64,000 nt of DNA from contig OY776510.1 in assembly GCA_963675665.1 (NCBI GenBank), positions 1,440,001-1,504,000 on the forward strand, read 5' to 3'. Below, in pieces: positions 1 to 64,000 of this stretch. The position numbers were made by a program, and so were the translations under genes. The notes beneath the pieces are model-generated. The model searched no databases, was not told the DNA's origin, and was given only the letters and a program-made list of their open reading frames with translations. Origin of the DNA: Spirochaetia bacterium. Lineage in GTDB: Bacteria; Spirochaetota; Spirochaetia; UBA9216. The first letter of the stretch is position 1. The number at the start of each line of letters is the position of its first letter.

Positions 1-669
1 AACAGCTTTTAAAAATCCTTCCGGAGGAACTACATATCCGCCTTCCCCAAGTATGGGCTCGATTATTATCGCAGCCGTTTCGTCCGGTTTGGTCTGGCTC
101 AAAAGAGTTCGTTTCAGTTCTTTAATGGCGAATTCGGATGTTGTTTCATCGTCCCATCCGTAATAATATGAATATGGATAAGGCGTTACAAAAATACCTG
201 AAACCAGCGGAGAGTATCCTTCCCGGTAAACAGTTTTGCTTGTTGTCATCGCCATGGTAAGATGGGTCCGTCCGTGAAAACTTCCGTTAAAAACAATGAT
301 ATTCGGTTTGCCCGTTGCATGTTTTGCCAGTTTAACTGCGCCTTCAACTGCTTCGGCTCCGCTGCTTGCGAAGAAAAATGTATCAAGGCCTTCAGGAACA
401 ATCGGTTTCAGTTCTTTTACCAGATCGATTAGAGGCTGATGATATACAATATTAAACTGTCCGAAGATCATCTTTTCAGCTTGCTGCTGAATGGCTTTAA
501 CGACTTTCGGATGGCAATGGCCTGTGTTGGTTACGCCGATTCCGCTTGTAAAATCCAGGTATTTGTTTCCTTCTTTGTCGTAAAACCAGCATCCTTTTGC
601 ATGGTCGACCAAAACCTCGGTGGAATGTGTCCAGACTGATGATATTTCCTTTATTTCTTTTGGGTGCAT
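1..669 (-). CDS. Class III PLP aminotransferase (4-aminobutyrate/GabT-like), truncated at window start
   Basis: Manual translation from ATG at 669 gives MHPKEIKEISSVWTHSTEVLVDHAKGCWFYDKEGNKYLDFTSGIGVTNTGHCHPKV...AAIIIEPILGEGGYVVPP, the class III motifs. Not in the ORF track because it runs off the edge. Confidence 0.9.
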   Translation of the reverse strand, partial: MHPKEIKEISSVWTHSTEVLVDHAKGCWFYDKEGNKYLDFTSGIGVTNTGHCHPKVVKAIQQQAEKMIFGQFNIVYHQPLIDLVKELKPIVPEGLDTFFFASSGAEAVEGAVKLAKHATGKPNIIVFNGSFHGRTHLTMAMTTSKTVYREGYSPLVSGIFVTPYPYSYYYGWDDETTSEFAIKELKRTLLSQTKPDETAAIIIEPILGEGGYVVPPEGFLKAV

Positions 670-2093
670 TTTTCCCTCCGTGCATAGTCTTCTCCAAAAA
701 CCAGAAATTCTCTTTCCTCGGGAGTTATGTCTTTATAGAAATATTTTGCCATGGCCGCCAGAATGATTCCCAGGCCGATCCACCCGAATATCAGAAGCCA
801 CTCATACGGCCATGCCAACGAGCCCGGCCCGATAGGAAGATAAAGTGTTATAAATATAAGGGTAATTATCAGGGCAATTCCGCCTACCAGTTTTCCTCTT
901 TTCACTTTAAATGGTCTGGTAAGGTTTTTTTCATTTTTTCTCAGGAATAAAAATGAAAGGGCTACAAGGAAATATGCGATAACTGTTCCGAAGGCGCTTG
1001 CGTTGACAAACCAGACAAGAGCATTTTTTCCCATCAGAGGAGAAAGGCAGCAGATTATGCCGACAAGTATAATTGAAGCTGTCGGCGTTTTGTATTTGGG
1101 ATGAACCTTTCCGAATATTGCAGGAAGCATTTTGGCTCTTCCCATTGCAAACAAAACACGCGTCCCGCCTACTATAAAACCGTTCCAGCTTGTAAGAATA
1201 CCGCACATAGCTCCTCCGATTAGTATTTTACCGAATACCGGAGAACGGAAAGCAAATGCCATGGCGTCGGCTACCGGGACTACGCCGGAATTCCTGACCT
1301 CTGCCGGTGCGGAGAGGGAGATTCCAAGAATCATTAAAAAATACCACGATGCCGCCATTATTATTGAAACAATAAGTACGCCTGCAATCTGTTTCAGAGG
1401 AATATTCATCTCCTCGGCCGATTGGGGAATAACATCAAAGCCGACAAACATTGAAGGCGCCATAAGTAATACCGCAACCATTCCGCCTCCGCTGGTAAAA
1501 ACCGGAACCATGTTTTTTGTGTCGCCAAAAGCTACCCCGCCGAATATAAATAAAATTCCGACAAGCACCAGTCCTGCGGTAGCCATTACCTGAAAAATTG
1601 CTGATGTTTTTGCTCCCAGATAGTTTAAAATAGATAAAACTACAGCTCCGATTATGCCTATAATTGCCCAGGAGATATAAACTGAATACCCTGCAACGTC
1701 CCATAAGTGGCCTATGCTCGGAATGGGAAGCAAATAGTTGATAGCCGTGGAAATGGCGATGCCTTCCCATGCTGCTACTCCAATATAGGCAAAAGCTATT
1801 GCCCATGCGGTAACCCATGCCATATTATAGCCCATGCCCCGGTAGGCAAACACCATTTCGCCGCCTGCCAGCGGCAGGGCAGGGGTCAGCTCGGCATAGG
1901 TCAGCCCTACAAAGACGCACATAATTGCGCCGATGATGAAAGCCAGAATAGCTCCAACCACTCCAGCCTGCTGGACCCAGTAACCGGCCAGCATAACCCA
2001 GCCCCAACCTATCATTGTGCCGAAAGCCATGGCCAGGACGTCTGTTCTTCCAAGGACTTTACTCAGGCTTTTTCTTTCTTCTGCCATAAACAC
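651..2093 (-). CDS. APC-family amino acid/amine permease
   Basis: 480 aa with about 12 hydrophobic segments and GTMIGWGW and GFDVIPQSAEE APC motifs. Confidence 0.9.
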   Translation of the reverse strand: MFMAEERKSLSKVLGRTDVLAMAFGTMIGWGWVMLAGYWVQQAGVVGAILAFIIGAIMCVFVGLTYAELTPALPLAGGEMVFAYRGMGYNMAWVTAWAIAFAYIGVAAWEGIAISTAINYLLPIPSIGHLWDVAGYSVYISWAIIGIIGAVVLSILNYLGAKTSAIFQVMATAGLVLVGILFIFGGVAFGDTKNMVPVFTSGGGMVAVLLMAPSMFVGFDVIPQSAEEMNIPLKQIAGVLIVSIIMAASWYFLMILGISLSAPAEVRNSGVVPVADAMAFAFRSPVFGKILIGGAMCGILTSWNGFIVGGTRVLFAMGRAKMLPAIFGKVHPKYKTPTASIILVGIICCLSPLMGKNALVWFVNASAFGTVIAYFLVALSFLFLRKNEKNLTRPFKVKRGKLVGGIALIITLIFITLYLPIGPGSLAWPYEWLLIFGWIGLGIILAAMAKYFYKDITPEEREFLVFGEDYARREKCTQKK

Positions 2094-2121
2094 TCCTTAT
2101 TTTCTCGATTGGGAATGAGTT

Positions 2122-2137
2122 AGCAGGTTCTGTGCCA
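2122..2137 (-). promoter_or_regulatory. sigma54 (-24/-12) promoter of the permease-aminotransferase operon
   Basis: Minus strand reads TGGCACAGAACCTGCT, matching TGGCAC-N5-TTGC(A/T), next to a sigma54 activator gene. Confidence 0.8.
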
Positions 2138-2246
2138 GTAGCGGCAGAATTGCCAAATAAAAACATAACTCATTGTAATATAAGTAAATAATAGATAAAC
2201 ATCTCCGGCGGGCCAATTGTATTTCTTATTCAGCCCGGCTAAATGA

Positions 2247-2281
2247 TGGAAATTAATTTCCAGGTATGGAAATTAATTTCC
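2247..2281. promoter_or_regulatory. Tandem palindromic enhancer (UAS) for the sigma54 activator
   Basis: GGAAATTAATTTCC palindrome occurs twice, 20 bp apart (within 2247-2262 and 2267-2281), about 110-145 bp upstream of the sigma54 promoter. Confidence 0.65.
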
Positions 2282-3624
2282 TAATTAATATTATATTCCT
2301 GGATCTTGTTAAAAAGTTGTCGCCTGCTTATTCCCAGTTTTTTTGCGGCAGCAGTTATATTATGCTGACAATTTTCCAGCATTTCGCAGATATATTCTGC
2401 TTCACGGTTTTTACGAAATTCAATCAGTCCCGGATGCTCGCGGGTTTCCACAATTTCCTGTTTTTTACCGGGAGGAAGGTCCCTGTTGCTGATTATACCG
2501 TTCTCGGAAAGAACACACAGCCTTTCTGTAAGGTTTTTCAATTCTCTGATGTTGCCGGGGTAGGAATAGCTTTCCAGAAATTCATAAACTTCAGGTTCAA
2601 TAAGAGAAATCCCTTTTTTTTGCTCTGAAGCGGTTTTCTGAAAGAAAAAATCAATAAGCATGCGCAAGTCTTCTTTTCTGTTTCTGAGCGGAGGGATGGT
2701 CATTGTTATTGTTCCGATACGGTAAAAAAGATCTTCCCGGAAATTTCCGATGGCCTTTTCTTCTTCTATGTGACGATTGGTTGCGCATATTAAACGGAAA
2801 TCGAGACTGATTTGGCGGTTGCTGCCTATTCGTTCTATGGTTTTTGTTTCCAGGACCCTTAGCAATTTGGACTGGGCGGAAAGAGGCAGTTCTCCTATCT
2901 CGTCAAGGAAGAGGGTCCCTCCCTCGGCTGCTTCCATCTTTCCTATGCGGGCTTCGGCAGCGCCGGTGAAAGCCCCTTTCTCATACCCGAACAGCTCCGC
3001 TTCAAGCAGGGATTCCGGTATGGCATGGCAATTAATCGGCATAAAAATATCTGAACTTCTCGGGCTAAGCTGATGAATCAACCTGGCTATGATTTCTTTT
3101 CCGACACCTGATTCTCCGAGAAGCAGCACAGGGCAGTTTGTCGCCGCGCTTTTCTCTGCAACCCTCAGAATTTCCCTGAATTCCGTGTTTCTTGTTTCAA
3201 GCATGAATTCGCTGAAAGGGCTTTCTCTTAAATAACTGCTTCTCCTGAGTTTTTTTATGCTGAATAATTTATCAACCTCCGTCAGAAGTTCTTCTACCGG
3301 ATTTCCTTTAATAACATATGTAAATGCCCCTATCTGCATTGCTCTTACAGCATCCTGAATTGTTCCGTAGCCGGTAATGATAATTACCTCGGTTTCAGGG
3401 AATAGTTTTTTTACTTTAAGAAGAAGATCAATACCGTTCATTTCGGCCATGATATAATCGGTTATCAGCAAATCAAAATTGGCAAATTCCAGTTCCTTTA
3501 AAGCAGTTATTGCATTAGAGCAGGTTTTTACCGAATATCCCTGTTTATTCAGGATAAAAGACAAGGTCTCAATTTGTTCAGGTTCATCATCAACTATCAG
3601 GATTCTAAAATGTTCTCTGTTCAT
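2281..3624 (-). CDS. NtrC/AtoC-type sigma54-dependent response regulator
   Basis: REC domain, Walker A GESGVGKE, GAFTGA loop, FLDEIG, C-terminal Fis-type HTH. Confidence 0.95.
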   Translation of the reverse strand: MNREHFRILIVDDEPEQIETLSFILNKQGYSVKTCSNAITALKELEFANFDLLITDYIMAEMNGIDLLLKVKKLFPETEVIIITGYGTIQDAVRAMQIGAFTYVIKGNPVEELLTEVDKLFSIKKLRRSSYLRESPFSEFMLETRNTEFREILRVAEKSAATNCPVLLLGESGVGKEIIARLIHQLSPRSSDIFMPINCHAIPESLLEAELFGYEKGAFTGAAEARIGKMEAAEGGTLFLDEIGELPLSAQSKLLRVLETKTIERIGSNRQISLDFRLICATNRHIEEEKAIGNFREDLFYRIGTITMTIPPLRNRKEDLRMLIDFFFQKTASEQKKGISLIEPEVYEFLESYSYPGNIRELKNLTERLCVLSENGIISNRDLPPGKKQEIVETREHPGLIEFRKNREAEYICEMLENCQHNITAAAKKLGISRRQLFNKIQEYNIN

Positions 3625-5654
3625 ACATTATCCCTTATTAAATGCGGTCCGGGAATAAAAAACTCAAATAATGTGCCTTTATTAAGTTCGCTTGTAACGG
3701 TAATTTCTCCCCCGGCTTTTTGTATTTCGTAATAGGTCAGATACAACCCGAGCCCCGTTCCGGAATGTTTTTTTGTAGTAAAAAAAGGTTCGAATATTCT
3801 GTCTATATTCTCTTCCGGAATACCGTCTCCTGTATCTCTGCATTGAAAGAGTAGTCCGTTTTTATGCATCAGGCAGCACAGGGAAAGTGTTCCGCCGTTT
3901 TGCATCGAGTCGATTGCATTTGCTATAAGATTCATTAAAATTATTTCTATCGCTTCCTTGTGGATAAGACAGGATTCTTTACAGCAATCAATTTTTGTAG
4001 AGATGTTTTGTTTTTTCAAATCATTTTTATGGAAAAGAATTATCATGTTGATAATTTCATCCATGTTTACAGCTTCCCATTTCTCATCGCTGATGCGGGA
4101 AAAATTCAACAAATTGTTGATTATTCCGTTAGCTTTGTTTAAGGCTTTATTAATAAGGGCAAATTGCTTTTCTTTCACAATCGGTGATTCTCTTGCGGAC
4201 AGTTCTTCCAGGATGTAACAGGAATTCCTGACAAGAGCCAGCGGGTTCCTGATTTCATGGGCTACGCCGGCCGCCAACTGTCCGATTGCAGCCATTTTAT
4301 TATTCTGCAACAGTTGCCGTTCGCTCAGTTTTTGTTGAGTTACATCATTTATCAGAATTAAAACTTCCCGGCTGCTTTCCTGTTTCTGTTTCAACGGCAT
4401 CCCGGAGAATAGAAAAGCCCGTCCCTTTTCCCATATCTGTAAATGTTCTGATGACAAGGTTTCGGAAGAAAAGCTGCTGTTTCTTTCCTTGAACAGCGAA
4501 CTGATCTTTTCTTTCATCAATGAAGGTAATGAATCAATCTGCGTGAAAGTTTTTCCGATGCAATCGCTTTTCGGCAGCCCTGCAAACGAACAGAAGGCCT
4601 GGTTCGAGTTTGTGATTATTCCCTCTTCGTTAATAACAAGAATAAGGGCCTTCAGGCTGTCGAAAATTATCTGAAGGTTTTCTTTATTGTCCAGAATTTC
4701 ATCCGAGCGAAATTTCAGTTCCTTGTATACTCCCTTATGCGATGAATAAAAAAAATAAAAAATGATTATCAGGGACATGGATAGAATGATTATTATAATG
4801 GTGATACGCTCGCTTATATTCTCCCTGACAAGAGGCAAAGATAATCCGAACCACCGCCGCTGAAGAAGAACAAGCCTGTCTTCAAGCGTGCTGTTATGTA
4901 TAGTTTTATTAAGAATATGATACAAAATGACATTCTTCCTGTTTACGGCAAATACGAGATGAGTCTTATATTCATATATTGGCAATGGATCGAAATAATC
5001 TGAGACCTCTTTTTGTTCGAGTTGCCTTAGAATTACGGGTTCCCAGCCGGTGATGCCTTCTCCTTCCGAGTTGATAGTTAAATTGAAGCCTTCTTTCCAT
5101 GTTGAAAATGTTTCTCCAGGCATAAACAGTTCCTTTGTTTCTTCACGTGTAAAAAAAGAATCCTGTTGAAGGAAATTGATTCTGGACGGAGTTGTTTCAG
5201 ATGAGAGCCTTTTTAACACTATTCCGCGAACCTGTAAAAACGGATAGGAGAAAAGATAATTTTTTTCCATGGTCACAGTAGGAGCAAAAATGCAGAAATC
5301 AATCTCGCTGTTTTGTATGGCGGGGAATATTTGATCAGGGGAATATGGTTTAATCAATATACGGGTCTCGGTAAAACGTTCAATTTCGGTAAGCAGGTCC
5401 GGGATGATTCCAGTGGGTTTATTGTTTGTCGAATCCCAACCCTCCAGCGGGAACAGCTCTTCAGAAAGACCGTAAACAAGTTCTCCCCTGCTTTGCAGCC
5501 ATTGCTGCTCTTCCTTTGTAAACGGGGTTTCATCCTTAATGGCGGTCATAAGCCCCCTGCCTACATTTTGATGAAGACGCTGGTTGATTAACAATAGAAA
5601 AACCACAATGAAAACCGAGAATAGGAATATTATCCTGCTATATGGAATTTTCAT
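3621..5654 (-). CDS. Sensor histidine kinase with periplasmic solute-binding-like domain and PAS
   Basis: Two TM segments, H-box AHEIRNPL, N-box NLIANAIDSM, G-boxes DTGDGI and GTGLGL. Confidence 0.92.
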   Translation of the reverse strand: MKIPYSRIIFLFSVFIVVFLLLINQRLHQNVGRGLMTAIKDETPFTKEEQQWLQSRGELVYGLSEELFPLEGWDSTNNKPTGIIPDLLTEIERFTETRILIKPYSPDQIFPAIQNSEIDFCIFAPTVTMEKNYLFSYPFLQVRGIVLKRLSSETTPSRINFLQQDSFFTREETKELFMPGETFSTWKEGFNLTINSEGEGITGWEPVILRQLEQKEVSDYFDPLPIYEYKTHLVFAVNRKNVILYHILNKTIHNSTLEDRLVLLQRRWFGLSLPLVRENISERITIIIIILSMSLIIIFYFFYSSHKGVYKELKFRSDEILDNKENLQIIFDSLKALILVINEEGIITNSNQAFCSFAGLPKSDCIGKTFTQIDSLPSLMKEKISSLFKERNSSFSSETLSSEHLQIWEKGRAFLFSGMPLKQKQESSREVLILINDVTQQKLSERQLLQNNKMAAIGQLAAGVAHEIRNPLALVRNSCYILEELSARESPIVKEKQFALINKALNKANGIINNLLNFSRISDEKWEAVNMDEIINMIILFHKNDLKKQNISTKIDCCKESCLIHKEAIEIILMNLIANAIDSMQNGGTLSLCCLMHKNGLLFQCRDTGDGIPEENIDRIFEPFFTTKKHSGTGLGLYLTYYEIQKAGGEITVTSELNKGTLFEFFIPGPHLIRDNV

Positions 5655-5928
5655 TTCAGATACCTTTCAAAATCCTACTATGTTTTATGTTTTTGTCAAG
5701 TTAAAAACTTTTGGCTGTTTTTAATAGCTGATTTCATGGTATGGAAGGAAATCGGCAACCGCTGTTCAGACAACGGTATTGTAGCGTTCATTTCCGAGAT
5801 ATCTTTATACTCCTATTGAATTTATATTGTTTTTTTACTACACTGCCTATCCAGAACAAAAAATGCAGAGCGTGTGTTTGAATTCGCGTTTTCTAACGAG
5901 TATAATTACTTTGAGAGGTTTATATACA

Positions 5929-8013
5929 ATGACAACACTTGATAAAATGAGAAACATTGGTATCAGTGCGCACATCGATTCAGGTAAGACCACTCTCACA
6001 GAGAGAATCCTGTATTATTGTAACAAGATTCATGCAATCCATGAAGTGCGTGGAAAAGACGGTGTTGGTGCTACAATGGACTCAATGGAGCTGGAGAAAG
6101 AACGGGGAATCACAATCGCTTCGGCTGCTACAAACGTTGAATGGAAAGAGCATCCAATAAATATCATAGACACTCCGGGGCACGTTGACTTTACAATCGA
6201 GGTTGAACGGTCCCTGCGTGTTCTGGACGGGGCCATTTTGGTCCTCTGTTCAGTCGGCGGTGTTCAGTCACAGTCGATTACTGTAGACAGACAGCTCAAA
6301 CGGTATAAAGTTCCGCGGCTGGCGTTTGTCAACAAATGCGACAGGACAGGAGCCGACCCCCTGAAAGTCTGCGGCCAGCTTCGCGACAAACTCGGGCTTA
6401 ATTCTGTAATGATGCAGCTTCCTATCGGGCTCGAAGAAAAGCACGAGGGCGTTATCGATCTTGTAACCATGAAAGCTGTTTATTTCAGGGGCGAGAGCGG
6501 TGATGAAATCGTCATCGAAGATATACCTGCAGACCGGCTTGCTGAAGCTGAAGAGTACAGGGAAAAAATGCTGGATGCCGCTTCGATGTTCAGCGATGAG
6601 CTGATGGAAGCGATGATGGAAGAGACCGTCAGTGAAGAGCTTATTAATAAAGCCGTTCGAAAAGGAACCATAGCAAATGAGCTTTGCCCCGTCTTTCTCG
6701 GAAGCGCGTATAAAAACAAGGGCGTGCAATCTTTGCTTGATGCTGTAATAGCTTATCTTCCGGATCCCCGCGAGGTAGAGAATATCGCGCTTGATCTGGA
6801 TAATGAGGAAGCTGAGGTTGTACTTGAGGCTGATCCGAAAAAACCGACGGTAGCGCTCGCTTTTAAGCTTGAGGACGGGCAGTACGGCCAGTTGACCTAT
6901 ATCAGGGTATATCAGGGCCAGGTAAAGAAGGGATCGGAGCTTTTTAATACAAGAAGCAGGAAGAAGTTTAAAATCGGCCGTCTGATCAGAATGCATGCGG
7001 ACCATATGGAAGACATAACAGAGGCCGGATGCGGAGATATTGTAGCACTGTTCGGTATTGAATGTGCATCGGGCGATACCTTCTGTGCGACGTCGCTTAA
7101 TTATTCCATGACGTCGATGTATGTGCCGGCCCCGGTTATTTCCCTTGCAGTAGAGCCCGTAGACAAGAAATCAGCCGACAATATGGGCAAAGCACTCAAC
7201 AGGTTTACCAAGGAAGACCCGACATTCAGAACTTATGTCGATCCTGAATCAAACCAGACAATCATACAGGGAATGGGCGAGCTTCACCTTGATGTTTACA
7301 TTGAAAGAATGAAAAGAGAGTACAAGGCTGAGGTTGAAACCGGAATGCCGCAGGTTGCATACCGTGAGGCTATCGGGGCAAGGGCCGAGTTCAACTACAC
7401 TCACAAAAAGCAGTCCGGTGGTTCCGGTCAGTACGGACGTGTTGCCGGGTTTATCGAACCGCTTGAAGAGGAAGAGTACGAATTTGTAAACCAGATTAAG
7501 GGCGGCGCCATTCCGACTGAATATATTCCCGCCTGTGACAAGGGTTTTAAAGCGTCTCTTGAGAAAGGATCACTTATCGGCTTCCCGATTGTCGGTGTAA
7601 AAGTTACAATTAACGACGGTCAGTCTCACTCCGTCGATTCTTCCGATATGGCTTTCCAGTTGGCCGCAATTGGGGCATTCAAGGAAGCATATTCCAAAGC
7701 CAAACCCCAGATCCTTGAACCGATTATGAAAGTGACCGTAGAAGGTCCTACTGAGTTTCAGGGAAACATTTTCGGGTCGATCAACCAGAGACGCGGTGTG
7801 ATAATAGCATCTGTAGAGGAAGGGCTGTATTCAACTGTAGAGGCTGAGGTTCCCATGAGTGAGATGTTCGGTTATTCCACTGTTCTGAGATCGCTTACCC
7901 AGGGTAAGGCTGAGTACACTATGGAATTTCTGAAGTACGGCAAGGTCCCAAGAAGTATTTCTGAGGAACTTATCAAAGAACATGAGCAGAAGAAAAAAGA
8001 GCAGAATAAGTAA
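5929..8013 (+). CDS. fusA: Elongation factor G (spirochaete/mitochondrial EF-G1 type)
   Basis: [19 protein letters not shown] and NKCD motifs; [12 protein letters not shown] signature. Start placed at ATG 5929 after GAGAGG. Confidence 0.95.
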
Positions 8014-8027
8014 GGGAGTATAGAGAT

Positions 8028-8729
8028 ATGGTAAAAGCAGAACTTAATAAAAGAAGTCCTCTTCGTATTTTTGAGAATTCAATAAACGGAGGGGTCGGTA
8101 AAGGGAATATAGGTGTCCTTACTTCACGGAAGGGAGTTGGTAAAACTGCCTGCCTTGTGCATATAGCAATGGATAAACTGTTTCGCGGTCGCCATGTTAT
8201 TCATGTGTCATTTTCTTCTAAAGTAGATCATATATCCATGTGGTATGAGGACATCTTCAAGGAAATCGCTAAAAAGCGCGAACTTGAAAATGCAGTTGAG
8301 GTTCATGATGAAATAATAAAGAACCGGGTAATCATGAACTTTAATCAGGAAGGAATTGATACCGAGCATATTCTTAAAAGTATTTCAGCCATGATAGAGC
8401 AGGGTCATTTTGCTGCTGATGCGATAATAATTGACGGTTATGATTATGCAAAGGCTTCAAGAGATGATCTTAAAGCTTTAAGTGATTTTGCCAAAGAGAC
8501 CAATCTTGAAATTTGGACATCGGTGTCGCTTCAGAAAGATGAACCGTACGATGAAAACGGAATGCCCATTGTGCTTAAAGACTATCTTGAAAGCCTGGCT
8601 GTAATTATTACACTGATGTATGAAGGCGATTTTGTGCATCTGAAGGTTGTGAAAGACCATGATGATTTGTCTCCGAAAGAGATGGAGCTGAAACTGGATC
8701 CAAAAACGCTGCTAATTGCTGAAAAATAA
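8028..8729 (+). CDS. Uncharacterised RecA/DnaB-fold P-loop NTPase-like protein
   Basis: SRKGVGKT Walker A-like and IIIDG Walker B-like motifs; lies directly after fusA. Confidence 0.6.
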   Translation: MVKAELNKRSPLRIFENSINGGVGKGNIGVLTSRKGVGKTACLVHIAMDKLFRGRHVIHVSFSSKVDHISMWYEDIFKEIAKKRELENAVEVHDEIIKNRVIMNFNQEGIDTEHILKSISAMIEQGHFAADAIIIDGYDYAKASRDDLKALSDFAKETNLEIWTSVSLQKDEPYDENGMPIVLKDYLESLAVIITLMYEGDFVHLKVVKDHDDLSPKEMELKLDPKTLLIAEK

Positions 8730-8747
8730 AAATAATTGATAATTAAT

Positions 8748-8781
8748 GGGATATTCTGCTGTCGGAATATCCCGTTTTTTT
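8748..8781 (+). terminator. Intrinsic terminator of the fusA operon
   Basis: GGGATATTC...GAATATCCC stem followed by a T-tract. Confidence 0.85.
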
Positions 8782-8943
8782 GTAATTCTGTTAACATTTG
8801 TCAAAATTGACTAAACAATTTCTTAACATTTATTTAATCCTGCTTGCAGGACTTACATTTCGCTATTATAATTGACAATCAAATAATATTTTACCTTTTT
8901 GAAAGATCATGGAAAGTTCCCACTATAAAAATAAGGAGTACCA

Positions 8944-10923
8944 ATGAGAATCGGGAGAAAACTAAATCTGTTGATTATAGCGGTGATAGTTGCAATTCTT
9001 ATAGGGATAGGTATTTTTGTAATAAATTATATTCCTGCAGCTAAAATGAAAACGGAAAAAGATTCGCTGTTTGCGCTGGACTCGGCAATATCTGAACTCA
9101 GAGCTGACATTAACAAGATGCCTACCGCTTCGTTCGACAGTCAGTTGCAGGAAGTCCTTCTGAAAAATGAAGTTCTTAAGCTTCAGTTTGAGCAGATAGA
9201 CGGTTTTGAATACCTGAAAAAGGACCCGGAAATAGAGGAATCTCTCAGTATCATATCAAGACTCTACTCGCTTTTTGAGGTTAATTACGAGACTTTTCTC
9301 AGTACGACATCAAGAATGGTGCCGCATCTGGAAGAAGTTTTCCTCAGCGATAAAATTAAACTGGACGGCGTCAGAAGTTCAAGAATGTTGGAACGGTATG
9401 AAAAGAAAGCCGAATTCTTAAGCCTGATGGACAGCTTGTATTCCGTTATTTCAATTATCGACAGCAACCTTATCTCGACCCACCTTGTGGCTGAAGAGCA
9501 GTTTGAATTGATTAATTCATTGATAGTAGCCCGGGAAAAGAATTCCTATATTCTCGGAATATCGATAGTGGTGATACTGAGCATGATAGCTTTTCTGGCT
9601 GCGCTGATGATTACCAGAAGAATAACCAAAAACATACAGATTGCAGGTGAGGGCATAAAAAGGATGAGTGCCGGAGACCTCTCCGCAAGTTTTGAAATAA
9701 AATCAAAAGATGAACTGGGAGAACTCGGCAGTGATCTGAACATGCTGACCGACAGCCTGAAGACGGCGTTGCGTTCGATGAAGAACAGTTCCAACCGCGG
9801 AGTTGATCTGAAACAGGAGCTTATAGCTTCGGCTAACCAGACTTCGGCTGCAGCAGCCCAGATTGCGGCTAACAGCAAAGCAATATCGAACCAGTTCAAT
9901 ATGCTTTCGGAGAAGGTTGAAGGTGCTGCAAGGGCTAATCAAAGCATGAAAAACAGTCTTCAATCACTTGACGAAAATGTTCAGGAGCAGACTGCGATGG
10001 TTGAGGAATCAACCTCTTCTGTTACCGAAATGATTAGTTCAATCAATAACGTGGCTGAAATTACAACAAGGAAAAAAACTGCTACTGATATTCTCGTAAA
10101 AACTGCAGAATCCGGCGGTTCAAAATTGAGCGCTACAATTCAGGTAATAAACGAGATTAATGAAAGCCTTGATCAGATAAAGGGAATGGCAGGTATTATT
10201 CAGCAGATTGCCAGTCAGACGAACCTTCTTGCAATGAACGCGGCAATAGAAGCAGCGCACGCAGGAGACGCCGGCCGGGGTTTCGCGGTTGTAGCAGATG
10301 AAATCAGAAAGCTTGCAGAAGCCTCGTCAATGAATTCCAAACAGATCGGCGGTGTTTTAAAGGAAGTAGTTGTCCGAATAGAGACCGCTTCTACGTCAGG
10401 ACATGAAACAGAGGCTGCATTTACCGAAATTGACAGGGAAGTAAAGAGCGTAGCACAGTCGCTCGATGAAATCAGCGCAAGTATGGATGAATTGAATGTA
10501 GGCGGGAAACAAATCCTTGAAGCAATGACAGGTCTGCAGGATGTATCGGTAAATGTCGCCGGTGGTTCCGGCAAGATGGCGGATTCCTCAGGCAGCGTTA
10601 CCGAAGCAATAGAAATCGTATCGCGTATTACGACCGAAGTAGCCGAAAGCGCTAACGAAATTTCAATTGGAATTTCCGAAGTCAGCAACGCCATGATGCT
10701 TGTTAATGAACTGTCGAATAATCTTGGGGAGATAACCGATAAACTCGAGGAAGAAGCTGCCAGGTTCAAAACTGAAGAACAGGAAGAAACGGAAAATGCT
10801 GAAGACTCTGATGAACAAGATAATTACCAGTCAATAAAAACTCCTGCAGAGGAGATAACTACCGTTATGATGGCCGGTGACAGTGAATTGACTGCTGATA
10901 TCGAAGCGCTTGATGAAGAATAG
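8944..10923 (+). CDS. Methyl-accepting chemotaxis protein
   Basis: Two TMs, HAMP domain and the signalling hairpin [34 protein letters not shown]. Confidence 0.95.
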
Positions 10924-10933
10924 GGCTCTGATT

Positions 10934-11611
10934 TTATCGGCTTCGGCTAATATTTCGCCTTTTACAATGTGATGTAATTACGCATTTTGAACACCAGGGC
11001 GACTGGGGTGTGCATATTTTTTGTCCGTAACTGACCAGTATTTCATTTAACGGTATCCAGTATTTTTCGGGCAGGATTTTTTCGAGTGCAAGTTCGGTTT
11101 CATCAGGAAGTTTTGTTGTTACCCAACCGGTGCGGTTTGAAATTCTGTGTACATGCGTATCAACACAAATCGCATTGATTCCGAACCCCAGGTTCAGGGT
11201 CAGGTTCGCTGTTTTCCGTCCCACGCCCGGAAGCGTTAAAAGTTCATCGCGATCGGCCGGAATATTCCCGTTATATTTATCCGCCAGTATTTTTGCGCAT
11301 TTTTTTATTCCTGAGGCTTTGTTCCGATAGAAAGCTGCAGGATAAATCAAGTCTGAAATCTCGGTTTCAGAAAGCTGTAAAATTTCATATAGATTGGGAG
11401 CCCGTTTAAAAAGCCGTTCGGAGGCTGCAAGTGTAACCTCGTCCCTTGTGCGCAGTGAGATAATTGTTGAGAAAAGAACCCTGTATGGAGAATTGTCGTC
11501 CTCGGCAATCTGTGATACAGAAGGCAGCGCATTGTTTTTTATATAGGTTTGGAGTTGTCTGAATATTAAGTCCCATTCAGGAATAATTCCGGCTGCAGTT
11601 TTTTCAGCCAT
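10934..11611 (-). CDS. nth: Endonuclease III
   Basis: HhH motif LPGVGRKTA, VDTH, and the C-x6-C-x2-C-x5-C Fe-S motif. Confidence 0.93.
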   Translation of the reverse strand: MAEKTAAGIIPEWDLIFRQLQTYIKNNALPSVSQIAEDDNSPYRVLFSTIISLRTRDEVTLAASERLFKRAPNLYEILQLSETEISDLIYPAAFYRNKASGIKKCAKILADKYNGNIPADRDELLTLPGVGRKTANLTLNLGFGINAICVDTHVHRISNRTGWVTTKLPDETELALEKILPEKYWIPLNEILVSYGQKICTPQSPWCSKCVITSHCKRRNISRSR

Positions 11612-12085
11612 CTATACAGGTACCATCAATACCACAGCATGAGCCTCAACAGCCTTGCCTGCGCCGACTTCGCCGAGGCCTTCGTTGGTTTTGGCTTTTA
11701 TGGAAACAGCCGACGGCTTAATTCCGGCTGCCTGGGCGAGCTTTAAACACATTGTTTCTATGTAAGGTTTTAATTTAGGTGTCTGCAGGATTACTGTTGA
11801 ATCTATATTCGAAGGTTTCAGCCCAAGTTTTGCGGCAATTTTGACGGCTTCAGTGAGCAGTTTCATGCTGTCGGCGTTTTTCCATTCGGGGTCGGTGTCC
11901 GGGAAATGTGTTCCTATGTCGCCTGCTGCAGCGGCGCCGAGTATCGCATCAATAACCGCGTGGGCAAGCACGTCGCCGTCGGAATGGGCAACAACTCCGA
12001 AAGCGGAAGGAATGTCAACACCGCCCAAAACAAGTTTGCGTCCTTCTTCCATCCGGTGAATGTCCCAACCCTGGCCGATTCTCAT
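11612..12085 (-). CDS. ispF: 2-C-methyl-D-erythritol 2,4-cyclodiphosphate synthase
   Basis: MRIGQGWDIH, HSDGDV and KAKTNE motifs. Confidence 0.96.
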   Translation of the reverse strand: MRIGQGWDIHRMEEGRKLVLGGVDIPSAFGVVAHSDGDVLAHAVIDAILGAAAAGDIGTHFPDTDPEWKNADSMKLLTEAVKIAAKLGLKPSNIDSTVILQTPKLKPYIETMCLKLAQAAGIKPSAVSIKAKTNEGLGEVGAGKAVEAHAVVLMVPV

Positions 12086-12831
12086 TCTGCCGCCTCCGTA
12101 TTATGGCCGGACTCTGAAAGCAGCAAATCTTCAGCATAAGTTATCTTACGGTTTGCCTTACTGCCTTCAACGGTATAAACGTCGCCTTCGTAGCGGCTGA
12201 ATATTTCCGTGTCGTCAATATACCGCCTTCCGTCGGCGGCTGCCCGGTCGTGTGCAGCAAGAATTTCATTAAATGCAAAGGCCTGGGGCGTCTGTACGCT
12301 GACGGTTTCCTTTCTAGGCAGGTGTCCTGTGATTATACCGTCGGAATTTATTTCTTTCATTGCATCTATTGACTGAATTATCGGAGCGCAGGCCCTGTGA
12401 CGTACACATCCGGAGGCTACACGTTTTATCAGTTCCGTGTCTGCCCACGGACGAGCTCCGTCATGAATGAGAACATATCCGTTATCCTGGAGCCCGGGGC
12501 ATTTCCCGGCAAGATGTTTCAGTCCGAGGTGGACCGACTGCTGTCTTTCAGCGCCGCCGTCGCAGAGAAGAAGCGGCATCGACAGTTTTCCCATTTGGGG
12601 TGCAAGCACCTCAAGCAGCTTCCTGACCTCATTTTGAGTGCCGGGTTTACATGTTACCAGACCAAAGCTGAATAAAGAGGTGTCAAGGAAATTTTTAAGG
12701 GTAACGGCTATGACCGGCATGCCGCCTATATTACGGAACTCTTTTTTTATTCCGTTTCCCATTCTGGTTCCGGATCCTGCCGCAGTAATTATAAAAGCGA
12801 AAAGGTTCTTTCCGTCCGGAATGGGAATCAT
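12082..12831 (-). CDS. ispD: 2-C-methyl-D-erythritol 4-phosphate cytidylyltransferase
   Basis: AAGSGTRM, IHDGARP, QTPQAF and NRKIT motifs. Confidence 0.93.
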   Translation of the reverse strand: MIPIPDGKNLFAFIITAAGSGTRMGNGIKKEFRNIGGMPVIAVTLKNFLDTSLFSFGLVTCKPGTQNEVRKLLEVLAPQMGKLSMPLLLCDGGAERQQSVHLGLKHLAGKCPGLQDNGYVLIHDGARPWADTELIKRVASGCVRHRACAPIIQSIDAMKEINSDGIITGHLPRKETVSVQTPQAFAFNEILAAHDRAAADGRRYIDDTEIFSRYEGDVYTVEGSKANRKITYAEDLLLSESGHNTEAAE

Positions 12832-13340
12832 TCTTCAATTTCTAACCGGCTGAAGATCAGTTGTTCAACTTCGGATTTTGTTTTCCCGAGTGAAAAAGAG
12901 ACCTCGTCAACAAGAAGTTTAAGAGCGCTGTCGAACAGTTTTCGTTCGAGTATGGGCAGTTCCTTAACCTTGCTTCGGTGGTAAAGAGTTCTGACTACAG
13001 TTGCAATATCGGTTACGCTGCCGCTTTTCAGAAGATCAAGGTTCATCTGATATCTCATCTTCCAGTCTGCGGTTACCGGTTCATAGTCTTCAGAAATAAG
13101 CTGAAGAGCCTTCTTCGACTCTTTTTCACTTACAATAGCACGGATTCCAAGCCCTTCGGCCTTGTCCGTAGGAACCATTATTGTCATATCGCTTACTTCA
13201 AGATAGATGATGTAATAAAGAACGTCTTCACCCTTGAATTCTTTCTCTTCGATACTTGTTATTTTGCCTACACCCTGAAGAGGGTATACAACTTCCTGGT
13301 CAACCTTGAAGGTTGTTGATTTTGTGTTATTTACGGCCAT
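12828..13340 (-). CDS. carD: CarD-family RNA polymerase-binding regulator
   Basis: VVYPLQGVGKI N-terminus and WKMRY motif; conserved carD-ispD-ispF order. Confidence 0.92.
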   Translation of the reverse strand: MAVNNTKSTTFKVDQEVVYPLQGVGKITSIEEKEFKGEDVLYYIIYLEVSDMTIMVPTDKAEGLGIRAIVSEKESKKALQLISEDYEPVTADWKMRYQMNLDLLKSGSVTDIATVVRTLYHRSKVKELPILERKLFDSALKLLVDEVSFSLGKTKSEVEQLIFSRLEIEE

Positions 13341-13510
13341 ATAATATAATTATAGCTTATTAAAGCAGAATAGTAAATAGAGGCGGGAATATCTGTTATA
13401 CAGTAAGCGTAATAAAACTTTACATAAAATCCAGAATACGTAGAAAAAACATTGACAAATTACGAAAAAAGGTTTATCTGTAAATTACAGAACGAATAAC
13501 GGAGTGTAAT

Positions 13511-14623
13511 ATGAGAATCGGAGTAGCAAAGGAAATTAAAAGACATGAATACAGGGTCGGACTGACTCCTGCAAATACGAGAGCATATATAAATGCAGGC
13601 CATTATGTATCTGTGGAGGCGGGTGCCGGAATGAATGCGGGTTTTCCCGATCAGGCATATATCGAAGCCGGCGCCGTGATTGAAACCGACAAGAAAAAGC
13701 TGTTTGCTGAAGCCGACATGATTATCAAGGTTAAAGAACCGCTGGCTGAAGAATACGATTTGTTTCATGAAGATCAGATTCTTTATACATATCTGCACCT
13801 TGCAGCCGACGAAGCCCAGGCAAGGGCTTTAATGGCAAAAAAAGTAAAAGCCGTGGCATATGAGACAATAGAGGAGTCCGATCGGTCGCTGCCCTGTCTG
13901 ACGCCGATGAGTGAAATTGCCGGGCGTTTGTCGGTACAGGAAGGTGCCAAGTACCTTGAAAAGCCGTTCGGCGGACGCGGTGTTCTTCTCGGAGGAGTGC
14001 CGGGTGTTCCCAGGGGAAAGGTGGCAATTCTCGGCGGAGGTGTTGTCGGAACCAATGCAGCTAAAATGGCTATCGGCTTGGGAGCGGATGTTACTGTGCT
14101 TGATATCAGCGCAAGACGTCTCGGCTATCTTGATGATATTTTTGAGACAAGAATAACAACTCTTTACAGCAATGAAGAAAATATACAAATGGTTTTAAGA
14201 GAAAGCGACCTGATTATAGGCAGTGTTCTTATTCCGGGCGCAAAAGCTCCACATCTTGTCAGAAGAGAACATCTCGGCATAATGAAGCCGGGTTCTGTTC
14301 TTGTGGATGTTGCCGTTGATCAGGGCGGATGTATTGAGACAACTCATCCTACAACTCATGATAATCCTATTTTTGAAGTAGAAGGTATTATACATTACTG
14401 CGTTGCGAATATGCCCGGAGCGGTGTCTCTCACTTCTACTCTTGCCCTTACGGGGGCTACGCTGTCATACGGTCTTCTTCTGGCGGGAAAGGGCGTAGAA
14501 GACGCCGTAAAAGAGTCTGCTGCATTACGCAAAGGGCTCAATATTTATAAAGGACACTGTGTGTATGAACATGTAGCCGAATCGCTTGATTTGGAGTATA
14601 CTCCGTTAGAGACGCTTATATAG
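13511..14623 (+). CDS. ald: Alanine dehydrogenase
   Basis: MRIGVAKEIK...EYRV, GGGVVG Rossmann motif, VDQGGC and VANMPGAV. Confidence 0.96.
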   Translation: MRIGVAKEIKRHEYRVGLTPANTRAYINAGHYVSVEAGAGMNAGFPDQAYIEAGAVIETDKKKLFAEADMIIKVKEPLAEEYDLFHEDQILYTYLHLAADEAQARALMAKKVKAVAYETIEESDRSLPCLTPMSEIAGRLSVQEGAKYLEKPFGGRGVLLGGVPGVPRGKVAILGGGVVGTNAAKMAIGLGADVTVLDISARRLGYLDDIFETRITTLYSNEENIQMVLRESDLIIGSVLIPGAKAPHLVRREHLGIMKPGSVLVDVAVDQGGCIETTHPTTHDNPIFEVEGIIHYCVANMPGAVSLTSTLALTGATLSYGLLLAGKGVEDAVKESAALRKGLNIYKGHCVYEHVAESLDLEYTPLETLI

Positions 14624-14626
14624 GAG

Positions 14627-14769
14627 GAATGATAAAATTGCTTCCATGCAATTTTATCATTTTGAAGTTGTGAAGCAAAAACTGGAGCGCAGTTTAAACT
14701 GCAACACAGTTTAGCTTTACAACTTCACCTGTTAAAAACCCGCATCCTTGCGGGAATGTTTTATAGGAG
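14627..14769 (+). mobile_element. Putative non-autonomous miniature element (MITE) with IS110-identical ends, inserted in an AGGAG site
   Basis: 14622-14637 (AGGAGGAATGATAAAA) equals IS110 left junction 49729-49744. 14759-14769 (TTTTATAGGAG) equals IS110 right junction 51105-51115. The interior consists of three hairpins. Confidence 0.75.
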
Positions 14770-14778
14770 AAGAGGGAC

Positions 14779-15213
14779 ATGCAGCTGGATGAAACCGATT
14801 GGAAGATTATCAATATTCTGAGAGATTCGCATGTCCCCAACAGCTCTATAGCCCGAACCCTTGATTTATCGGAAGGGGCTATTCGGCAGCGGTTGAAAAA
14901 ACTGAAAGATTCCGGAGTTATGATAGTACGTGGAATGATAAACCCGGACATTCTGGAAAACCAGTTGATAGCAATGGTTGCAGTGACTGTAGCGGAATCT
15001 TCTCTTCTTGAGACCAAGGCAATTGAAATTTCCAAACTGGAAAATGTGCAATCTGTAAACATCACTACCGGGAGATATGATCTATTGGTAGAAGTCCTGG
15101 TAGATTCAAACAAAGGACTTGTAAAATTTCTGACCGGGGAACTCTCACAAGTTAACGGAATCTCTTCAACCGAAAGCTTCATTATGCTCAAGGGTTACAA
15201 TAAGTATATCTAA
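14779..15213 (+). CDS. Lrp/AsnC-family regulator (AldR-like)
   Basis: LDETDWKII, HTH and TTGRYDLL motifs; adjacent to ald. Confidence 0.92.
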   Translation: MQLDETDWKIINILRDSHVPNSSIARTLDLSEGAIRQRLKKLKDSGVMIVRGMINPDILENQLIAMVAVTVAESSLLETKAIEISKLENVQSVNITTGRYDLLVEVLVDSNKGLVKFLTGELSQVNGISSTESFIMLKGYNKYI

Positions 15214-15258
15214 AGTCATAAAAAGATCGATTAACTTTTTATAACTTTCCGTTTTTAT

Positions 15259-16869
15259 TCAGGTTGCCGGATTTCCGGTAACCGGCATCATGGCCGCACC
15301 GTCCGGAAGTTCAGGCTTAAGAAGATACATGTATTTAAACGGATGAATATCAAGTACATTCGGATACCAGCCCTGTAGAATATCGACATTCACCGCATTA
15401 AACGCAGGGTAATTTTCTATGGGAAGAACAAGCGCACCTTCAAGAAGGCGCTTTTCAGCTTCCGCCATCAGCTTATAACGTGACTTTGTGTCTTTTTCCT
15501 TAACCGATTCGTTAAGCAGGGCGTCATACAGGGGATCATTGAACCCGGAGTCATTGAGGTTGCTGTCTGCAGTCCACATCTGGAGAAATGTCAGCGGATC
15601 AGCATAATCGCCAATCCATGATGTTGTACCGAGGGAATAACCGGGTTCTTTAAGGCGTGTGTAATATTCATCGAAATCAGAGACTTCGATATTTACCCTG
15701 ATATCGAGGAATTTTTCCCATTCCTGTTTCATTATTCCAGCTACATACATGCTGTCGCGGCTTTCAGGTATCAGAATATTCAATGTTCCTATGCCTGCTC
15801 CCTTTGTGTAACCAGCTTTATGAAGCAGCTGCAGGGCTTCTGTCATGTTTCGACGGTTGATTCCTTCTGCTTCCGGATAACCGGGAATTCCCGGAACCAG
15901 GCCTGTCGAAGGTAGAAAAAAAGCCTGCGGGCTTCTTATCCGATCCCAGGGCAGGATAAGGCTTAAGCCTCTCCGAACATCAGGATCCTTTAACGGGCCG
16001 TCATGGACCGTAAAATAAAAATAGGTTGTTCCGAAAAGGGGGTTGGTAACAATGTCTTCAGCCCGTTCAAGAGCGCCAAGGAAAACTCCCGAAGGAGCCC
16101 AGTGAATACGGCCGCTATTAAACTCGGTCGTTGCTGTTTCAGCGTCATCGGTGAACCTGATATGAAGTTCATCAAGTTTAACGTTTTCAGCATCCCAGTA
16201 AAGAATGTTCTTCTTGAATACAGCGATATCGTTTTTTCGGGAATAAAGAAAAAATGGCCCGTTTCCAATTGCAGACGGCCCGGCTTTCCATTCTCCATTT
16301 TTAAGATTTAGCGGGTTTACTGGCGAGAAGGAATGGTGACAAAGGATTTTAAGGAAATATTCCGCAGCTTCTTTCAGTTTAATCTCAAGTATCAGAGGAG
16401 TTATAACCTTTATCCCGACTTTGGTTTTATCTGTTATTTTTCCGCTGCGGTATTCGTAAGCTCCCTCGATAATATCAAGCATGAATGAATATTCAGCCCC
16501 TTCGTCAGGGTCGATAAGACGTAACCAGGCGTCACGGAAATCTGATGCCGTTACTGTTTCTCCGTTCCAGTATTTTCCGTCCGGCCGAAGAAAGAAAGTA
16601 TAGGTAAGTCCGTCGGAAGACACAATCCATCGTGATGCGGCCCCGGGTACGGGTTCAAGAGTCAGCGGATGGTAGCCGACCAGTCCTTCGTAGATTGCCG
16701 AGTAAAGCTGGGCTTCTGTGGTAGTATAAGAATGGGCGGGATCAAGTTGAAATTCTCCTGAAGAATAATTCATCAAAAGTATATTCTTGTCTGAATCGGC
16801 AAAAACAGGAGATGTTGTTGAAAGAATTAACAATAATACCGACAGCGCACTTATTACTTTTGTTTTCAA
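15259..16869 (-). CDS. Oligopeptide ABC transporter substrate-binding protein (OppA-like)
   Basis: Signal peptide and family-5 motifs LDPA, YEGLV, GNGPF and WIGDYADP. Confidence 0.9.
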   Translation of the reverse strand: MKTKVISALSVLLLILSTTSPVFADSDKNILLMNYSSGEFQLDPAHSYTTTEAQLYSAIYEGLVGYHPLTLEPVPGAASRWIVSSDGLTYTFFLRPDGKYWNGETVTASDFRDAWLRLIDPDEGAEYSFMLDIIEGAYEYRSGKITDKTKVGIKVITPLILEIKLKEAAEYFLKILCHHSFSPVNPLNLKNGEWKAGPSAIGNGPFFLYSRKNDIAVFKKNILYWDAENVKLDELHIRFTDDAETATTEFNSGRIHWAPSGVFLGALERAEDIVTNPLFGTTYFYFTVHDGPLKDPDVRRGLSLILPWDRIRSPQAFFLPSTGLVPGIPGYPEAEGINRRNMTEALQLLHKAGYTKGAGIGTLNILIPESRDSMYVAGIMKQEWEKFLDIRVNIEVSDFDEYYTRLKEPGYSLGTTSWIGDYADPLTFLQMWTADSNLNDSGFNDPLYDALLNESVKEKDTKSRYKLMAEAEKRLLEGALVLPIENYPAFNAVNVDILQGWYPNVLDIHPFKYMYLLKPELPDGAAMMPVTGNPAT

Positions 16870-16887
16870 TTAGGATCCCGTCTATCT

Positions 16888-17622
16888 TCAAAGAATATGC
16901 TGAAGGAAGGTTTTAGTCCTTTCTTCTTTTGGATTCTCAAACAATTCCGAAGGCGATCCGACTTCGATTATTTCACCCTCGTCCATAAAAACTACTCGAT
17001 CAGCAGCAGCTTTTGCAAAACCCATTTCATGAGAGACAACCATCATGGTCATTCCGTCCTTTGCAAGATCCAGCATTACATCAAGGACTTCCTTTATCAT
17101 CTCCGGGTCAAGCGCCGATGTCGGTTCGTCGAAAAGCATAACGCGCGGGTTCATTGCAAGCGCTCTTGCTATTGCAACCCTCTGCTGCTGTCCCCCCGAA
17201 AGCTGACCCGGATAGGAATTTTCCTTCTCGGCAAGTCCTACGCGGGCAAGAAGCTTCCGCGCTGTTTTTTCAGCTTCATCCTTTGATGTTTTTTTGACCG
17301 TCGTCAGTGCAAGCGTGATGTTTTTCATTGCTGTAAGGTGGCTGAACAGGTTGAAATTCTGAAAAACCATTCCGACTTCTTCGCGGATCTTGCGTATGTC
17401 GGAACCCGGTGCGGTTACGGAGTCGTCGTCGACATAAATTTCTCCGGATGACAGCGTTTCAAGTTTGTTTACGCACCTGAGCATAGTGCTTTTTCCGCTG
17501 CCGGAAGGCCCGATAATAAGAACTACCTCACCGGCTTTAATATTCAGACTTGCATTTTTTAAGGCTTGCACATCGCCGAAATTCTTGTATGCATTCTTAA
17601 TCTGTATTCTATGTTCTGCCAT
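16888..17622 (-). CDS. Polar amino acid ABC transporter ATPase (GlnQ-like)
   Basis: [24 protein letters not shown] and [11 protein letters not shown]. Confidence 0.95.
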
Positions 17623-18400
17623 TTACCTTCAACCTTTTTTCCATATACGCTACTATTCTTGATAAAAACAACGTTATTACAAGATAAACAAGAGCAACAA
17701 TCGTGTAAGTTTCAAAGTACAGAAATGTTGTCGAGGCAAACTCCCTGCCGCGTCGCAGAAGGTCCGATACCGCCAGTATGGAAACAAGCGAAGAATCTTT
17801 CAGAAGGGCAATAAACTCATTGCCGACCGGGGGCAGAATAATTTTAAATGTCTGCGGGATAATTACTTTCCATATGGCCTGTGTCCTTGTCATTCCCAAA
17901 GCAAGTGCGGCTTCCATCTGTCCCTGTGGAACACCCTGAATGCCGGCCCTGAAAATCTCACCCATATATGCGCCGTAACAGAATGTCATTGCAATAATTG
18001 CCGATGTCATTCGGGGAAGCTGAACAAGTTTTCCCAGGGCATAGTAGATATAAAAGAGCTGCACAAGCAGCGGAATTCCGCGTACGACTTCTACGTATAT
18101 TGTTGCAATTCTGTTAATTATTTTAATTCGCGACAGTCTGCCGAGTCCCGCGAAAAGTCCGACAAAAAGGGCGAAAATAATTGAGAGAATTGTAACCTGG
18201 AATGTCGTTGCAATACCGTCGGGGATGAACATGAGTATGTCCCTGTACGGATTGGGAGATACTATCGGTAATATTATCAGGATAACAATGGCGCCGAAAA
18301 AAGAAATATTCCAGGCGGAGAATATGGAATTCTCCGCGCTGTCGGGGATTAGCGCCCCGTCCGTGACCTCGATACGTGTTTCTTTATTTATCTCAGCCAC
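17609..18400 (-). CDS. Polar amino acid ABC transporter permease
   Basis: [16 protein letters not shown] (EAA loop) and LLKDSSL. Confidence 0.93.
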
Positions 18401-19140
18401 TTATTTTCCAGTTCTTTATCAATACCCTTATCCTGAACGGCTTTTACACCCTTGTTGATAAGATCAAGAACTTCCGAATTGCCTTTCTTTACAGCAATAC
18501 CATAGTACTCATCGGTGAACGAATCGCCCACGATCATCAGTTTGCCTTTGTATGTATCATTCTGAAGAACAAAGTCTGCAGCAATAGGAGTATCGGCTAC
18601 AACGCCTGCGATTCTTCCGTTTGCCAGGTCTTCAATGGCAAATCCGAGTTCGTCGTATGTCTTTAGAACTGCGCCTGAATTATCTATTTCGATTGCGCCT
18701 GTAGTTCCGATCTGGGCTCCTACTTCTTTTCCGTCAAGATCTGCCAGGGTTTTGGCGGAACTTGATGCGTCTACAATAAGAACCTGTCCGGCATTAATAT
18801 ATGGAATAGAAAAATCCATAGTATTTTTTCTTTCATCTGTGATTGTAACCGACGAGATTACAGCATCGTATTCTCCGTTAAGAAGGCCGGCAAAAATTCC
18901 GTCCCAGGCTGTGTTTCTTACTTCGACAGCAAAGCCTGCTTCTTCGGCAACTGCGTTGATAAAGTCGATATCATAGCCGACGATTTCCTTGTCCGAATTG
19001 ACGAACTCCATCGGAGGCCATGTACAGTCTGAAGCGATGACTATTTTCGAAGAATCAGCTTCTTTCTGGCCGCCTGCAAAAGCAGCGAATCCCTGTACCA
19101 TCATAAGCACAGTTAACAGGATAAGAAGAGTTTTTTTCAT
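18388..19140 (-). CDS. Basic amino acid ABC transporter substrate-binding protein
   Basis: Signal peptide and family-3 motifs WPPMEF, GYDID, DFSIPY and KWL. Confidence 0.92.
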   Translation of the reverse strand: MKKTLLILLTVLMMVQGFAAFAGGQKEADSSKIVIASDCTWPPMEFVNSDKEIVGYDIDFINAVAEEAGFAVEVRNTAWDGIFAGLLNGEYDAVISSVTITDERKNTMDFSIPYINAGQVLIVDASSSAKTLADLDGKEVGAQIGTTGAIEIDNSGAVLKTYDELGFAIEDLANGRIAGVVADTPIAADFVLQNDTYKGKLMIVGDSFTDEYYGIAVKKGNSEVLDLINKGVKAVQDKGIDKELENKWLR

Positions 19141-19318
19141 GTCTTTCCCCTTTGTTATTGTGTATAGTTACATTCAGAATATCAGGAAATTTTAATAATG
19201 TCCAACAAGTTTAAGCCCGCCTTTGCAGCAGGGACTGTATATTTTACAGATTGCAGCCGGTTTAAAAACAATCGCTGCAGCTTGAATAAAGTATCCTTAT
19301 ACTGTATGACTATCCACA

Positions 19319-20254
19319 ATGGAGGCATTATTCTCTATCCTCACATTATTTATTTTTCTCGGTGCAGGATTGGCGGCGGCACAGTTCCGTCCCGTACGTG
19401 AAAATCCGCTGACCGAAAGATTTTCGTCATGGATTCTTTATGCCCTGCTTTTTTTCATGGGGTTCAGAATTGCCGCCGGCGCCGGAAGCGAACGTCTTGT
19501 GGAAATAGGGCGCCTCTCAATTGCCTTTGCACTTTCAACAGCAGCTGGAACGGTTGCCGTTCTTTACATAATATATTCTGCAGCGGGAGCTTCCGTCGAT
19601 CGTCCCGGTCAGTCCTGTACAAAAACATCACCGGGCGGCGGTCTTTCACATTTTGCAGCGCTCGGAGAACCCCTGAAACTTCTGTTAATAGTAGTTGCAG
19701 GTTTTTTCTGCGGATGGCTTATCAAAATTCCGGGATTTACCGGCGAAAAGATTTCCGGATGGATGCTCAGGTTTCTTTTATTTGCTATCGGAATAGATAT
19801 GATCAGGGGCGGTATAAACCTTAAAAATACGCTGGCACATCCGGAAACTCTGTATCTTCCTGCGGGAGTCATTGCAGGATCGCTGCTTGGAGGTCTGATT
19901 CCGGCGGTAATATTCGGTATTGAACCGGGGAAAGCCCTTGCAGTCGCTTCCGGTTTCGGATGGTATTCGCTGTCGGGCGTGCTGATAGCCGATATGGGAG
20001 ATCCCGTTCTCGGCTCTGCGGCATTTATGTCCAATATACTGCGTGAAACAATCGCCCTTCTTTCAATACCGTTGATTAGCAGAACACGTTTTCCGCATAT
20101 AGGCATAGGCGTGGCAGGCGCTACTTCAATGGATGTAAGCCTGCCCCTTGTTGAGAAATGCTGCGGTCCTGAATCAGTTCCGGTTTCGGTTGCAAACGGA
20201 GCTTTACTTTCACTGCTTGTGCCGGTTTTAGTGCCCCTGTTCTTTCAGCTTTAA
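19319..20254 (+). CDS. LysO (DUF340) lysine exporter family protein
   Basis: SGFGWYSLSG and GATSMD motifs; multi-TM. Confidence 0.85.
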   Translation: MEALFSILTLFIFLGAGLAAAQFRPVRENPLTERFSSWILYALLFFMGFRIAAGAGSERLVEIGRLSIAFALSTAAGTVAVLYIIYSAAGASVDRPGQSCTKTSPGGGLSHFAALGEPLKLLLIVVAGFFCGWLIKIPGFTGEKISGWMLRFLLFAIGIDMIRGGINLKNTLAHPETLYLPAGVIAGSLLGGLIPAVIFGIEPGKALAVASGFGWYSLSGVLIADMGDPVLGSAAFMSNILRETIALLSIPLISRTRFPHIGIGVAGATSMDVSLPLVEKCCGPESVPVSVANGALLSLLVPVLVPLFFQL

Positions 20255-20273
20255 TCTGGACGGGTCCTGATAT

Positions 20274-21779
20274 TTAAACATCGCAGATTCTTATTGTTTC
20301 CAGGCTTTTATCGCTGATACCATGAAGGTGGCGGCCTTCTTTTTTTACCTGATCAAGATAAGAGCAGATTTCCTCTGTAATAATTTCTCCCGGGTAAACA
20401 ACCGGAATCCCCGGTGGATAGGGGGCTGCCGGTTCAGCTGCAATCTTTCCGGTCATTTCCTCCCATCGAATACAGCGGGTTTCGGAATAATATGCCTGCC
20501 TGGGTGTTAATGCCATTTCCGGAATCTCCGGCAACCTGCCTGTTGCTTCGGTTCCGGTTGCTTTAGCCGGCATCGACGATGGCAAGCGGGAGATCGGAAG
20601 GATTTTGGAGATTTTTTCAAGCGCATCAATGAAAATCTTTGCTTCATCGTCGGTATTTCCGTAGCTCAGAAGCAGCAGAATATTGCGTGAATCGGCCATC
20701 TCGATGTCGATGCCGAATTTCCCCCAAAGCAGGTCTTTTAATTCATAGCCTGAAATGCCTGCATTATCGCAGTTGATAACCAGGCGCGTAGGGTCCGCAT
20801 CAAAGGCCCGGCAGTTTTTAAGTGTTTCCCTGTCCGGGCACCTGAATCCGGGGATATCGTTGGTTTTTATTCTTATTTTCCCGGCAAGTTCAATTGTACG
20901 GTTCAAGTATTCCTCACCATGCAGTTGCAGATCGTTTCGGGCCAGTTCAAGAGAGGTCAACAGAATATAAGACGGGCTTGTGCTCATTGTCATTCGCAGC
21001 GCAGAATCAATCCTGTGAACGTTTATTCTGCCGCTTTGAACTGCTCTGCGGCCAAGATGAAGCAGTGAACTTTGGGTCAGGGCCCCGGCTGTCTTGTGCA
21101 GCGACTGGGCGCATGCATCCGCTCCGAGGCTTAAAGCTCCGGCCGGAAGGTTTCTGCAGAAGTACAGGTGTGCGCCGTGTGCTTCATCGACAAGAAGCGG
21201 TATATCATAACCGTGGGCCGATACGGACAGGCTTTCAATATCGCTGCAGATGCCGTGATATGTCGGGCTGACGGCGAAAACGGCCTTGCTGTCGGGGTGT
21301 TTCTGAAGTTTCCGTTTTACGGTTTCGGAGTCCAGTTTTCCCATAATTCCGAACTCTTCGATGTAATCAACCGGCATGTATACCGGTCTGGCGCCGCTGA
21401 TTATCAATCCGGCCATAACCGATTTATGAACATTACGCGGAACAAGAATTTTATCCGGACGGCCGTTACAACCTTCCCCTGCTGCAGCCATAATCATCGA
21501 CTGGTTGCCGCATGTTGTTCCGTTGACCAGGTAGAAACTCTTTTCTGCTCCGAAAGCTTCTGCGGTATAGCGCTGGCTGTCGGCAATAACATTTTCAGGA
21601 TTATGAAGATCATCGGCTGCAGGGGTTTCGGTAACGTCTATTTTAAAGATTTTGCTGCCCGCAAAGTCTGTGAAGGGCGCCGGTATCCCCCTTTCAAAAC
21701 GGTGCCCCGGAATGCGGAAATATCCGTTGGTTCGTTCCGAGTACTCTTTCAGTGAATCAAATAATGGGGTTTGCGACAT
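20274..21779 (-). CDS. Orn/Lys/Arg decarboxylase (PLP fold I)
   Basis: LVNGTT, RNVHKS, VDEAHGAH, QSLHK (PLP lysine), STSPSY and YPPGIP. Confidence 0.92.
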   Translation of the reverse strand: MSQTPLFDSLKEYSERTNGYFRIPGHRFERGIPAPFTDFAGSKIFKIDVTETPAADDLHNPENVIADSQRYTAEAFGAEKSFYLVNGTTCGNQSMIMAAAGEGCNGRPDKILVPRNVHKSVMAGLIISGARPVYMPVDYIEEFGIMGKLDSETVKRKLQKHPDSKAVFAVSPTYHGICSDIESLSVSAHGYDIPLLVDEAHGAHLYFCRNLPAGALSLGADACAQSLHKTAGALTQSSLLHLGRRAVQSGRINVHRIDSALRMTMSTSPSYILLTSLELARNDLQLHGEEYLNRTIELAGKIRIKTNDIPGFRCPDRETLKNCRAFDADPTRLVINCDNAGISGYELKDLLWGKFGIDIEMADSRNILLLLSYGNTDDEAKIFIDALEKISKILPISRLPSSMPAKATGTEATGRLPEIPEMALTPRQAYYSETRCIRWEEMTGKIAAEPAAPYPPGIPVVYPGEIITEEICSYLDQVKKEGRHLHGISDKSLETIRICDV

Positions 21780-21822
21780 CGGTTACAGTATACAGTCAAT
21801 ACGGGGCAACAACAACTGCTCC

Positions 21823-22737
21823 TCAATTCCCGGCGGCTTTCTGGCTCATAATAACCCCGATAATTACCCCGGCGGCCGCCAGAAGCTGGATTCCGGTGAG
21901 CGCTTCTCCCAATACAAGCCATCCTGTTATTATTGCAACAACCGGAACAAGGTTGATAAAAGATGCGGCCATAGTGGCATGCAGCCTGCTGATTCCCCAA
22001 TTGTACAGGCTGAATGCTCCGAGCGAAACGAAGATGCCGAGAAAAAGCAGGCTTAAAATTATCTGCGGCGTCCAGATTGAAGCGTCAACTGTGAAAAGTC
22101 GGAAAAGTCCCGGCAGAAAGAATATAAAACCCGCAATTATTTGCAATGCCGTAAGCGTCCATGGGCTGTATCGGCCGCAGAGTTTTTTTACCATCAGGAA
22201 GTTGGCCGCTGCGCAAACCATGGCAAACATTTCCATGATATTACCCAGAACAGGGTTTGCTGCATCGCTGCTGTTGCCCTGGCTCAGCGTCAGAAATATT
22301 ACTCCTGCTATTGATATGCAAATGCCGGTAACCGTAAGACGGCTGATTTGTTCTTTCATGAAAATCCAGGCCCCGACGGCAGTCAGTACAGGGACAGAAG
22401 CCGAGATGACCCCGGCCTGGGTCGAGGTAGTCAGCAGCAATGCGTTTGTTTCCAGCAAAAAATACAGGCAGGGTTGAAAAAGCACCATCGGCAGCAGAAG
22501 TTTCCAGTCGCCCGGCAGGTAGTTTTCCGGTTTCAGCTTTCGGACAAAAGGCAGAATAACAGCAAGCGCAGCGGCCATCCGGCACCACATCGCAGACATC
22601 GGATTCAGGCTGCGCAGCACAATCCGCATCCCTACAAACGAGACGCCCCACAGGATTACCGCTGCAATCAGAGCCGCAAAAGGAAGTATTACCATAAGCC
22701 TGTTTTTGATTGCTGTATCTTCAGGTGTTTTATTCAT
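21823..22737 (-). CDS. DMT/EamA-family transporter
   Basis: Two EamA repeats, about 10 TMs. Confidence 0.9.
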   Translation of the reverse strand: MNKTPEDTAIKNRLMVILPFAALIAAVILWGVSFVGMRIVLRSLNPMSAMWCRMAAALAVILPFVRKLKPENYLPGDWKLLLPMVLFQPCLYFLLETNALLLTTSTQAGVISASVPVLTAVGAWIFMKEQISRLTVTGICISIAGVIFLTLSQGNSSDAANPVLGNIMEMFAMVCAAANFLMVKKLCGRYSPWTLTALQIIAGFIFFLPGLFRLFTVDASIWTPQIILSLLFLGIFVSLGAFSLYNWGISRLHATMAASFINLVPVVAIITGWLVLGEALTGIQLLAAAGVIIGVIMSQKAAGN

Positions 22738-22788
22738 AATCCGTATTTTAATTGAAACAAAAAAAGATGTATTGCAAAAAATTGCTGT

Positions 22789-23610
22789 TCAGCAGGCAAA
22801 ATACTGATTCGGTGTGGCGCCGGTATAATTTTTAAACTGGTTTGAGAAATGGCTCTGGTCGGTAAAGCCTGTTTCGAGGGCTATTTCGGAAAAAGGCATA
22901 CCGCTGAGAATATGTTTTTTGGCCGCTTCAATCCTTTTCTGGGTCCGGTAAACATGCGGTGATATTCCGGTATAATGTTTGAACGAACGCAGGAAGTGAT
23001 ATTTACTCAATCCCGCTTCGGCTGCGGCCTCTTCAAGACTGATTTTATCATTCAGATTGGCCGACAGGCAGGCTGCCGCCCTTCCCATAGCCGGATTGGA
23101 AATAATCATATTGGACGAAACAGTTTTGTCTGTTCCGTATTCGGTAATCAACATTCCGATAAATGAAGTCAGCGCCGAATCAGTTTCAAGCATGCTGGAA
23201 TTAGTGTTTACACATTCGTAAAGAATTTTAAAAAGCAGGGCAAGTTTTGAATTATTCATCACAATCTTTTCGAATTCGGGTGTAGCGCCGTTCTTTTCAA
23301 GAATATCCGATGCCGTTTCGTTGACAACGGTGGATTCGATATAAATCATCCTGTATGTGGCTGTTTCTCCGGCAGGAGCACCTGAATGAACCAGTCCGGG
23401 CGGAATTACCGCCGTATTTCCCGGGCATACAAGCGATTCATCATCATTTTTTCCGTTCCACAGGCTGCCGCCGTCCTCCATTAAGCTGAAAGCATATAAA
23501 TGGTCATGTGAATGATTGGGAAACTGGTGACGGCTTCGGTAAACTTCACATATTTCAATGCCGGGGATGCATGGAGAACGGTAAAACCGGGTACAGTTGA
23601 CGGAATTCAT
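22789..23610 (-). CDS. AraC-family transcriptional regulator
   Basis: Cupin HSHD motif; C-terminal IALETGFTDQSHFSNQFK. Confidence 0.93.
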   Translation of the reverse strand: MNSVNCTRFYRSPCIPGIEICEVYRSRHQFPNHSHDHLYAFSLMEDGGSLWNGKNDDESLVCPGNTAVIPPGLVHSGAPAGETATYRMIYIESTVVNETASDILEKNGATPEFEKIVMNNSKLALLFKILYECVNTNSSMLETDSALTSFIGMLITEYGTDKTVSSNMIISNPAMGRAAACLSANLNDKISLEEAAAEAGLSKYHFLRSFKHYTGISPHVYRTQKRIEAAKKHILSGMPFSEIALETGFTDQSHFSNQFKNYTGATPNQYFAC

Positions 23611-23912
23611 AACAAAATTATCATATGCACCAGTTGTAACTGAGTCAAGTTATTAGGATCGGAAGCCTAAGAAATTCGATTGGAAAACCGGGATTTCTAC
23701 CCTGATCGGCAGTTTGACAGCTTGACCTTTTAGATTAAATCAGGCAAATTCTCGGAGACTTCAATTCAAGCAAGTAGACATAATAAGTGAATATATATAT
23801 GAAGTACTTTGCCGCAATTTAGTGAGAAAACAATTGGTTTTTGCGGGGATTGCTTCGAAGACCCGGTCCCGGAAACAATGGAGGATCAGGTCTGTAACAA
23901 AAGGAGACAGTT

Positions 23913-24713
23913 TTGAACAGCTCATTTCCAAGGCAGCTGAGTATCTCGGCAGCTGCATTGGTATTATTCCTGCTTCCGCTTCTTTATGCGGGAGATCATA
24001 ATGCTCAGTTGTCTGAAGACAACATAGACAGAACCGGGATATCGGTAAATGCAGGGGATTTTACATTCAGTAAAACAGTTTCCGGGCTTGATCTGTATTC
24101 GCCCGAAGATTTTGCAAAGTATATAGTTGTATCCGAATCCGAAGACATCGGTCTGGCCCTGTATGATGATCCTGCTTACAGGGATCTGATAATCCGTTAT
24201 TATGAAGCAATCACAGGATCTTACGATATTGCAGATACGGCGCTGAGGTATGCCAAAGCCAACGGGATTTCCTTCACCCTTGCAGTTGCGCTTATGTGGG
24301 CCGAGAGCAGTTTTGATCCTGAAGCATACAATAAAAATGCGGTAAGCATTGACCGGGGGCTTTATCAGCTCAATTCGGAATCTTTTCCCGAAATGTCGCG
24401 TGAACAGTTCTATAATATCGAAACAAATATCAGCACAGGCCTTTCTTATCTCAGGTATTGTATAGATCTGGGAGGAAGCGAAATTGTTGCTCTTGCAATT
24501 TATAATGCCGGGCACGGACGGGTCAGCGGGGCCGGCGCCCCTCTTATTACGCTCGAATATATATCCAGGATAATGGATTACAAATCCGAACTGGAACGTG
24601 ATTTTGAAAGATACATTTCGCAGAACGGAAAGATAAGGGCTGATAAAAAATCGGAAAAGAACCTGATACCTGTAAAAAAAATCAACTCCAAAATCGATAT
24701 GATAAAGGATTGA
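23913..24713 (+). CDS. Lytic transglycosylase (SLT domain)
   Basis: AESSF catalytic Glu, GLYQL and YNAG motifs; TTG start after AAGGAG. Confidence 0.85.
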   Translation: MNSSFPRQLSISAAALVLFLLPLLYAGDHNAQLSEDNIDRTGISVNAGDFTFSKTVSGLDLYSPEDFAKYIVVSESEDIGLALYDDPAYRDLIIRYYEAITGSYDIADTALRYAKANGISFTLAVALMWAESSFDPEAYNKNAVSIDRGLYQLNSESFPEMSREQFYNIETNISTGLSYLRYCIDLGGSEIVALAIYNAGHGRVSGAGAPLITLEYISRIMDYKSELERDFERYISQNGKIRADKKSEKNLIPVKKINSKIDMIKD

Positions 24714-24786
24714 AAGAAGCTCATTAACTTTTAAATTATCGGAGACAGTGGTTGACACCGGTTAATCTCTCAAATAGAGTTCAATT

Positions 24787-26697
24787 ATGATAATAATACT
24801 TAACAGAGACATAAAAAAAGAACATAAGGCAAATATAACCACATGGCTTGAAGACCGCGGGTATAAGGTAAAAGAGATTGTCGGTGAAGAGGAGACGGTC
24901 CTCGGAGCAGTAGGAGCAATTTCTGTTGATCCGCGCAGTGTTGAACTTCTGGAAGGTGTTAAATCGGTAATTCCCATTTCCAAGCCTTACAAGCTTGCTT
25001 CACGCGAGTTGAAGAATGAAGACACCGTTATAACCGTCGGCCATGTTAAAATCGGCGGCCCCCGGGTGGCTGTATTTGCCGGTCCGTGTGCTGTTGAGTC
25101 TGAAGAACAGATAATGGAATCTGCAAAGGTTGTTAACGAAGCAGGAGCGGTAATTCTTCGGGGCGGAGCGTTCAAGCCGAGGACTTCTCCATATGCGTTT
25201 CAGGGGCACGGTGAAAAAGGCCTGCAGTGGCTGAAAGCTGCCGGAGAAAAGTATGATATGCCGATTGTCACCGAGATTGTTTCCCCTTCACATATTGATA
25301 TAATGCGCGATTATGTTGATATTTATCAAATCGGCGCGCGCAACATGCAGAATTTCGAACTGCTTAAGGCCGTCGGAGAGCTTGGGCGCCCGGTTGTGCT
25401 TAAACGGGGAATGTCCGCCAAAATAGAAGAATGGCTGATGGCTGCCGAATATCTGCTTGCGCACGGTACTGATGATGTTATTCTGTGTGAACGAGGCATC
25501 AGAACTTTTGAAAGCTATACACGTAATACCCTTGATATCTCCGCCATACCCATAATTAAAAAGCTGAGTCATCTGCCGATTATTACCGATCCCAGCCACG
25601 GGACCGGGCTTCGCGGAAAGGTTCTGCCGATGGCGCTTGCCGCCGTCGCCGCCGGAACAGACGGACTCATGATAGAAGTGCATCCGCACCCCGAGAGCGC
25701 GTTGTCGGACGGGCCCCAGTCGCTTTATCCGGCGCAGTTTGACAAGCTGATGAAAGATATTGAAGCGCTGTCGCCGGTCATCAGCAAGGAGATTGAACGC
25801 CCGGTTCAAAAAGGGTTTGCCGTACACAAACTGGCATCATCCGAAGTGCCGGTATCAGGTGCCGACAGTGGACTTCGTATTGCGTATCAGGGAGAGCCGG
25901 GAGCCTATAGTGAAAATGCAGCATCACGCTATTTCGGTGAAGAACTGCTTGAATTTGTGCCTTCGAAAAGCTTTGAGGCAGTTTTTAAAACAGTGCTTGC
26001 CGGAAATGCGAATTACGGCGTAATTCCGGTTGAGAATGCTCTTACCGGTTCTATCCATGAGTGTTTTGATCTTTTTCTGCGATATCCTGATATCAAGATA
26101 GTCGGTGAAAAGCAGATCAGAATCAGGCATAACCTGATTGGACTTCCGGGAACTGATATCAGCAGTATAAAGAAGGTCTATTCTCATCCGCAGGGCCTTA
26201 TGCAGTGTTCGAGGTTTCTTGACGGTTTGACGGCCGAACAGGTTCCGTATTACGACACAGCCGGATCGGTTGCATTTGTAGCGCAGCAGAAGTCTTCAGA
26301 GCTTGCTGCAGTTGCCGGTGCAGGAGCTGCCGCTTATTACGGGCTGGAAATTTTAAAAGAAGGAATAGAAACCAATCCTTCCAATTATACCCGGTTTTTC
26401 ATAATTGCCCGGAGTGAACATCCTTCACCGAAAAATGTAGACAAAGCAACAATAGTATTTTCAGTGCCTGATAAAAAAGGAAGTCTGGTCAGAGTTTTGC
26501 AGGAGATAGATTCAAGCGGCTTGAATATGAAAAAGCTTGAATCGCGTCCAATCGAGGGCAAACCCTGGGAATATATGTTTTATTCTGATGTTGAACTTCT
26601 GAACGGACTTGATGATTTTCTGAAAAACGCAGCGGGTAAAATCAAAGCCGCATCTGAAGACTACAGGCTGCTTGGAATTTACAAGGCTGGGATCTGA
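24787..26697 (+). CDS. aroF-pheA: Fused DAHP synthase (type I-beta) and prephenate dehydratase-ACT
   Basis: [22 protein letters not shown] and DPSHGTG, then [24 protein letters not shown] and ESRP. Confidence 0.9.
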
Positions 26698-26700
26698 GCC

Positions 26701-28104
26701 TTATTTTTCGGATTTCAATCGTTCCAGATATTCCATTTTGAAGTTATTCGCTTTAAACATGCTGCTTTGAATGTCGTTCATGTCAAGTTTGAACCCCTGC
26801 ATGGAGCCCCGCATTGCATTTGTTGCCGCATCTTTCATATGAAGATCAAGAGCCGTAAGTTTGGACTGGTATAAAAAAAGTTCCTTAATATGTTTCGACA
26901 GCTTTTTCTCCAGTTCTTCGGGAGTCAGGTGCAGCAGTTTCATATAATTCCTGTTTGTTTTGTTTCCGTACGACAGAAGCAGCTGACCGTTTGCTTTAAG
27001 TTCTTCGACAAGCTTGCCGAGATTGATTTTTGTCCTGTTACCTGTTTCGTTTTCGGTATTAAACAGCACAACCGAATAAATCCGGTCGCTCTTTTTGTCT
27101 TTTCGGCCGAACAGAAAGCTGAAAAACCTCTGAAGCGCTGATCGGCTTTCTTTGTCTATAACATCCGAATTATGCATCAGTTTTCCCGATATGCTCATTA
27201 AAGCGTTTCCCGCAGGTACAAGGTTTCTGATCCCTTTCAGGAGAATTTCCAGAGCGGAATCTCCGTTTTCCTGTTTTTCCTCCGTATCAGGTTCGGAAAT
27301 GACTGTATTATGACTGATTAGGGACGTAAGGGCTTCCTTGCGTGGGGGATCCTTATCCTCCGAGAAGTCTTCAATGATTATCTCTTTTATAAAATCAGAA
27401 TAAAAGGGCTGTTCTCCCATTTCGTCTTTATAGAGTTTCTTTATTACCAGTACCGATTCATCCAGTCTGTTCCCGGAAATATCAGATACAGGAACCGGTA
27501 AATCAAGAACCCGGGTTCTGACCTCGTTTTTATAAAATTCTTTTCTGTAAATGTAGATGTCCTTCAGACAGCATTTTATCAGATAGCCCTGTTCTGCAAG
27601 CTGTTTTCTGCTGTCTCTGAAAATACCTTTGACAAGGTTGTCATCGCCATTCATTATTGATTTTTCAATCCCGGCAAGTACCTTTTCGTTCGGAGATTCG
27701 GAAGTCGGGGAAAGTCTGCCCCAATTTATATAATTGAAAATATTGTTCAGTTCGGTTATCCGGGTTATGCTGAGCGAATCAAGCGAAATTTCGTAATTGT
27801 TCTCTACAAAGCTTAGCTGTCGCAGGTATTCGGAAAGCCTGAAACTTATTTCGTCAGTTTGAACTTTCTTTGATATAGGTTCTTCAGACGGCAGTTTTAA
27901 ATCATGGATTATTGCGCTGCTGCTGTAGGGGTCTTTTACAAGAATTCGGGAATTGATCAGCGCCGACAGCAGCGATTCAAGTAGCTGCCGGTATTCAGAT
28001 ACGGAATCAGTCAGTATCTGAATTACTTCACGGTTAATGAAAGTCTGTTTTTCGAGGAGAGCCGCCTGGAGCTTTTCAGCATAAGCCCTGCTTGAATCTT
28101 CCAT
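26701..28104 (-). CDS. Hypothetical helical cytoplasmic protein (about 467 aa)
   Basis: Long clean ORF with no recognised motif. Start moved to ATG 28104, which lies 6 nt after a -10-like hexamer. Confidence 0.7.
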   Translation of the reverse strand: MEDSSRAYAEKLQAALLEKQTFINREVIQILTDSVSEYRQLLESLLSALINSRILVKDPYSSSAIIHDLKLPSEEPISKKVQTDEISFRLSEYLRQLSFVENNYEISLDSLSITRITELNNIFNYINWGRLSPTSESPNEKVLAGIEKSIMNGDDNLVKGIFRDSRKQLAEQGYLIKCCLKDIYIYRKEFYKNEVRTRVLDLPVPVSDISGNRLDESVLVIKKLYKDEMGEQPFYSDFIKEIIIEDFSEDKDPPRKEALTSLISHNTVISEPDTEEKQENGDSALEILLKGIRNLVPAGNALMSISGKLMHNSDVIDKESRSALQRFFSFLFGRKDKKSDRIYSVVLFNTENETGNRTKINLGKLVEELKANGQLLLSYGNKTNRNYMKLLHLTPEELEKKLSKHIKELFLYQSKLTALDLHMKDAATNAMRGSMQGFKLDMNDIQSSMFKANNFKMEYLERLKSEK

Positions 28105-28261
28105 GTATAAAGGGTATAAGAACAATGCTAAAACTGCAAGCAGAAATATGTTTTATGGTGCAGAAACTTACTGTAAAACTGCTTTTAACAAGCGGATCTT
28201 TTCACCAATCAGAATAAAATAATGTCGGCAGTTTTCGCATTGCTGTTTTACAGGGGTTGTT

Positions 28262-28792
28262 ATGGGCGAGATTAAAAATTTTGCAAAGGAAAATCTTATA
28301 ATCGGTGTTCTTTCGACGCTTGAAGAGATTGATTCCGAGCTGCTTTCGGTGCTTGAAGAAGCTTTCGGCCCTTCAGATATGGTTTCTGAGACGCTTGATT
28401 TCAGTTGGACCAGTTACTACGACAATGAGATGGGAAACGGTATAAGAAGGCGTTTTTACTCATTTGAGAGACTTGTTGACCCTTCGGATCTTGCCGGAAT
28501 CAAAATTCTAACAAACGGAATAGAAGAAAGATGGGCCCTGTCAGGGAACCGCAAAGTTAACCTTGATCCCGGGCTGCTTGATCTTAACAGGCTTATTCTT
28601 GCTACAACAAAAAATGTCGGACATCGTATTCCTCTTGCAAAAGGTATTTACGGCGAAGTGACGCTTATTTACATGAAAAAAGAGTATCATCCTTTACCGT
28701 GGACATACCCGGATTACCGGAGTCCGGAATATATGAAGATATTGAAAGAAATCCGCAGCCTTTACCGGGACAAACTGAAGCGTCTGAAATAA
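28262..28792 (+). CDS. DUF4416-family protein
   Basis: TSYYDNEMG, RKVNLDPG, LATTKN...HRI and WTYPDY motifs. Confidence 0.85.
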   Translation: MGEIKNFAKENLIIGVLSTLEEIDSELLSVLEEAFGPSDMVSETLDFSWTSYYDNEMGNGIRRRFYSFERLVDPSDLAGIKILTNGIEERWALSGNRKVNLDPGLLDLNRLILATTKNVGHRIPLAKGIYGEVTLIYMKKEYHPLPWTYPDYRSPEYMKILKEIRSLYRDKLKRLK

Positions 28793-28810
28793 ATCCCGTT
28801 ATTCTTCCAT

Positions 28811-29647
28811 GTGGGTCTGAAATGTCTCCGGTATAAATTAATAATTATTCTTGTTTTCTTTTTACAGGCTGCCGGCTGTGAACTGTTTTGCAGCAGGGTG
28901 ATAACGCTTTGCCTGCCGGATTTTCCCGGTGAAGCCGCGGATACTTGTTCAGCAGTAGTTTCATGGCGGATAGAATATCCGGAAAAAACGGAAGCGGGTC
29001 TGCCGGTTTATACAAGCTGTATTGTCCCGGCTGAAGCTTCTTCCGGCAGCACTGAAATATCAATACGGATAGCCCGTGGTGTAAACCTGCCGGTTCTGGC
29101 GCGGCCGGTATTTGCGTTCGGACCCGGCGGTTATCCGGCCGGTGCTGTTTATCCGGCTGATGCGGCCGGGGGGCGACTTGAACTTGAATGGGAGAACGGT
29201 TTTGCCTGTGAAGTGCTTAAAAGCTGCCTGCTTAACACCGTTGTCGTCCGGGGATTTGATACTTCGGCTTTCAGGACGTCGGTTGCAGAAAAAGTTTCGG
29301 AGCTTACGGAGCCCGGAGGATGCTGGCTTCTTGATCCCGCTCCGGTTATCAGCAGGCTTGGATACGGTCTGTTCCGGGAATCGTCAATTAAAGCCGCCGA
29401 CACGATGGTTTTTGCCGTTCCGGTCCTGGGCGGCACATATATTGCGGACAATCCGTTTTACCCTCCGGTAATGGTAAAAAATGATCAAATACCTGAAACC
29501 GGAACTCTTTATATAACGGTTCCGCTGAACCGGAAGACAATATTTTATGAAGCAGATTCGGGTGAAACAGTTACAGCCTGTTTTAACGACAGGATATGGT
29601 GCTGGAATAATTCTGTCACCGGATTAACAGAGTCGGGAAGGATGTAA
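28811..29647 (+). CDS. Hypothetical lipoprotein
   Basis: Hydrophobic leader ending in an AAGC lipobox-like sequence. Confidence 0.6.
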   Translation: MGLKCLRYKLIIILVFFLQAAGCELFCSRVITLCLPDFPGEAADTCSAVVSWRIEYPEKTEAGLPVYTSCIVPAEASSGSTEISIRIARGVNLPVLARPVFAFGPGGYPAGAVYPADAAGGRLELEWENGFACEVLKSCLLNTVVVRGFDTSAFRTSVAEKVSELTEPGGCWLLDPAPVISRLGYGLFRESSIKAADTMVFAVPVLGGTYIADNPFYPPVMVKNDQIPETGTLYITVPLNRKTIFYEADSGETVTACFNDRIWCWNNSVTGLTESGRM

Positions 29648-29710
29648 TAACGGCATAATTAAGTTATAATCACACTGTGAAGAAAATTTTTAAGCTGCAG
29701 GAGTTTTCTG

Positions 29711-30664
29711 ATGTATAAATATCTGTTTGGTCCGGTGCCTTCGCGCCGTCTCGGAATATCACTTGGAGTTGATCTTGTCCCGAAGAAGGTATGCTCTCTG
29801 GATTGCGTTTACTGTGAGGTCGGAAAAACAACAAAACTGACAATCGACCGGAAGGAATATATCAGGTATGAGAAGATAACCGAAGAATTATCCCATTATT
29901 TCAGTAATAACCCTGATCCTGATTATATTACCTTTTCGGGTTCAGGCGAACCGTTATTGAATTCCAGGTTGGGCGATGTTCTCAATTTTATTAAAAGAGC
30001 AAAACCGGCCATTCCGGTTGCGGTTCTGACCAACGGGACCCTGTTGTTTGAGAAGGACGTGAGGGATGAATTAATGAACGCAGATGTTGTTCTTCCTTCT
30101 CTTGATGCTGTTGTTTCCGAATCTTTTATCAGAATAAACAGGCCGGCAGCAGGCCTCGATATTGAAAAGATAATCAAAGGGCTGATTGCTTTCCGAAAGG
30201 AGTTTCCGGGAAAAATCTGGCTTGAAGTCTTTATTCTGCCTGATTACAACAATTCCGAAAAGGATTTGTTTGAATTGAAGGATATTATTAAAAAGATTAA
30301 TCCTGATTCGGTTCAGCTTAATACCCTTGACAGGCCGGGAGTGGTTGCCGGCCTGAAACCCGCCGGCAGGGATGAACTGCAGCAACTGGCGGAGGCCTGG
30401 GCGCTTCCCAATATTGAGATTATCAGTTCAGCAGGAAGCCGAAAGAATATTGAGTCGTTCAGAAGCGATGTTGAATCGGCAATTCTCGGAACAATATCAA
30501 GACGTCCCTGTACAGGCGAAGATCTGGTACAAGTCCTCGGGCTGCATATCAATGAAATAAACAAATACCTTGATGTTCTGGAATCGGACGGCAAAATCGA
30601 AGCAGTTGAGCAGGAACGGGGAGTATTTTATATTACTAAAGCATCAGAATCCGGGAAGAGGTGA
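29711..30664 (+). CDS. Radical SAM Fe-S oxidoreductase (COG0731-like)
   Basis: FGPVPSRRLGISLG, CSLDCVYC (CxxxCxxC) and SGSGEP. Confidence 0.9.
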   Translation: MYKYLFGPVPSRRLGISLGVDLVPKKVCSLDCVYCEVGKTTKLTIDRKEYIRYEKITEELSHYFSNNPDPDYITFSGSGEPLLNSRLGDVLNFIKRAKPAIPVAVLTNGTLLFEKDVRDELMNADVVLPSLDAVVSESFIRINRPAAGLDIEKIIKGLIAFRKEFPGKIWLEVFILPDYNNSEKDLFELKDIIKKINPDSVQLNTLDRPGVVAGLKPAGRDELQQLAEAWALPNIEIISSAGSRKNIESFRSDVESAILGTISRRPCTGEDLVQVLGLHINEINKYLDVLESDGKIEAVEQERGVFYITKASESGKR

Positions 30665-31769
30665 GCGCTTCCGCGCCGTTTTTCGTCATCAGATAATCAT
30701 TCTCAAGCCGTACCCCGCCTGCCTCGGCATCATAAAGGCCCGGTTCGATGGTGAATACCATTCCCGGTTTAAGCGGTTTATCATACAACGGATGGTTTTT
30801 CAGTATTGGTGCTTCATGCACGTCCAGGCCTATTCCGTGTCCGAGGCTGTGCGGCATGGTCCAGCCTGCCGCTGCGAAATGCTTGTCAACTGCTTCGGCT
30901 ACAGCCTTTCCTGTAATCTCGTTTAACCCCCCGGCTTTCGCTCCGATTGAATGCGCTTCGGCTACGAGCTCAACCATCTGCTGCTGTTTATCTGAAAGCT
31001 TTCCGCGACATATTGTCAGGGTAATGTCGGTTGCGTATCCGTCCAGATTCAGTCCGCAGTCTATGATTGAAAGTCCGCCTCCGCCGTTTTCGGCTGTACA
31101 GCCTATGGGTCCGGCGCCGTAAGCCGGTATGCAGTGTATTCCCCATGAGCGGGAAGGCCCCGCGGCCAGGGTTGTAAAACTTGAACCGTCGGCGCCGAGC
31201 CTGCGCGATTCGGTTTCTACAAGCATTGCCGCGTCAATCTCGGTTTTAATGCTGCCGTCCCTGAAGCCGGTTTCAATGGCGTCGATAAGCCTGTTCGTCA
31301 TAATGCCTGCGCGGCGGTAGAGTTCTATCTCGGCGTCGTCCTTTACTGCGCGCATATCAAGCAGCTTGTCGGCAACGCCGTCGGCACGGCAGATAATTTC
31401 AGATTTCCGCATTTCAGCGGCAATCTCGGTGTATAGAAGATGGGGCGTCTGCGATGAAAGCTCTATCCGCCCGCAAAGAAGATTGTCCTTGCACACGGTG
31501 CTTATTGCTTTAACCGGGTTACGTTCAAACTCGCTGTATGCGATTATTTTATCTGCTTCCGCGGTTTTTTCGGCAAGAATCATGTCCCAGGGTATAAGTA
31601 CGGTTGCTCCGTCGGAAAAAACGGCAAAAACAGCATCCGAATCCATTCCTGTAAGATAGCGCAGGTTCCGGGAACGCCTGTTTTCGGCATCCTCAATTAT
31701 AAGCGCATCGATTTTTTCACTCTGCATCCATTCGCAAAGCGCATTGATTCGGGTTCGGTATATGCTCAT
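30636..31769 (-). CDS. Xaa-Pro aminopeptidase (M24)
   Basis: HSLGHGIGLDVHE, TIEPGLY and GVRLEND. Start trimmed to an ATG after AGGAG (31769 or 31775). Confidence 0.92.
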   Translation of the reverse strand: MSIYRTRINALCEWMQSEKIDALIIEDAENRRSRNLRYLTGMDSDAVFAVFSDGATVLIPWDMILAEKTAEADKIIAYSEFERNPVKAISTVCKDNLLCGRIELSSQTPHLLYTEIAAEMRKSEIICRADGVADKLLDMRAVKDDAEIELYRRAGIMTNRLIDAIETGFRDGSIKTEIDAAMLVETESRRLGADGSSFTTLAAGPSRSWGIHCIPAYGAGPIGCTAENGGGGLSIIDCGLNLDGYATDITLTICRGKLSDKQQQMVELVAEAHSIGAKAGGLNEITGKAVAEAVDKHFAAAGWTMPHSLGHGIGLDVHEAPILKNHPLYDKPLKPGMVFTIEPGLYDAEAGGVRLENDYLMTKNGAEALTSSRILML

Positions 31770-31891
31770 GCGCATCTCCTCTCCTGATTTTAAAATCATT
31801 GAACTGTTAAGTATGAAAGCATTATACCATAATAAAGACATAATTGTTTGAAATTAATTTGACAGGGCTGATCGGGAATATTATAATGATA

Positions 31892-31908
31892 ATAGTAACG
31901 ATTACTAT
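31892..31908. promoter_or_regulatory. Putative PerR/Fur autoregulatory operator
   Basis: ATAGTAA-CGA-TTACTAT inverted repeat downstream of TTGACA-17-TATAAT; a related copy lies before katG. Confidence 0.6.
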
Positions 31909-32284
31909 GGAATACCGAAAGAGCAAGCTTAGAGATGAGATTCTTGGGATTTTAAAGAATACAGGCAGTCATCCAACAGCCAACTGGATTTATGACCAGT
32001 TAAAAGCAAATTATCCCAGCCTGAGTCCGGGAACTGTTTACCGGAATCTGGGCATACTTGTCGAACTCGGACTTGTAGACAAACTTGATTTCGGCAGCAC
32101 GTTCGACAGGTTTGAGGCAAAGAAGGGCGATCATTATCATTTTATCTGTGAGAAATGCGGAGCTGTGATTGACCTGGAAATACCGATAAAATCTAATCTG
32201 AATGCTGAAGTTGAAGCGATTGCCGGTTTTAAAACAAATAAACACCGAATTGAATTTTTTGGAGTTTGCGATTCGTGCAGCTGA
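31907..32284 (+). CDS. Fur-family peroxide regulator (PerR-like)
   Basis: HPTA, TVYRNL, HYHFICEKCG and C-terminal CxxC; directly upstream of katG. Confidence 0.88.
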   Translation: MEYRKSKLRDEILGILKNTGSHPTANWIYDQLKANYPSLSPGTVYRNLGILVELGLVDKLDFGSTFDRFEAKKGDHYHFICEKCGAVIDLEIPIKSNLNAEVEAIAGFKTNKHRIEFFGVCDSCS

Positions 32285-32299
32285 TTTTTTTAACATATA

Positions 32300-32316
32300 A
32301 TAGTAATCGTTCCGAA
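32300..32316. promoter_or_regulatory. Second PerR-like box upstream of katG
   Basis: ATAGTAATCGTTCCGAA; its first 12 nt equal the reverse complement of the 31892 box. Confidence 0.55.
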
Positions 32317-32386
32317 TAGCGCAATATATTTTACGCTGGTAAACATATTGTGCAAACTAATTCAGCCGAAAGGCATACAGGAGTAA

Positions 32387-34585
<2,199 letters not shown>

Positions 34586-34609
34586 TTAACATCAGGTTGG
34601 GAGAGGTCT

Positions 34610-34640
34610 CCGGCGGTGAGGTTTTATTCCTCATCGCCGG
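34610..34640. terminator. Stem-loop after katG
   Basis: CCGGCGGTGAGG-N7-CCTCATCGCCGG stem without a strong U-tract. Confidence 0.5.
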
Positions 34641-34649
34641 AATAATACT

Positions 34650-35021
34650 ATGAAAAAAAATATTCTGCTGGTATCAGGACATCTTTCGCTGTTATTCGGA
34701 ATTACCGGTATTTTTGTTCCTGTTCTTCCGACCACACCCTTTCTCCTGATTTCAGCTGCCTGCTATATGAAAGGTTCCGGCAGGATGTATAACTGGCTGG
34801 TGAATCATAAAGTTTTGGGAACATTCATAAAACAGTATTTTGAATACAGGGCTGTATCGCAAAGAACAAAATTGATCTCTATTGCGTTTCTATGGACGGG
34901 AATATCTATTTCAATTATTTTTTTCATCGAGTCGGCTTTAGTCAGAATAATAGTCTCCGCTGTTGCAGTCGGCGTTACAATCCATATTGCTAAAATTCGT
35001 AATCTGGATAAAAAAGATTAA
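34650..35021 (+). CDS. YbaN (DUF454) inner-membrane protein
   Basis: PVLPTTPFLL motif. Confidence 0.88.
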   Translation: MKKNILLVSGHLSLLFGITGIFVPVLPTTPFLLISAACYMKGSGRMYNWLVNHKVLGTFIKQYFEYRAVSQRTKLISIAFLWTGISISIIFFIESALVRIIVSAVAVGVTIHIAKIRNLDKKD

Positions 35022-35066
35022 GGTGAAATCAGGTTAATTTTTTGTCAGCTAATGTATAATAACTGC

Positions 35067-35435
35067 ATGAGCCTTTATTGGAGAGATATTGAGATTGTCC
35101 CCGGTATGATGCTGGACGTGGACTTCCTTCATCATGAAGTATTTAATAAAAAAGGAGAGCTGGTCAGAATCATGTGGAAGATCCTTTTTTTCGACAGCAG
35201 GACCGGCGATGATGCCTATATTGACTTTTCTTCCGGCCGGAAATACCCGATGGAGAAGGTCGTAAGGAAGAAAAGTCTGCAGAAAAAACTTGGGCGGGAA
35301 GAATTGCTCCAGCTTCCTTCAGGCACCGATTTCATGGTTGTTCAGGAATACCACGACGGTGAAGCTGCATTTAAACGATGTTATAATCTTGATATGCTGC
35401 ATGATATCCGGAATATCCGGGTTGCCGGTTCTTAA
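35067..35435 (+). CDS. Hypothetical protein (122 aa)
   Basis: Clean ORF; ATG lies 6 nt after TATAAT. Confidence 0.65.
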   Translation: MSLYWRDIEIVPGMMLDVDFLHHEVFNKKGELVRIMWKILFFDSRTGDDAYIDFSSGRKYPMEKVVRKKSLQKKLGREELLQLPSGTDFMVVQEYHDGEAAFKRCYNLDMLHDIRNIRVAGS

Positions 35436-35481
35436 CCGGGCGGGATGTTTACAAGTCATGTTGTTAGTTTTCCTTTAAAAA

Positions 35482-35495
35482 GGGAAACGTTTCCC
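35482..35495. promoter_or_regulatory. LacI-family operator (upstream of the regulator)
   Basis: Perfect palindrome GGGAAACGTTTCCC with the central AACGTT typical of LacI sites. Confidence 0.8.
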
Positions 35496-35547
35496 AATTG
35501 CCCGAAAAAACATTGATAAAAGTTTCTAAAATAAATATGATGTAAAT

Positions 35548-36510
35548 ATGAGTGTTACGATTAAAGATATTGTTAAGATATCCGGATACGGTCTCGGTAC
35601 GGTGTCCAGGGTTTTAAACGGAAGCCAGGGTGTAAAGGATTCGACCAGGGAAAAAATTCTTGAAGTTGCGCGAAGACTGGACTACAAACCCAACAAAATG
35701 GCTAAAATGCTGGTGTCCGGATATAATACAAACTCGACAATCGGAATTATTCTGCCCAAAATAACCCATAAATTCTCGTTGAAAATATTAGAGGGAATAT
35801 ACGCTTACGTAAATGAAAGAGGTTACAGTCTTCTGATCTTTAATGTCGGAAAGCAGCGTGAAGCAGTCTTCAGGCAGATTATGTATGCTGATTTTGCAGG
35901 TTTGCTGTCATTGGTAGATCCGCTTACGGATAACGAAAAAACCATGCTGAAAGATCATAATAATGATTTCATTTATCTGGATCTTCATGAGAAGGGCGAA
36001 AACTCCATTTTTTTTGATAATATGCATGGTGGTCAGCTGGCGGCGGATTATCTACTGGATAAAAATTGTAAAAAGATCAGTTTTATTGGAGATTTATCTG
36101 AATCCCAGCAGGAAAAGGAAAGATTTTCCGGTTTCAAGGCAAGACTGGATGATGCCGGAATGGAGATCTGTGACGAATATCGAATCCCCTATGATGAAAC
36201 TGAAGCCTATAACGTGACCAAGGATATCATTACGAAAAAAAGGACCGACGGAATTTTCTATTATTGCGACGTTCTGGCTCTGGGCGGACTTAAAGCCAAA
36301 CAGGAACTGTCTTCAGATATACGGCTGATTGGTTATGACGATATCAGTCCGACCGAATATGTAAATTTATCCACGGTCAGACAGGATGCTTCCGAACTGG
36401 GAGAGCTGGGAGCCGAGAAGATAATTGATCTTATAGAGCGCAGAAACCAGAGAAATGTAGAACCTGTAAACATCTGTCTCAAGCCGGAACTGATAGACAG
36501 GGGCAGCTGA
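35548..36510 (+). CDS. LacI-family transcriptional regulator
   Basis: TIKDIV...TVSRVLN HTH; IGYDD and LSTVRQ motifs. Confidence 0.95.
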   Translation: MSVTIKDIVKISGYGLGTVSRVLNGSQGVKDSTREKILEVARRLDYKPNKMAKMLVSGYNTNSTIGIILPKITHKFSLKILEGIYAYVNERGYSLLIFNVGKQREAVFRQIMYADFAGLLSLVDPLTDNEKTMLKDHNNDFIYLDLHEKGENSIFFDNMHGGQLAADYLLDKNCKKISFIGDLSESQQEKERFSGFKARLDDAGMEICDEYRIPYDETEAYNVTKDIITKKRTDGIFYYCDVLALGGLKAKQELSSDIRLIGYDDISPTEYVNLSTVRQDASELGELGAEKIIDLIERRNQRNVEPVNICLKPELIDRGS

Positions 36511-36556
36511 TTAACCAGTAGTATGATGATAAATCCCGAATAATTACAATTTTTAT

Positions 36557-36610
36557 TTGACAAAGGGAATAAGTCGGGGTATTATCTTTCAATGGAACGG
36601 AAACGTTTCC
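36557..36610 (+). promoter_or_regulatory. sigma70 promoter plus LacI operator of the sugar operon
   Basis: TTGACA-17-TATTAT followed by GGAAACGTTTCC at 36599-36610. Confidence 0.8.
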
Positions 36611-36637
36611 ATTTAAATAAACCGAAATGATATGTAA

Positions 36638-37981
36638 ATGATTAGCGATTCTGATGCGTTTAAAACAAACAAAGCCCCCCATATTATTATGGTTACAAAC
36701 CATGGAGTTCATGAATGGAAGATTGTTCCCGGGCTGAAGGATACCGGAGGTCAGAATATTTTTGTCAATCAATTTGCCGATGCGCTTGTGCTGTTCGGTT
36801 TTAAAGTGACCATTGTAAACCGGGGAGGGTATCCGCACCCGGTTACCGGAAAAATGCAGACCGGAACGGAGTTTAAAGACGAATCACGGCGGATTATCTA
36901 TCTTGAAGACGGCCACCCCGGGTTTATACGAAAAGAAGATATGCATGAGCAGGTGACAGCGCTGTCGGATAACCTGCTGAAAATGATTGAGGCAGAATCT
37001 GTTCCGCCGAAAATGATTATCTCGCATTACTGGGATGCGGCCGCTGTTGTTGTCAGGGCATTGGAAAGAATTGAAACACCCGTAAAGCATATCTGGATTC
37101 CTCACTCGCTGGGCGGGATTAAAAGAAAGAAAACAACTGAAAAAGAAAATGAAAATTTACGAATGGCAGAGCGGCTAAAAGCTGAAAATGAAATACTCAG
37201 GTCTGTAGAAACAGTTGTAGCAACCTCGGAGAAAATAAGGATTTCGTTAAGGCAGGATTACGGGTTTAATGGAAAAATTGCATTTATTCCCCCGTGTATT
37301 GAGGTTGAACGTTATCATCCGTTTCAAGTCGATGCTGACGATCCGGTTTACAGGATCCTTGCTGAGGGTGTTTCTGGTAATAACGCGACAGATTTTCATA
37401 ACGGTTTAATCGTGACTGAAATCAGCCGTACGGATAAAACAAAACGCAAGGATATATTAATCAGGGCTTTTGCTGAAATAGCTGACGAATTCCCGCTGTT
37501 ATTTCTTGCGATAACGATCGACAGACAAAGCCCGACGGGCAAAGAGTTGCTTAAACTGATTGACAAGCTGGGGATTGTTTCAAGAGTTGCAGTTCTCGGT
37601 TCAGTCTGGGAATACCTGCCTGCGCTGTACAATATTACGGATGTTTACTGTTCCCCGTCGGTCATGGAAGGCTTCGGAATGTCGGTTCAGGAAGCGGCAG
37701 CCTGCCGGACGGCTGTCGTAACCAGTGATTTAATTCCGTTTGCCGTTGAGTATCTTGTCGCTCAAAGTTCTGACGCCGCAGGCGCCGGGGCGCTGATTGT
37801 TGAAGCGGATGATATTCAAGGTTTTGCCGTGGCCCTGAGAAAGGTCCTTTCCAATACAGGATTCCGGGATGAAACGGCGGAAAATGCATACAGACGGACA
37901 ATACCTGATTTCACCTGGAACAGGGCTGTTTCCGGTTTTTTCCGGGATATCGGGTTTAAACCTGAGGAGACCGGCGTATGA
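36638..37981 (+). CDS. GT4 glycosyltransferase, sucrose(-phosphate) synthase-like
   Basis: DTGGQ, ISHYWDA, HSLG and EGFGMSVQEAAAC motifs. Confidence 0.85.
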   Translation: MISDSDAFKTNKAPHIIMVTNHGVHEWKIVPGLKDTGGQNIFVNQFADALVLFGFKVTIVNRGGYPHPVTGKMQTGTEFKDESRRIIYLEDGHPGFIRKEDMHEQVTALSDNLLKMIEAESVPPKMIISHYWDAAAVVVRALERIETPVKHIWIPHSLGGIKRKKTTEKENENLRMAERLKAENEILRSVETVVATSEKIRISLRQDYGFNGKIAFIPPCIEVERYHPFQVDADDPVYRILAEGVSGNNATDFHNGLIVTEISRTDKTKRKDILIRAFAEIADEFPLLFLAITIDRQSPTGKELLKLIDKLGIVSRVAVLGSVWEYLPALYNITDVYCSPSVMEGFGMSVQEAAACRTAVVTSDLIPFAVEYLVAQSSDAAGAGALIVEADDIQGFAVALRKVLSNTGFRDETAENAYRRTIPDFTWNRAVSGFFRDIGFKPEETGV

Positions 37982-39054
37982 ACGGCGGCATCGGTTTTGA
38001 TTTCATGAAAAGTTTAACCCAGAGTGAAGATATTACTTCGCTCACCGCCGATAAACTGGTTTCGTATTTCCGCGAAGACGAACAGATCTGCAATTATTTA
38101 CCTGAGATACAGGTTGCCAGGGATCCGAGAACTGATAACTATGTTGTTTTTAATGCAAAGCGGGCGTCCCGGCCCAAAGATAATACGCAGTCTGCAAACA
38201 GGGAGATTCCCGAATGCGTAATCTGCAGCGGAAAAACCACCGGCATTCTTGATCTGAAAAAGTTGAGCAGCGGGTACACCTTTATAAATAAGAACCTTTT
38301 CCCGATTCTTTATCCCCATGATTACCCGGTGCAGGCAGAGATGTCCGCAGGGTTTCACTTCCTTCAGTGGACAAGCTCTTTTCATGATAACGACTGGACC
38401 AATATGCCGGTAAAGGATCTGGCTGTCGTACTTGGCCGGACTGCCGCCGTTGAGGGATGGCTGCTTGAAAACAGCAGCCGGTTTTTCCAGGAAACCGGAA
38501 AAGGGTGGGTCTCCGTAATCAAGAATTACGGTAAAGCAGTCGGCGGCTCACTTAAGCATGATCACCAGCAGATAGGTTTCAGCTCGGTAATGCCGGGAAG
38601 AGTAAAAAGGAATATTGATTTCCTGAATGAAAACGGAATGAGTTTTTCGTCTTATCTGCTTGCGAAAAATCCGTCGTCCCTGACGCTTAAGGATTACGGA
38701 ACAGTAAAGCTTGTTGTTCCCTACTATATGGAACGTCCGCTGAATATGACGCTGATAGTAAAGGAAAGCGGAAAGGATTTTCTTTTTCAGCTTGATGACA
38801 AAGAGATTTCAGATACGGCTCAGGCCTGGTCTGATGCTGTTTCCGCAATTATGGAAATAATGCCGGCAATCGGCAGAGAGCCCGCATTTAATATTGTTTC
38901 CAATACCGGCGCGGGAATATATTTTGATTTTCTGCCCTTCACCCAGGAATTCGGAGGGTTTGAGCATTCCGGACTTTACCTCTGCCAGATGACCCCTGAT
39001 CAGGCACATCGGCTGATCAGCGAAAAGATTGAAAAGCGGAGTTATTCAGCATGA
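37978..39054 (+). CDS. GalT/HIT-like sugar-phosphate nucleotidyltransferase
   Basis: RASRP, CVIC, NLFP and the HxHxQ motif GGSLKHDHQQI. Confidence 0.8.
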   Translation: MNGGIGFDFMKSLTQSEDITSLTADKLVSYFREDEQICNYLPEIQVARDPRTDNYVVFNAKRASRPKDNTQSANREIPECVICSGKTTGILDLKKLSSGYTFINKNLFPILYPHDYPVQAEMSAGFHFLQWTSSFHDNDWTNMPVKDLAVVLGRTAAVEGWLLENSSRFFQETGKGWVSVIKNYGKAVGGSLKHDHQQIGFSSVMPGRVKRNIDFLNENGMSFSSYLLAKNPSSLTLKDYGTVKLVVPYYMERPLNMTLIVKESGKDFLFQLDDKEISDTAQAWSDAVSAIMEIMPAIGREPAFNIVSNTGAGIYFDFLPFTQEFGGFEHSGLYLCQMTPDQAHRLISEKIEKRSYSA

Positions 39055-39686
39055 TAGGCGACAAACTGGTTATAAAGAAAAAGCATACAGACAGGGCCGT
39101 CGAGATTACCGGGATCCTTAAACAAAATTATAAAAAGAACCGGGTGGTAAGCGTTTCCGGGGAATCCGGCGCCGGAAAGTCCGAAATGGCGCTTGAAATC
39201 CGCCGGCTTTTAACCGGGGACGGCATAAAAGCGGAGATTCTTCAGCAGGACGACTACTTCGTTTTTCCGCCGAAAACAAACGCCCGAATGCGGAGGAATA
39301 ATATTGAGCAGGTGGGTCTCTACGAGGTTAAACTCGATTTTCTTGATTCAAATCTGCGATCATTCAAGAAGGGCGAAGGGATCATCTATAAACCGCTGGT
39401 TGATTTTGACGCCGACAGCATTTCCTGTGAAGAGCTTGATCTTTCCGGGACAGAGGTCCTTATAGTTGAAGGCACCTTTACGTCCAGTCTTGATTTTGTT
39501 GATTACAGGATTTTTATTGATTGTAATTTCAGGCAAACTTTGGAGGCAAGGAGAGAGCGGAACCGGGAAGAGTTCGACGGGTTTATTGAAGATGTTCTTG
39601 TGCGTGAACATGAAATAATTAAAGAGCATAAATCATTGGCTGATATTGTGATTGCTTCTGATTACGGAAGCATAACCATAAAGTAA
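39051..39686 (+). CDS. Uridine kinase/phosphoribulokinase-like P-loop kinase
   Basis: GESGAGKS, QDDYF and LIVEG motifs. Confidence 0.8.
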   Translation: MIGDKLVIKKKHTDRAVEITGILKQNYKKNRVVSVSGESGAGKSEMALEIRRLLTGDGIKAEILQQDDYFVFPPKTNARMRRNNIEQVGLYEVKLDFLDSNLRSFKKGEGIIYKPLVDFDADSISCEELDLSGTEVLIVEGTFTSSLDFVDYRIFIDCNFRQTLEARRERNREEFDGFIEDVLVREHEIIKEHKSLADIVIASDYGSITIK

Positions 39687-39709
39687 ATAAAAAATCTTAT
39701 GGAGGTAAG

Positions 39710-41008
39710 ATGATGAAGAAAGTATCGTTAGTGTTGCTGATAATATTGACGGCAATACCTCTGTTTGCGGGAGGGCAGCAGGAAGCTGCTGAAGCAGACG
39801 GACCGGTTACTATCGAAGTATGGTTCCACTCCGGTAAGGGGGAAGAACGCGAAGTACTGAATACCCAGATTGAGGAATTCAATTCGATGCAGGACGAGGT
39901 GTTTGTTAATGCAACAATGCTGCCCGAAGGTTCATATAACGACCAGGTAAGCGCCGCTGCCCTTGCCGGCGATCTTCCGGACTTGCTGGATTTTGACGGA
40001 CCCTACGTTTATAACTATGCATGGGCCGGGCACATTATTCCGATGGACGGGTATATCTCCGCTGAAATGAAAGCCGATATACTTCCTTCGCTTATCGCCC
40101 AGGGAACTTACGAAGGAAAACTGTATGCGCTTGGAACATTCGATTCCGGCTTAAGCATTTGGGCAAATAAGGCCTATCTTGAAAAAGCAGGGGTGAGAAT
40201 ACCGACTTCAATGGAAGACAGGTGGTCTTTTGCTGAGTTTAATGATGCTCTGGCAAAACTGAAAGCTCTTCCCGAAACTGATTATGTAATTGATCTCAAG
40301 ATGGATTATGGCCAGGGTGAATGGTATGCGTACGGATTCTCCCCGATTGTTCAGGCTTTCGGCGGGGATTTGATTGACCGAAGCGATTACCAGTCTGCCG
40401 AAGGCGTCATAAACGGGCCCGAAGCAGTTGCTGCAATGGAATGGTTCCAGGATCTGTTCAACAAAGGATACGCAGTTGCACAGCCCGCAGGAGATGATGA
40501 TTTTTACGGTAAGAAAAACTGTGCATTGGCGCTGGTAGGACATTGGATGTGGCAGCCGCACAGCCAGGGACTTGGAGATGATCTGGTTCTGTTGCCGATG
40601 CCGGAAATGAAAAAAACCGCTGTAACCGGAATGGGTTCATGGTGCTGGGGTCTTACCTCGCAGAGTAAGAATCCCGACGCAGCCTGGAAATTTCTTGAAT
40701 ATATCATGCAGCCCAGCCAGACCTTGTTCATGAGCAATGGAAACGGGGCTGTTCCGGCAAGAATATCCGCCCTTGCACGCTCATCGCTATACGGTAAAGG
40801 CGCTCCTCTGGAAGTTTTTACCCAGCAGTTAAATTCAGATGTTGCAGTTCCGCGGCCGGTCACGCCTGCTTACCCTGTAATATCAAGCGCTTTTGCCGAG
40901 GCAGTTCAGAATATCATTACCGGCGCTGATGTAAAATCAGAACTCGACAGAGCCGCTGCAATAATTGACCAGGATATCGAAGACAATTCAGGATATCCTC
41001 TTAAATAA
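39710..41008 (+). CDS. Sugar ABC transporter substrate-binding protein (CUT1)
   Basis: Signal peptide with AGGQQE; GDLPD and AAWKFLEY motifs. Confidence 0.92.
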   Translation: MMKKVSLVLLIILTAIPLFAGGQQEAAEADGPVTIEVWFHSGKGEEREVLNTQIEEFNSMQDEVFVNATMLPEGSYNDQVSAAALAGDLPDLLDFDGPYVYNYAWAGHIIPMDGYISAEMKADILPSLIAQGTYEGKLYALGTFDSGLSIWANKAYLEKAGVRIPTSMEDRWSFAEFNDALAKLKALPETDYVIDLKMDYGQGEWYAYGFSPIVQAFGGDLIDRSDYQSAEGVINGPEAVAAMEWFQDLFNKGYAVAQPAGDDDFYGKKNCALALVGHWMWQPHSQGLGDDLVLLPMPEMKKTAVTGMGSWCWGLTSQSKNPDAAWKFLEYIMQPSQTLFMSNGNGAVPARISALARSSLYGKGAPLEVFTQQLNSDVAVPRPVTPAYPVISSAFAEAVQNIITGADVKSELDRAAAIIDQDIEDNSGYPLK

Positions 41009-41019
41009 ATAAAAAAATA

Positions 41020-41043
41020 GTCCCGTACTTTTATGTACGGGAC
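41020..41043 (+). terminator. Intercistronic stem-loop after the binding-protein gene
   Basis: GTCCCGTAC-N6-GTACGGGAC followed by CTTTT. Confidence 0.65.
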
Positions 41044-41062
41044 CTTTTCCCAAGGAAAAAAA

Positions 41063-41980
41063 ATGAGTAAACAGGAAAAAATCCAGAATTTAAGAAAAAA
41101 AGAAGAACTTTCAGCATGGCTGTTTTGTGCGCCGGCGCTGATTTTGCTTTTTGTTTTTTTAATTTTACCGTTTATTCTGGCATTTATATTTTCTTTTACC
41201 GATCAGCGGCTTATACCCAATAAAAATCTGCCAACTGCATTTGTCGGGTTAAGGAATTTTATAAGGCTTGCCCAGGATTCGAATTTTCATACGGCATTGA
41301 AAAATAATTTTATATTTGTAATAGTCGTTGTCCCGGTTCAGACCGCTTTTGCCCTTGGGCTGGCCATGCTTATAAACCAGAAAGTAAAATTCGTGAATTT
41401 TTTCAGAACGGTTTATTTCAGCCCGGTTGTAACTACAATGGTAGTTGTTGCAATTGTCTGGTCGTTTCTTTATCACCCTGAAGCGGGGTTTATAAATAAA
41501 ATAATAAGCTTTATCAGCTTTGGAGCAGTTACTGAAATCTCCTGGCTGAAAGATCCCGATTATGCAATGGCAGCCATTATAATTCTTTCCGTCTGGCAGG
41601 GGGTAGGTTTCCAGATGATAATCTATCTTGCCGGTTTACAGGATATACCCCAGGAGTTGTATGAATCGGCAATGATGGACGGGGCCGGACCATGGAGACG
41701 GTTCCGTAATGTGACAATTCCCCAGCTTCGTAATACAACCATTTTTGTCGCCACATCAACGACAATCCTGGCCTTTAAGTTGTTTACGCAGGTTTGGGTT
41801 CTTACCAAGGGAGGGCCTCAGAACGCGACAATAACATCGATTGTTTATCTGTACAAACAGGGATTTAAACAGCTGAAGGTAGGTTATGCATCATCCATTG
41901 CGATAATCTTCTTTTTAATCGTTCTGATCATATCGCTTATACAGCGGAAATTTATAAAAGAGGAGAGAGCAATTGACTAA
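41063..41980 (+). CDS. Sugar ABC transporter permease
   Basis: LAGLQDIPQELYESAMMDGA EAA loop. Confidence 0.93.
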   Translation: MSKQEKIQNLRKKEELSAWLFCAPALILLFVFLILPFILAFIFSFTDQRLIPNKNLPTAFVGLRNFIRLAQDSNFHTALKNNFIFVIVVVPVQTAFALGLAMLINQKVKFVNFFRTVYFSPVVTTMVVVAIVWSFLYHPEAGFINKIISFISFGAVTEISWLKDPDYAMAAIIILSVWQGVGFQMIIYLAGLQDIPQELYESAMMDGAGPWRRFRNVTIPQLRNTTIFVATSTTILAFKLFTQVWVLTKGGPQNATITSIVYLYKQGFKQLKVGYASSIAIIFFLIVLIISLIQRKFIKEERAID

Positions 41981-42821
41981 TCATACAGGTAAAATGGTAA
42001 AAAAAACCTTACAGTACATTTTAATGTGCGCTCTTGTTGTTTTCTTTCTGTTTCCGATTGTCTTCATGTTTGTCTCTTCCCTGAAAAATAATGAAACGCA
42101 GATTATCAGCGATATGAGCAGTTTTAAAGGATTTATTCCGTACGGCGATATCGGGTTTAAAAACTATAAAGACGTTTTTGATCAGATGAGATTCGGCCGG
42201 TTCCTGTTTAATTCAGTCTTTATTACCACCACAGCGGTAGTATGCGGATTAATTGTAAACAGTCTTATTGCTTTCGCGCTTGCAAGGCTCAGGTTTAAAG
42301 GCAGAAATCTGCTTGTTGCTGTAATTATTGCATTGATAATAGTGCCTAATGAAGCAGTGGTTATACCTTTACTTTTTATAGTTAATAAATTCGGCTGGAT
42401 AGACAGTTATCATGTTCAGATAATACCCTATATAGCGGACCCCTTTTCGATATTTCTCTTCTATCAGTTTTTTATCTCTCTGCCCGGGGCCCTCGATGAA
42501 GCCGCAAAGATCGACGGAGCTTCATCATTACAGGTTTTTGTCAAAATTATTGTGCCGCTATCCAAACCTATTTACGCAACTGTTGCAATTCTGCAGGGAA
42601 TTATGCGCTGGGGAGAATTTCTCTGGCCGCTGATAGTAACCCGGGGAGAGGAATACCGGCCCCTGCCAATCGCAATTCAGCAGTTTTTCAGCCAGGATCC
42701 CAAAGTCTGGGGAGACCTGTTTGCTTTTGCATCAATGATTACAATTCCGCTTCTTATACTCTTCCTTGTTTTTCAGAAATGGTTTGTTCAGTCGGTTGCT
42801 TCAAGCGGGATAAAAAGCTGA
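41973..42821 (+). CDS. Sugar ABC transporter permease
   Basis: LDEAAKIDGAS EAA loop and WGEFLWPL. Confidence 0.93.
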   Translation: MTNHTGKMVKKTLQYILMCALVVFFLFPIVFMFVSSLKNNETQIISDMSSFKGFIPYGDIGFKNYKDVFDQMRFGRFLFNSVFITTTAVVCGLIVNSLIAFALARLRFKGRNLLVAVIIALIIVPNEAVVIPLLFIVNKFGWIDSYHVQIIPYIADPFSIFLFYQFFISLPGALDEAAKIDGASSLQVFVKIIVPLSKPIYATVAILQGIMRWGEFLWPLIVTRGEEYRPLPIAIQQFFSQDPKVWGDLFAFASMITIPLLILFLVFQKWFVQSVASSGIKS

Positions 42822-42875
42822 AAAACGGTTTTTAACAGGGGGCTCCGGGTAACCGTCTCGTGAAACTGTCTTGGA

Positions 42876-44030
42876 TCAAATCGAAACAAGTGAGCCGAGC
42901 CCCATCAGGACCGCCATAATTATAAGAATGACAAGTATTATGGGATGGCCCCATCTGCCCAGAGTCCATTGAGGGTCTTTGACCGGGCCCTCTTTCTTCG
43001 CCATTAAATACAGCGGAACAGTCACAAAAACGAGAATCAGCGCGACAATGCCCGCTGCTATCGTCAGAAACCCGATAAAGCTGAATAAGCCCGTAAATGT
43101 GAGCAGAAGCGGCGGCAGGGTGGCCGACAGCCATGACAGACGTGCGCCTGCGCCAGTTCTTTCACTGATTATGTCGGCGAGCGCAAGCGAGACAGACCAG
43201 AAGCTGGTCAGCATGGCAAGGATGATGAAAAGCGATCCGGCTGTCTGTACCACTTTTCCTGCGGCCTGCCCGATGCCGACTATCGCTATCCCGGTAACGG
43301 ATCCGGATATACCCATTGCTGTTATTGTGAAAAAGAAAATCAGCATGCAATTAAGGCTTGTCCCCAGGATCACTGCGCCGACCGCAGCCTTTCTGTTGTG
43401 AGATAGCCCCTTTACTGCCTGGGGTACTGCAAAAAAGGAAAATAAGCTGTACATCACCATTCCGTAGAGAGCAAGGACGGATTTTGCACCGCCGGTGAAT
43501 GAAAGGTCAATACTGAAAGGAATCTTTACGGTTCCCGTGAGAATAATTATAACCATGATAATAATTCCGAAGAGCGCGTATTTTTCGAAAATTCCCACGT
43601 TTTTAAGACCGAAGAATATAACGGCTGCCGAGAGCAGGTAGAGACTTGTTCTCGAAATCGGGTTGGGCAGTCCTGTGAGTTCCGCCAGGATCTCCCCGCT
43701 GCCCTGCAGGTAGGCTGAAAGATTTGCCAGAAACGAGAGCAGCAGAAAAACGAATAAAACCTGGAGCACGTAAAGACCGATCCTGCCCCGGAATACATAA
43801 CGGCGTATTAATTCGACTATCTGGTTGTCGCTTCCGTCGCGGAACATTACTTCCACCAGCATAAGGTGAATAAGCAGGTTGAAGCCGTATGCGGCAAGCA
43901 GTATCAGTAAAAATGAAACAAAACCGCTTGCAGAGGCAAGAAACGGAACTGCCATGATTCCGCCCCCTACGCCTGATCCCATCACAATCGATGAGGCTTC
44001 AAGAAACGACAATTGACGGCTTTTTTTCAC
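42876..44030 (-). CDS. Aromatic amino acid/HAAAP-like permease
   Basis: GSGVGGGIMAVP in TM1; about 11 TMs. Confidence 0.75.
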   Translation of the reverse strand: MKKSRQLSFLEASSIVMGSGVGGGIMAVPFLASASGFVSFLLILLAAYGFNLLIHLMLVEVMFRDGSDNQIVELIRRYVFRGRIGLYVLQVLFVFLLLSFLANLSAYLQGSGEILAELTGLPNPISRTSLYLLSAAVIFFGLKNVGIFEKYALFGIIIMVIIILTGTVKIPFSIDLSFTGGAKSVLALYGMVMYSLFSFFAVPQAVKGLSHNRKAAVGAVILGTSLNCMLIFFFTITAMGISGSVTGIAIVGIGQAAGKVVQTAGSLFIILAMLTSFWSVSLALADIISERTGAGARLSWLSATLPPLLLTFTGLFSFIGFLTIAAGIVALILVFVTVPLYLMAKKEGPVKDPQWTLGRWGHPIILVILIIMAVLMGLGSLVSI

Positions 44031-44042
44031 TACGCATGCTCC

Positions 44043-45173
44043 TTACAATGCAGCTATCTCAATGTACGGGGCCTGTCCTGCCCGGTAGAGATCTTCAACA
44101 AGTCCGCCGGGGAGGTCCCCATCCAGAGAAAACATAAATATGCTGCTTTTGTATGAAATGTGTCTGTATTTTTTTAATGTCTCAAGCAGCGGGTTCTTTT
44201 CAGAGAGACCTGCAAGAAGATAGTGTTTGCCGCGCTCCACGGCAATGTTATAGATGCTCTCGAGAAGGGCTTTAAACACTGAAGGCTCATTGTCTTTTAT
44301 ACAGACAAATGCCGCGTATGCCGATTTAATACAGCCGCCGATTTCCGGGAGGGGATGAAGGCCTGTAAACGGTCTGAGCAGGCTTGCCGCTGTATTAAAA
44401 AACGGTTTGATTAGCCGCAGCGAACGGGCGTATGAAGTAACCGCGGTTTGCTTGTAGGCGGACTGGTCCCAGTAGCCTGTTGTTCCGATGATTTCCTGAC
44501 CATCGAATGCAATTCTCATATCCTCCAGTCTGAATCCCCGGGTTAAACCGTTTTCGGTGAAGTCTTTCCTGCAATAACAGGGGTGCAGCATTTTGCGGGA
44601 GCCTTCGCGGTTTAAAAAGTCTATAATGTCGTCAAGAAGGCCGGGCGAGCCTTTACGGATCACCGGTGATGTTTTTTCCGACTTCTTTTTTCCCCCTACT
44701 GAGATCCCGGCGGTATAGATTTCACCGATCCCGGCTGACCTGGGAAAAGACGGTCTGGGGCGTTCGCTGAAAATCCGTCTTGCCGTCGCATTCCCTTCCG
44801 AAACTACCGAGAAATACAGTTTCGGTTCCGTTTCCGCCTCTTTCTCACGCAGAAATCCCATTGCCTTCAGCGGCAGAAAATGGCCCGTGTATTTTCCCGC
44901 TACCCTGAGGCTGCCGAGGTAGCCGACGGTTTTCACTTTGCCGTTTATATACCTTGGCATATCGGCTGTTACCAGAAGAAATGCCGGCTCTCCGTTCTCA
45001 TCATTTCTTCCAAGGTAAACCCTGTGGCTGCGGCCGGAAACAGTACAGCCGTGAAAAAAATCAGGCTCCCGTCTGAAAGATGCGCCGATCCTGCCGGGCA
45101 TGGAGCATTCGGCAAGCATTTTTCTGATGTCATTATCATCATCTGTATCTGCCAAAAAAAAACTGAATTTCAT
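44043..45173 (-). CDS. Putative tandem-GNAT acyltransferase-like protein
   Basis: YINGKVKTVGYLGSLRV (GNAT motif A-like), FRREPDFF and WDQSAYKQT. Confidence 0.55.
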   Translation of the reverse strand: MKFSFFLADTDDDNDIRKMLAECSMPGRIGASFRREPDFFHGCTVSGRSHRVYLGRNDENGEPAFLLVTADMPRYINGKVKTVGYLGSLRVAGKYTGHFLPLKAMGFLREKEAETEPKLYFSVVSEGNATARRIFSERPRPSFPRSAGIGEIYTAGISVGGKKKSEKTSPVIRKGSPGLLDDIIDFLNREGSRKMLHPCYCRKDFTENGLTRGFRLEDMRIAFDGQEIIGTTGYWDQSAYKQTAVTSYARSLRLIKPFFNTAASLLRPFTGLHPLPEIGGCIKSAYAAFVCIKDNEPSVFKALLESIYNIAVERGKHYLLAGLSEKNPLLETLKKYRHISYKSSIFMFSLDGDLPGGLVEDLYRAGQAPYIEIAAL

Positions 45174-46504
45174 TCGCTGTACCCGAGATGCATGCCCTGC
45201 TTTTTAAAAGTTTCCTGTCTGAAAAGCGGGTTATACAGGCAGTAAATGCCCAGCTGTAACGGATTCCTCATATTGGTTTTCAAGTCAAAGGCTCTCCTGA
45301 ATATTGAGCCGGGACTGTTGAACACGCTTCGGCAGCGCAACCCCGCCCCGGTCAGCTGCCCGGGTGTCATTTGCGCCGGGATATAGGACGCGTGATTAAA
45401 CCGGTATTCGGGATGGAGCCACCATTTTCCGTCATACAGCAGGCGGTTTTCACGTTTCAGCTTTCGGTAAAACTCTGTGCCTGGGTACGGCATAAGGATA
45501 TTGAATGCCGCGAATGTAAAGCGGTTCTCCAGCGAGAAATCAAGCATCCTTTCGATTGATTCCGGACTGTCCCCGTCGTAGCCGAGAGTGAAGGCTGCCC
45601 AGGTCTGAAACCCGAAGTCGCGGAGAATCCGGATCTGTGTTCTGTAATCACCGGATGCCGCCGAGATATTTGCTGCTTTGCCGGTTCCGGACAGGTTTTC
45701 AGCGGAAAGCGATTCAAAACCGATTACATTTCCGAGGCAACCGCTTTTTCTCATCAGAGTCAGAAGTTCCCTGTCTGTGGTTATATCCATGCTTGCCTGT
45801 GAGACCCATTTTATCTTAAGCGGTATCAGCGCCCTGAACAGTTCCTTCGCCGCATGGTGATCGGCAGTGATATTATCATCCACAAAGAACAGGGTTTTAC
45901 GATCCTGTAATTCTATTTCGCGTATAACCTCGTCAATATTCCGTTTGTAATGCTGTCGGTGGAAATAGGAGCTGACCGCGCAGTATGAACAGGAATAGCG
46001 GCAGCCGCGGCCGAACTGCAGCAAGGTTATCGGCAGGTATCCCTTGTTCTTAAACAGATCCCTTCTGGTCATTGTTCCCGGCTGCGGTATACCCGGCGGA
46101 CCGTTATAGCGGGGTTTCAATACCCCCCTTCGGGCGTCGTCTATTACCTCAGTCCAGACTGTTTCAGCGTCGCCGGTCAGAATTGAATCGGCATGGGAAG
46201 CCGCTTCGTCCGGCACAAGTGTGATATGCATTCCGCCGAGAATAACGGGAACGTCCCTCTTTCTGAATTCTTCGCTGATCTCATAAGCACGTCTGGCGGT
46301 GTATGTTTCGACGGTTATCGCGACAAGATTGTATTTCCGATCAAAAGGAATTTCCTCGCAGCGGTCGTCGGAAAGTTCGACTTCCACATCCGGGGGTGTA
46401 AGTCCGGCAAGAACTCCCAGCTGAAGGGGCTCCATTCTTGCTTCGTCAACAAAGAGACTGTGCTCGAGCCGGCCGATATTCGGACGGATCAACAGAAGTT
46501 TCAT
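45170..46504 (-). CDS. B12-binding radical SAM protein
   Basis: N-terminal cobalamin-binding domain (VILGGMH), RGCRYSCSYC, FFVDDN, IGFES and PYPGT. Confidence 0.92.
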   Translation of the reverse strand: MKLLLIRPNIGRLEHSLFVDEARMEPLQLGVLAGLTPPDVEVELSDDRCEEIPFDRKYNLVAITVETYTARRAYEISEEFRKRDVPVILGGMHITLVPDEAASHADSILTGDAETVWTEVIDDARRGVLKPRYNGPPGIPQPGTMTRRDLFKNKGYLPITLLQFGRGCRYSCSYCAVSSYFHRQHYKRNIDEVIREIELQDRKTLFFVDDNITADHHAAKELFRALIPLKIKWVSQASMDITTDRELLTLMRKSGCLGNVIGFESLSAENLSGTGKAANISAASGDYRTQIRILRDFGFQTWAAFTLGYDGDSPESIERMLDFSLENRFTFAAFNILMPYPGTEFYRKLKRENRLLYDGKWWLHPEYRFNHASYIPAQMTPGQLTGAGLRCRSVFNSPGSIFRRAFDLKTNMRNPLQLGIYCLYNPLFRQETFKKQGMHLGYSE

Positions 46505-46630
46505 CCATCACCCCCGAGAGGACACCTCCTTGGATTTTAGGCTCCGGGGGTTAACCCGTCAAGGTTTTTATTTTACCGTATAACTGTTCGCTCCGGTCAA
46601 TTATTTGAATTGTCTCAAGGCTGACAATCT

Positions 46631-49141
46631 TTACCTGACTACAACATTAACCAGCTTGTCCGGCACGGCAATAACCTTAACGATCTTTTTACCCTCGGTA
46701 TAGGCCTGAATCTTCTCCTGCGCAAGGGCAAGGCGCTCAAGTTCGGCCTTTGCGGTTCCTCTTGCAAGTTCAATCTTGTCGCGAAGCTTGCCGTTGACCT
46801 GGATAACAACAGTCACCTGGTCTTCTATCGTCATGGCTTCATCCCACTCAGGCCAGGGCTGTTTTGCAACAGAAGGCTCATTTCCCAGCTTTTCCCACAA
46901 CTCTTCGGCAATATGCGGGGCATATGGAGAAAGCAGCAGCAGAAAGCACTCCCATACCGATTTATAAACCTTGTCTGTCTTGAACTGCTCATTGATAAAA
47001 ATCATCATCTGGCTGATGGCCGTGTTGAACTCAAGGTTTGCCGTATCATGGGTTACTTTCTTTATCGTTTTATGAAGCAGCTTCTCAAGCTCTTCGGGCG
47101 CCTCTTCGTCTACAACCGGCTTCCCGGTGACGCGCCAGACGCGGTCGAGGAAGCGGTGCACGCCCGTAAGGCCCTTCGTCTGCCATGGTTTTGAAACCTG
47201 CAGCGGTCCCATGAACATCTCGTACATCCGCATCGAGTCGGCCCCGAATTCGGCTATTATGTCGTCGGGATTGATTACGTTCTTAAGGCTCTTGCTCATC
47301 TTCGCAATTACCTGTTCAACCGCCTCGCCGGTCGCTTTTTCGATGTATTCGCCCTCGGCCTTCTCTTCAACCTCGTCAACCGGAACCAGCGACTTGTTCG
47401 GCCGCTGGTAGGCAAACGACGTAATTAGCCCCTGGTTTATCAGCCTTGCGAAAGGTTCCGGGGTTTTAACAACGCCAAGATCAAACAGCACCTTGTGCCA
47501 GAACCGGGCGTACAGCAGGTGAAGCACCGCGTGTTCCGCGCCGCCAACGTAAAGATCTACCGGCATCCAGTAGTCCTGCACGGCTTCGTCGGCAAAGGTT
47601 GCGGTGTTGTGCGGGTCAAGAAAGCGCAGGTAGTACCAGCATGAACCGGCCCACTGCGGCATGGTGTTTGTTTCGCGTTTTGCAGCGGCCCCGCAGACGG
47701 GACAGGTCGTGTTGACCCACTCGTCAATCCTTGCCAGCGGCGATTCTCCCGTGCCCGAGGGTTCGTAACTGTCGACGGCCGGAAGCTCAAGCGGCAGATC
47801 TTCTTCAGGTACAGGCACAATGCCGCATTCCGGGCAGTGTACCAGAGGTATCGGCTCTCCCCAGTAGCGCTGGCGGCTGAAAATCCAGTCGCGAAGTTTA
47901 TAGTTCACAGCCGCTTTGCCAAGCCCGCGCTCTTCAAGCCATGCCGTTATTTTATCGATTGCCTCCTGTTTGCCCAGGCCGTCGAGTATGCCGGAGTTGA
48001 CATGCGGGCCGTCGCCGGTGAAAGCTTCCTCATCGACATTTCCGCCCTGAAGTACTTCTATGATCGGCAGGCTGAAAACCTTTGCAAACTCCCAGTCGCG
48101 TTCGTCATGCGCCGGGACCGCCATAATAGCTCCGGTACCGTAGCTTATAAGAACGTAATCGGCAACCCAGACGGGAATCTTTTCCCCGTTGACCGGGTTG
48201 ACGGCATAACTTCCCGAGAACACACCGGTTTTTTCCTTCGCAAGATCAGTACGTTCGAGATCGGATTTCAGCGAAGCCTGCCGTATATAAGCTTCAACAG
48301 CAGCACGGTGTTCATCGGTAGTCAGTTTTTCCACAAGCGGATGCTCCGGGCTGACAACCATGTAGGTTGCGCCGAAGAGAGTATCCGGGCGCGTAGTGTA
48401 GACAACCAGCTCTTCATCAATTCCGTCGAGACTGAACTTTACATCAGCCCCGGTTGAACGGCCTATCCAGTTGCGCTGCATTGTCTTGATCGAATCGGAC
48501 CAGTCCAGGTCATCAAGCCCCTCAAGCAGTTTGTCTGCATATTCGGTGATCTTCAGAATCCACTGGCGAATATTCTTCTTCTCAACCTGGGCCCCGCAGC
48601 GGTCGCATGTGCCGTCGTTGACTTCTTCATTTGCAAGACCCGTCATGCACGACGGACACCAGTTAATCGGAGCCGCCGATTCATATGCCAGGCCTTTTTT
48701 ATAAAGCTGAAGAAAAATCCACTGCGTCCAGCGGTAGTATTCCGGCGTATGGGTTTTAATCTCACGGCTCCAGTCGTAACTGAACCCCAGACTCTTTATC
48801 TGTTTTGTGAAATGTTCAATATTCTTTTCGGTAGTCGTCTTCGGATGAGTACCTGTTTTAATAGCATAGTTTTCAGCCGGCAGACCGAAAGAGTCGTAAC
48901 CCATCGGGTGAAGCACATTATAGCCGTTCATCCTCAGGTATCTGCAGTAGATATCGGTAGCCGTATAGCCCTCGGGATGCCCCACATGCAGGCCTGCCCC
49001 CGACGGGTATGGGAACATGTCCAGTACGTACATCCGTTTCTCGGGCGGAAAAGACGGGTCTTCCTCGACTCTGAAAGAGTTGTTCTCTTCCCAGTAGTTC
49101 TGCCATTTAGGCTCAATTTCAGTAAAAGGGTATTTGCTCAT
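46631..49141 (-). CDS. leuS: Leucyl-tRNA synthetase
   Basis: [14 protein letters not shown] (HIGH), TTRPDT editing motif and KMSKS. Confidence 0.98.
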
Positions 49142-49187
49142 GGCCGTATATTACCGCTTAGATAAAGTCTTGTAAATACTGAGATTA

Positions 49188-49314
49188 CGGGCGGCTGCCC
49201 TGCGTTCCGCAGTCCACCGGGCTTTACGCTGCAACGGCCCGAACCCGGCTTTTTTTCCCGGCTACCTCCGGGCCGCCGGAAAGCCGGGGCCGTTTCCGCT
49301 GCAATCCCTGCCGC
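49188..49314 (+). ncRNA. Flavo-1-like structured RNA/repeat
   Basis: GGGCTTTACGCTGCAA-[GC-rich hairpin]-TTTCCGCTGCAATCCCT...CGC resembles the Flavo-1 motif of Bacteroidetes and spirochaetes, recognised by eye only. Confidence 0.6.
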
Positions 49315-49414
49315 GGGGGCTTAATAGTTAAATCGGATACCAATATGTATATTAGGTTTAACGTGTAAGGTAAAATAGCTTGACAAGTTGTATTGTTTGG
49401 CCGATAATGAATAT

Positions 49415-49723
49415 GTGGAAGCATATTTCAAAAACAAGGAATTGGAAAAGCTTTATACAACAAATAAAAGTAAGAAATACAAACTCGAACAACATGTAAT
49501 AAGTAACTTCTTTGAAGTTGTGGCTATTATCGCAGCCGCAAAGGATATCTATGATTTCAGGGAAAAACCGTCTTTGAATTTTAAAAAAATGAAAGGTTTT
49601 CAAAACAGGTACTCTTTCAGGATCGACAGAAAATACCGGCTTGAGACTGAAATTGAATGGGAGAATGAGAACAAGACGGTAGGAATTATCGGTATTGATG
49701 AAGTAAGTAATCATTACCAATGA
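49415..49723 (+). CDS. higB: HigB (RelE/ParE superfamily, killer-protein type) toxin
   Basis: FKNKELEKLY, PSLNFKKMKG, YSFRIDRKYRL and C-terminal SNHY. GTG start lies 6 nt after TTGACA-17-GATAAT. Confidence 0.85.
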   Translation: MEAYFKNKELEKLYTTNKSKKYKLEQHVISNFFEVVAIIAAAKDIYDFREKPSLNFKKMKGFQNRYSFRIDRKYRLETEIEWENENKTVGIIGIDEVSNHYQ

Positions 49724-49758
49724 TAATAAGGAGGAATGATAAAAAGTCTTCATGAGCT

Positions 49759-49911
49759 GGTGAATTGATATACTGCCTTAACTTTAATTGAGGCAGTAAG
49801 GTTACTGTTCGACATTTTTACTGGTCCGCGAGACCGTTTAGGAGATTGAAGAGCCGTAACCGAAACATTCAATGGTCTGCGAGACCGGATAGGAGAATGG
49901 AACAATTCACC
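49759..49911 (+). ncRNA. Putative IS110 bridge RNA
   Basis: Closing stem GGTGAATTG/CAATTCACC, 5' hairpin 49771-49798, and two GGTC-YGCGA-GACC-centred loops whose flanks match the target and donor sites. Confidence 0.75.
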
Positions 49912-49946
49912 GTATAGGCACTGCTTCAAACTATTGGAGATAGAAC

Positions 49947-51059
49947 ATGAAGATGAGTATTGGCGTGGATCTTCACAAAACGCAGTTTACAGTATGCCTT
50001 TTAAGTGAAGACCGAAAAATTGATCAATTGGGAATGTATCCGACCAGCGGAAATGGTTATGGAGCATTTCTGAAAATGCTGGATGAATATTGTGAAGAGG
50101 AATATGAGTTGAGAGCAGCGGTGGAAACAACCGGGAATGCCCGTTATTTCCGCAATAAACTGTTAAAGGCTGGAGTCGAAGTGGTTGTAGTGAATACTTT
50201 GAAATTCAAGGTAGTGAATGAATCTGTAAAAAAGACAGACAAACATGATGCACGCACCCTGGCGGAGTTTCTTGAGAAAGACATGCTGCCTGAATCGATA
50301 TTATGTTCCCAAGAGAGTGAGGATATTCGAAGGGTGCTGAAATCCAGGTCGATACTGGTAAAATCTGTTGTGTCGTTAAAGAACCAGGTGCATGGCTTAT
50401 TACTTGGTTATGGAATAGAGACCAAACGCGGACAGCTGCAGAGTAAAAAAGAAAGGCAGCGAATCCTGAACGGTCTCGAGGACCACGACTTTTACGGAAG
50501 CGCTGCCAAAACGGTAATACCGTTACTGGATATGATAGATAATCAGGCATCGCAAGTCAAGCAGCTTGAAAAGGTTTTGGCTGAGCTTGTGGAGGACGAT
50601 GAAGATGTTGAGCTTCTGCAGACAATACCAGGCGTGGGTCTAATAACAGCAGCAACAGTAAGAGCCTATACAGACGATATCGGCAGATATGATAGTGCGA
50701 AGAAATATGCAGCAAACGCCGGGCTTGTGCCATGGGTGCAGAACTCAAATATGACAATACATCATGGACATATAACAAAGCGTGGGCCTGTAGAACTGAG
50801 GACAGCCTTCGTACAGATGGTGATGGGAATGGTTCGTATGCAAAAGAAGACCGGGACGTACCGAATAATGACGAAGTATGCAGCGATGAAGAAGCAGAAA
50901 GGCTCGGGTAAGAGTGTAATAGCTGCCGCCCGCAAGATGAGCACTTTGGTATATACAATTTTAAAAACCAGAGAGCCGTTTGATCCGATGAAAATGGCTT
51001 TTAGAAAAGAATACAGGGAAATGCAGGCAGCAGCATGGGAAGCTGTAATGGTCGGTTGA
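49947..51059 (+). CDS. IS110 DEDD transposase (bridge recombinase)
   Basis: GVDLHK (D), AVETTG (E), KTDKHDA (D, D); C-terminal TIPGVG and GLVPWVQNS...GHITKRG with the catalytic Ser. Confidence 0.95.
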   Translation: MKMSIGVDLHKTQFTVCLLSEDRKIDQLGMYPTSGNGYGAFLKMLDEYCEEEYELRAAVETTGNARYFRNKLLKAGVEVVVVNTLKFKVVNESVKKTDKHDARTLAEFLEKDMLPESILCSQESEDIRRVLKSRSILVKSVVSLKNQVHGLLLGYGIETKRGQLQSKKERQRILNGLEDHDFYGSAAKTVIPLLDMIDNQASQVKQLEKVLAELVEDDEDVELLQTIPGVGLITAATVRAYTDDIGRYDSAKKYAANAGLVPWVQNSNMTIHHGHITKRGPVELRTAFVQMVMGMVRMQKKTGTYRIMTKYAAMKKQKGSGKSVIAAARKMSTLVYTILKTREPFDPMKMAFRKEYREMQAAAWEAVMVG

Positions 51060-51121
51060 TATCCGACTAGATCATAAGCTTATATTTTTAGCTTGTGGTT
51101 GACTTTTTATAGGAGAAAACG

Positions 51122-52237
51122 ATGGCAATGATCAGGGATTTAAAACCGGCAGTTTTGATTGGAGCCGGGGATATTATAAAAAGGGAACTTGAATATAACG
51201 GTTGGTCACAGGAAGATCTCGCAGAAATTACCGAGCTTTCAGGAAAAACAATCAGCCAGTTAATAAACAATAAACAACGGGTTACGGTTGAGACAGCAAA
51301 GCTGCTTTCTAATGCATTGGGCTCAAGTCCTGAATTCTGGCTGAATCTGGACAACAATTACAGGCTGCAGCTTGATGATGAAACCGATAAGGAATCAGCA
51401 GTAAAGACGAAGGCTGAAATTCGCAAGTATATGCCGGTTGCAGAAATCTGCAGGAAAGGCTGGTACTGCAGCGACAATACAGCTGAAGGATATAAGTCAG
51501 TATATAAAGATATCTGGAACCGGGATGATATTGATTTTTTTGTCTATGATAATCCGGATATCGAATATTGCGCGCGCAGGTCGAAAGAAGATGAGCAGTT
51601 CACGCAATACTACTCTCAGACCTGGGCGAGGATAGCAAAAAATCATGCAGAGAAAATTGATGTACCTGATTATAATCAGGCTCTGTTAAAAAAAATCTCC
51701 GAAACTCTATCCGAATACACAATTCAACCAAATGGAGTCAGGCGAATAATAAACGATTTAAATTCAGCAGGCGTCAAGGTTTTTGTTCAATCCCATCTAT
51801 CCAAAACATACCTTGACGGAGCCTGTTTCTTTGACGGAAAAAATCCGGTGATTGTTTATACCGCGCGATACGACAGGCTAGATAACTTCTGGTTTACGCT
51901 TGCTCATGAGATCGCCCATGTGCTTCTTCATTTATCTCCTGATAATGATAAATGTTTTCTGGATAATCTCGATTCTGAGAATACAACAAAAAAAGAAAAA
52001 GAGGCTGATGCAGATGCTGAAAAAATGCTGAAAATCAGGGAGATCCTGAAATTGGCAAAGCCGTACAGCAAATATCTTTCCGAAGCGAATCTTCGAAATA
52101 TTTCCGGACAACTGAAAATAGAAGTCTCGGTTATCCTGGGGGTTCTTCAACATCACGGAATAGTGGATTACAGGAAACTGAACAAGTTTAAAACAAAGGC
52201 AACACCTATCTTACCTGTGGAAATAATGATGGGATGA
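51122..52237 (+). CDS. higA: HigA antitoxin (Xre HTH) fused to an ImmA/IrrE-type zinc metallopeptidase domain
   Basis: WSQEDLAE HTH and SPEFWLNL, then RYDRLDNFWFTLAHEIAH (HExxH). Confidence 0.88.
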   Translation: MAMIRDLKPAVLIGAGDIIKRELEYNGWSQEDLAEITELSGKTISQLINNKQRVTVETAKLLSNALGSSPEFWLNLDNNYRLQLDDETDKESAVKTKAEIRKYMPVAEICRKGWYCSDNTAEGYKSVYKDIWNRDDIDFFVYDNPDIEYCARRSKEDEQFTQYYSQTWARIAKNHAEKIDVPDYNQALLKKISETLSEYTIQPNGVRRIINDLNSAGVKVFVQSHLSKTYLDGACFFDGKNPVIVYTARYDRLDNFWFTLAHEIAHVLLHLSPDNDKCFLDNLDSENTTKKEKEADADAEKMLKIREILKLAKPYSKYLSEANLRNISGQLKIEVSVILGVLQHHGIVDYRKLNKFKTKATPILPVEIMMG

Positions 52238-52255
52238 ATAATAAGGAAATTCTGT

Positions 52256-52339
52256 CTAATTATTAACAAGGCCGAATTGGTCGCTATTTGAGTTTAGTAA
52301 TTGTATAAACTCTCTGAAGTCTTTCGGGATATTCAGCAT
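52256..52339 (-). pseudogene. Truncated nucleotidyltransferase remnant
   Basis: MLNIPKDFREFIQLLNS resembles the N-terminus of small nucleotidyltransferases that normally continue with YLxVGGYA; here it stops after 27 codons. Confidence 0.5.
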
Positions 52340-52469
52340 AAAATTGTTTCCTAAGGAATTCAACGGCGTTAAGGCGTTCAACAGGGCTTTTCGACAGCCA
52401 GTATTCCCTGTCGGGGTTTGCTGTTGAGGCGTCATGCAGGTTTTTCTTTGTAACTGTTTTAACAATCAT
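52284..52469 (-). CDS. Small hypothetical protein (61 aa), usual partner of such nucleotidyltransferases
   Basis: YWLSKSPVERLNAVEFLR...RLQRV pattern; ATG lies 6 nt after TGnTATAAT. Confidence 0.6.
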   Translation of the reverse strand: MIVKTVTKKNLHDASTANPDREYWLSKSPVERLNAVEFLRKQFYAEYPERLQRVYTITKLK

Positions 52470-52612
52470 TAATTTATTATAACATATTGAGATCAATATG
52501 GAATCTGCAATCTTTTAAAACTTAAATTAATACTTCCCCCGCGCTGTTTGCCGTTGTATAATCCTGACATAATAAAACGATGGCCCGCGGAGCCCGGACT
52601 CAAGGAAGCAGC

Positions 52613-54067
52613 ATGTTCGAACAGACCTTTAAAAATATTGATGACATTCTCTACAAGGATTCAGGCGCCGACAGCGAGCTTGATTACATCGGGCAAACCT
52701 CATGGGTGCTGTTTCTCCGCTACCTCGACGAGCTTGAGCAGGTAAAGTCCGATAAGGCTGAACTTGCCGGTGAAGAGTATCGGTATATTCTCGATTATGA
52801 ATACCGCTGGCCTGTCTGGGCAATGCCGAAAGGAGTCGACGGAAGGCTTGATCATCACAGGGCCTTGACCGGGCCGGATCTTGTAAGTTTTGTGGATGAA
52901 AAGCTGTTTCCGTACCTGGCTTCATTCAAGCAAAAGGCGGACAGCCCCCGGACAATCGAATACAAAATAGGTGAAATATTTTCGGAGCTTAAAAACCGCA
53001 TCCAGAGCGGTTACAATTTGCGCGAGATTATTGAATACATAGACGGCCTTGAGTTCAGGACACAGAAAGAGAAGCATGAGCTGAGCCATCTGTATGAAAC
53101 AAAGATAAAGAACATGGGTAACGCCGGGCGCAACGGCGGGCAGTATTACACGCCAAGGCCCCTTATTCGCGCGATAATCAAAATCATTGATCCGAAGATC
53201 GGTGAAAAGGTCTATGACGGGGCAGCCGGTTCCTGTGGGTTTCTCTGCGAGGCCTTCGATTACATCTATGAGCGCATGGAAAAGACTACGACCAACTTGA
53301 AGACCCTGCAGGAAGACACCTTCTTCGGCAAGGAGAAGAAGAACCTTGCCTATGTAATCGGCAACATGAATATGATCCTGCACGGAATCGAGGCGCCTAA
53401 CCTTGTGCACACAAATACCCTGGGCGAAAACATCCGCGATATCCAGGAAAAGAACCGCTACCATGTTATCCTTGCAAACCCTCCATTCGGCGGAAAGGAG
53501 CGTAAAGAAGTACAGCAGAATTTTGATATTAAAACAGGCGAAACAGCCTTTCTTTTTCTGCAACATTTTATCAAAAACCTCAAAGCCGGCGGACGGGCTG
53601 CGGTAGTAATTAAGAATACGTTTCTGTCGAATACCGACAACGCCGCAATCAGTTTGCGCAGGTATCTGCTTGAAAGCTGCAGCCTTCATACTGTGCTCGA
53701 CATGCCGCAGGGCACCTTCCTCGGTGCCGGTGTGAAAATCGTCGTGCTGTTTTTTCAGAAAGGCGAGCCCACAAAAAACATATGGTATTATCAGCTTGAC
53801 CCGGGCCGGAGCCTGGGTAAAACCAACCCGCTGAATGATGGCGATCTGGCTGAATTCGTTGAATTACAGCCTTCAGGTGCCGAAACGGAACGCAGCTGGA
53901 ACCTTAAAATAGCCGACGTAAAAGAAGATACGTTCGATCTGTCGGTAAAAAACCCCAACACGCCCGAAGAAGAACCCCTGCGCAGCCCTGCTGAAATCCT
54001 CGCCGAGCTGGAATCGCTCGACGCCGAAACAGCTGCAATCCTCAAATCGCTTAAGGAGCTGGTGTGA
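52613..54067 (+). CDS. hsdM: Type I R-M N6-adenine methyltransferase
   Basis: GQYYTPR, DGAAGSCGFL and NPPF motifs; ATG 52613 after AAGGA. Confidence 0.95.
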   Translation: MFEQTFKNIDDILYKDSGADSELDYIGQTSWVLFLRYLDELEQVKSDKAELAGEEYRYILDYEYRWPVWAMPKGVDGRLDHHRALTGPDLVSFVDEKLFPYLASFKQKADSPRTIEYKIGEIFSELKNRIQSGYNLREIIEYIDGLEFRTQKEKHELSHLYETKIKNMGNAGRNGGQYYTPRPLIRAIIKIIDPKIGEKVYDGAAGSCGFLCEAFDYIYERMEKTTTNLKTLQEDTFFGKEKKNLAYVIGNMNMILHGIEAPNLVHTNTLGENIRDIQEKNRYHVILANPPFGGKERKEVQQNFDIKTGETAFLFLQHFIKNLKAGGRAAVVIKNTFLSNTDNAAISLRRYLLESCSLHTVLDMPQGTFLGAGVKIVVLFFQKGEPTKNIWYYQLDPGRSLGKTNPLNDGDLAEFVELQPSGAETERSWNLKIADVKEDTFDLSVKNPNTPEEEPLRSPAEILAELESLDAETAAILKSLKELV

Positions 54068-54131
54068 AAAAGCGAAAAAGCTGTGAACTACGTAATATTT
54101 ACAGAAAACATTACGTGAAGGAGGCTGAATA

Positions 54132-55334
54132 ATGAAGGCGGGCTGGCAGGTCAAACGGCTGGGAGAAGTTTCTGAGATTAAGCCTCCTAAACGGGAAGCG
54201 AAAAGTATGCTCAAGGATGAAGATCTTGTCTCGTTTGTTCCGATGGATGTTCTTGGAATCGATCAGAAATATTTTTACCCTAACCAAACACGAAAACTGT
54301 CGGCAGTAGCAGGAAGCTACACATATTTTAAAAATAACGATGTTCTGCTCGCCAAAATAACTCCCTGTTTTGAGAATGGAAAATTGGGGATTGCAAAAAA
54401 TCTTGAAAATGGAGTTGGTTTCGGATCCAGTGAATTTATTGTTTATCGACCGAGTCAGAACGAATTGTTTTCTGAGTTCCTTTATTATTTTTTGAGCCAA
54501 CCGTCTTTCAGGGAAGAGGGAAAGAAAAGAATGTCCGGAGCAGTAGGACATAAACGAATCCCGAAAGATTTTTATGAACAACTTGAAATCCCCATCCCCC
54601 CTCTTCCCGAGCAGAAACAAATCGTCGCGAAACTTGATGAAGTTTTTGCGGCAATTGATAAAGCCAAAGCCAATATTGAGAAAAACATAGAAAACGCGAA
54701 AGAATTATACCAGAGCAAGCTTAACGAGGTTTTTTCACAGAAGGGCGAGGGCTGGGAATTCACGTCTCTGGGAAAACTTTTATTTGTGAAAAGTGGAGGA
54801 ACTCCTCTAAAGAGTAAAAAGGAATTTTGGGTTGATGGTATAATTCCTTGGTATTCATCAGGTGAATTAAATAATGTCTATACAAACAGATCTAATAATT
54901 TTATTACCGAGATAGGTTTAAATAATTCTAACGCAAAATTATTTCCTAAAGGTTCATTATTGATTGGAATGTATGATACTGCGGCTTTAAAAATGTCCAT
55001 CTTGGATCGTAATGCTGCATTTAACCAGGCTATTGCCGGAGTAAAGCCCACTGAACAAATTAATTTATTATTCATCATGTACTATATTAACTCAATTAGA
55101 AATGTATTATTAAATGAGAGAAGAGGAGTACGTCAAAAGAATTTAAGCCTAAAAAAAATTTGTGACATAAGAATTCCTTTATTTAAATTACAGAACCAAA
55201 ATAAAATGGTTGATGTTATTAATAATTATCAAAATAAAATAATTGTATTAGAAAAGGCTTACACCGCCAAACTATCCGCTCTCGACGAGCTTAAAAAAAC
55301 CGTATTACAAAAAGCATTCAGGGGAGAACTATGA
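54132..55334 (+). CDS. hsdS: Type I R-M specificity subunit
   Basis: Two TRDs, IPIPPLPEQKQIV conserved region and C-terminal LQKAFRGEL. Confidence 0.95.
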   Translation: MKAGWQVKRLGEVSEIKPPKREAKSMLKDEDLVSFVPMDVLGIDQKYFYPNQTRKLSAVAGSYTYFKNNDVLLAKITPCFENGKLGIAKNLENGVGFGSSEFIVYRPSQNELFSEFLYYFLSQPSFREEGKKRMSGAVGHKRIPKDFYEQLEIPIPPLPEQKQIVAKLDEVFAAIDKAKANIEKNIENAKELYQSKLNEVFSQKGEGWEFTSLGKLLFVKSGGTPLKSKKEFWVDGIIPWYSSGELNNVYTNRSNNFITEIGLNNSNAKLFPKGSLLIGMYDTAALKMSILDRNAAFNQAIAGVKPTEQINLLFIMYYINSIRNVLLNERRGVRQKNLSLKKICDIRIPLFKLQNQNKMVDVINNYQNKIIVLEKAYTAKLSALDELKKTVLQKAFRGEL

Positions 55335-55471
55335 ACCCGACCGAAACTGAGATTATCCTGTACCGCACCGCCGACGTGGTTGCAGTTACCGAGGAATCCT
55401 CGACAACTGCCGCAGACAAAGAAGATATCAGGGAACTGGAAGAGCTGGAGCGGAGGCTGACAGATGAATGA
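55331..55471 (+). pseudogene. 46-aa mini-ORF, likely an internally deleted RhuM-like gene
   Basis: MNPTETEIILYRTADVVAVTEESSTTAADKEDIRELEELERRLTDE*; overlaps the hsdS stop (ATGA) and the hsdR start. Confidence 0.55.
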
Positions 55472-57806
55472 AGCCCAGACCCGTTATGATCTGATTGACA
55501 CCGCCCTGAAGGAGTCAGGCTGGGGTGTGGTTGATGGCAGCCGCATACGGGTGGAGTATCCGATAACCGCCGGCAGGTTGACCGGAGGGGGGCGGAGGGC
55601 AAAAGCCCTGTCGGCTGATTATGTGCTTCAGTTTAAAAACCGTAACATTGCCGTAATTGAGGCGAAGGCCGATACCGTCTATTACACCGACGGCGTTGCC
55701 CAGGCCAAGGATTACGCCGGGCGTCTGCATATCCGCTATACTTATTCAACAAACGGCAGGCGGATATATCAGGTTGATATGGAAACAGGCTCCGAATGTG
55801 ATGTCGACAGTTTCCCTTCGCCTGATGAGCTTTGGAATATGTGTTCTCCTGCGCCTTCGAACAAGTCTGCTGCCGACGTGGTTGACTGGCGAAGCCGGCT
55901 GTTTGCCGTCCCCTTTGAAGACCGTTCGGGCACATGGCAGCCGCGATACTACCAGGACAACGCGATAACCCACGCCCTTGAGGCTGTGGCCGACGGCAAA
56001 AAACGAATCCTGCTTACGCTTGCAACCGGCACCGGAAAAACCGCAATAGCGTTTCAGATTGCCTGGAAGCTGTTTCACGCAAAATGGAATCTGCTGCGCG
56101 ACGGCAGCAGAAGCCCCCGGATACTTTTTCTGGCTGATCGTAACTTCCTTGCAGATCAGGCGTTTAACGCCTTCAACGCCTTTGAAGAAGATGCTCTTGT
56201 CAGGATTGCGCCGTCTGAAATCCGTAAAAAGGGCAGGGTCCCTAAAAACGGCGGCATCTTCTTTACGATATTTCAAACCTTTATGAGCGGTCCCGACGGT
56301 TCACCGTATTTCGGCGAGTATCCGAAGGATTTTTTCGACTTCATAATCATAGACGAATGTCACCGCGGCGGGGCCAAAGACGAGGGCGCCTGGCGCGGGA
56401 TCCTTGAATATTTCAGCCCGGCAATCCAGCTTGGGCTGACCGCCACCCCCAAACGCGATGTAAATCGCGACACCTACGCCTACTTCGGCGAGCCGGTTTA
56501 TATCTATTCGCTTAAAGACGGAATAAACGACGGTTTCCTGACCCCCTTCAGGGTAAAGGAGATTGCAACAACCGGCGACACATATGTCTACACGCCGGAC
56601 GACACCGTAATAGAGGGTGATATTGAAGAGGGGCGTGAATATTCCCAGGCCGAGCAGAACCGTATAATCGAGCTGATGGATATTGAGCGTTTCCGTGTCA
56701 GACAGTTTATGCAGATGATTAACCGGAACCAAAAGACCCTCGTGTTCTGCGCTACCCAGATTCATGCCGCAGCCGTGCGCGATCTGATCAACCAGGAAGC
56801 CGACAGCACAAATCCGTTCTATTGCTGCCGGGTAACCGCCGACGACGGAAAACTGGGAGAAGAGCATCTGCGTGATTTTCAGGATAACGAGAAAACAATT
56901 CCTACAATTCTGACCACCTCGCAAAAACTCAGCACCGGTGTGGACGCGCCTGAAATTCGCAATATCGTATTGATGCGATCCGTAGATTCGATAGTCGAGT
57001 TCAAGCAGATTGTCGGTCGGGGCACAAGGCTGTTCGACGGCAAGGACTATTTTACAATCTATGATTTTGTAAAAGCTCACAAGCATTTTCATGACGATGA
57101 ATGGGACGGCGAACCTCTTGAACCCGAACCTCCAGCCGATAGAGAGCCGAAAAAAGATATGCCCGGGTTTTATATGCCCCGGGGTGATCAGGACGGCGGC
57201 GAGGATGAAACAAGGCAGCGCTACATGATTCGGGTAAAGTTGTCTGACGACAATATTCGTGAGCTGGACGCAATGGTAAAAACAAGTTTCTGGAGCCCTT
57301 CGGGGAAACCGGTATCGGCACAGGAGTTTATCAGACAGCTGTACGGAGATCTTCCCTCGTTTTTCAGCGATGAAAATGAGCTGAGACGCATATGGAGCCT
57401 GCCTGGTACCAGAAAGCGTCTTCTTGAGGAACTCTCCGAGAAGGGATACACGGCAGCGCAGCTTTCCGATTTATCAAAACTTGTGCGCGCTGAAGATTGC
57501 GATCTGTTCGACGTCCTTTCATATATTGCATGGCACCGACAGCTTGTGCCCCGTCTTGAACGGGCCCGGCAGGCAAAGATTCATTTTGATTCGTATAATC
57601 CCGGCCAGCAGGAATTTCTTAATTTCGTGCTCGAACAGTATGTAAAGGTCGGAGTATCGGAACTTGACGAATCAAAACTTTCTGATATCCTGATCCTGAA
57701 ATATTCAGCAATTGAAGATGCCAAAGCCGCGCTCGGAGAGATCCGGGATATCCGCGATACCTTTATAGGTTTTCAGCAGAATCTGTACAAAGATGGAGTC
57801 GCATAG
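55464..57806 (+). CDS. hsdR: Type I restriction subunit (EcoAI/EcoEI-like)
   Basis: ADY...IEAK nuclease motif, ATGTGKT, DECHRG, LTATP, QIVGRGTR and an EcoEI-like C-terminus. Confidence 0.95.
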   Translation: MNEAQTRYDLIDTALKESGWGVVDGSRIRVEYPITAGRLTGGGRRAKALSADYVLQFKNRNIAVIEAKADTVYYTDGVAQAKDYAGRLHIRYTYSTNGRRIYQVDMETGSECDVDSFPSPDELWNMCSPAPSNKSAADVVDWRSRLFAVPFEDRSGTWQPRYYQDNAITHALEAVADGKKRILLTLATGTGKTAIAFQIAWKLFHAKWNLLRDGSRSPRILFLADRNFLADQAFNAFNAFEEDALVRIAPSEIRKKGRVPKNGGIFFTIFQTFMSGPDGSPYFGEYPKDFFDFIIIDECHRGGAKDEGAWRGILEYFSPAIQLGLTATPKRDVNRDTYAYFGEPVYIYSLKDGINDGFLTPFRVKEIATTGDTYVYTPDDTVIEGDIEEGREYSQAEQNRIIELMDIERFRVRQFMQMINRNQKTLVFCATQIHAAAVRDLINQEADSTNPFYCCRVTADDGKLGEEHLRDFQDNEKTIPTILTTSQKLSTGVDAPEIRNIVLMRSVDSIVEFKQIVGRGTRLFDGKDYFTIYDFVKAHKHFHDDEWDGEPLEPEPPADREPKKDMPGFYMPRGDQDGGEDETRQRYMIRVKLSDDNIRELDAMVKTSFWSPSGKPVSAQEFIRQLYGDLPSFFSDENELRRIWSLPGTRKRLLEELSEKGYTAAQLSDLSKLVRAEDCDLFDVLSYIAWHRQLVPRLERARQAKIHFDSYNPGQQEFLNFVLEQYVKVGVSELDESKLSDILILKYSAIEDAKAALGEIRDIRDTFIGFQQNLYKDGVA

Positions 57807-57817
57807 AAGGATAATTG

Positions 57818-58180
57818 ATGAACAGATCTGAAAGGATACTGATAATTATTGCCGCCGCCGGTTTTGCCGTCGGGATCGTAACGCATACTGTTGAATTAAT
57901 ATCCGGGGGCTGGCTTCCCTATACATCTGTTCCGCTATGGAAAAATATTTACTGGACATCCCTGACTTTCCTGGATCCCCTTGTAATTGTTTTGCTGTTT
58001 GCAAGGCCGCTTCCCGCGCTGGTTCCGGCAAACCTGGTAATCATTTCAGATGTGATCATAAATACCGGGGTATTCAATTATTTCGGGCACTACAGGATAA
58101 TCATGCAATGCGCATTCTGCGTATACGTGATGGCGGTTTCAGTTTATTTTCTGACAAAGAAGAGGATGCGTAACGTATGA
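57818..58180 (+). CDS. Hypothetical membrane protein
   Basis: Four hydrophobic segments; YWTSLTFLDP. Confidence 0.65.
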   Translation: MNRSERILIIIAAAGFAVGIVTHTVELISGGWLPYTSVPLWKNIYWTSLTFLDPLVIVLLFARPLPALVPANLVIISDVIINTGVFNYFGHYRIIMQCAFCVYVMAVSVYFLTKKRMRNV

Positions 58181-58641
58181 AACTTGTATACAGGGTCCTT
58201 GTCGCCGCAGCTGTTCTTCCTCTTGTTGCAGCAGGCGTAATTCCTTCCGTTATCATTATTTTTGATCCCTGGCGACAGCGATTGTTTATTCCCGGGTTTA
58301 TCGTTCTTTCCGCCGGCATCGCGTTAACAGCAGTTTGTATCCGTGATTTTTATAAGCGCGGCGGCGGGACTCTTGCCCCCTGGGATGCTCCGGTAAACCT
58401 GGTTGTTACCGGGCCGTACCGTTATTGCCGCAATCCGATGTATGGCGGTGTTTTGATAACCATAGCCGGCCTTGCGCTGTTTTTTTCTTCACCGTTGCTG
58501 TTGCTTTACAACATCGCAGCCGGATTTATTTTCCACATGAGGATAATAAAATATGAGGAACCTGAACTGCAGAGATTGTTCGGAAAGCGCTGGGTGATCT
58601 ATACCGCCATGGTTAACCGCTGGTTTCCGGGATTCAAATAA
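58177..58641 (+). CDS. Isoprenylcysteine carboxyl methyltransferase/PEMT-family membrane protein
   Basis: GTLAPW, LVVTGPYRYCRNPMY and EEPEL...FG. Confidence 0.88.
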   Translation: MKLVYRVLVAAAVLPLVAAGVIPSVIIIFDPWRQRLFIPGFIVLSAGIALTAVCIRDFYKRGGGTLAPWDAPVNLVVTGPYRYCRNPMYGGVLITIAGLALFFSSPLLLLYNIAAGFIFHMRIIKYEEPELQRLFGKRWVIYTAMVNRWFPGFK

Positions 58642-58707
58642 CAATTTGTTTTTGGAATCTCCGTTTTTTTAATTGATCGCATAAAAGAAATTCATATAAT
58701 TGTTTGT

Positions 58708-59937
58708 ATGGACAGGATTGGCTGGAAAGAACTCTTTAAGGGATTTGAAGATAGAGAGATGGAACATCAGTATCTGATGAGCCTCCAGAACCCGAAAGAG
58801 TTGAGGATTATCATGGTTTTCGGTATCCTCTTCTATCTTTTATTTCTTGTTATTGACTATATTCTTTTTTCAGAGTATTTCTGCAGTTTTATTGTTATCC
58901 GCTGTGCAATTTTCCTTCCGGTTATGGCTGTTATTTTTTCACTCTCTTATACGCCGTTTTATGAAAAACATTCCCGGCTTCTTATCAGTACTATAGTTTT
59001 TGTGGCGGCTGCCGGAATTATTGCAATGGTATATATTACGCGTGAAAGTGAATATGCTGAACTGTATTATTACGGTGTCTCAATAATCATTATATTTTTC
59101 TATGGAACAGGAAAAATTACATTATCATTTTCAATAATAATCGGACTGCTTGTATATATACCGGCAGTTATTGTTGATATTTTATTCATACAGAATGATT
59201 TTGCCAGGATTATAACCAGGGTTATTTATCTTTTATCAATGGTCCTTGCCGGATCGGTTACCACCGGTGTAATACAGCGCACTTCCCGAAGTAATTTTCT
59301 GAAACAAAAAAGAATTGAAGAACTTTCAATGACAGACCCTCTTACCGGATTAAAGAACCGGTTGTTTTTTGAAACTATAATCAGGAATGAACTGACGGAT
59401 TATATAAGAACTCCCGAAAATCTCGATAGGCCGCCTGAGGCAAGACAGCATGACAGGGATCCTGAAAGCTGCTATGCCCTGATTATGCTTGATATCGATT
59501 ATTTTAAAATAATAAACGATAAATACGGCCATGACACAGGAGATCTGTTTCTCAGGGAATTCTGTGACAGAGTAAAAGAGGTAATAAGGACGGACGATGT
59601 CTTTATAAGATGGGGGGGCGAGGAATTCCTGCTTATATTGCGGCATGCCCGGAAAAAATTCATCGCCAGGTTGAGCAACAGAATCTCCGCAGCTGTATCG
59701 GCACCATTCAGGTTGAAGAACAATGAAATCAGCGCGACGGTTTCCGGGGGATTATTAATTGTGCCGCCGAAATCGGTAAAGTTGGTTCAGAGTATAGACA
59801 ATATGATAGAGTTGGCCGATAAAGCCCTCTACTATTCAAAGAATAACGGAAGAAACAGATTTACCGAGAACGTGATTAAAACAGATGAATCAGGACAATT
59901 TAAAAATATTATGCAGCCGCTGAACTGTGATTACTGA
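58708..59937 (+). CDS. Membrane diguanylate cyclase (GGDEF domain)
   Basis: N-terminal TMs, DPLTGL, DIDYFKIINDKYGH and RWGGEEF. Confidence 0.93.
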   Translation: MDRIGWKELFKGFEDREMEHQYLMSLQNPKELRIIMVFGILFYLLFLVIDYILFSEYFCSFIVIRCAIFLPVMAVIFSLSYTPFYEKHSRLLISTIVFVAAAGIIAMVYITRESEYAELYYYGVSIIIIFFYGTGKITLSFSIIIGLLVYIPAVIVDILFIQNDFARIITRVIYLLSMVLAGSVTTGVIQRTSRSNFLKQKRIEELSMTDPLTGLKNRLFFETIIRNELTDYIRTPENLDRPPEARQHDRDPESCYALIMLDIDYFKIINDKYGHDTGDLFLREFCDRVKEVIRTDDVFIRWGGEEFLLILRHARKKFIARLSNRISAAVSAPFRLKNNEISATVSGGLLIVPPKSVKLVQSIDNMIELADKALYYSKNNGRNRFTENVIKTDESGQFKNIMQPLNCDY

Positions 59938-60044
59938 ACACCTGTTATACCTTACCAAATGAATAATATATAGATAAAAAAATATCAATATCCCGCTTTA
60001 TTATATTGACTCCTGATTATTTTCATGTTTTCATAGGTTTATGG

Positions 60045-60183
60045 GTTCTCCGAACCGTACCCCCTAAAAGCAAAAGCCGGTATCTGACGGCTTAAAGTTC
60101 ATGGAGTCCGGTCGCGTACCGTCTGCCGACGGTCAAGGGTATATCTGTAAACGGGTATGCCTCCCGTGTTTGGAAAGGGGAAC
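60045..60183 (+). ncRNA. Moco/Tuco RNA motif (molybdenum/tungsten cofactor riboswitch candidate)
   Basis: GTTCTCC...GGGGAAC P1 stem, CCTAA...CATGG receptor-like P2, and AGGGT...GCCTCCCGTGTTTGGAAAGG; lies upstream of a molybdate/tungstate transporter. Confidence 0.85.
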
Positions 60184-60255
60184 GGAATTTACAGTCGGAT
60201 ATTCTGCTTATTCCTTCCCGATGCCCATCGTATTCATCGTGAGGAGGAAATAAAG

Positions 60256-61305
60256 ATGAAGAAAAAACTGATTGTAATGATCCCTGTCCTTTTACTGATC
60301 GTCAGTATGCTGCCGGTATTTGCCGGAGGACAAACCGAAAAACTGCCTGCGGCAGAACCTGTTACTGAAGCCGCCGCACCTGTCGCGGAAGCGGCCTTGC
60401 CCGAATTATCCGGAATTGTAACCATTTTTCATGCAGGAAGCCTGGCTGTTCCCCTGGAAGCTATCGAGAAAGAATTCGAGAAGATGTATCCTGATGTTGA
60501 TATACAGCGTGAAGGAGCGGGAAGTCAGGCGTGCGCAAGAAAGATTACCGATCTCGGCAAGCCGTGCGACATTATGGCTTCAGCCGACTACAAGGTTATC
60601 GACAAGCTGCTGATTCCCGATTATGCGGACTGGAATGTACGTTTTGCGACAAACCAGCTTGTACTCTGCTATACCGGCGACAGCGTCGATGCCGACAAGG
60701 TCAACGCCGACAACTGGTATGAAATCCTGCAGAAAGACGGAATTATATGGGGACATTCCGATCCCAATCTGGACCCGTGCGGATACAGATCGCTGATGGT
60801 TCTCCAGCTTGCGGAAAAATATTACGGTATCGACGGCCTGTATGACGACTGTATTGCCAACAGGCCCGAAGAAAATATCAGGCCGAAATCGGTTGAGCTT
60901 ATTTCGCTTCTGCAGAGCGGTAATATGGACTATGCCTGGGAGTATCTTTCAGTAGCAGTTCAGCATAATCTGAAATACATAATTTTGCCGGATGAAATCA
61001 ACCTCGGTAATTATCAGTTTGATGATACATATGAAACCGCCGTTGTAGAAGTGTCCGGAAAAGACCCGGGAACAACAATGGAGATTGTGGGACAATCCGT
61101 TACATACGGCGTGACCATGATAAAGGATGCCCCGAACCGTGATGCTGCTGTGGCTTTTCTTGAGTTTATGCTTTCCAAAGACGGCGGGCTTGCGATACTT
61201 GAGAGCCAGGGACAGCCTCCGTTTGTTCCTGCACGGGTACCGTCCTCAGAAATGCTGAATGCTGTTCCTGCCGAACTGAAAACTCTTCTTGAAGTGAAAA
61301 ACTAG
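60256..61305 (+). CDS. wtpA: Tungstate/molybdate ABC transporter substrate-binding protein
   Basis: [22 protein letters not shown] and EYLSVA motifs; ATG 60256 after GAGGAGG. Confidence 0.88.
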
Positions 61306-61315
61306 GTTTTATTCC

Positions 61316-62104
61316 ATGCTTACCCGAAAGGAGCCGTTTTTCTGGCTGACCGTGTCGTCTGCGGTCCTCGTTCTTGTACTGATTTTGCTGCCTCTTGTTC
61401 AGCTGATGACGGCTCCCGACGGGAAAATGCTTATTGAAACCATCAGGGATAAAAATGTTCTGCGTTCAATCTGGCTGAGTATTTATACAGCCGGACTGGC
61501 TGCCCTGATTTGTTTTATAATGGGTGTGCCGCTGGCATATCTTCTTGCGCGGACCGAGTTCTTCGGCAAGCATCTTGTGGAAAGCATAATCGATCTTCCC
61601 ATTGTAATTCCTCATCCTGTTGTAGGCATAGCCATACTCGGCGTGGTAGGCAAGACCCATCCGCTGGGCAGGCTGCTGTACAGTCTCGGTATCAGGATGA
61701 TGGGATCTGTTCCGGGAATAATTACGGTCCTTGTTTTTGTGGGGCTCCCGTTTTTTATCAATTCGGCAAAGGACGGCTTTGAGAGCGTCTCTCCGCGGCT
61801 GGAAAATGTATCCCGCAGTCTCGGAGCACCAATGGGAAGCACCTTTTTCAGGGTCACTTTTCCACTTGCCTGGCGCAGTATTCTTATAGGTTTTGTAATG
61901 GCCTGTGCCAGGGCCGTCAGCGAATTCGGGGCCGTTGTTGTTGTGGCATATCATCCGATGATAGCGCCTGTGATGATCTATGAGCGGTATGAAGCTTACG
62001 GTCTTTCATATTCCCAGCCGCTGGCATTCTGGCTGGTGTTATTCTGTCTTATTCTGTTTCTGATAATAAGGACCCTGACGCTGAAGAGGAAGATGCCGTT
62101 ATGA
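61316..62104 (+). CDS. wtpB: Tungstate/molybdate ABC permease
   Basis: DLPIVIPHPVVG and ARAVSEFGAV. Confidence 0.88.
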   Translation: MLTRKEPFFWLTVSSAVLVLVLILLPLVQLMTAPDGKMLIETIRDKNVLRSIWLSIYTAGLAALICFIMGVPLAYLLARTEFFGKHLVESIIDLPIVIPHPVVGIAILGVVGKTHPLGRLLYSLGIRMMGSVPGIITVLVFVGLPFFINSAKDGFESVSPRLENVSRSLGAPMGSTFFRVTFPLAWRSILIGFVMACARAVSEFGAVVVVAYHPMIAPVMIYERYEAYGLSYSQPLAFWLVLFCLILFLIIRTLTLKRKMPL

Positions 62105-63138
62105 TTCGAATAGAAAACCTTGACGTTGTCTTCGACAATTTTGAACTTCACGGAATTAATCTCGATATAAAACAAAACGAGTTTTTTGTTCTTATGGGGC
62201 CCACCGGGGCGGGGAAAACTGTACTTATCGAATCAATTGCCGGAATCACACCGGTAAAATCGGGCCGAATCGAATTATCCGGCCGCGACATAACCCGTCT
62301 GCCGCCTGAAAAACGCGGTGTGGGTATAGTGTATCAGGATTACGCCCTTTTTCCGCATATGAGCGTTAAGGAAAATATTCTCTACGCGGTAAAATACCAT
62401 TCTCTCGAAAAGGCGCCGGCGAAAGAACGCCTCGAAAAACTTTGCGGAGATCTCGATATAAAACACCTTCTTGACCGGTATCCGTCAACCCTCAGCGGCG
62501 GGGAACAGCAGCGGACGGCGCTTGCCCGGGCCATGATGTTTGAACCGGAGGTGCTGATGCTTGATGAACCGCTGTCGGCCCTTGACCCCGGGTTCCGCCT
62601 TGAGATTCAGGAGCTGCTGCGAAGGCTGCGTGATACTACCGAGATTACATTTCTTATGGTGACCCATGATTTTTCCGAGGCCCTGTCGCTTGCAGATCGC
62701 GCAGCCGTAATGAACAACGGACGGATCGAGCAGATCGATGAAGTGCAGAATCTGTTCAGAAAGCCGGCGACTGAGTTCGTGGCAGGCTTTGTGGGCATGA
62801 AAAACATAATACATGCCGATATCAGCGGCAACCTGGCAACAGCCGGAGAGTTAAAGATTGAACTTGCCGAAACTGCTGAATGTCAAAAAGGCATATTAGC
62901 TGTAAGACCGGAAGATATTGTTCTGTACGGAAAGCCCCCTGAAAACGTACAGGTAAACTCCTTTAAGGGAAGGATAGCCGCTTCTGTTGATCGCGGGTTC
63001 TTTTTTGAGGTTGTTATAAATTTTTCAAATCACGATTTTACAGCCCTTCTGACAAAGGGCGCGGCGGGAGAACTTGATCTGAAAGCCGGAGAGCATGTAT
63101 TTTTTTCCTTTAAACCGGAATCAATTCACTGTTTTTGA
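62101..63138 (+). CDS. wtpC: Tungstate/molybdate ABC ATPase with TOBE domain
   Basis: GPTGAGKT, LSGGEQQR and LDEPLSALD. Confidence 0.88.
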   Translation: MIRIENLDVVFDNFELHGINLDIKQNEFFVLMGPTGAGKTVLIESIAGITPVKSGRIELSGRDITRLPPEKRGVGIVYQDYALFPHMSVKENILYAVKYHSLEKAPAKERLEKLCGDLDIKHLLDRYPSTLSGGEQQRTALARAMMFEPEVLMLDEPLSALDPGFRLEIQELLRRLRDTTEITFLMVTHDFSEALSLADRAAVMNNGRIEQIDEVQNLFRKPATEFVAGFVGMKNIIHADISGNLATAGELKIELAETAECQKGILAVRPEDIVLYGKPPENVQVNSFKGRIAASVDRGFFFEVVINFSNHDFTALLTKGAAGELDLKAGEHVFFSFKPESIHCF

Positions 63139-63212
63139 TTCCCGGTACAGATTTGAAGGATGTGAAGATCTTTATTGACCTGATGCGATATGCCGCCTAA
63201 TATTATCAATAT

Positions 63213-63596
63213 ATGAAGATGACTAAAAACAAACGGTTGATTCTTGATATTCTTGAAAAAGAAGACCTGCCTCTTAATGCATTACAGATTCATAAGCATT
63301 GTGACTTCGGACCGGATCTGGCAACAGTCTATCGGAATCTTCAATCGCTTGAAAAAGACGGAGCTGCCGAATCTTTTGTGTTTGAATGTGAAGACAGGGG
63401 AATCGAGCGGTATTATTCAGTAAAAAGAGAAAAGCACATACATTATCTTCACTGTGAATCATGTCATAGATTTCTTCCTTTAAATATTTGTCCCTTTGAT
63501 TCAATTTCGAATGTGATTGAAGATAAATATGATTTTAAAATACATCAGCATTTTTTTATGGTGAAAGGATTATGCAGTGAATGCAGAGAAAAGTAA
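63213..63596 (+). CDS. Fur-family regulator (Zur-like)
   Basis: LATVYRNL, HIHYLHCESC and C-terminal CSEC; precedes a metal-binding protein gene. Confidence 0.85.
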   Translation: MKMTKNKRLILDILEKEDLPLNALQIHKHCDFGPDLATVYRNLQSLEKDGAAESFVFECEDRGIERYYSVKREKHIHYLHCESCHRFLPLNICPFDSISNVIEDKYDFKIHQHFFMVKGLCSECREK

Positions 63597-63637
63597 AAAT
63601 GATTTTTTTGTTGACCTGCTCTGTTGATATTATTATG

Positions 63638-63662
63638 TTATTTGCAAATGATTTGCAAATAA
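63638..63662. promoter_or_regulatory. Putative Zur/Fur box
   Basis: Perfect 12-1-12 inverted repeat TTATTTGCAAAT-G-ATTTGCAAATAA just downstream of a TTGACC...TATTAT promoter. Confidence 0.75.
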
Positions 63663-63674
63663 AGAGGTGAAGCA

Positions 63675-64000
63675 ATGAAAAAGTTGATTTTTACATTCTT
63701 TCTATACTTTTGCGCGGCTGTATTTATTTTTGCCGGCGGGGCAAGCGAAAGCAAGGCTGATGGACTCGCGGACAAGGGCGGCAGGCTTAAGGTTATAGCC
63801 ACTACAAGTATAATCACGGACGTCGTGAAAAACATCGCCGGAGACAAGGCAGATGTTGCCGGTTTGATTCCTCTGGGTCAGAATGTTCACGGATATGTTC
63901 CAAAGCCCAGACAGATGGTAATGATAGAAGATGCGAACCTGATTTTTGTGAACGGTCTTAACCTTGAAGAACAGATGCTTGAGCTTGTCTACAGTAACTC
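63675..64000 (+). CDS. Zn/Mn ABC transporter substrate-binding protein (ZnuA/TroA), truncated at window end
   Basis: MKKLI...KVIATTSIITDVVKNIAGD...GQNVHGYVPKP...NGLNLEE. Confidence 0.88.
   Translation, partial: MKKLIFTFFLYFCAAVFIFAGGASESKADGLADKGGRLKVIATTSIITDVVKNIAGDKADVAGLIPLGQNVHGYVPKPRQMVMIEDANLIFVNGLNLEEQMLELVYSN

Follow-up and report, generated by a model that had tools for sequence, protein, structure and literature searches.

Results

The ald-lrp junction carries a 143-bp element with the ends of an IS110-family insertion sequence

In the window, i.e. the whole stretch of 64,000 nt of Spirochaetia DNA that was analysed, the alanine dehydrogenase gene ald is followed by lrp, which encodes a Lrp/AsnC-family regulator, and the spacer between them holds a 143-bp element bounded by two copies of the 8-nt sequence TATAGGAG. 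A complete IS110-family element, here named IS-A, is found further along the same strand. The features of both regions are listed in Table 1. The sequence at 14622-14637 (AGGAGGAATGATAAAA) is identical to the left junction of IS-A at 49729-49744 (16/16), and that at 14759-14771 (TTTTATAGGAGAA) to its right junction at 51105-51117 (13/13), with the same order and orientation, so that direct comparison bore out what the first-pass annotation had reported for these junctions. In the 5.15-Mb genome, 29 occurrences of the left-junction 16-mer were counted, against approximately 0.002 expected by chance (by arithmetic), and these correspond to the 15 copies of IS-A and to copies of the repeat family described below.

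Table 1. Features of the ald-lrp junction and of IS-A. Positions refer to the window.
Feature	Position	Strand	Basis or remark
Alanine dehydrogenase gene ald	13511..14623	+	ORF; Pfam AlaDh_PNT_C and AlaDh_PNT_N
Left 8-nt direct repeat TATAGGAG	14619..14626	+	Pre-existing target; holds the ald stop TAG (14621-14623) and the old Shine-Dalgarno AGGAG (14622-14626)
143-bp transposase-less element, including the right-hand AGGAG	14627..14769	+	Member of the three-hairpin repeat family, copy 1454622+
Hairpin 1	14627..14662	+	5' arm GAATGATAAAA is IS left-end sequence (right-donor half-site, RD)
Hairpin 2 (TTGAAGTTG...CAACTTCA)	14663..14727	+	Fold; long variant common to 4 copies
Hairpin 3, inner stem 14739-14754	14728..14767	+	Fold; outer stem CCUGU/AUAGG partly covers the new Shine-Dalgarno sequence
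Right copy of TATAGGAG	14762..14769	+	Element right end (left-donor half-site and core); working Shine-Dalgarno sequence of lrp
Lrp/AsnC-family regulator gene lrp	14779..15213	+	ORF; Pfam AsnC_trans_reg and HTH_24
IS-A, IS110-family element, 1387 bp including both AGGAG copies	49729..51115	+	One of 15 copies
Putative bridge RNA	49759..49911	+	Fold z = -4.2; homologue left ends
Bridge RNA long-range stem	49759-49767 / 49903-49911	+	Both guide modules lie inside, as does a 5' stem-loop (49773-49796)
Candidate right target guide CAUUUUUAC (weakly inferred)	49813..49821	+	Its CAU is predicted to base-pair with the start codon
Putative left target guide GUUUAGGAGA	49836..49845	+	Bases 5' of the internal AGGAG match the homologues' own left flanks
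Right donor guide CAUUC	49866..49870	+	Complementary to left end GAATG of IS and element
Left donor guide GGAUAGGAGA	49887..49896	+	AUAGGAG equals the right end of both IS and element
IS-A recombinase gene, 370 aa	49947..51059	+	Pfam DEDD_Tnp_IS110 (64.9 bits) and Transposase_20 (64.3 bits), both above cut-offs
IS-A right end TTGACTTTTTATAGGAG	51099..51115	+	Regenerates a Shine-Dalgarno sequence, with 6 nt between it and the downstream ATG

No ORF of at least 40 aa was found on the plus strand within 14627-14769, and a mechanical antisense ORF (14694-15191, minus strand) overlaps the 3' part of the element. The ends, GAATGATAAAA... and ...TTTTAT, do not form an inverted pair, and the hairpins are internal. 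The 143-bp element thus lacks the terminal inverted repeats of a classical MITE, a class also marked by a target-site duplication of fixed length and a DDE transposase. Refolding of 14622-14781 as RNA recovered the three hairpins that had been annotated earlier (hairpins 1 and 2 and the inner stem of hairpin 3 in Table 1), with a minimum free energy of -65.4 kcal/mol and z = -8.9; none of 200 shuffled sequences was as stable.

A precise empty allele exists in a relative

The first-pass annotation had obtained a compact ald-lrp junction by removing the element on paper, and had anticipated an empty site in related genomes. A 9748-nt contig from sequencing run X7, belonging to a relative roughly 97% identical, aligns to 14000-14618 and to 14762-15400. 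It skips exactly 143 bases, joining 14618 to 14762, and the 8 letters of TATAGGAG fit either side. The compact junction is therefore a real allele. In runs X1 and X6 the stretch was covered only in pieces, and run X4 probably represents the source strain. Compact junctions were also present in five other species, with ald-lrp spacers of 18-58 nt versus 158 nt in the source genome, and absence of the element at this position looks ancestral, given that five further species are also without it there. The reverse case was found as well, with an element in genome G005 and an empty site (...AAGGAGGATTTAGATG) in the source genome, G000.

The element belongs to a large repeat family placed at translation starts

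The spacer is not single-copy. As expected in the first-pass annotation, which proposed a BLASTN-type check for more copies flanked by AGGAG, at least 47 copies of the three-hairpin repeat are present in the genome, with a 5' AGGAG in 27/47 and nGGAG in 34/47. All copies are oriented towards the gene that follows. Most of these 47 elements (37) end at a Shine-Dalgarno sequence directly followed by an ORF start (ORFs ≥ 60 aa), the spacer to the start codon being 5-7 nt in 30 of the 37, while seven end at the next unit and three at an IS. Of the 15 IS-A copies, 5 adjoin an element at its 3' end. The 5' AGGAG of one copy coincides with the conserved 3' terminus of a Moco riboswitch, which indicates that this motif is pre-existing target sequence. 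The two donor half-sites (Table 1) are both kept in 16/47 copies; one or both are missing in the other 31, which still keep hairpin 1 via compensatory changes. The closest paralogue of the 143-bp element is 91.9% identical to it, and no dispersed pair of elements shows a higher value, versus 99.9-100% among the IS-A copies. The current burst of the IS thus shows no trace of moving elements.

Across the 47 copies, 9 of the 11 pairs of the hairpin 1 stem are formed in 94-100% and the other two in 87% and 89%, with compensatory pair types. When all 47 were aligned with MAFFT, RNAalifold recovered only this hairpin, since hairpins 2 and 3 are too variable in length to align in this manner; the long variant of hairpin 2 is also found in copies 894942, 738950 and 4930172. 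In two copies orthologous between genomes G000 and G003 both arms of hairpin 1 have changed, which points to selection on structure and not on the IS ends.

The 143-bp copy matched the Rfam model TD-2 (RF03162) with 27.9 bits and E = 0.032, below the gathering score of 48.7 bits, and in the whole genome 18 paralogues pass that score and 42 matches were obtained at E ≤ 1. The model matches hairpins 3, 2 and 1 as reverse complements, i.e. in the same order on the opposite strand. Judged by these model matches, the element is a member of the repeat family that Rfam lists as TD-2, a relationship that had been overlooked in the first-pass annotation. RF03161, considered as TD-1, turned out to be another family. 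TD-1 and TD-2 were described only in Treponema denticola, as candidate RNAs of unexplained function, TD-1 with covariation and a position 5' of genes, and that description does not connect the motifs with mobile DNA (Weinberg et al., 2007, PMC1950547). The motifs resemble the element family in being multi-copy, covarying and 5' of genes, although the position is as described for TD-1 and only the TD-2 model was scored here. The T. denticola consensus differs in hairpin 1 from the IS-like GAATGATAAAA of the element.

Some copies match the IS left end over about 25 nt, and comparison by eye, including the IS left end, revealed no homology of the element interior to the IS beyond that length. This comparison lent no support to an origin as a left-end-only deletion product like L136. 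The earlier view of an interior unrelated to the IS holds as far as similarity is concerned, but the interior is not mere filler, as it is the conserved, covarying core of TD-2.

IS-A and its putative bridge RNA

The 15 copies of IS-A are 99.9-100% identical and all of them (15/15) are inserted at AGGAG followed by 5-7 nt and ATG. Ends were compared in 26 of 80 homologue loci, by record title from Syntrophales, Desulfobacterales, Oceanispirochaeta, Marispirochaeta, Alkalispirochaeta, Treponema, Leptospira and Dehalococcoidales MAGs. The left-end motif was present in 23/26 and the exact right end TTTTATAGGAG in 19 of the 22 loci with an intact ORF. Conservation of both ends in homologues from several phyla indicates that they belong to the IS.

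The non-coding left end of IS-A is putatively a two-module guide RNA, comparable to the IS621 bridge-RNA model, in which a DEDD recombinase works with a left-end non-coding RNA carrying two guide modules (PMC11208160). An Rfam search of the IS gave no family for this left-end RNA and chance matches only. The candidate right donor guide covaries with the left ends of homologues, with perfect matches to GCACG in three, GTATG in one and GCATG in one; of the remaining homologues, one is matched by wobble pairs and one has a mismatch. AT stands directly 5' of the second internal AGGAG in 23/23 left ends parsed. As for the target guides, the left one matches the homologue's own left flank over at least 1 nt in 22/22 loci and at least 2 nt in 17/22, and CAT is found at the place of the right one in 23/23 left ends compared. 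AUAGGAG and CAUUC fit both termini of the 143-bp element, and the match proposed earlier between its ends and the donor guides of the putative bridge RNA is thus supported at the level of sequence. The ald-lrp site itself fits the IS-A target loop poorly, having a 9-nt spacer, the right flank AAGAGGGAC and the left flank TAT, not TTT.

IS-A and IS621 are alike in that the core is repeated at both ends and the donor is, putatively in the case of IS-A, recognised by short guides. What sets IS-A apart is AGGAG as the shared core region and a target located where translation starts. As assigned here, the IS-A guide pairing with the top strand lies 5' of the small hairpin of each module and the top-strand-like guide 3', the reverse of the published IS621 layout (PMC11208160). 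Because the sides are swapped, the guide assignment is provisional.

The IS and the repeat family have different distributions

Family-level searches covered 11 genomes. Intact IS-A was found in 0/10 same-family genomes (search at E ≤ 1e-20), and the repeat family in 5/5 congeners and 1/5 other genera of the same family, that is, in 6 of the 10 genomes without intact IS-A. One congener retains an IS-A left-end relic of about 100 nt, which indicates that the IS clade was earlier present in the genus. Genome G028 has the IS and gave no TD-2 match, and no such repeat family was detected in three other IS-bearing genomes looked at in detail, out of five searched with a left-end 15-mer. Matches to the 15-mer numbered nine in a Syntrophales MAG, all of them IS copies; 11 in Oceanispirochaeta (10 IS copies and one chance match in a coding region); two IS copies plus one left-end-only remnant in a Treponemataceae MAG; and 14 in Marispirochaeta, mostly at contig ends.

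Discussion

On the comparisons above, we consider it reasonably probable that the spacer of 143 bp represents mobile DNA of a non-autonomous kind, belonging to the IS110 clade that includes IS-A. The first-pass annotation had proposed a non-autonomous MITE moved in trans by an IS110 recombinase. The lack of a transposase, AGGAG on both sides, the at least 47 copies, the exact empty site and the guide-matching ends are in favour of this proposal, whereas mobilisation is what we infer from them, and both the absence of an intact IS from all ten same-family genomes and the highest identity of 91.9% between dispersed copies speak against current movement in trans. That about 11 + 6 bp of end sequence would be sufficient for mobilisation is plausible in view of published mini-IS and half-match results.

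In the mechanism that we propose, the bridge RNA of this clade would be directed to those Shine-Dalgarno sites (AGGAG) that lie shortly before a start codon. Recombinase and bridge RNA would recognise both donor half-sites (GAATG... on the left, ...TATAGGAG on the right) via the donor loop (AUAGGAG, CAUUC), the element would be excised or copied as a circle with the junction TTTTAT-AGGAG-GAATGAT, and this circle would have recombined into the AGGAG of the lrp ribosome-binding site. Since the right end of the element is itself TTTTATAGGAG, the downstream gene would keep a Shine-Dalgarno sequence, and the new landing site created at that end would explain the head-to-tail arrays and the IS copies directly behind elements. 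The family is old, with one half-site lost from many copies.

A mini-IS with ends only was reported to move when the transposase and the non-coding region were supplied in trans (PMC11187229), and according to a half-match result excision requires donor-arm recognition only (10.64898/2026.08.31.748434). MITEs linked to IS110 elements are not new, MITEPpu9 being a precedent registered as the MITE of an IS110-family IS, ISPpu9 of Pseudomonas putida KT2440 (PMC12288879). As described there, it is, like the 143-bp element, short, transposase-less and flanked by sequences resembling the left and right ends of the IS110 element; it likewise has several copies, some directly beside the IS, and minicircles formed or proposed, with the IS enzyme proposed to be used in trans. 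MITEPpu9 alone contains the sRNA gene ssr9, and its landing sites are REP sequences (PMC12288879). The element family, unlike MITEPpu9, has a three-hairpin interior and at least 47 copies, lands in Shine-Dalgarno sites and regenerates them on insertion, and also occurs in species without the intact IS.

The repeat could instead be a structured RNA module kept by the host, the TD-1/TD-2 'cis-regulatory' motif, acting as a leader or intercistronic element that controls Shine-Dalgarno access or mRNA stability and whose spread and persistence are unrelated to IS110. The IS would merely prefer the 3' end of the module (TTTTATAGGAG) for landing, and the shared 5' end would be an ancient borrowing with no present role. 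The 18 copies that pass the TD-2 gathering score, the several compensatory pair types of hairpin 1, the two-sided changes in the G000/G003 orthologues and the CCUGU stretch whose pairing partly covers the Shine-Dalgarno sequence are in line with this, as are the five congeners that keep the family without an intact IS and the five IS copies that landed behind elements. Covariation and a position 5' of genes were described for TD-1 (Weinberg et al., 2007, PMC1950547). We nevertheless regard this explanation as unlikely: how the family came to be dispersed to about 50 gene starts is left without a mechanism, and it does not account for either a base-precise presence/absence of 143 bp bounded by the IS core or a consensus 5' end that coincides with a cross-phylum IS end read by a covarying guide. 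It is also compatible with the mobile-element reading as a later stage, i.e. exaptation, and in that sense is not a strict alternative.

Recombination or replication slippage between the 8-nt TATAGGAG repeats could have produced the empty allele of the relative from an immobile old relic. A direct repeat of this kind does bound the element, and the closest paralogue is only 91.9% identical, but the ancestral look of the absence in five further species and the recurrence of the AGGAG-to-AGGAG architecture at other polymorphic loci make this very improbable. Even less credence is due to a REP- or PATE-like element moved as single-stranded DNA by a Y1 transposase (IS200/IS605 or RAYT). For Y1 enzymes the recognition signals are subterminal hairpins, and insertion takes place 3' of a short target word, a role that AGGAG could play; subterminal hairpins at both ends, orientation-specific insertion, seamless presence/absence and persistence of the family in congeners without IS-A would all suit such an enzyme. 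However, a search for Y1_Tnp (PF01797) in the single-contig genome gave no match at E ≤ 0.001 with control genomes positive, on which ground an IS200/RAYT origin was rejected, and identities of 16-25 nt and 13-14 nt to the IS110 ends would go unexplained. REP/BIME sequences with their RAYT and neisserial NIME/Correia-type repeats are abundant short hairpin-forming intergenic repeats, sometimes in arrays and sometimes landing sites of IS110-family elements. The element family is like them in its abundance, shortness, hairpins and intergenic location, and differs in that the genome holds no Y1 transposase, the termini are IS110 ends and the position is fixed at the downstream Shine-Dalgarno sequence.

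Returning to a mobile element of the IS110 clade, the retention of the three hairpins through compensatory changes indicates that at least some copies have probably taken on a function for the host, as structured leaders or RNA modules between cistrons, and the compensatory changes in old orthologous copies suggest exaptation. A broader proposal, which we put forward tentatively and hold to be rather doubtful, is that TD-1/TD-2 are the cargo of an old non-autonomous family made and spread by an IS110 clade that reads the Shine-Dalgarno sequence and start codon. Each insertion would bring a portable leader of three hairpins, with a fresh Shine-Dalgarno sequence and a stem that covers it, a cassette for translation or mRNA stability would have been spread in this way across operon junctions, and many copies would have been kept by selection.

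Under the mobile-element reading, an Rfam motif family that has been unexplained since 2007 would gain a concrete origin, together with a mechanism of mobility that can be tested. It would also define an IS110 clade that targets ribosome-binding sites and, by repairing these when it inserts, could sit inside operons without silencing the next gene. Bridge recombinases would have in the element, at about 143 bp, a minimal donor of natural origin. Old copies with hairpins kept by compensatory change would be candidates for mobile DNA turned regulatory RNA.

The ald-lrp element and its empty site

The first-pass annotation had described a 143-bp transposase-less spacer between ald and lrp with the ends of a distant IS110-family element (IS-A). 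The junction matches are real: 14622-14637 is identical (16/16) to the left junction of IS-A at 49729-49744 and 14759-14771 (13/13) to its right junction at 51105-51117, order and orientation being alike in both. The RNA fold of 14622-14781 (MFE -65.4 kcal/mol, z = -8.9, equally good shuffles 0/200) gives the three hairpins at the coordinates proposed, the last one enclosed by a longer stem.

Coordinates of features in the window
Feature	Position	Strand	Basis
ald	13511-14623		ORF listing + Pfam
143-bp element	14627-14769		
Hairpin 1	14627-14662		RNA fold
Hairpin 2	14663-14727		RNA fold
Hairpin 3	14739-14754		RNA fold
Stem enclosing hairpin 3	14728-14767		RNA fold
lrp	14779-15213		ORF listing + Pfam
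Region with short ORF upstream of IS-A	49500-49728		
IS-A	49729-51115		
Long-range stem, IS-A left-end RNA	49759-49767 with 49903-49911		RNA fold
CAT-containing strand	49813-49821		
Putative left target guide	49836-49845		
Putative right donor guide (CATTC)	49866-49870		
Putative left donor guide (ATAGGAG)	49890-49896		
IS-A recombinase gene	49947-51059		
Region with gene start downstream of IS-A	51116-51300		
Molybdenum/tungsten cofactor riboswitch	60036-60196	+	RF01055, 57 bits

An empty ald-lrp site, anticipated in relatives, was found in a 9748-nt contig of sequencing run X7 ('organism B'), which omits exactly 143 bases (8 letters fit either side) and shows 22 differences over 14000-14618 and 14 over 14762-15400. 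In this relative, ~97% identical, the site is empty to the base. The ald-lrp spacer measures 18-58 nt in five other species, against 158 nt in the source genome.

The riboswitch in the table is the sole Rfam match over the gathering score in the window. Another one touches an element directly, at G000:C1:1792115-1792315 (source genome; 1501-1700 of locus L173), where the element at 1792215 starts at the AGGAG ending a Moco riboswitch (RF01055, 66 bits); the riboswitch SD is therefore parted from the start codon, and the element brings a new, unregulated-looking SD. As the riboswitch's conserved 3' terminus, the left AGGAG here is target and not cargo.

A family of three-hairpin repeats

Further copies had been predicted, and BLAST plus three nhmmer rounds with the left module gave 49 hits in the source genome (5.15 Mb, single contig; the window corresponds to G000:C1:1440001-1504000), or 47 elements of 76-164 nt once 2 palindrome echoes were removed. 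Rfam assigns the family to TD-2 (RF03162), whose model hairpins are the reverse complements of family hairpins 3, 2 and 1; there were 42 genome-wide matches at E<=1, 18 of them above the 48.7-bit cut-off, and the ald-lrp copy scored below it (27.9 bits). TD-1 and TD-2 appear in a 2007 report as candidate RNAs of unknown function, from T. denticola only, TD-1 lying mostly 5' of genes (PMC1950547). No link of either to any IS was found in the open-access main texts searched.

At their 3' ends, 37 of the 47 elements run into GGAG and then the initiation codon of an ORF that is 60 aa or longer (SD-to-start spacer 5-7 nt in 30/37); of the other ten, seven meet a further unit in a head-to-tail array and three an IS copy. 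The initial five bases are AGGAG in 27/47 and nGGAG in 34/47, and the terminal ones AGGAG in 38/47 and ATAGGAG in 21/47. GAATG follows the left AGGAG in 23/47, and 16/47 carry both GAATG and ATAGGAG, the presumed donor recognition half-sites. Genome-wide, 54 exact occurrences of TTTTATAGGAG stand against ~4 expected from base composition. Arrays were observed at G000:C1:1652331-1652896 (5 units), 2973058-2973371 (3) and 836249-836458 (2), with periods of 112, 101 and 111 bp, respectively, and inner units 99% identical; each unit boundary matches the expected circle-junction type ...T-AGGAG-G...

IS-A, its targets and its putative bridge RNA

IS-A (1387 bp including both AGGAG; DEDD_Tnp_IS110 and Transposase_20 domains) is present in 15 copies, 99.9-100% identical, all followed by AGGAG, 5-7 nt and ATG (6 nt in 12/15); five adjoin an element 3' end directly. 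TAT precedes AGGAG in 9/15 insertions and TTT in 3/15. The TAT-flanked insertions suit donor guide AUAGGAG better than target guide UUUAGGAG, fully matched in only 3/15, and resemble published 'half-match' insertions. The downstream product at the window copy starts MAMIRDLKP...GWSQEDLAEITELSGKTISQL and, judged by eye from the sequence, is XRE/HigA-type antitoxin-like, so that IS-A may split a toxin-antitoxin pair at the antitoxin SD.

Of 80 public-genome homologue loci, 26 were examined, in hosts titled Syntrophales, Desulfobacterales, several spirochaete genera, Leptospira and Dehalococcoidales. Because they keep the left-end motif (23/26), exact TTTTATAGGAG (19/22 loci with intact ORF) and an ATG within 4-14 nt after it (14/19), the end sequences are a property of the IS clade, which overall inserts at translation starts. 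No description of an SD-targeting IS110 was found in the open-access main texts searched.

The IS-A left-end RNA folds (z = -4.2) into a 5' stem-loop, a long-range stem and two modules, each with a small GGTC...GACC hairpin. In a comparison of 23 left ends, CATTC, the reverse complement of the left end GAATG, varies together with it: variants GCACG (n=3), GTATG (n=1) and GCATG (n=1) also have an exact complement, one further locus is wobble-compatible and one mismatched. ATAGGAG, equal to the right end, is invariant, as AT precedes the second internal AGGAG in 23/23. Bases 5' of the first internal AGGAG agree with the homologue's own left flank over at least 1 nt throughout (22/22 loci), and over at least 2 nt in 17/22. 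These segments are read as right donor, left donor and left target guides, respectively, and the CAT-containing strand may, weakly, pair with the start codon. The guide sides are reversed with respect to IS621 as described in PMC11208160. The predicted element circle junction, TTTTAT-AGGAG-GAATGAT, fits both donor guides, in line with the earlier proposal.

A second, unrelated IS110-family element (7 copies of ~1.5 kb, 99.4-100% identical, 387-aa recombinase) occupies G000:C1:2621202-2622705 and six more sites, e.g. 553730-555272 and 2818552-2820091. Its target is a different REP-like hairpin, ..AACCTCT.ATAAGCCC....GGGTTATTAG-IS-..CAGAGGTT, and one copy lies within hairpin 1 of a repeat element, adjoining IS-A copy 2622803. 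A left-end-only remnant (~125 bp) of an IS-A-clade IS was seen in a Treponemataceae MAG (L136, G044:C2 ~648239). It extends from AGGAGGAATGATAAAA as far as the AGGAG in the DNA that codes for the target guide, and a gene starts directly after it; this suggests guide-coding DNA as a pseudo-target, with mini-elements arising by internal deletion.

Origin and present state of the family

On balance, though with reservations, we favour the 143-bp element being a non-autonomous member of this IS110 clade, which bridge-RNA-guided recombination would have placed into the lrp SD. The nearest published case is MITEPpu9/ISPpu9 (PMC12288879). PMC11187229 reports a mini-IS mobile when transposase and non-coding region are given in trans, and 10.64898/2026.08.31.748434 excision by the donor arm alone; the two results together make the step plausible. 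That the element is an immobile relic, and that its empty allele is a deletion formed across the 8-nt repeats, seems improbable. A reverse polymorphism also exists, the congener G005 being filled where the source genome has intact AGGAG, 7 nt and ATG. Mobilisation by a Y1 transposase is more improbable still, weakened by the absence of any PF01797 match.

A host RNA module merely targeted by the IS is unlikely too, but carries more weight than these two. The distribution of the IS speaks against mobilisation at present: intact IS-A was found in 0/10 same-family genomes, while TD-2 is present in 5/5 congeners and 1/5 other genera; TD-2 gave no match in the IS-bearing genome G028, and three further IS-bearing genomes, checked in detail, held no such repeat family. 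Congener TD-2 copies have IS-like ends alike those of the source genome, and G005 retains a truncated IS left-end relic (~100 nt, 86% identity), so the clade was formerly in the genus. The first-pass observation is confirmed, and its interpretation is partly supported.

Several other data also speak against mobilisation at present. Near-identical dispersed copies are absent, in contrast with IS-A: the best pair, the ald-lrp copy and copy 894942, reaches 91.9%, and most are below 85%. Each of the 11 pairs of hairpin 1 forms in 87-100% of copies, with several compensatory pair types, and two copies orthologous in the source genome and in comparison genome G003 have both arms of hairpin 1 altered, which indicates that selection acts on the structure in place. 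On the favoured reading, many family members are old by now, and some are probably exapted.

Follow-up and report, generated by a model that had tools for sequence, protein, structure and literature searches.

The window, a stretch of 64,000 nucleotides from contig OY776510.1 of a Spirochaetia bacterium, carries at positions 49734-51115 an IS110-family element of 1382 bp, which is present in 15 copies in its own genome. In the window it separates a HigB-like toxin gene from its HTH/M78 partner gene. The two ends were set by comparison of the 15 copies, whose flanks diverge exactly at these positions with the exception of a common AGGAG. Two alleles exist among the copies, and a single base (position 51068) is the sole difference between them. 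The depth of DNA contigs was about 230 over the element compared to 10-15 on the flanks. With 15 copies differing by at most one base in 1382, the insertion sequence appears to be active. Table 1 gives an overview of the features. The coordinates in a preliminary description of this DNA (stem, hairpin, guide strands and ends) all proved exact when the sequence was checked again.

Table 1. Features of the insertion sequence and of the adjoining target; positions refer to the window
Feature	Position	Strand	Remarks
Host Shine-Dalgarno AGGAG, target-derived	49729-49733	+	at 15/15 left junctions, variable bases upstream
Insertion sequence, 1382 bp	49734-51115	+	left non-coding end of 213 nt, recombinase gene, right end of 56 nt
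Right donor half (RD) GAATG	49734-49738	+	predicted to be read by donor loop 5' strand
Left subterminal inverted repeat ATAAAAAGTC	49739-49748	+	10/10 pairs with 51101-51110
Bridge RNA core (predicted)	49759-49911	+	closing stem encloses 5' hairpin, target loop and donor loop
Closing stem GGTGAATTG / CAATTCACC	49759-49767 / 49903-49911	+	5 pairs with compensatory changes
5' hairpin, 11 pairs	49771-49798	+	predicted in both folds
Target loop 5' strand CATTTTTACT	49813-49822	+	CAT + 7 variable nt; CAT in all parsed elements
Target-loop hairpin	49822-49836	+	T.G closing pair, stem GGTC/GACC, loop CGCGA
Target loop 3' strand GTTTAGGAGA, putative left-target guide	49836-49845	+	identical to top strand of left flank + core
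Donor loop 5' strand CATTCAAT	49866-49873	+	first five bases predicted to pair with RD
Donor-loop hairpin	49873-49887	+	100% of cells paired
Donor loop 3' strand GGATAGGAGA	49887-49896	+	identical to right end ATAGGAG
Recombinase gene, 370 aa	49947-51059	+	Pfam and NCBIfam matches
Hairpin inside recombinase gene	50472-50484	.	module-hairpin consensus when read on minus strand
-35-like hexamer TTGACT	51099-51104	+	17 bp from left-end TAAAAA if circular; spacing counted by eye
Right subterminal inverted repeat GACTTTTTAT	51101-51110	+	pairs with 49739-49748
Left donor half + core ATAGGAG	51109-51115	+	Shine-Dalgarno of downstream gene after insertion
Right target: spacer AAAACG + ATG of HTH/M78-peptidase gene	51116-51124	+	

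The predicted recombinase matches PF01548 (9e-18) and PF02371 (1e-17) of Pfam and the NCBIfam model NF033542 'IS110 family RNA-guided transposase' (216.8 bits, cut-off 140), which bears out the earlier claim of an IS110-family recombinase gene preceded by a two-loop RNA. An alignment to ISCro4/IS621 was used to place the DEDD and serine residues (D8, E60, D98, D101, S267), and the protein accordingly shows the N-terminal DEDD RuvC-like domain and the C-terminal Tnp domain with serine that define the IS110 superfamily; its catalytic serine is followed by N, not G. Plasmid-borne matches of the recombinase are annotated merely as 'IS110 family transposase', without IS names. The hairpin inside the gene forms a 22-nt, 91% inverted repeat with 49822-49843. 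Its perfect stem is kept at the same codons in 29 of 41 families, with four stem variants. The idea that it is an antisense counterpart of the target loop, specific for the guide, was rejected, since the L018 subclade retains TCA at this site in spite of varying guides.

For the analysis of the left end we assembled a comparison set of about 46 related element families; the clade extends over Spirochaetota, Desulfobacterota, Lentisphaerota and other MAGs. A folding energy of -56 kcal/mol was obtained for the 161-nt core, compared to -34.8 +/- 3.4 for shuffled sequences (z = -6.3, 0/200 as good). When 34 written-down pairs were scored over 38 related sequences, 93.5% of the cells were paired versus 88.2% in shuffles (0/500 as high), and 23-42% were paired when the register of the same structure was slid. 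Compensatory changes occur at 13 of the 34 pairs. The stem of the target-loop hairpin changes from GC to AU in 4 sequences and from UA to CG in 8, and the donor-loop hairpin shows compensatory changes at 3/5 pairs (17 and 14 sequences). Furthermore, only the + strand, as RNA, accommodates the G-U pairs that are conserved (columns 112-138 and 175-190). The 5' hairpin varies in sequence and length among the relatives, while the hairpin itself is retained (alignment, judged by eye). An AATG that follows AGGAG in both loops is doubtful as a handshake guide, as it does not track changes of the right donor half (L045 group); it fits better as part of CAT/ATG closing pairs (helix 4, 89.5% paired). 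A search of the region 49300-51500 against Rfam release 15 gave chance-level matches only (E >= 6).

The shuffle test and the covariation uphold the left-end fold of the preliminary description, and the covariation argues strongly for a two-loop RNA structure. By family comparison the left end is predicted to encode a genuine bridge RNA. The duplicated loop modules, which had been regarded as a special feature, correspond to the standard architecture of target loop and donor loop; covariation with flanks and ends supports the earlier assignment of module 1 as target loop and module 2 as donor loop.

The ends of the element are strongly conserved. GATAAA(AA) of the left subterminal repeat is found in all parsed relatives, the right end TTGAC(T/A)T(T/A)TTATAGGAG in all relatives having a right end, and at least 117 exact matches to the right end were found in metagenomes. 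In the donor loop, CATTC (49866-70) can be compared with the right donor half at the outer left end: 185 of 190 positions form Watson-Crick pairs over 38 families, versus 165.8 in permuted combinations (p<5e-5). In nine families the right donor half is not GAATG; five of these changes are fully compensated in the donor guide, and the other four families show 1-2 mismatches to their own guide. Two further compensated cases (L039, L071) were identified by eye. This covariation argues strongly for pairing between guide and right donor half. The preliminary description had cautioned that CATTC could instead pair with a GAATG inside the RNA (49895-99). The variants GCACG, GCATG, GAGTG and GTATG of the right donor half are fully matched by the 5' strand, whereas the 3' strand of the RNA keeps one mismatch, so the caveat resolves towards a probable RNA-DNA pairing. 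For the other half, nearly all families have ATAGGAG both in the loop (49889-95) and at the right end. Since the left donor half is invariant, its likeness to the loop is conservation, not covariation; pairing is suggested here by identity alone. The match of the donor loop to both ends known from the IS110 superfamily is thus present, by covariation at the right and by invariant identity only at the left.

All 15 copies in the genome are located at xxAGGAG/N5-7 ATG (junction at the slash) in the orientation of the gene. Between the right-end ATAGGAG and ATG there are exactly 6 nt at 12 of the 15 copies and 5-7 nt at all of them. The same type of site is occupied by nine elements in a Syntrophales MAG and ten in an Oceanispirochaeta MAG, as well as by copies in Marispirochaeta, metagenomes and Lentisphaeria. 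These comparisons of insertion sites strongly support Shine-Dalgarno targeting as a property of the whole clade.

The preliminary description proposed covariation of guides and flanks across relatives as a check, and it was found for the left flank. The target loop 3' strand contains TTAGGAG (49838-44). At the level of sites, guide and flank match at -6 in 71/76 cases (35.4 expected) and at -7 in 55/76 (31.5 expected); at the level of families the values are 38/40 (29.2 expected) and 30/40 (14.6 expected), both with 0/20000 permutations reaching the observed value (p<5e-5). Position -8 is without covariation across families (8/40, 9.7 expected). The guide GTTTAGGAG pairs off with flanks T(T/A)TAGGAG in the own genome, GCAAAGGAG accompanies flanks xAAAGGAG and GTACAGGAG accompanies TACAGGAG. 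In the own genome, site occupancy tracks the guide: 20% of TTT/TAT-AGGAG sites are occupied, but 0/50 at TAC, 0/50 at TTC and 0/54 at AAA. A is present at -7 against U in the guide at 9 of the 15 own-genome sites, which implies either tolerance of one mismatch or a different route. By its covariation, pairing of the 3' strand with the left target is strongly indicated.

For the right flank the outcome was different. CATTTTT (49813-19) of the 5' strand had been suggested to pair with it, but the 4/4 match to AAAA is specific to this copy; the right flanks differ among the 15 copies, and the seven variable bases showed no junction-anchored covariation with n1-n12 (71 sites, 28 guides, all registers). 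The right target half may thus not be read by RNA at all, with ATG located 5-7 nt downstream because the tolerated or available AGGAG sites are real Shine-Dalgarno sequences and the 5' strand serving otherwise or drifting; we give this reading an even chance. It would agree with the widely differing right flanks that accompany one guide among the elements, and selection would remove insertions into intragenic AGGAG. Against it, CAT is present in every parsed element, among 28 distinct versions of the strand, although the parsing expression itself demanded C[AG]T. When sites are anchored at ATG, bases x1-x3 complement -1 to -3 beyond permuted guides (z = 3.0, 2.4, 2.9; guide-level p = 0.03, 0.04, 0.008; sum 0/5000), but off-diagonal z values of up to 2.7 point to a possible contribution of base composition to this signal. 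In addition, a spacing of exactly 6 nt between Shine-Dalgarno and ATG is found at 12/15 occupied versus 22/47 free sites (p = 0.009), and 12/59 T[AT]TAGGAG sites with ATG at 5-7 nt are occupied compared to 0/156 without (p = 8e-8). Covariation of the target loop with both target halves, as known from the IS110 superfamily, is therefore seen for the left half, and for the right half as a weak ATG-anchored signal with no junction-anchored one. Pairing of the 5' strand anchored at the start codon is weakly supported by these comparisons. A further-reaching possibility, which we regard as doubtful, is a two-part target: the 3' guide would read the Shine-Dalgarno, and CAU plus 3 nt would read the start codon and the preceding 3 nt over a flexible spacer of about 6 nt, with the roughly 90 miniature derivatives acting as host 5'-leader modules and the hairpin inside the recombinase gene as a third, antisense recombinase-binding element.

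These miniature derivatives are located at gene starts of the same genome; one example lies at 14627-14769 of the window. Their right ends are followed by a start codon in 43/76 cases (a rough count), and both tandem copies and an adjoining insertion sequence are seen. It is conceivable, if unlikely, that many insertions in the own genome, at TTATAGGAG, reflect a 'half-match' of the donor loop to a donor-like left half, notably at miniature right ends ending TTTTATAGGAG. Indeed, 9/15 left flanks read TATAGGAG, the same as the element's own right end and donor loop (GGATAGGAG) and mismatching the target loop at -7, at least five copies adjoin the right end of a miniature element, and such an insertion is reported for IS621 in the part of a preprint considered here (bioRxiv 10.64898/2026.08.31.748434). 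Nevertheless, occupancy is equal for TATAGGAG (9/44) and TTTAGGAG (3/15), T at -8, which matches the target loop and not the donor loop, is favoured (13/344 versus 2/312 for A), and in the Oceanispirochaeta and Syntrophales elements the flanks agree with the target loop and not with the donor loop.

At two of 76 sites the left flank has T at -5 (TGGAG) and the right copy reads AGGAG, and in L071 position -4 is A on the left while the right end keeps G. Because of these differences between left and right copies the exchange is placed 3' of -4, and the crossover core would lie within the last three nucleotides of AGGAG, GAG. A recombinase that reads AGGAG DNA directly, the left-end motifs being DNA binding sites or a transposase mRNA leader instead of a guide RNA, would agree with the invariance of AGGAG and the ends across the clade. 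This is very improbable, as over 40 families the variable left-end bases beside AGGAG covary with the flanks, the element's first five bases covary with a left-end segment at a distance of 130 nt, the stems stay paired via compensatory and G-U changes on one strand, and the family is experimentally RNA-guided according to the parts of PMC11208160 and PMC11187229 considered. That AGGAG is an ordinary 5-bp target-site duplication from staggered cleavage is hardly credible: it stands at both ends in 74/76 parsed sites, but the copies differ at -5 and -4 as described, and the right copy belongs to a 17-nt end that is conserved in all relatives and matched by the donor loop.

Taken together, we consider the element an RNA-guided insertion sequence of the IS110/IS1111 superfamily, with a target loop reading the Shine-Dalgarno and a donor loop reading its own ends (probability about 0.85). 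The left end would encode a bridge RNA of about 155-190 nt with closing stem, 5' hairpin and two internal loops, both of which have a GGTC-YNCGA-GACC hairpin as their cap. Loop 2 would read the element's own joined ends and the 3' strand of loop 1 the host Shine-Dalgarno. Recombination within the common GAG would cause no target duplication and would place the element, in the orientation of the gene, between the Shine-Dalgarno and the spacer with start codon, and the right end TTTTTATAGGAG would re-supply the Shine-Dalgarno at native spacing. By analogy to IS621 and ISEc11, we infer that the RNA is produced, that the recombinase binds it and that strand exchange is mediated by serine. The same analogy suggests a circular intermediate, in which TTGACTTTTTATAGGAG would directly adjoin GAATGATAAAAAG, AGGAG being present once, and a junction promoter TTGACT-17 bp-TGnTAAAAA. 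Its extended -10-like motif TGn-TAAAAA (49737-49745, read by eye and not by a tool) overlaps the left subterminal repeat. When the linear sequence was scanned automatically for promoters, the left end gave no site on the + strand; the proposed junction promoter exists only in the circle.

No RNA run was among those listed for this sequence, and the contigs of four DNA runs from one study yielded neither an empty site nor a circle junction. A joint of 49766 to 51096 with six other letters between them was rejected as circle junction, since it belongs to a contig that crosses a miniature element in another part of the genome. In the search for empty sites no close orthologous locus was found among 41 genomes for the gene downstream of this copy, nor among 6 genomes for the gene downstream of the copy at 1297009; identity to genomes of the same genus was only about 67%. 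Genomes G001-G003 contained no element copies beyond those already counted.

The element combines properties of two known groups, which we compare here on the basis of parts of the cited reports. With the IS621/IS110 type (PMC11208160, PMC11208158) it shares the DEDD and Tnp recombinase, a (predicted) RNA encoded upstream of the gene in a long left end (213 nt, compared to 56 nt at the right), target and donor internal loops each predicted to read one strand of each half-site, and a common core without duplication and with a putative promoter split between the ends. Unlike that type (PMC11208160), the strand order is reversed in both loops: here the 3' strand is the long guide, matching the top strand of left half and core, while the 5' strand would complement the right half and, in the donor loop, stops short of the core. 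Further differences to IS621 are the subterminal repeat (10 bp compared to 2-3 bp) and the target (Shine-Dalgarno compared to a REP element), and only the C-terminal domain of the recombinase shows detectable protein similarity to IS621/ISCro4 (E ~1e-15). IS1111-type seekRNA elements such as ISEc11 and ISKpn4 (PMC11187229) share with it the strand order, a top-strand complement located 5' of a bottom-strand match, and, as proposed above, the promoter formed at the circle junction; its 10/10-bp subterminal repeats also lie in the range of 7-17 bp given for the IS1111 group (PMC11208160). In that group the non-coding region and RNA lie downstream of the gene for the transposase, whereas here the RNA is upstream. 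Rare IS1111 exceptions with an upstream non-coding region, such as ISMtsp17, are described in PMC11187229, and the portion considered contains no guide analysis for them. The 5' guide complementary to the right half-site, taken earlier as the sign of a divergent type, therefore corresponds to an order already published for IS1111-type seekRNAs (PMC11187229). The sequence comparison thus points to IS1111-type strand order and a 10-bp subterminal repeat combined with an IS110-type upstream RNA gene, and the element is a new variant among RNA-guided recombinases and does not represent a novel kind of system.

A related target is known from IS900, an IS110-family element of Mycobacterium avium subsp. 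paratuberculosis. The reverse complement of its target motif CATGNNNNNNTCTCCTT (PMC8141618, in the part considered) reads AAGGAGA-N6-CATG, a Shine-Dalgarno and start codon at 6-nt spacing. The hed ORF of IS900, on the strand opposite to the transposase, is served by the ribosome-binding site of the host, and the orientation of IS900 to the target gene is thus opposite to that of the present element. Our literature search found no published description of Shine-Dalgarno targeting by a bridge-RNA element; a 2026 preprint was the sole match pairing 'Shine-Dalgarno' with bridge RNA terms, and the two are not linked in the part of it considered.

The combination of IS1111-type polarity with IS110-type gene order is relevant to the question of how the RNA gene passed from one end to the other in evolution. 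Bridge and seek RNAs are in development as programmable tools for DNA insertion, and their natural diversity defines what such tools are capable of. The clade, in which the donor site is fixed and the element seems to be re-aimed via two or three guide bases beside an invariant AGGAG, would provide a clean natural reprogramming series. The abundance of miniature elements suggests trans-mobilisation by the RNA-guided recombinase, with a possible influence on about 90 gene leaders. If the two-part target were true, the element would be a gene-start-seeking RNA-guided transposon which replaces the ribosome-binding site it takes. Insertion at gene starts without loss of the ribosome-binding site is a route to transposon tolerance inside operons.

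The coordinates given for the insertion sequence (IS) and its parts in the preliminary description were all exact on re-checking. Its protein contains both IS110 domains (PF01548, 9e-18; PF02371, 1e-17) and passes the NCBIfam model NF033542 "IS110 family RNA-guided transposase" with 216.8 bits (cut-off 140). The solved relatives ISCro4 and IS621 match it chiefly in the C-terminal domain (E ~1e-15), and in the alignment to them D8, E60, D98, D101 and S267 fall on catalytic positions. The 5.15-Mb genome, a single contig, harbours 15 full IS copies, which represent two alleles with a single-base difference at window position 51068 (T in 7, among them the window copy, C in 8). Collapsed assembly contigs of public runs carry C at this position. 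Four runs of a single study gave DNA contigs whose depth was ~230-fold across the IS versus 10–15 on its flanks, consistent with multiple copies.

Flank divergence begins at identical points in all 15 copies. Left junctions read (T)T(A/T)(A/T)AGGAG followed by GAATGATAAAAAG, right junctions TTGACTTTTTATAGGAG followed by N5-7 and ATG; the readings from both sides therefore place AGGAG at either junction. Every copy lies immediately 3′ of a Shine-Dalgarno-like AGGAG, with ATG 5–7 nt further on, and is co-oriented with the downstream gene. The left and right AGGAG are sometimes unlike: 2 of 76 sites carry TGGAG on the left, and a single locus of another genome (L071) combines TTTAGAG on the left and a guide altered to GAGAG with ATAGGAG on the right. 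Exchange therefore takes place inside the last three bases, GAG. As read from the flanks, the repeated AGGAG is a shared core rather than a duplication, L071 supporting this as one locus.

The window copy splits the HigB-like toxin ORF from the HTH_3/M78-peptidase ORF, likely a toxin–antitoxin-type pair, while restoring the ribosome-binding site of the latter. To the left of every copy the host AGGAG continues into GA-ATG, opening a 10-codon ORF (region 49729-49766; ATG 49736, stop 49766-68), whose translation is doubtful because of the spacing of only 2 nt from AGGAG. This ATG also belongs to the right donor half GAATG.

Positions of the IS, its parts, neighbouring ORFs and miniature elements (window coordinates; G000:C1, positions in the same genome)
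Feature	Position	Strand	Length	Remark
Insertion sequence	49734-51115	+	1382 bp	
Non-coding left end of IS	from 49734		213 nt	
Recombinase ORF of IS	49947-51059	+	370 aa	
Right end of IS	up to 51115		56 nt	
HigB-like toxin ORF	49388-49723			PF05015, 27.3 bits (cut-off 27)
HTH_3 + M78-peptidase ORF	51122-52237			
Miniature element	14627-14769			
Miniature element	G000:C1:2400712-2400832			
Miniature elements	G000:C1:2973045-2973373			three in tandem
Miniature elements	G000:C1:1652321-1652891			five in tandem

A scan guided by the protein, with each species represented by one genome, yielded 80 loci (32–79% identity) belonging to Spirochaetota, Desulfobacterota (Syntrophales, Desulfobacterales), Lentisphaerota and further groups. 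Essentially every locus that includes a right end keeps TTGACTTTTTATAGGAG there, and as an exact pattern this sequence matched at least 117 metagenome stretches. Regular-expression parsing gave 89 element copies in 46 families; non-fitting loci (truncated copies, the Lentisphaeria group, L044, L051, L071, L072) were left out. In L045 (about 2640-2700) and L103 the right-end motif occurs twice, ~30 nt apart, either as a solo right-end remnant or through a nested insertion.

The closing stem, 5′ hairpin and two modules recognised earlier in the left end were all recovered in the predicted fold of the core 49755-49915 (−56 kcal/mol, z = −6.3). When 38 distinct left ends of relatives were aligned and 34 pairs counted, 93.5% of cells were paired, versus 88.2% in shuffled controls (0/500 as high) and 23–42% with slid partners, and compensatory changes were present in 13 of the 34 pairs. 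Several conserved pairs are G–U (alignment columns 98-155, 112-138, 175-190) and would be A–C mismatches on the opposite strand; the structure is therefore that of a + strand RNA. By sequence comparison, the left end codes for a bridge RNA with readable loops. The assignment of module 1 as target loop and module 2 as donor loop in the preliminary description proved correct, as revealed by covariation with left flanks and with the first five bases of the IS, respectively.

The 3′ strand of the target loop has the form G-y(−8)-y(−7)-y(−6)-AGGAG-A, y being the bases matching left-flank positions upstream of AGGAG, and it tracks the left flank. In the window's genome the guide GTTTAGGAG meets flanks T(T/A)TAGGAG, in a Syntrophales MAG GCAAAGGAG meets nine flanks of mostly xAAAGGAG, and in an Oceanispirochaeta MAG GTACAGGAG meets (T/A)ACAGGAG in 8 of 10 flanks. 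Guide and flank match at −6 in 71 and at −7 in 55 of 76 sites (permutation expectation 35.4 and 31.5), whereas the 28/76 at −8 (expectation 23.1) is not significant. At family level (n = 40) the counts are 38 (29.2 expected) at −6 and 30 (14.6 expected) at −7, each with 0/20000 permutations, and 8 (9.7 expected) at −8. Site use within the window's genome tracks the guide as well: among NNNAGGAG-N5-7-ATG sites, 9/44 with TAT and 3/15 with TTT are occupied, 1/47, 1/30 and 1/18 with ATA, TAA and ATT, and 0/50, 0/50 and 0/54 with TAC, TTC and AAA. In L073 (about 1350-1400) this strand is duplicated in tandem (GACCGTGAAGGAG twice).

The covariation of guides with flanks suggested as a check thus held for the left flank at −6 and −7, but not at −8 and, anchored at the junction, not for the right flank. 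The 5′ strand of the target loop, CAT followed by seven variable positions (28 versions), had been read as pairing with the right flank, a match that was over-read. Junction-anchored pairing gave no anti-diagonal signal over 71 sites. Anchored at the first ATG, the first three variable bases complement −1, −2 and −3 in 31, 39 and 42 of 69 cases (z = 3.0, 2.4, 2.9; guide-level p = 0.03, 0.04, 0.008; sum above all 5000 permutations). Host base composition probably contributes to this signal because off-diagonal z values reach up to 2.7. Within the window's genome, ATG at 5–7 nt is found at 23% of free T(A/T)TAGGAG sites versus all occupied ones, and a spacing of exactly 6 nt between IS right end and ATG, seen in 12 of 15 copies, is enriched over free sites (22/47, p = 0.009). 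Much of this bias could be explained by purifying selection against insertions within genes.

The 3′ strand of the donor loop, (G)GATAGGAG, is identical to the invariant right end, an identity without variation that covariation cannot test. Its 5′ strand starts with CATTC, the complement of the first five bases GAATG. Over 38 families this pairing is Watson-Crick at 185 of 190 positions (165.8 permuted; 0/20000). Nine families have other first bases, with full compensation in five (GCACG/CGTGC in three, GCATG/CATGC and GAGTG/CACTC in one each) and 1–2 mismatches to the guide in the remaining four. By eye, L039 (GTATG/CATAC) and L071 (GCATG/CATGC) are compensated as well, L047 and L069 are not. 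The caveat raised beforehand, that CATTC might pair with GAATG inside the RNA, is disfavoured: in compensated families the RNA's own 3′ strand retains a mismatch (4/5 pairs, G–U allowed), and this favours RNA–DNA pairing.

The genome also contains a family of miniature elements of ~110–145 bp (91 hits by nhmmer, 62 of them nearly full length) located at the ribosome-binding sites of many genes. Preceded by AGGAG, they start with GAATGATAAAA, contain three internal hairpins and end with (T)TTTATAGGAG before spacer and start codon. They share the IS ends (AGGAG, GAATGATAAAA ... TTTTATAGGAG, spacer-ATG) and are probably its non-autonomous partners. At least five IS copies lie directly against a miniature element, at its right end. 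The left flank TATAGGAG of 9/15 IS copies may derive from such adjoining ends or from a half-match insertion route, which a preprint reports for IS621 (bioRxiv 10.64898/2026.08.31.748434). Furthermore, the target-loop hairpin and guide (49822-49843) form a 22-nt inverted repeat (91%) with 50464-50485 inside the recombinase ORF, where a hairpin at 50472-50484 shows the module-hairpin consensus on the minus strand. Of 41 families, 29 retain this GNNC-TCGNR-GNNC hairpin at the same codons with its stem fully paired, through four compensatory stem variants that alter the encoded residues (GLxD, VLAA, VLVE, DLED). Across families the bases beside it do not follow the guide.

According to Siddiquee et al. 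(PMC11187229), the guide order of IS1111-type seekRNAs is reversed relative to IS621-type bridge RNAs, and both loops of the window IS show this same order. The elements described there have subterminal inverted repeats at their ends and the non-coding region downstream of the transposase gene, except a few members such as ISMtsp17 with an upstream one. In the window IS, 49739-48 and 51101-10 form a subterminal inverted repeat of 10 bp without mismatch, a length inside the 7–17 bp quoted for IS1111 in PMC11208160. Its left end is nonetheless the long one and its right end the short one. It therefore joins IS1111-like site polarity to IS110-like gene order, and the "divergent type" seen at first resolves into the guide order already published for the IS1111 type, set in a gene arrangement that is unusual. 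A precedent for the target type is the IS900 motif CATGNNNNNNTCTCCTT (PMC8141618), the reverse complement of AAGGAGA-N6-CATG. IS900 is oriented opposite to its target gene, unlike the co-oriented window IS, because the host ribosome-binding site serves the antisense hed ORF.

By analogy with ISEc11, ISEc21 and IS621, the IS would be excised as a circle. Joining of the ends would set TTGACT (51099-51104) 17 bp from TAAAAA (49740-45), with TG at 49737-38, and this junction, read by eye, would be a sigma-70-like promoter driving the RNA and the recombinase gene; both promoter halves are conserved across the clade. The junction would then recombine with xxAGGAG-spacer-ATG and place the IS between Shine-Dalgarno sequence and spacer, so that its right end would provide TTTTTATAGGAG ahead of the gene's own spacer.

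Distant relatives with 32–40% protein identity (L080-L095 on a Lentisphaeria chromosome, L077-L079, L086, L088) have xAAAGGAG before the left end, the right end ATCATAGGAG followed by spacer and ATG, and GGAAAGGAG and TATAGGAG segments within the left end. Since these too lie at Shine-Dalgarno sites, Shine-Dalgarno targeting appears to be old in this IS lineage.

Follow-up and report, generated by a model that had tools for sequence, protein, structure and literature searches.

A Spirochaetia IS110-family insertion sequence and its MITEs with a bridge RNA likely set for generic translation-initiation regions

The window analyzed here is a stretch of 64,000 nt from the forward strand of contig OY776510.1 (positions 1,440,001 to 1,504,000) of a Spirochaetia bacterium, and coordinates up to 64,000 follow its own numbering. 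On its plus strand lies an IS110-family element of 1,382 bp (49734..51115), flanked upstream by an ORF for a HigB-like toxin (49388..49723 in the ORF list; Pfam PF05015, E = 5e-6), which ends in the TGA at 49721-49723, and downstream by an HTH/M78 ORF (51122-52237), both on the same strand as the element. The element codes for a recombinase of 370 amino acids (49947..51059, plus strand), identified as an IS110-family RNA-guided transposase by Pfam, NCBIfam, and PDB matches. The Pfam domains PF01548 (E = 9e-18) and PF02371 (E = 1e-17) give it the N-terminal DEDD/RuvC-like plus C-terminal Tnp architecture, the match to NCBIfam NF033542 (“IS110 family RNA-guided transposase”) scored 216.8 bits against a cutoff of 140, and the PDB matches were ISCro4 (E = 7e-16) and the IS621 transposases (E = 6e-15). 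By its protein matches and architecture, the stretch 49734-51115 is a member of the bridge-RNA kind of IS110 element. The genome, a single contig of 5.15 Mb, holds 15 copies at 99.6 to 100% identity, all at unrelated loci. In a contig of a related organism the site is empty: the letter corresponding to 49723 is joined to that of 51111 with four other letters in between, and the order is stop codon, one AGGAG, AAAACG, and ATG. The close relatives (40 genomes) contained only fragments and one 69%-identical copy, and added no further sites.

The insertion has left the left target half ATAAGGAG (49726..49733, plus strand) in place, as seen in all 15 IS copies and by comparison with the empty site; its AGGAG (49729-49733) is the original Shine-Dalgarno (SD) sequence of the downstream gene. 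The left end of the element, GAATGATAAAAAGTC (49734..49748, plus strand; delimited by alignment columns and the inverted repeat), contains the donor right half GAATG, which the donor loop reads, and TGATAAAAA, an extended -10-like box, and its alignment columns G5 to A11 are invariant. The right end, TTGACTTTTTATAGGAG (51099..51115, plus strand), was recognized by direct reading and is kept in nearly all relatives. It carries the -35-like box TTGACT and terminates in TATAGGAG, which is at once a new SD for the downstream gene and a recreated left target half. The right target half follows at 51116..51124 (plus strand) and consists of the 6-nt spacer AAAACG and the ATG of the HTH/M78 ORF. A perfect 10-bp subterminal inverted repeat, ATAAAAAGTC (49739-49748) and GACTTTTTAT (51101-51110), brackets the donor core and overlaps the -10-like and -35-like boxes.

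Joined to each other, the two ends would read ATAGGAG|GAATG and, as a reading of the sequence only, would place TTGACT 17 nt from TAAAAA, the latter preceded at a distance of two bases by a TG; both TTGACT and TG-n-TAAAAA are conserved in relatives. The circle junction would in this way build a sigma-70-type promoter for the bridge RNA and the recombinase, an expected feature of the IS110 family. Two nucleotides past the original SD, the left junction also has an ATG that opens a 10-codon ORF, MIKSLHELVN (49736-49768). It is not conserved, the relatives whose ends carry GCACG having no ATG there, and is probably incidental to the TG-n-TAAAAA box. The crossover is confined to GGAG, with 5 to 8 nt common to both sides. 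Across all junctions just one dinucleotide never varies, the final AG of AGGAG, which on the opposite strand is the CT usual for the family, and we infer that the crossover falls within it.

Both ends are shared with a family of miniature elements (MITEs) of 100 to 160 bp, with about 29 copies in the genome. One of them, a non-autonomous copy of 142 bp with ends GAATGATAAAA...TTTTATAGGAG, lies in the window (14628..14769, plus strand) between an alanine dehydrogenase ORF (13511-14623) and an Lrp/AsnC ORF (14779-15213). At this site the stop codon of the alanine dehydrogenase ORF, TAG, overlaps TAGGAG (14621-14626), so that stop and next-gene SD share bases. The census of MITEs started from 39 candidates with left end plus hairpin, among which 11 had no recognizable right end and were left out, and copy 742183 was added. 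Of those left out, the two at 2714856 and 1310538 resemble diverged MITEs that precede an ATG; candidate 4501539 was excluded as a false positive.

An earlier note on this DNA had described the IS between higB and higA and the MITE between ald and lrp as sitting at an AGGAG between a stop codon and the next start, oriented as the operon, and had expected the same of other copies. Both insertions are present, each with one AGGAG at the left junction and a second in its right end, from which the ATG of the next gene is 6 nt away in the IS and 9 nt away in the MITE. Every one of the 15 IS copies reads ...AGGAG|GAATGATAAAA on the left and ...TATAGGAG|N5-7-ATG on the right, with the recombinase and the downstream gene on the same strand, and the right end supplies an SD at each, as the note's regenerated AGGAG implied. 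IS and MITEs together have 44 right junctions, 39 of them terminal, that is, with no other element behind. At these, an ATG follows the AGGAG after 5 to 9 nt on the same strand in 37 cases and a TTG takes its place in the other two; the spacing has a modal value of 6 nt (24/39; 12/15 for the IS). The ORFs that begin there have at least 90 codons in all 39 cases (median, 262). The expectation was largely borne out, since all copies, 15 IS and the MITEs alike, are co-oriented with the downstream gene and none of the 39 terminal junctions falls inside an ORF. The part that did not carry over is the stop-to-start position, true of both named insertions and common without being a general rule: a same-strand ORF ends within 60 nt upstream at about 16 of 37 sites (crude ORF calls), the remaining sites having longer intergenic DNA or old MITE remnants upstream.

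Some copies are stacked. Three MITEs lie head to tail in one array (C1, about 2973062-2973370, minus strand), an IS is found directly behind a MITE in at least three tandems (C1:894941, 3764691, and 4930171), and degraded MITE hairpins occur in several other IS left flanks. The guide T next to AGGAG is the same as the T in the right end, which in this lineage makes the right junction itself a target, and the tandem MITE-MITE and MITE-IS arrays are consistent with a right junction that acts as a regenerated target.

The siting of the IS at AGGAG-N5-7-ATG is far beyond chance. The genome has 6,609 AGGAG sites, of which 840 (12.7%) have an ATG 5 to 7 nt downstream, and among its 811 TAGGAG sites the figure is 16.9%. 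As a stricter background we took the 188 unoccupied TAGGAG sites outside a crude coding mask. Here 45% are followed at 5 to 9 nt by an ATG that starts an ORF of 80 codons or more, and against this rate the 37/39 junctions give P = 4e-11 and the IS alone (15/15) P = 7e-6. Spacing 6, found at 27.6% of 923 unoccupied AGGAG-ATG gene starts, is enriched 2.2-fold at the junctions (P = 1e-5; IS alone, 3.7e-5). Besides the 39 junctions that are occupied, the genome has 85 TAGGAG-N5-7-ATG gene starts without an insertion. Survivorship may have contributed to the pattern of sites, since intragenic insertions would be lost.

It might be argued that the RNA reads the SD half only, that an ATG is near because AGGAG with a T/A-rich stretch before it is mostly a real ribosome-binding site (RBS) and insertions elsewhere are lost, and that the CAU of the target loop (see below) is structural or serves a handshake with GAATG. 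We consider this unlikely. It accords with the six spacer bases, since occupied spacing-6 sites have the same composition as ordinary AGGAG-N6-ATG starts, which means that in this genome hardly any specificity can be detected from the part of the guide facing the spacer, and with a spacing that varies both here and among relatives. It does not account for the gap between the 45% of unoccupied, crudely non-coding TAGGAG sites that are followed by a start and the 37/39 occupied ones, nor for the excess of spacing 6.

The leader from the left end to the ATG of the recombinase is 213 nt long and folds with z = -4.3. The core of the putative bridge RNA (49759..49911, plus strand) consists of an outer stem (49759-49767/49903-49911), a 5' stem-loop (49771-49798), and the target-binding and donor-binding loops, two internal loops each built around a GGTC-N5-GACC hairpin. 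For 25 aligned related leaders from genome contigs, RNAalifold predicted 26 pairs, compensatory changes occurring in 11 of these, and invariant G-U pairs fix the sense of the RNA to the recombinase strand. No Rfam family matched 49400-51400 at E values up to 1; a covariance model made from the consensus found 26 further copies at E ≤ 4e-15 and one weak match (E = 0.003). The stretch 49811-49845 reads cgaCATTTTTACT-GGTCCGCGAGACC-GTTTAGGAGa, and within it the target loop (49813-49845, plus strand) has CAUUUUUACU as its 5' side and GUUUAGGAGA as its 3' side. Written as DNA, the 5' side is CATTTTTACT (49813..49822, plus strand), marked out by the conservation of its CAT, by ATG-anchored covariation, and by guides that have no CAT; the hairpin GGTCCGCGAGACC occupies 49823..49835 (plus strand), and the 3' side, GTTTAGGAGA (49836..49845, plus strand), was recognized by its matches to left flanks. 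The donor loop, CATTCAAT / GGTCTGCGAGACC / GGATAGGAGA, follows at 49866..49896 (plus strand).

The hairpin sequence GGTCYGCGAGACC occurs on the plus strand at 49823 and 49874, with one further match, imperfect at a single position, on the minus strand at 50472 (0.03 matches in window shuffles). A stretch of the recombinase ORF (50464..50485, plus strand; codons ILNGLEDH) is complementary at 20/22 positions to the target-loop hairpin and 3' guide (49822-49843). Such complementarity at 17 to 20 of 22 positions was found in 13 of 29 elements, each of the 13 having 67% protein identity or more, with shuffled queries reaching at most 16; it has the same offset in L017, L018, L027, L028, L037 to L039, L041, L042, L070, L149, and L199, and the 16 more distant elements of the 29 showed nothing of the kind. 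The triplet opposite the variable guide bases matches them at 24/39 positions. This stretch may mask the target loop over a long range or may regulate the recombinase mRNA.

To compare guides with sites, we used relatives of the element from two scans. Genome contigs yielded 80 loci with 32 to 79% protein identity. Relatives down to about 52 to 53% identity, found in MAGs of Spirochaetota, Syntrophales, Desulfobacterales, Dehalococcoidales, and Dysgonomonadaceae, have the same ends, loop architecture, and siting habit: copies lie before an ATG in 10/10 cases in an Oceanispirochaeta MAG, 8/9 in a Syntrophales MAG, and 6/6 readable cases in Marispirochaeta, and relatives with a single copy are mostly found before an ATG as well. 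A scan of metagenomes with the 17-nt right end added 26 elements whose bridge RNA was recognized by the covariance model. Of the 80 metagenomic loci fetched, 45 without a recombinase relative (several of them without a nearby ATG) were left out because the 17-mer may be a chance match or belong to a MITE with an unread guide, and six more had a recombinase relative and no usable bridge RNA (L122, L126, L135, L137, L150, and L185; no nearby ATG at L122, L135, and L185). In all the covariation tests below, related elements are not independent samples.

The donor loop would pair with ATAGGAG|GAATG, the sequence formed when the element is excised and its ends are joined, its 3' side AUAGGAG having the sense of the right end and its 5' side CAUUC being the complement of the left end. 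Across the 25 relatives, 97.6% of the cells between the donor-loop 5' side and left-end columns 1 to 5 are paired, nine of them with changes on both sides (as in CGUGC with GCACG). A score this high was not reached in any of 500 shuffles, and slid registers gave 18 to 40%. Donor loops of bridge RNAs are described as behaving likewise, complementary to the ends of their elements (PMC11208160).

The 3' side of the target loop has the same sense as the SD-bearing strand and therefore pairs with the complement of (T)TTAGGAG. For the three guide positions that precede AGGAG, agreement with the left flank was seen at 53, 42, and 28 of 57 sites, against 0.37, 0.33, and 0.29 for non-cognate guides at those positions, and the family-level permutation test is significant (P = 0.0002; 13 guide families, 57 sites). 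Thus, UUU in this genome goes with T(T/A)T, UAC in Oceanispirochaeta with (T/A)AC, and CAA in Syntrophales with AAA. Judged by these two sets of matches, the bridge RNA does read the SD-side flank and the ends of its own element. The recombinase gene itself, here and in relatives, has an RBS of GGAG or AGGAG with the ATG 7 nt on (49936-49946 here). Just 5' of this motif, the letters differ from the target guide that the element itself carries (ATTGGAG here), and in L018 the recombinase RBS GTGAGGAG likewise mismatches the guide CAAAGGAG, which may be a way of avoiding self-insertion.

The 5' strand of the target loop is always 10 nt long, ends in U, and starts with CAU in 24 of the 25 aligned relatives. 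The CAU is complementary to a start codon and the U-rich tract to an A-rich spacer. We compared the variable guide bases of 28 CAU guides with the right flanks at 103 sites in four registers. With the ATG anchored at any spacing, the permutation test gave P = 0.0002 (0.444 versus 0.342), the signal lying in the three bases that adjoin the start codon; a fixed spacing of 6 nt gave P = 0.016. A spacing of 5 nt, marginal in the first data set (P = 0.037), faded to P = 0.30 with more guides. Both halves of the target loop thus correspond to, and covary with, their flanks, and the earlier note's central idea of a guide for translation-initiation signals holds. Its register, TTAGGAG|AAAAATG with the ATG 4 nt on, does not.

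In that register the target loop would be read like the donor loop, with TTAGGAG directly followed by AAAAATG, a reading that we regard as very improbable. Homology with the donor loop, whose five paired nucleotides abut the core, does predict a spacing of 4 and counts against our preferred reading; the last three bases of both 5' sides also look like a common NNU linker, and L037 and L196 sit at spacing 4 with matches of 6/7 and 3/4 (by eye). However, this spacing is found at 0/39 junctions of the genome itself, where the mode is 6, at 1/44 relatives from genomes and 1/19 from metagenomes, and the register shows no covariation (P = 0.47 in the first data set, P = 0.65 in the full one).

Three relatives, L071 (a Leptospira MAG), L128, and L162, have 5' strands without CAU, together with the 3' guides TTGAGAG, CACGGAG, and CACAGAG. 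None has an ATG within 3 to 10 nt of its junction, while 26 of 28 CAU-guide families do (Fisher P = 0.002 for CAU-less guides versus ATG-less sites). The left flank of L162 matches its guide perfectly, and in L128 only the right flank agrees with the guide, at 6/6 positions in an unbroken row when read in the spacing-6 register (by eye), a pattern that recalls the “half-match” insertion reported for IS621 (10.64898/2026.08.31.748434). The target loops of these three elements appear to have been reprogrammed to sequences other than RBSs. As counterexamples, L131 and L168 have a CAU guide and no ATG within 10 nt, and L133 has a spacing of 10.

These data bear again on whether the RNA reads more than the SD half. 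The conservation of CAU may be structural, because RNAalifold pairs its CA with a UG across the loop, on the 3' side, and the 3' sides of both loops read AGGAGA(A/U)UG, complementary to CAU. Against this, the guide bases next to CAU covary with those next to the ATG, and L071, L128, and L162 retain the 3'-side AUG, without CAU, at sites lacking an ATG. The ATG-anchored covariation, the preferred spacing, and the CAU-less guides at ATG-less sites support a pairing of the 5' side in which CAU would read the start codon and its adjoining bases. As for recognition of the site by the recombinase protein instead of an RNA, or repeats that are host regulatory cassettes and not mobile at all, we find either scarcely credible. 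AGGAG and ATAAAAAGTC are highly conserved and could be protein sites, nothing more specific pointing that way, whereas the guide-flank covariation on both sides together with that of the donor loop, the 15 copies of about 100% identity at unrelated loci, the empty site, and membership of an RNA-guided family all argue against it.

We therefore favor, as the likely explanation, an active IS110 insertion sequence with a MITE family, whose target loop is set for a generic translation-initiation region through both of its halves. The 3' side, UUUAGGAG, would pair with the complement of an SD AGGAG preceded by a T-rich stretch, and the 5' side (CAU, 6 nt, and U) with the spacer and start codon on the SD-bearing strand. 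For the latter we infer a best register with CAU opposite an ATG that starts 6 nt after AGGAG, 5 to 9 nt being tolerated. The 10-nt strand would span the last G of AGGAG (probably facing the terminal U), a 6-nt spacer, and the ATG, and the optimal site, TTTAGGAG-GTAAAA-ATG, would be a strong RBS of textbook type. Among relatives the spacing ranges from 3 to 10 nt, a variation that contiguous pairing would not lead one to expect. After insertion, the right end ...TATAGGAG takes the position of the old SD, so the downstream gene keeps an SD with the original spacing and no ORF is cut.

More tentatively, and with some doubt on our part, the element may represent a widespread clade (Spirochaetota, Desulfobacterota, and others) characterized by a two-anchor, spacing-tolerant guide, a site inverted with respect to IS621 and IS900, co-transcription with the host operon, and renewal of SD and target by the right end. 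If so, any gene with a strong RBS would be a harmless and reusable landing pad, and bridge-RNA pairing would tolerate bulges of 1 to 3 nt separating two anchors, which the targeting rules described for IS621 do not include. What the favored reading would provide is an RNA-guided, sequence-level account of the SD/start-codon insertion of IS900-type elements and a natural bridge RNA tuned to a generic signal and not to a unique repeat. Damage would be avoided by rebuilding the SD, and the target-like right end would permit both tandem stacking and a MITE family. For genome engineering, the apparent spacing tolerance and the longer start-side guide depart from IS621 rules, and for annotation such elements could mark true start codons.

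Insertion of IS900-type elements at SD sequences and start codons (RBS-start) was reported decades ago in the older literature, and SD/start-codon targeting as such is not new. The target motif given for IS900, an IS110-family element of Mycobacterium avium subsp. paratuberculosis, is CATGNNNNNNTCTCCTT (PMC8141618), the reverse complement of AAGGAGA-N6-CATG, that is, an SD, a spacer, and a start; our comparison with IS900 and its IS901/IS902/IS116 relatives is by this motif. In the same account, IS900 insertions are rarely in coding sequence, and the complementary strand carries a further ORF, “hed,” that makes use of host signals (PMC8141618). There, however, the motif is given in IS sense, with the transposase antisense to the target gene, while here the recombinase is in sense in 15/15 copies, and the spacing from AGGAG to ATG is 8 instead of a mode of 6. 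The earlier note's remark that such targeting is undescribed for bridge RNAs stands insofar as no such explanation was found, and gives way insofar as the SD-start target is known for IS900 (PMC8141618). In the freely accessible literature covered, no paper gives a bridge-RNA account of SD/start-codon or IS900 targeting.

The IS1111/IS110 elements guided by seekRNA (PMC11187229) resemble ours in the RNA-guided DEDD transposase and the short subterminal inverted repeats, here a 10-bp pair, and differ in that the guide RNA lies here 5' of the gene, as in the IS110 type. Their described targets are attC sites, transposon ends, or REPs instead of initiation regions, and the single occurrence of “ribosome binding site” in that paper is in the context of a cargo cassette. 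With IS621 and ISCro4, as they are presented in PMC11208160 and PMC11208158, the element shares the DEDD/RuvC plus Tnp recombinase and a bridge RNA at the left end with target and donor loops that each read both strands around a 2-nt core. It probably has a CT core as well, and its joined ends, as read from sequence, would rebuild a promoter at the RE-LE junction as theirs do. The similarity at the protein level is distant (E about 1e-15) and mainly in the C-terminal domain. From the published texts and the sequences, the strand of the loop with left-flank and right-end sense would be the 5' one in IS621 and the 3' one here, and with this reversed polarity the site would be read in the opposite direction relative to the recombinase gene. 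The start-codon-side guide has 10 nt here and 9 in IS621. The target of IS621 is described as REP sequences with a near-perfect match, mismatches being poorly tolerated (PMC11208160), in contrast to the degenerate, spacing-tolerant initiation signal seen here. Finally, insertion of IS110 elements is said in a 2026 preprint not to recreate the target (10.64898/2026.08.14.744561), whereas here the left donor resembles the left target and insertion does recreate it. What looks new is that SD and target are rebuilt, that copies form tandem arrays, and that the element lies in sense orientation.
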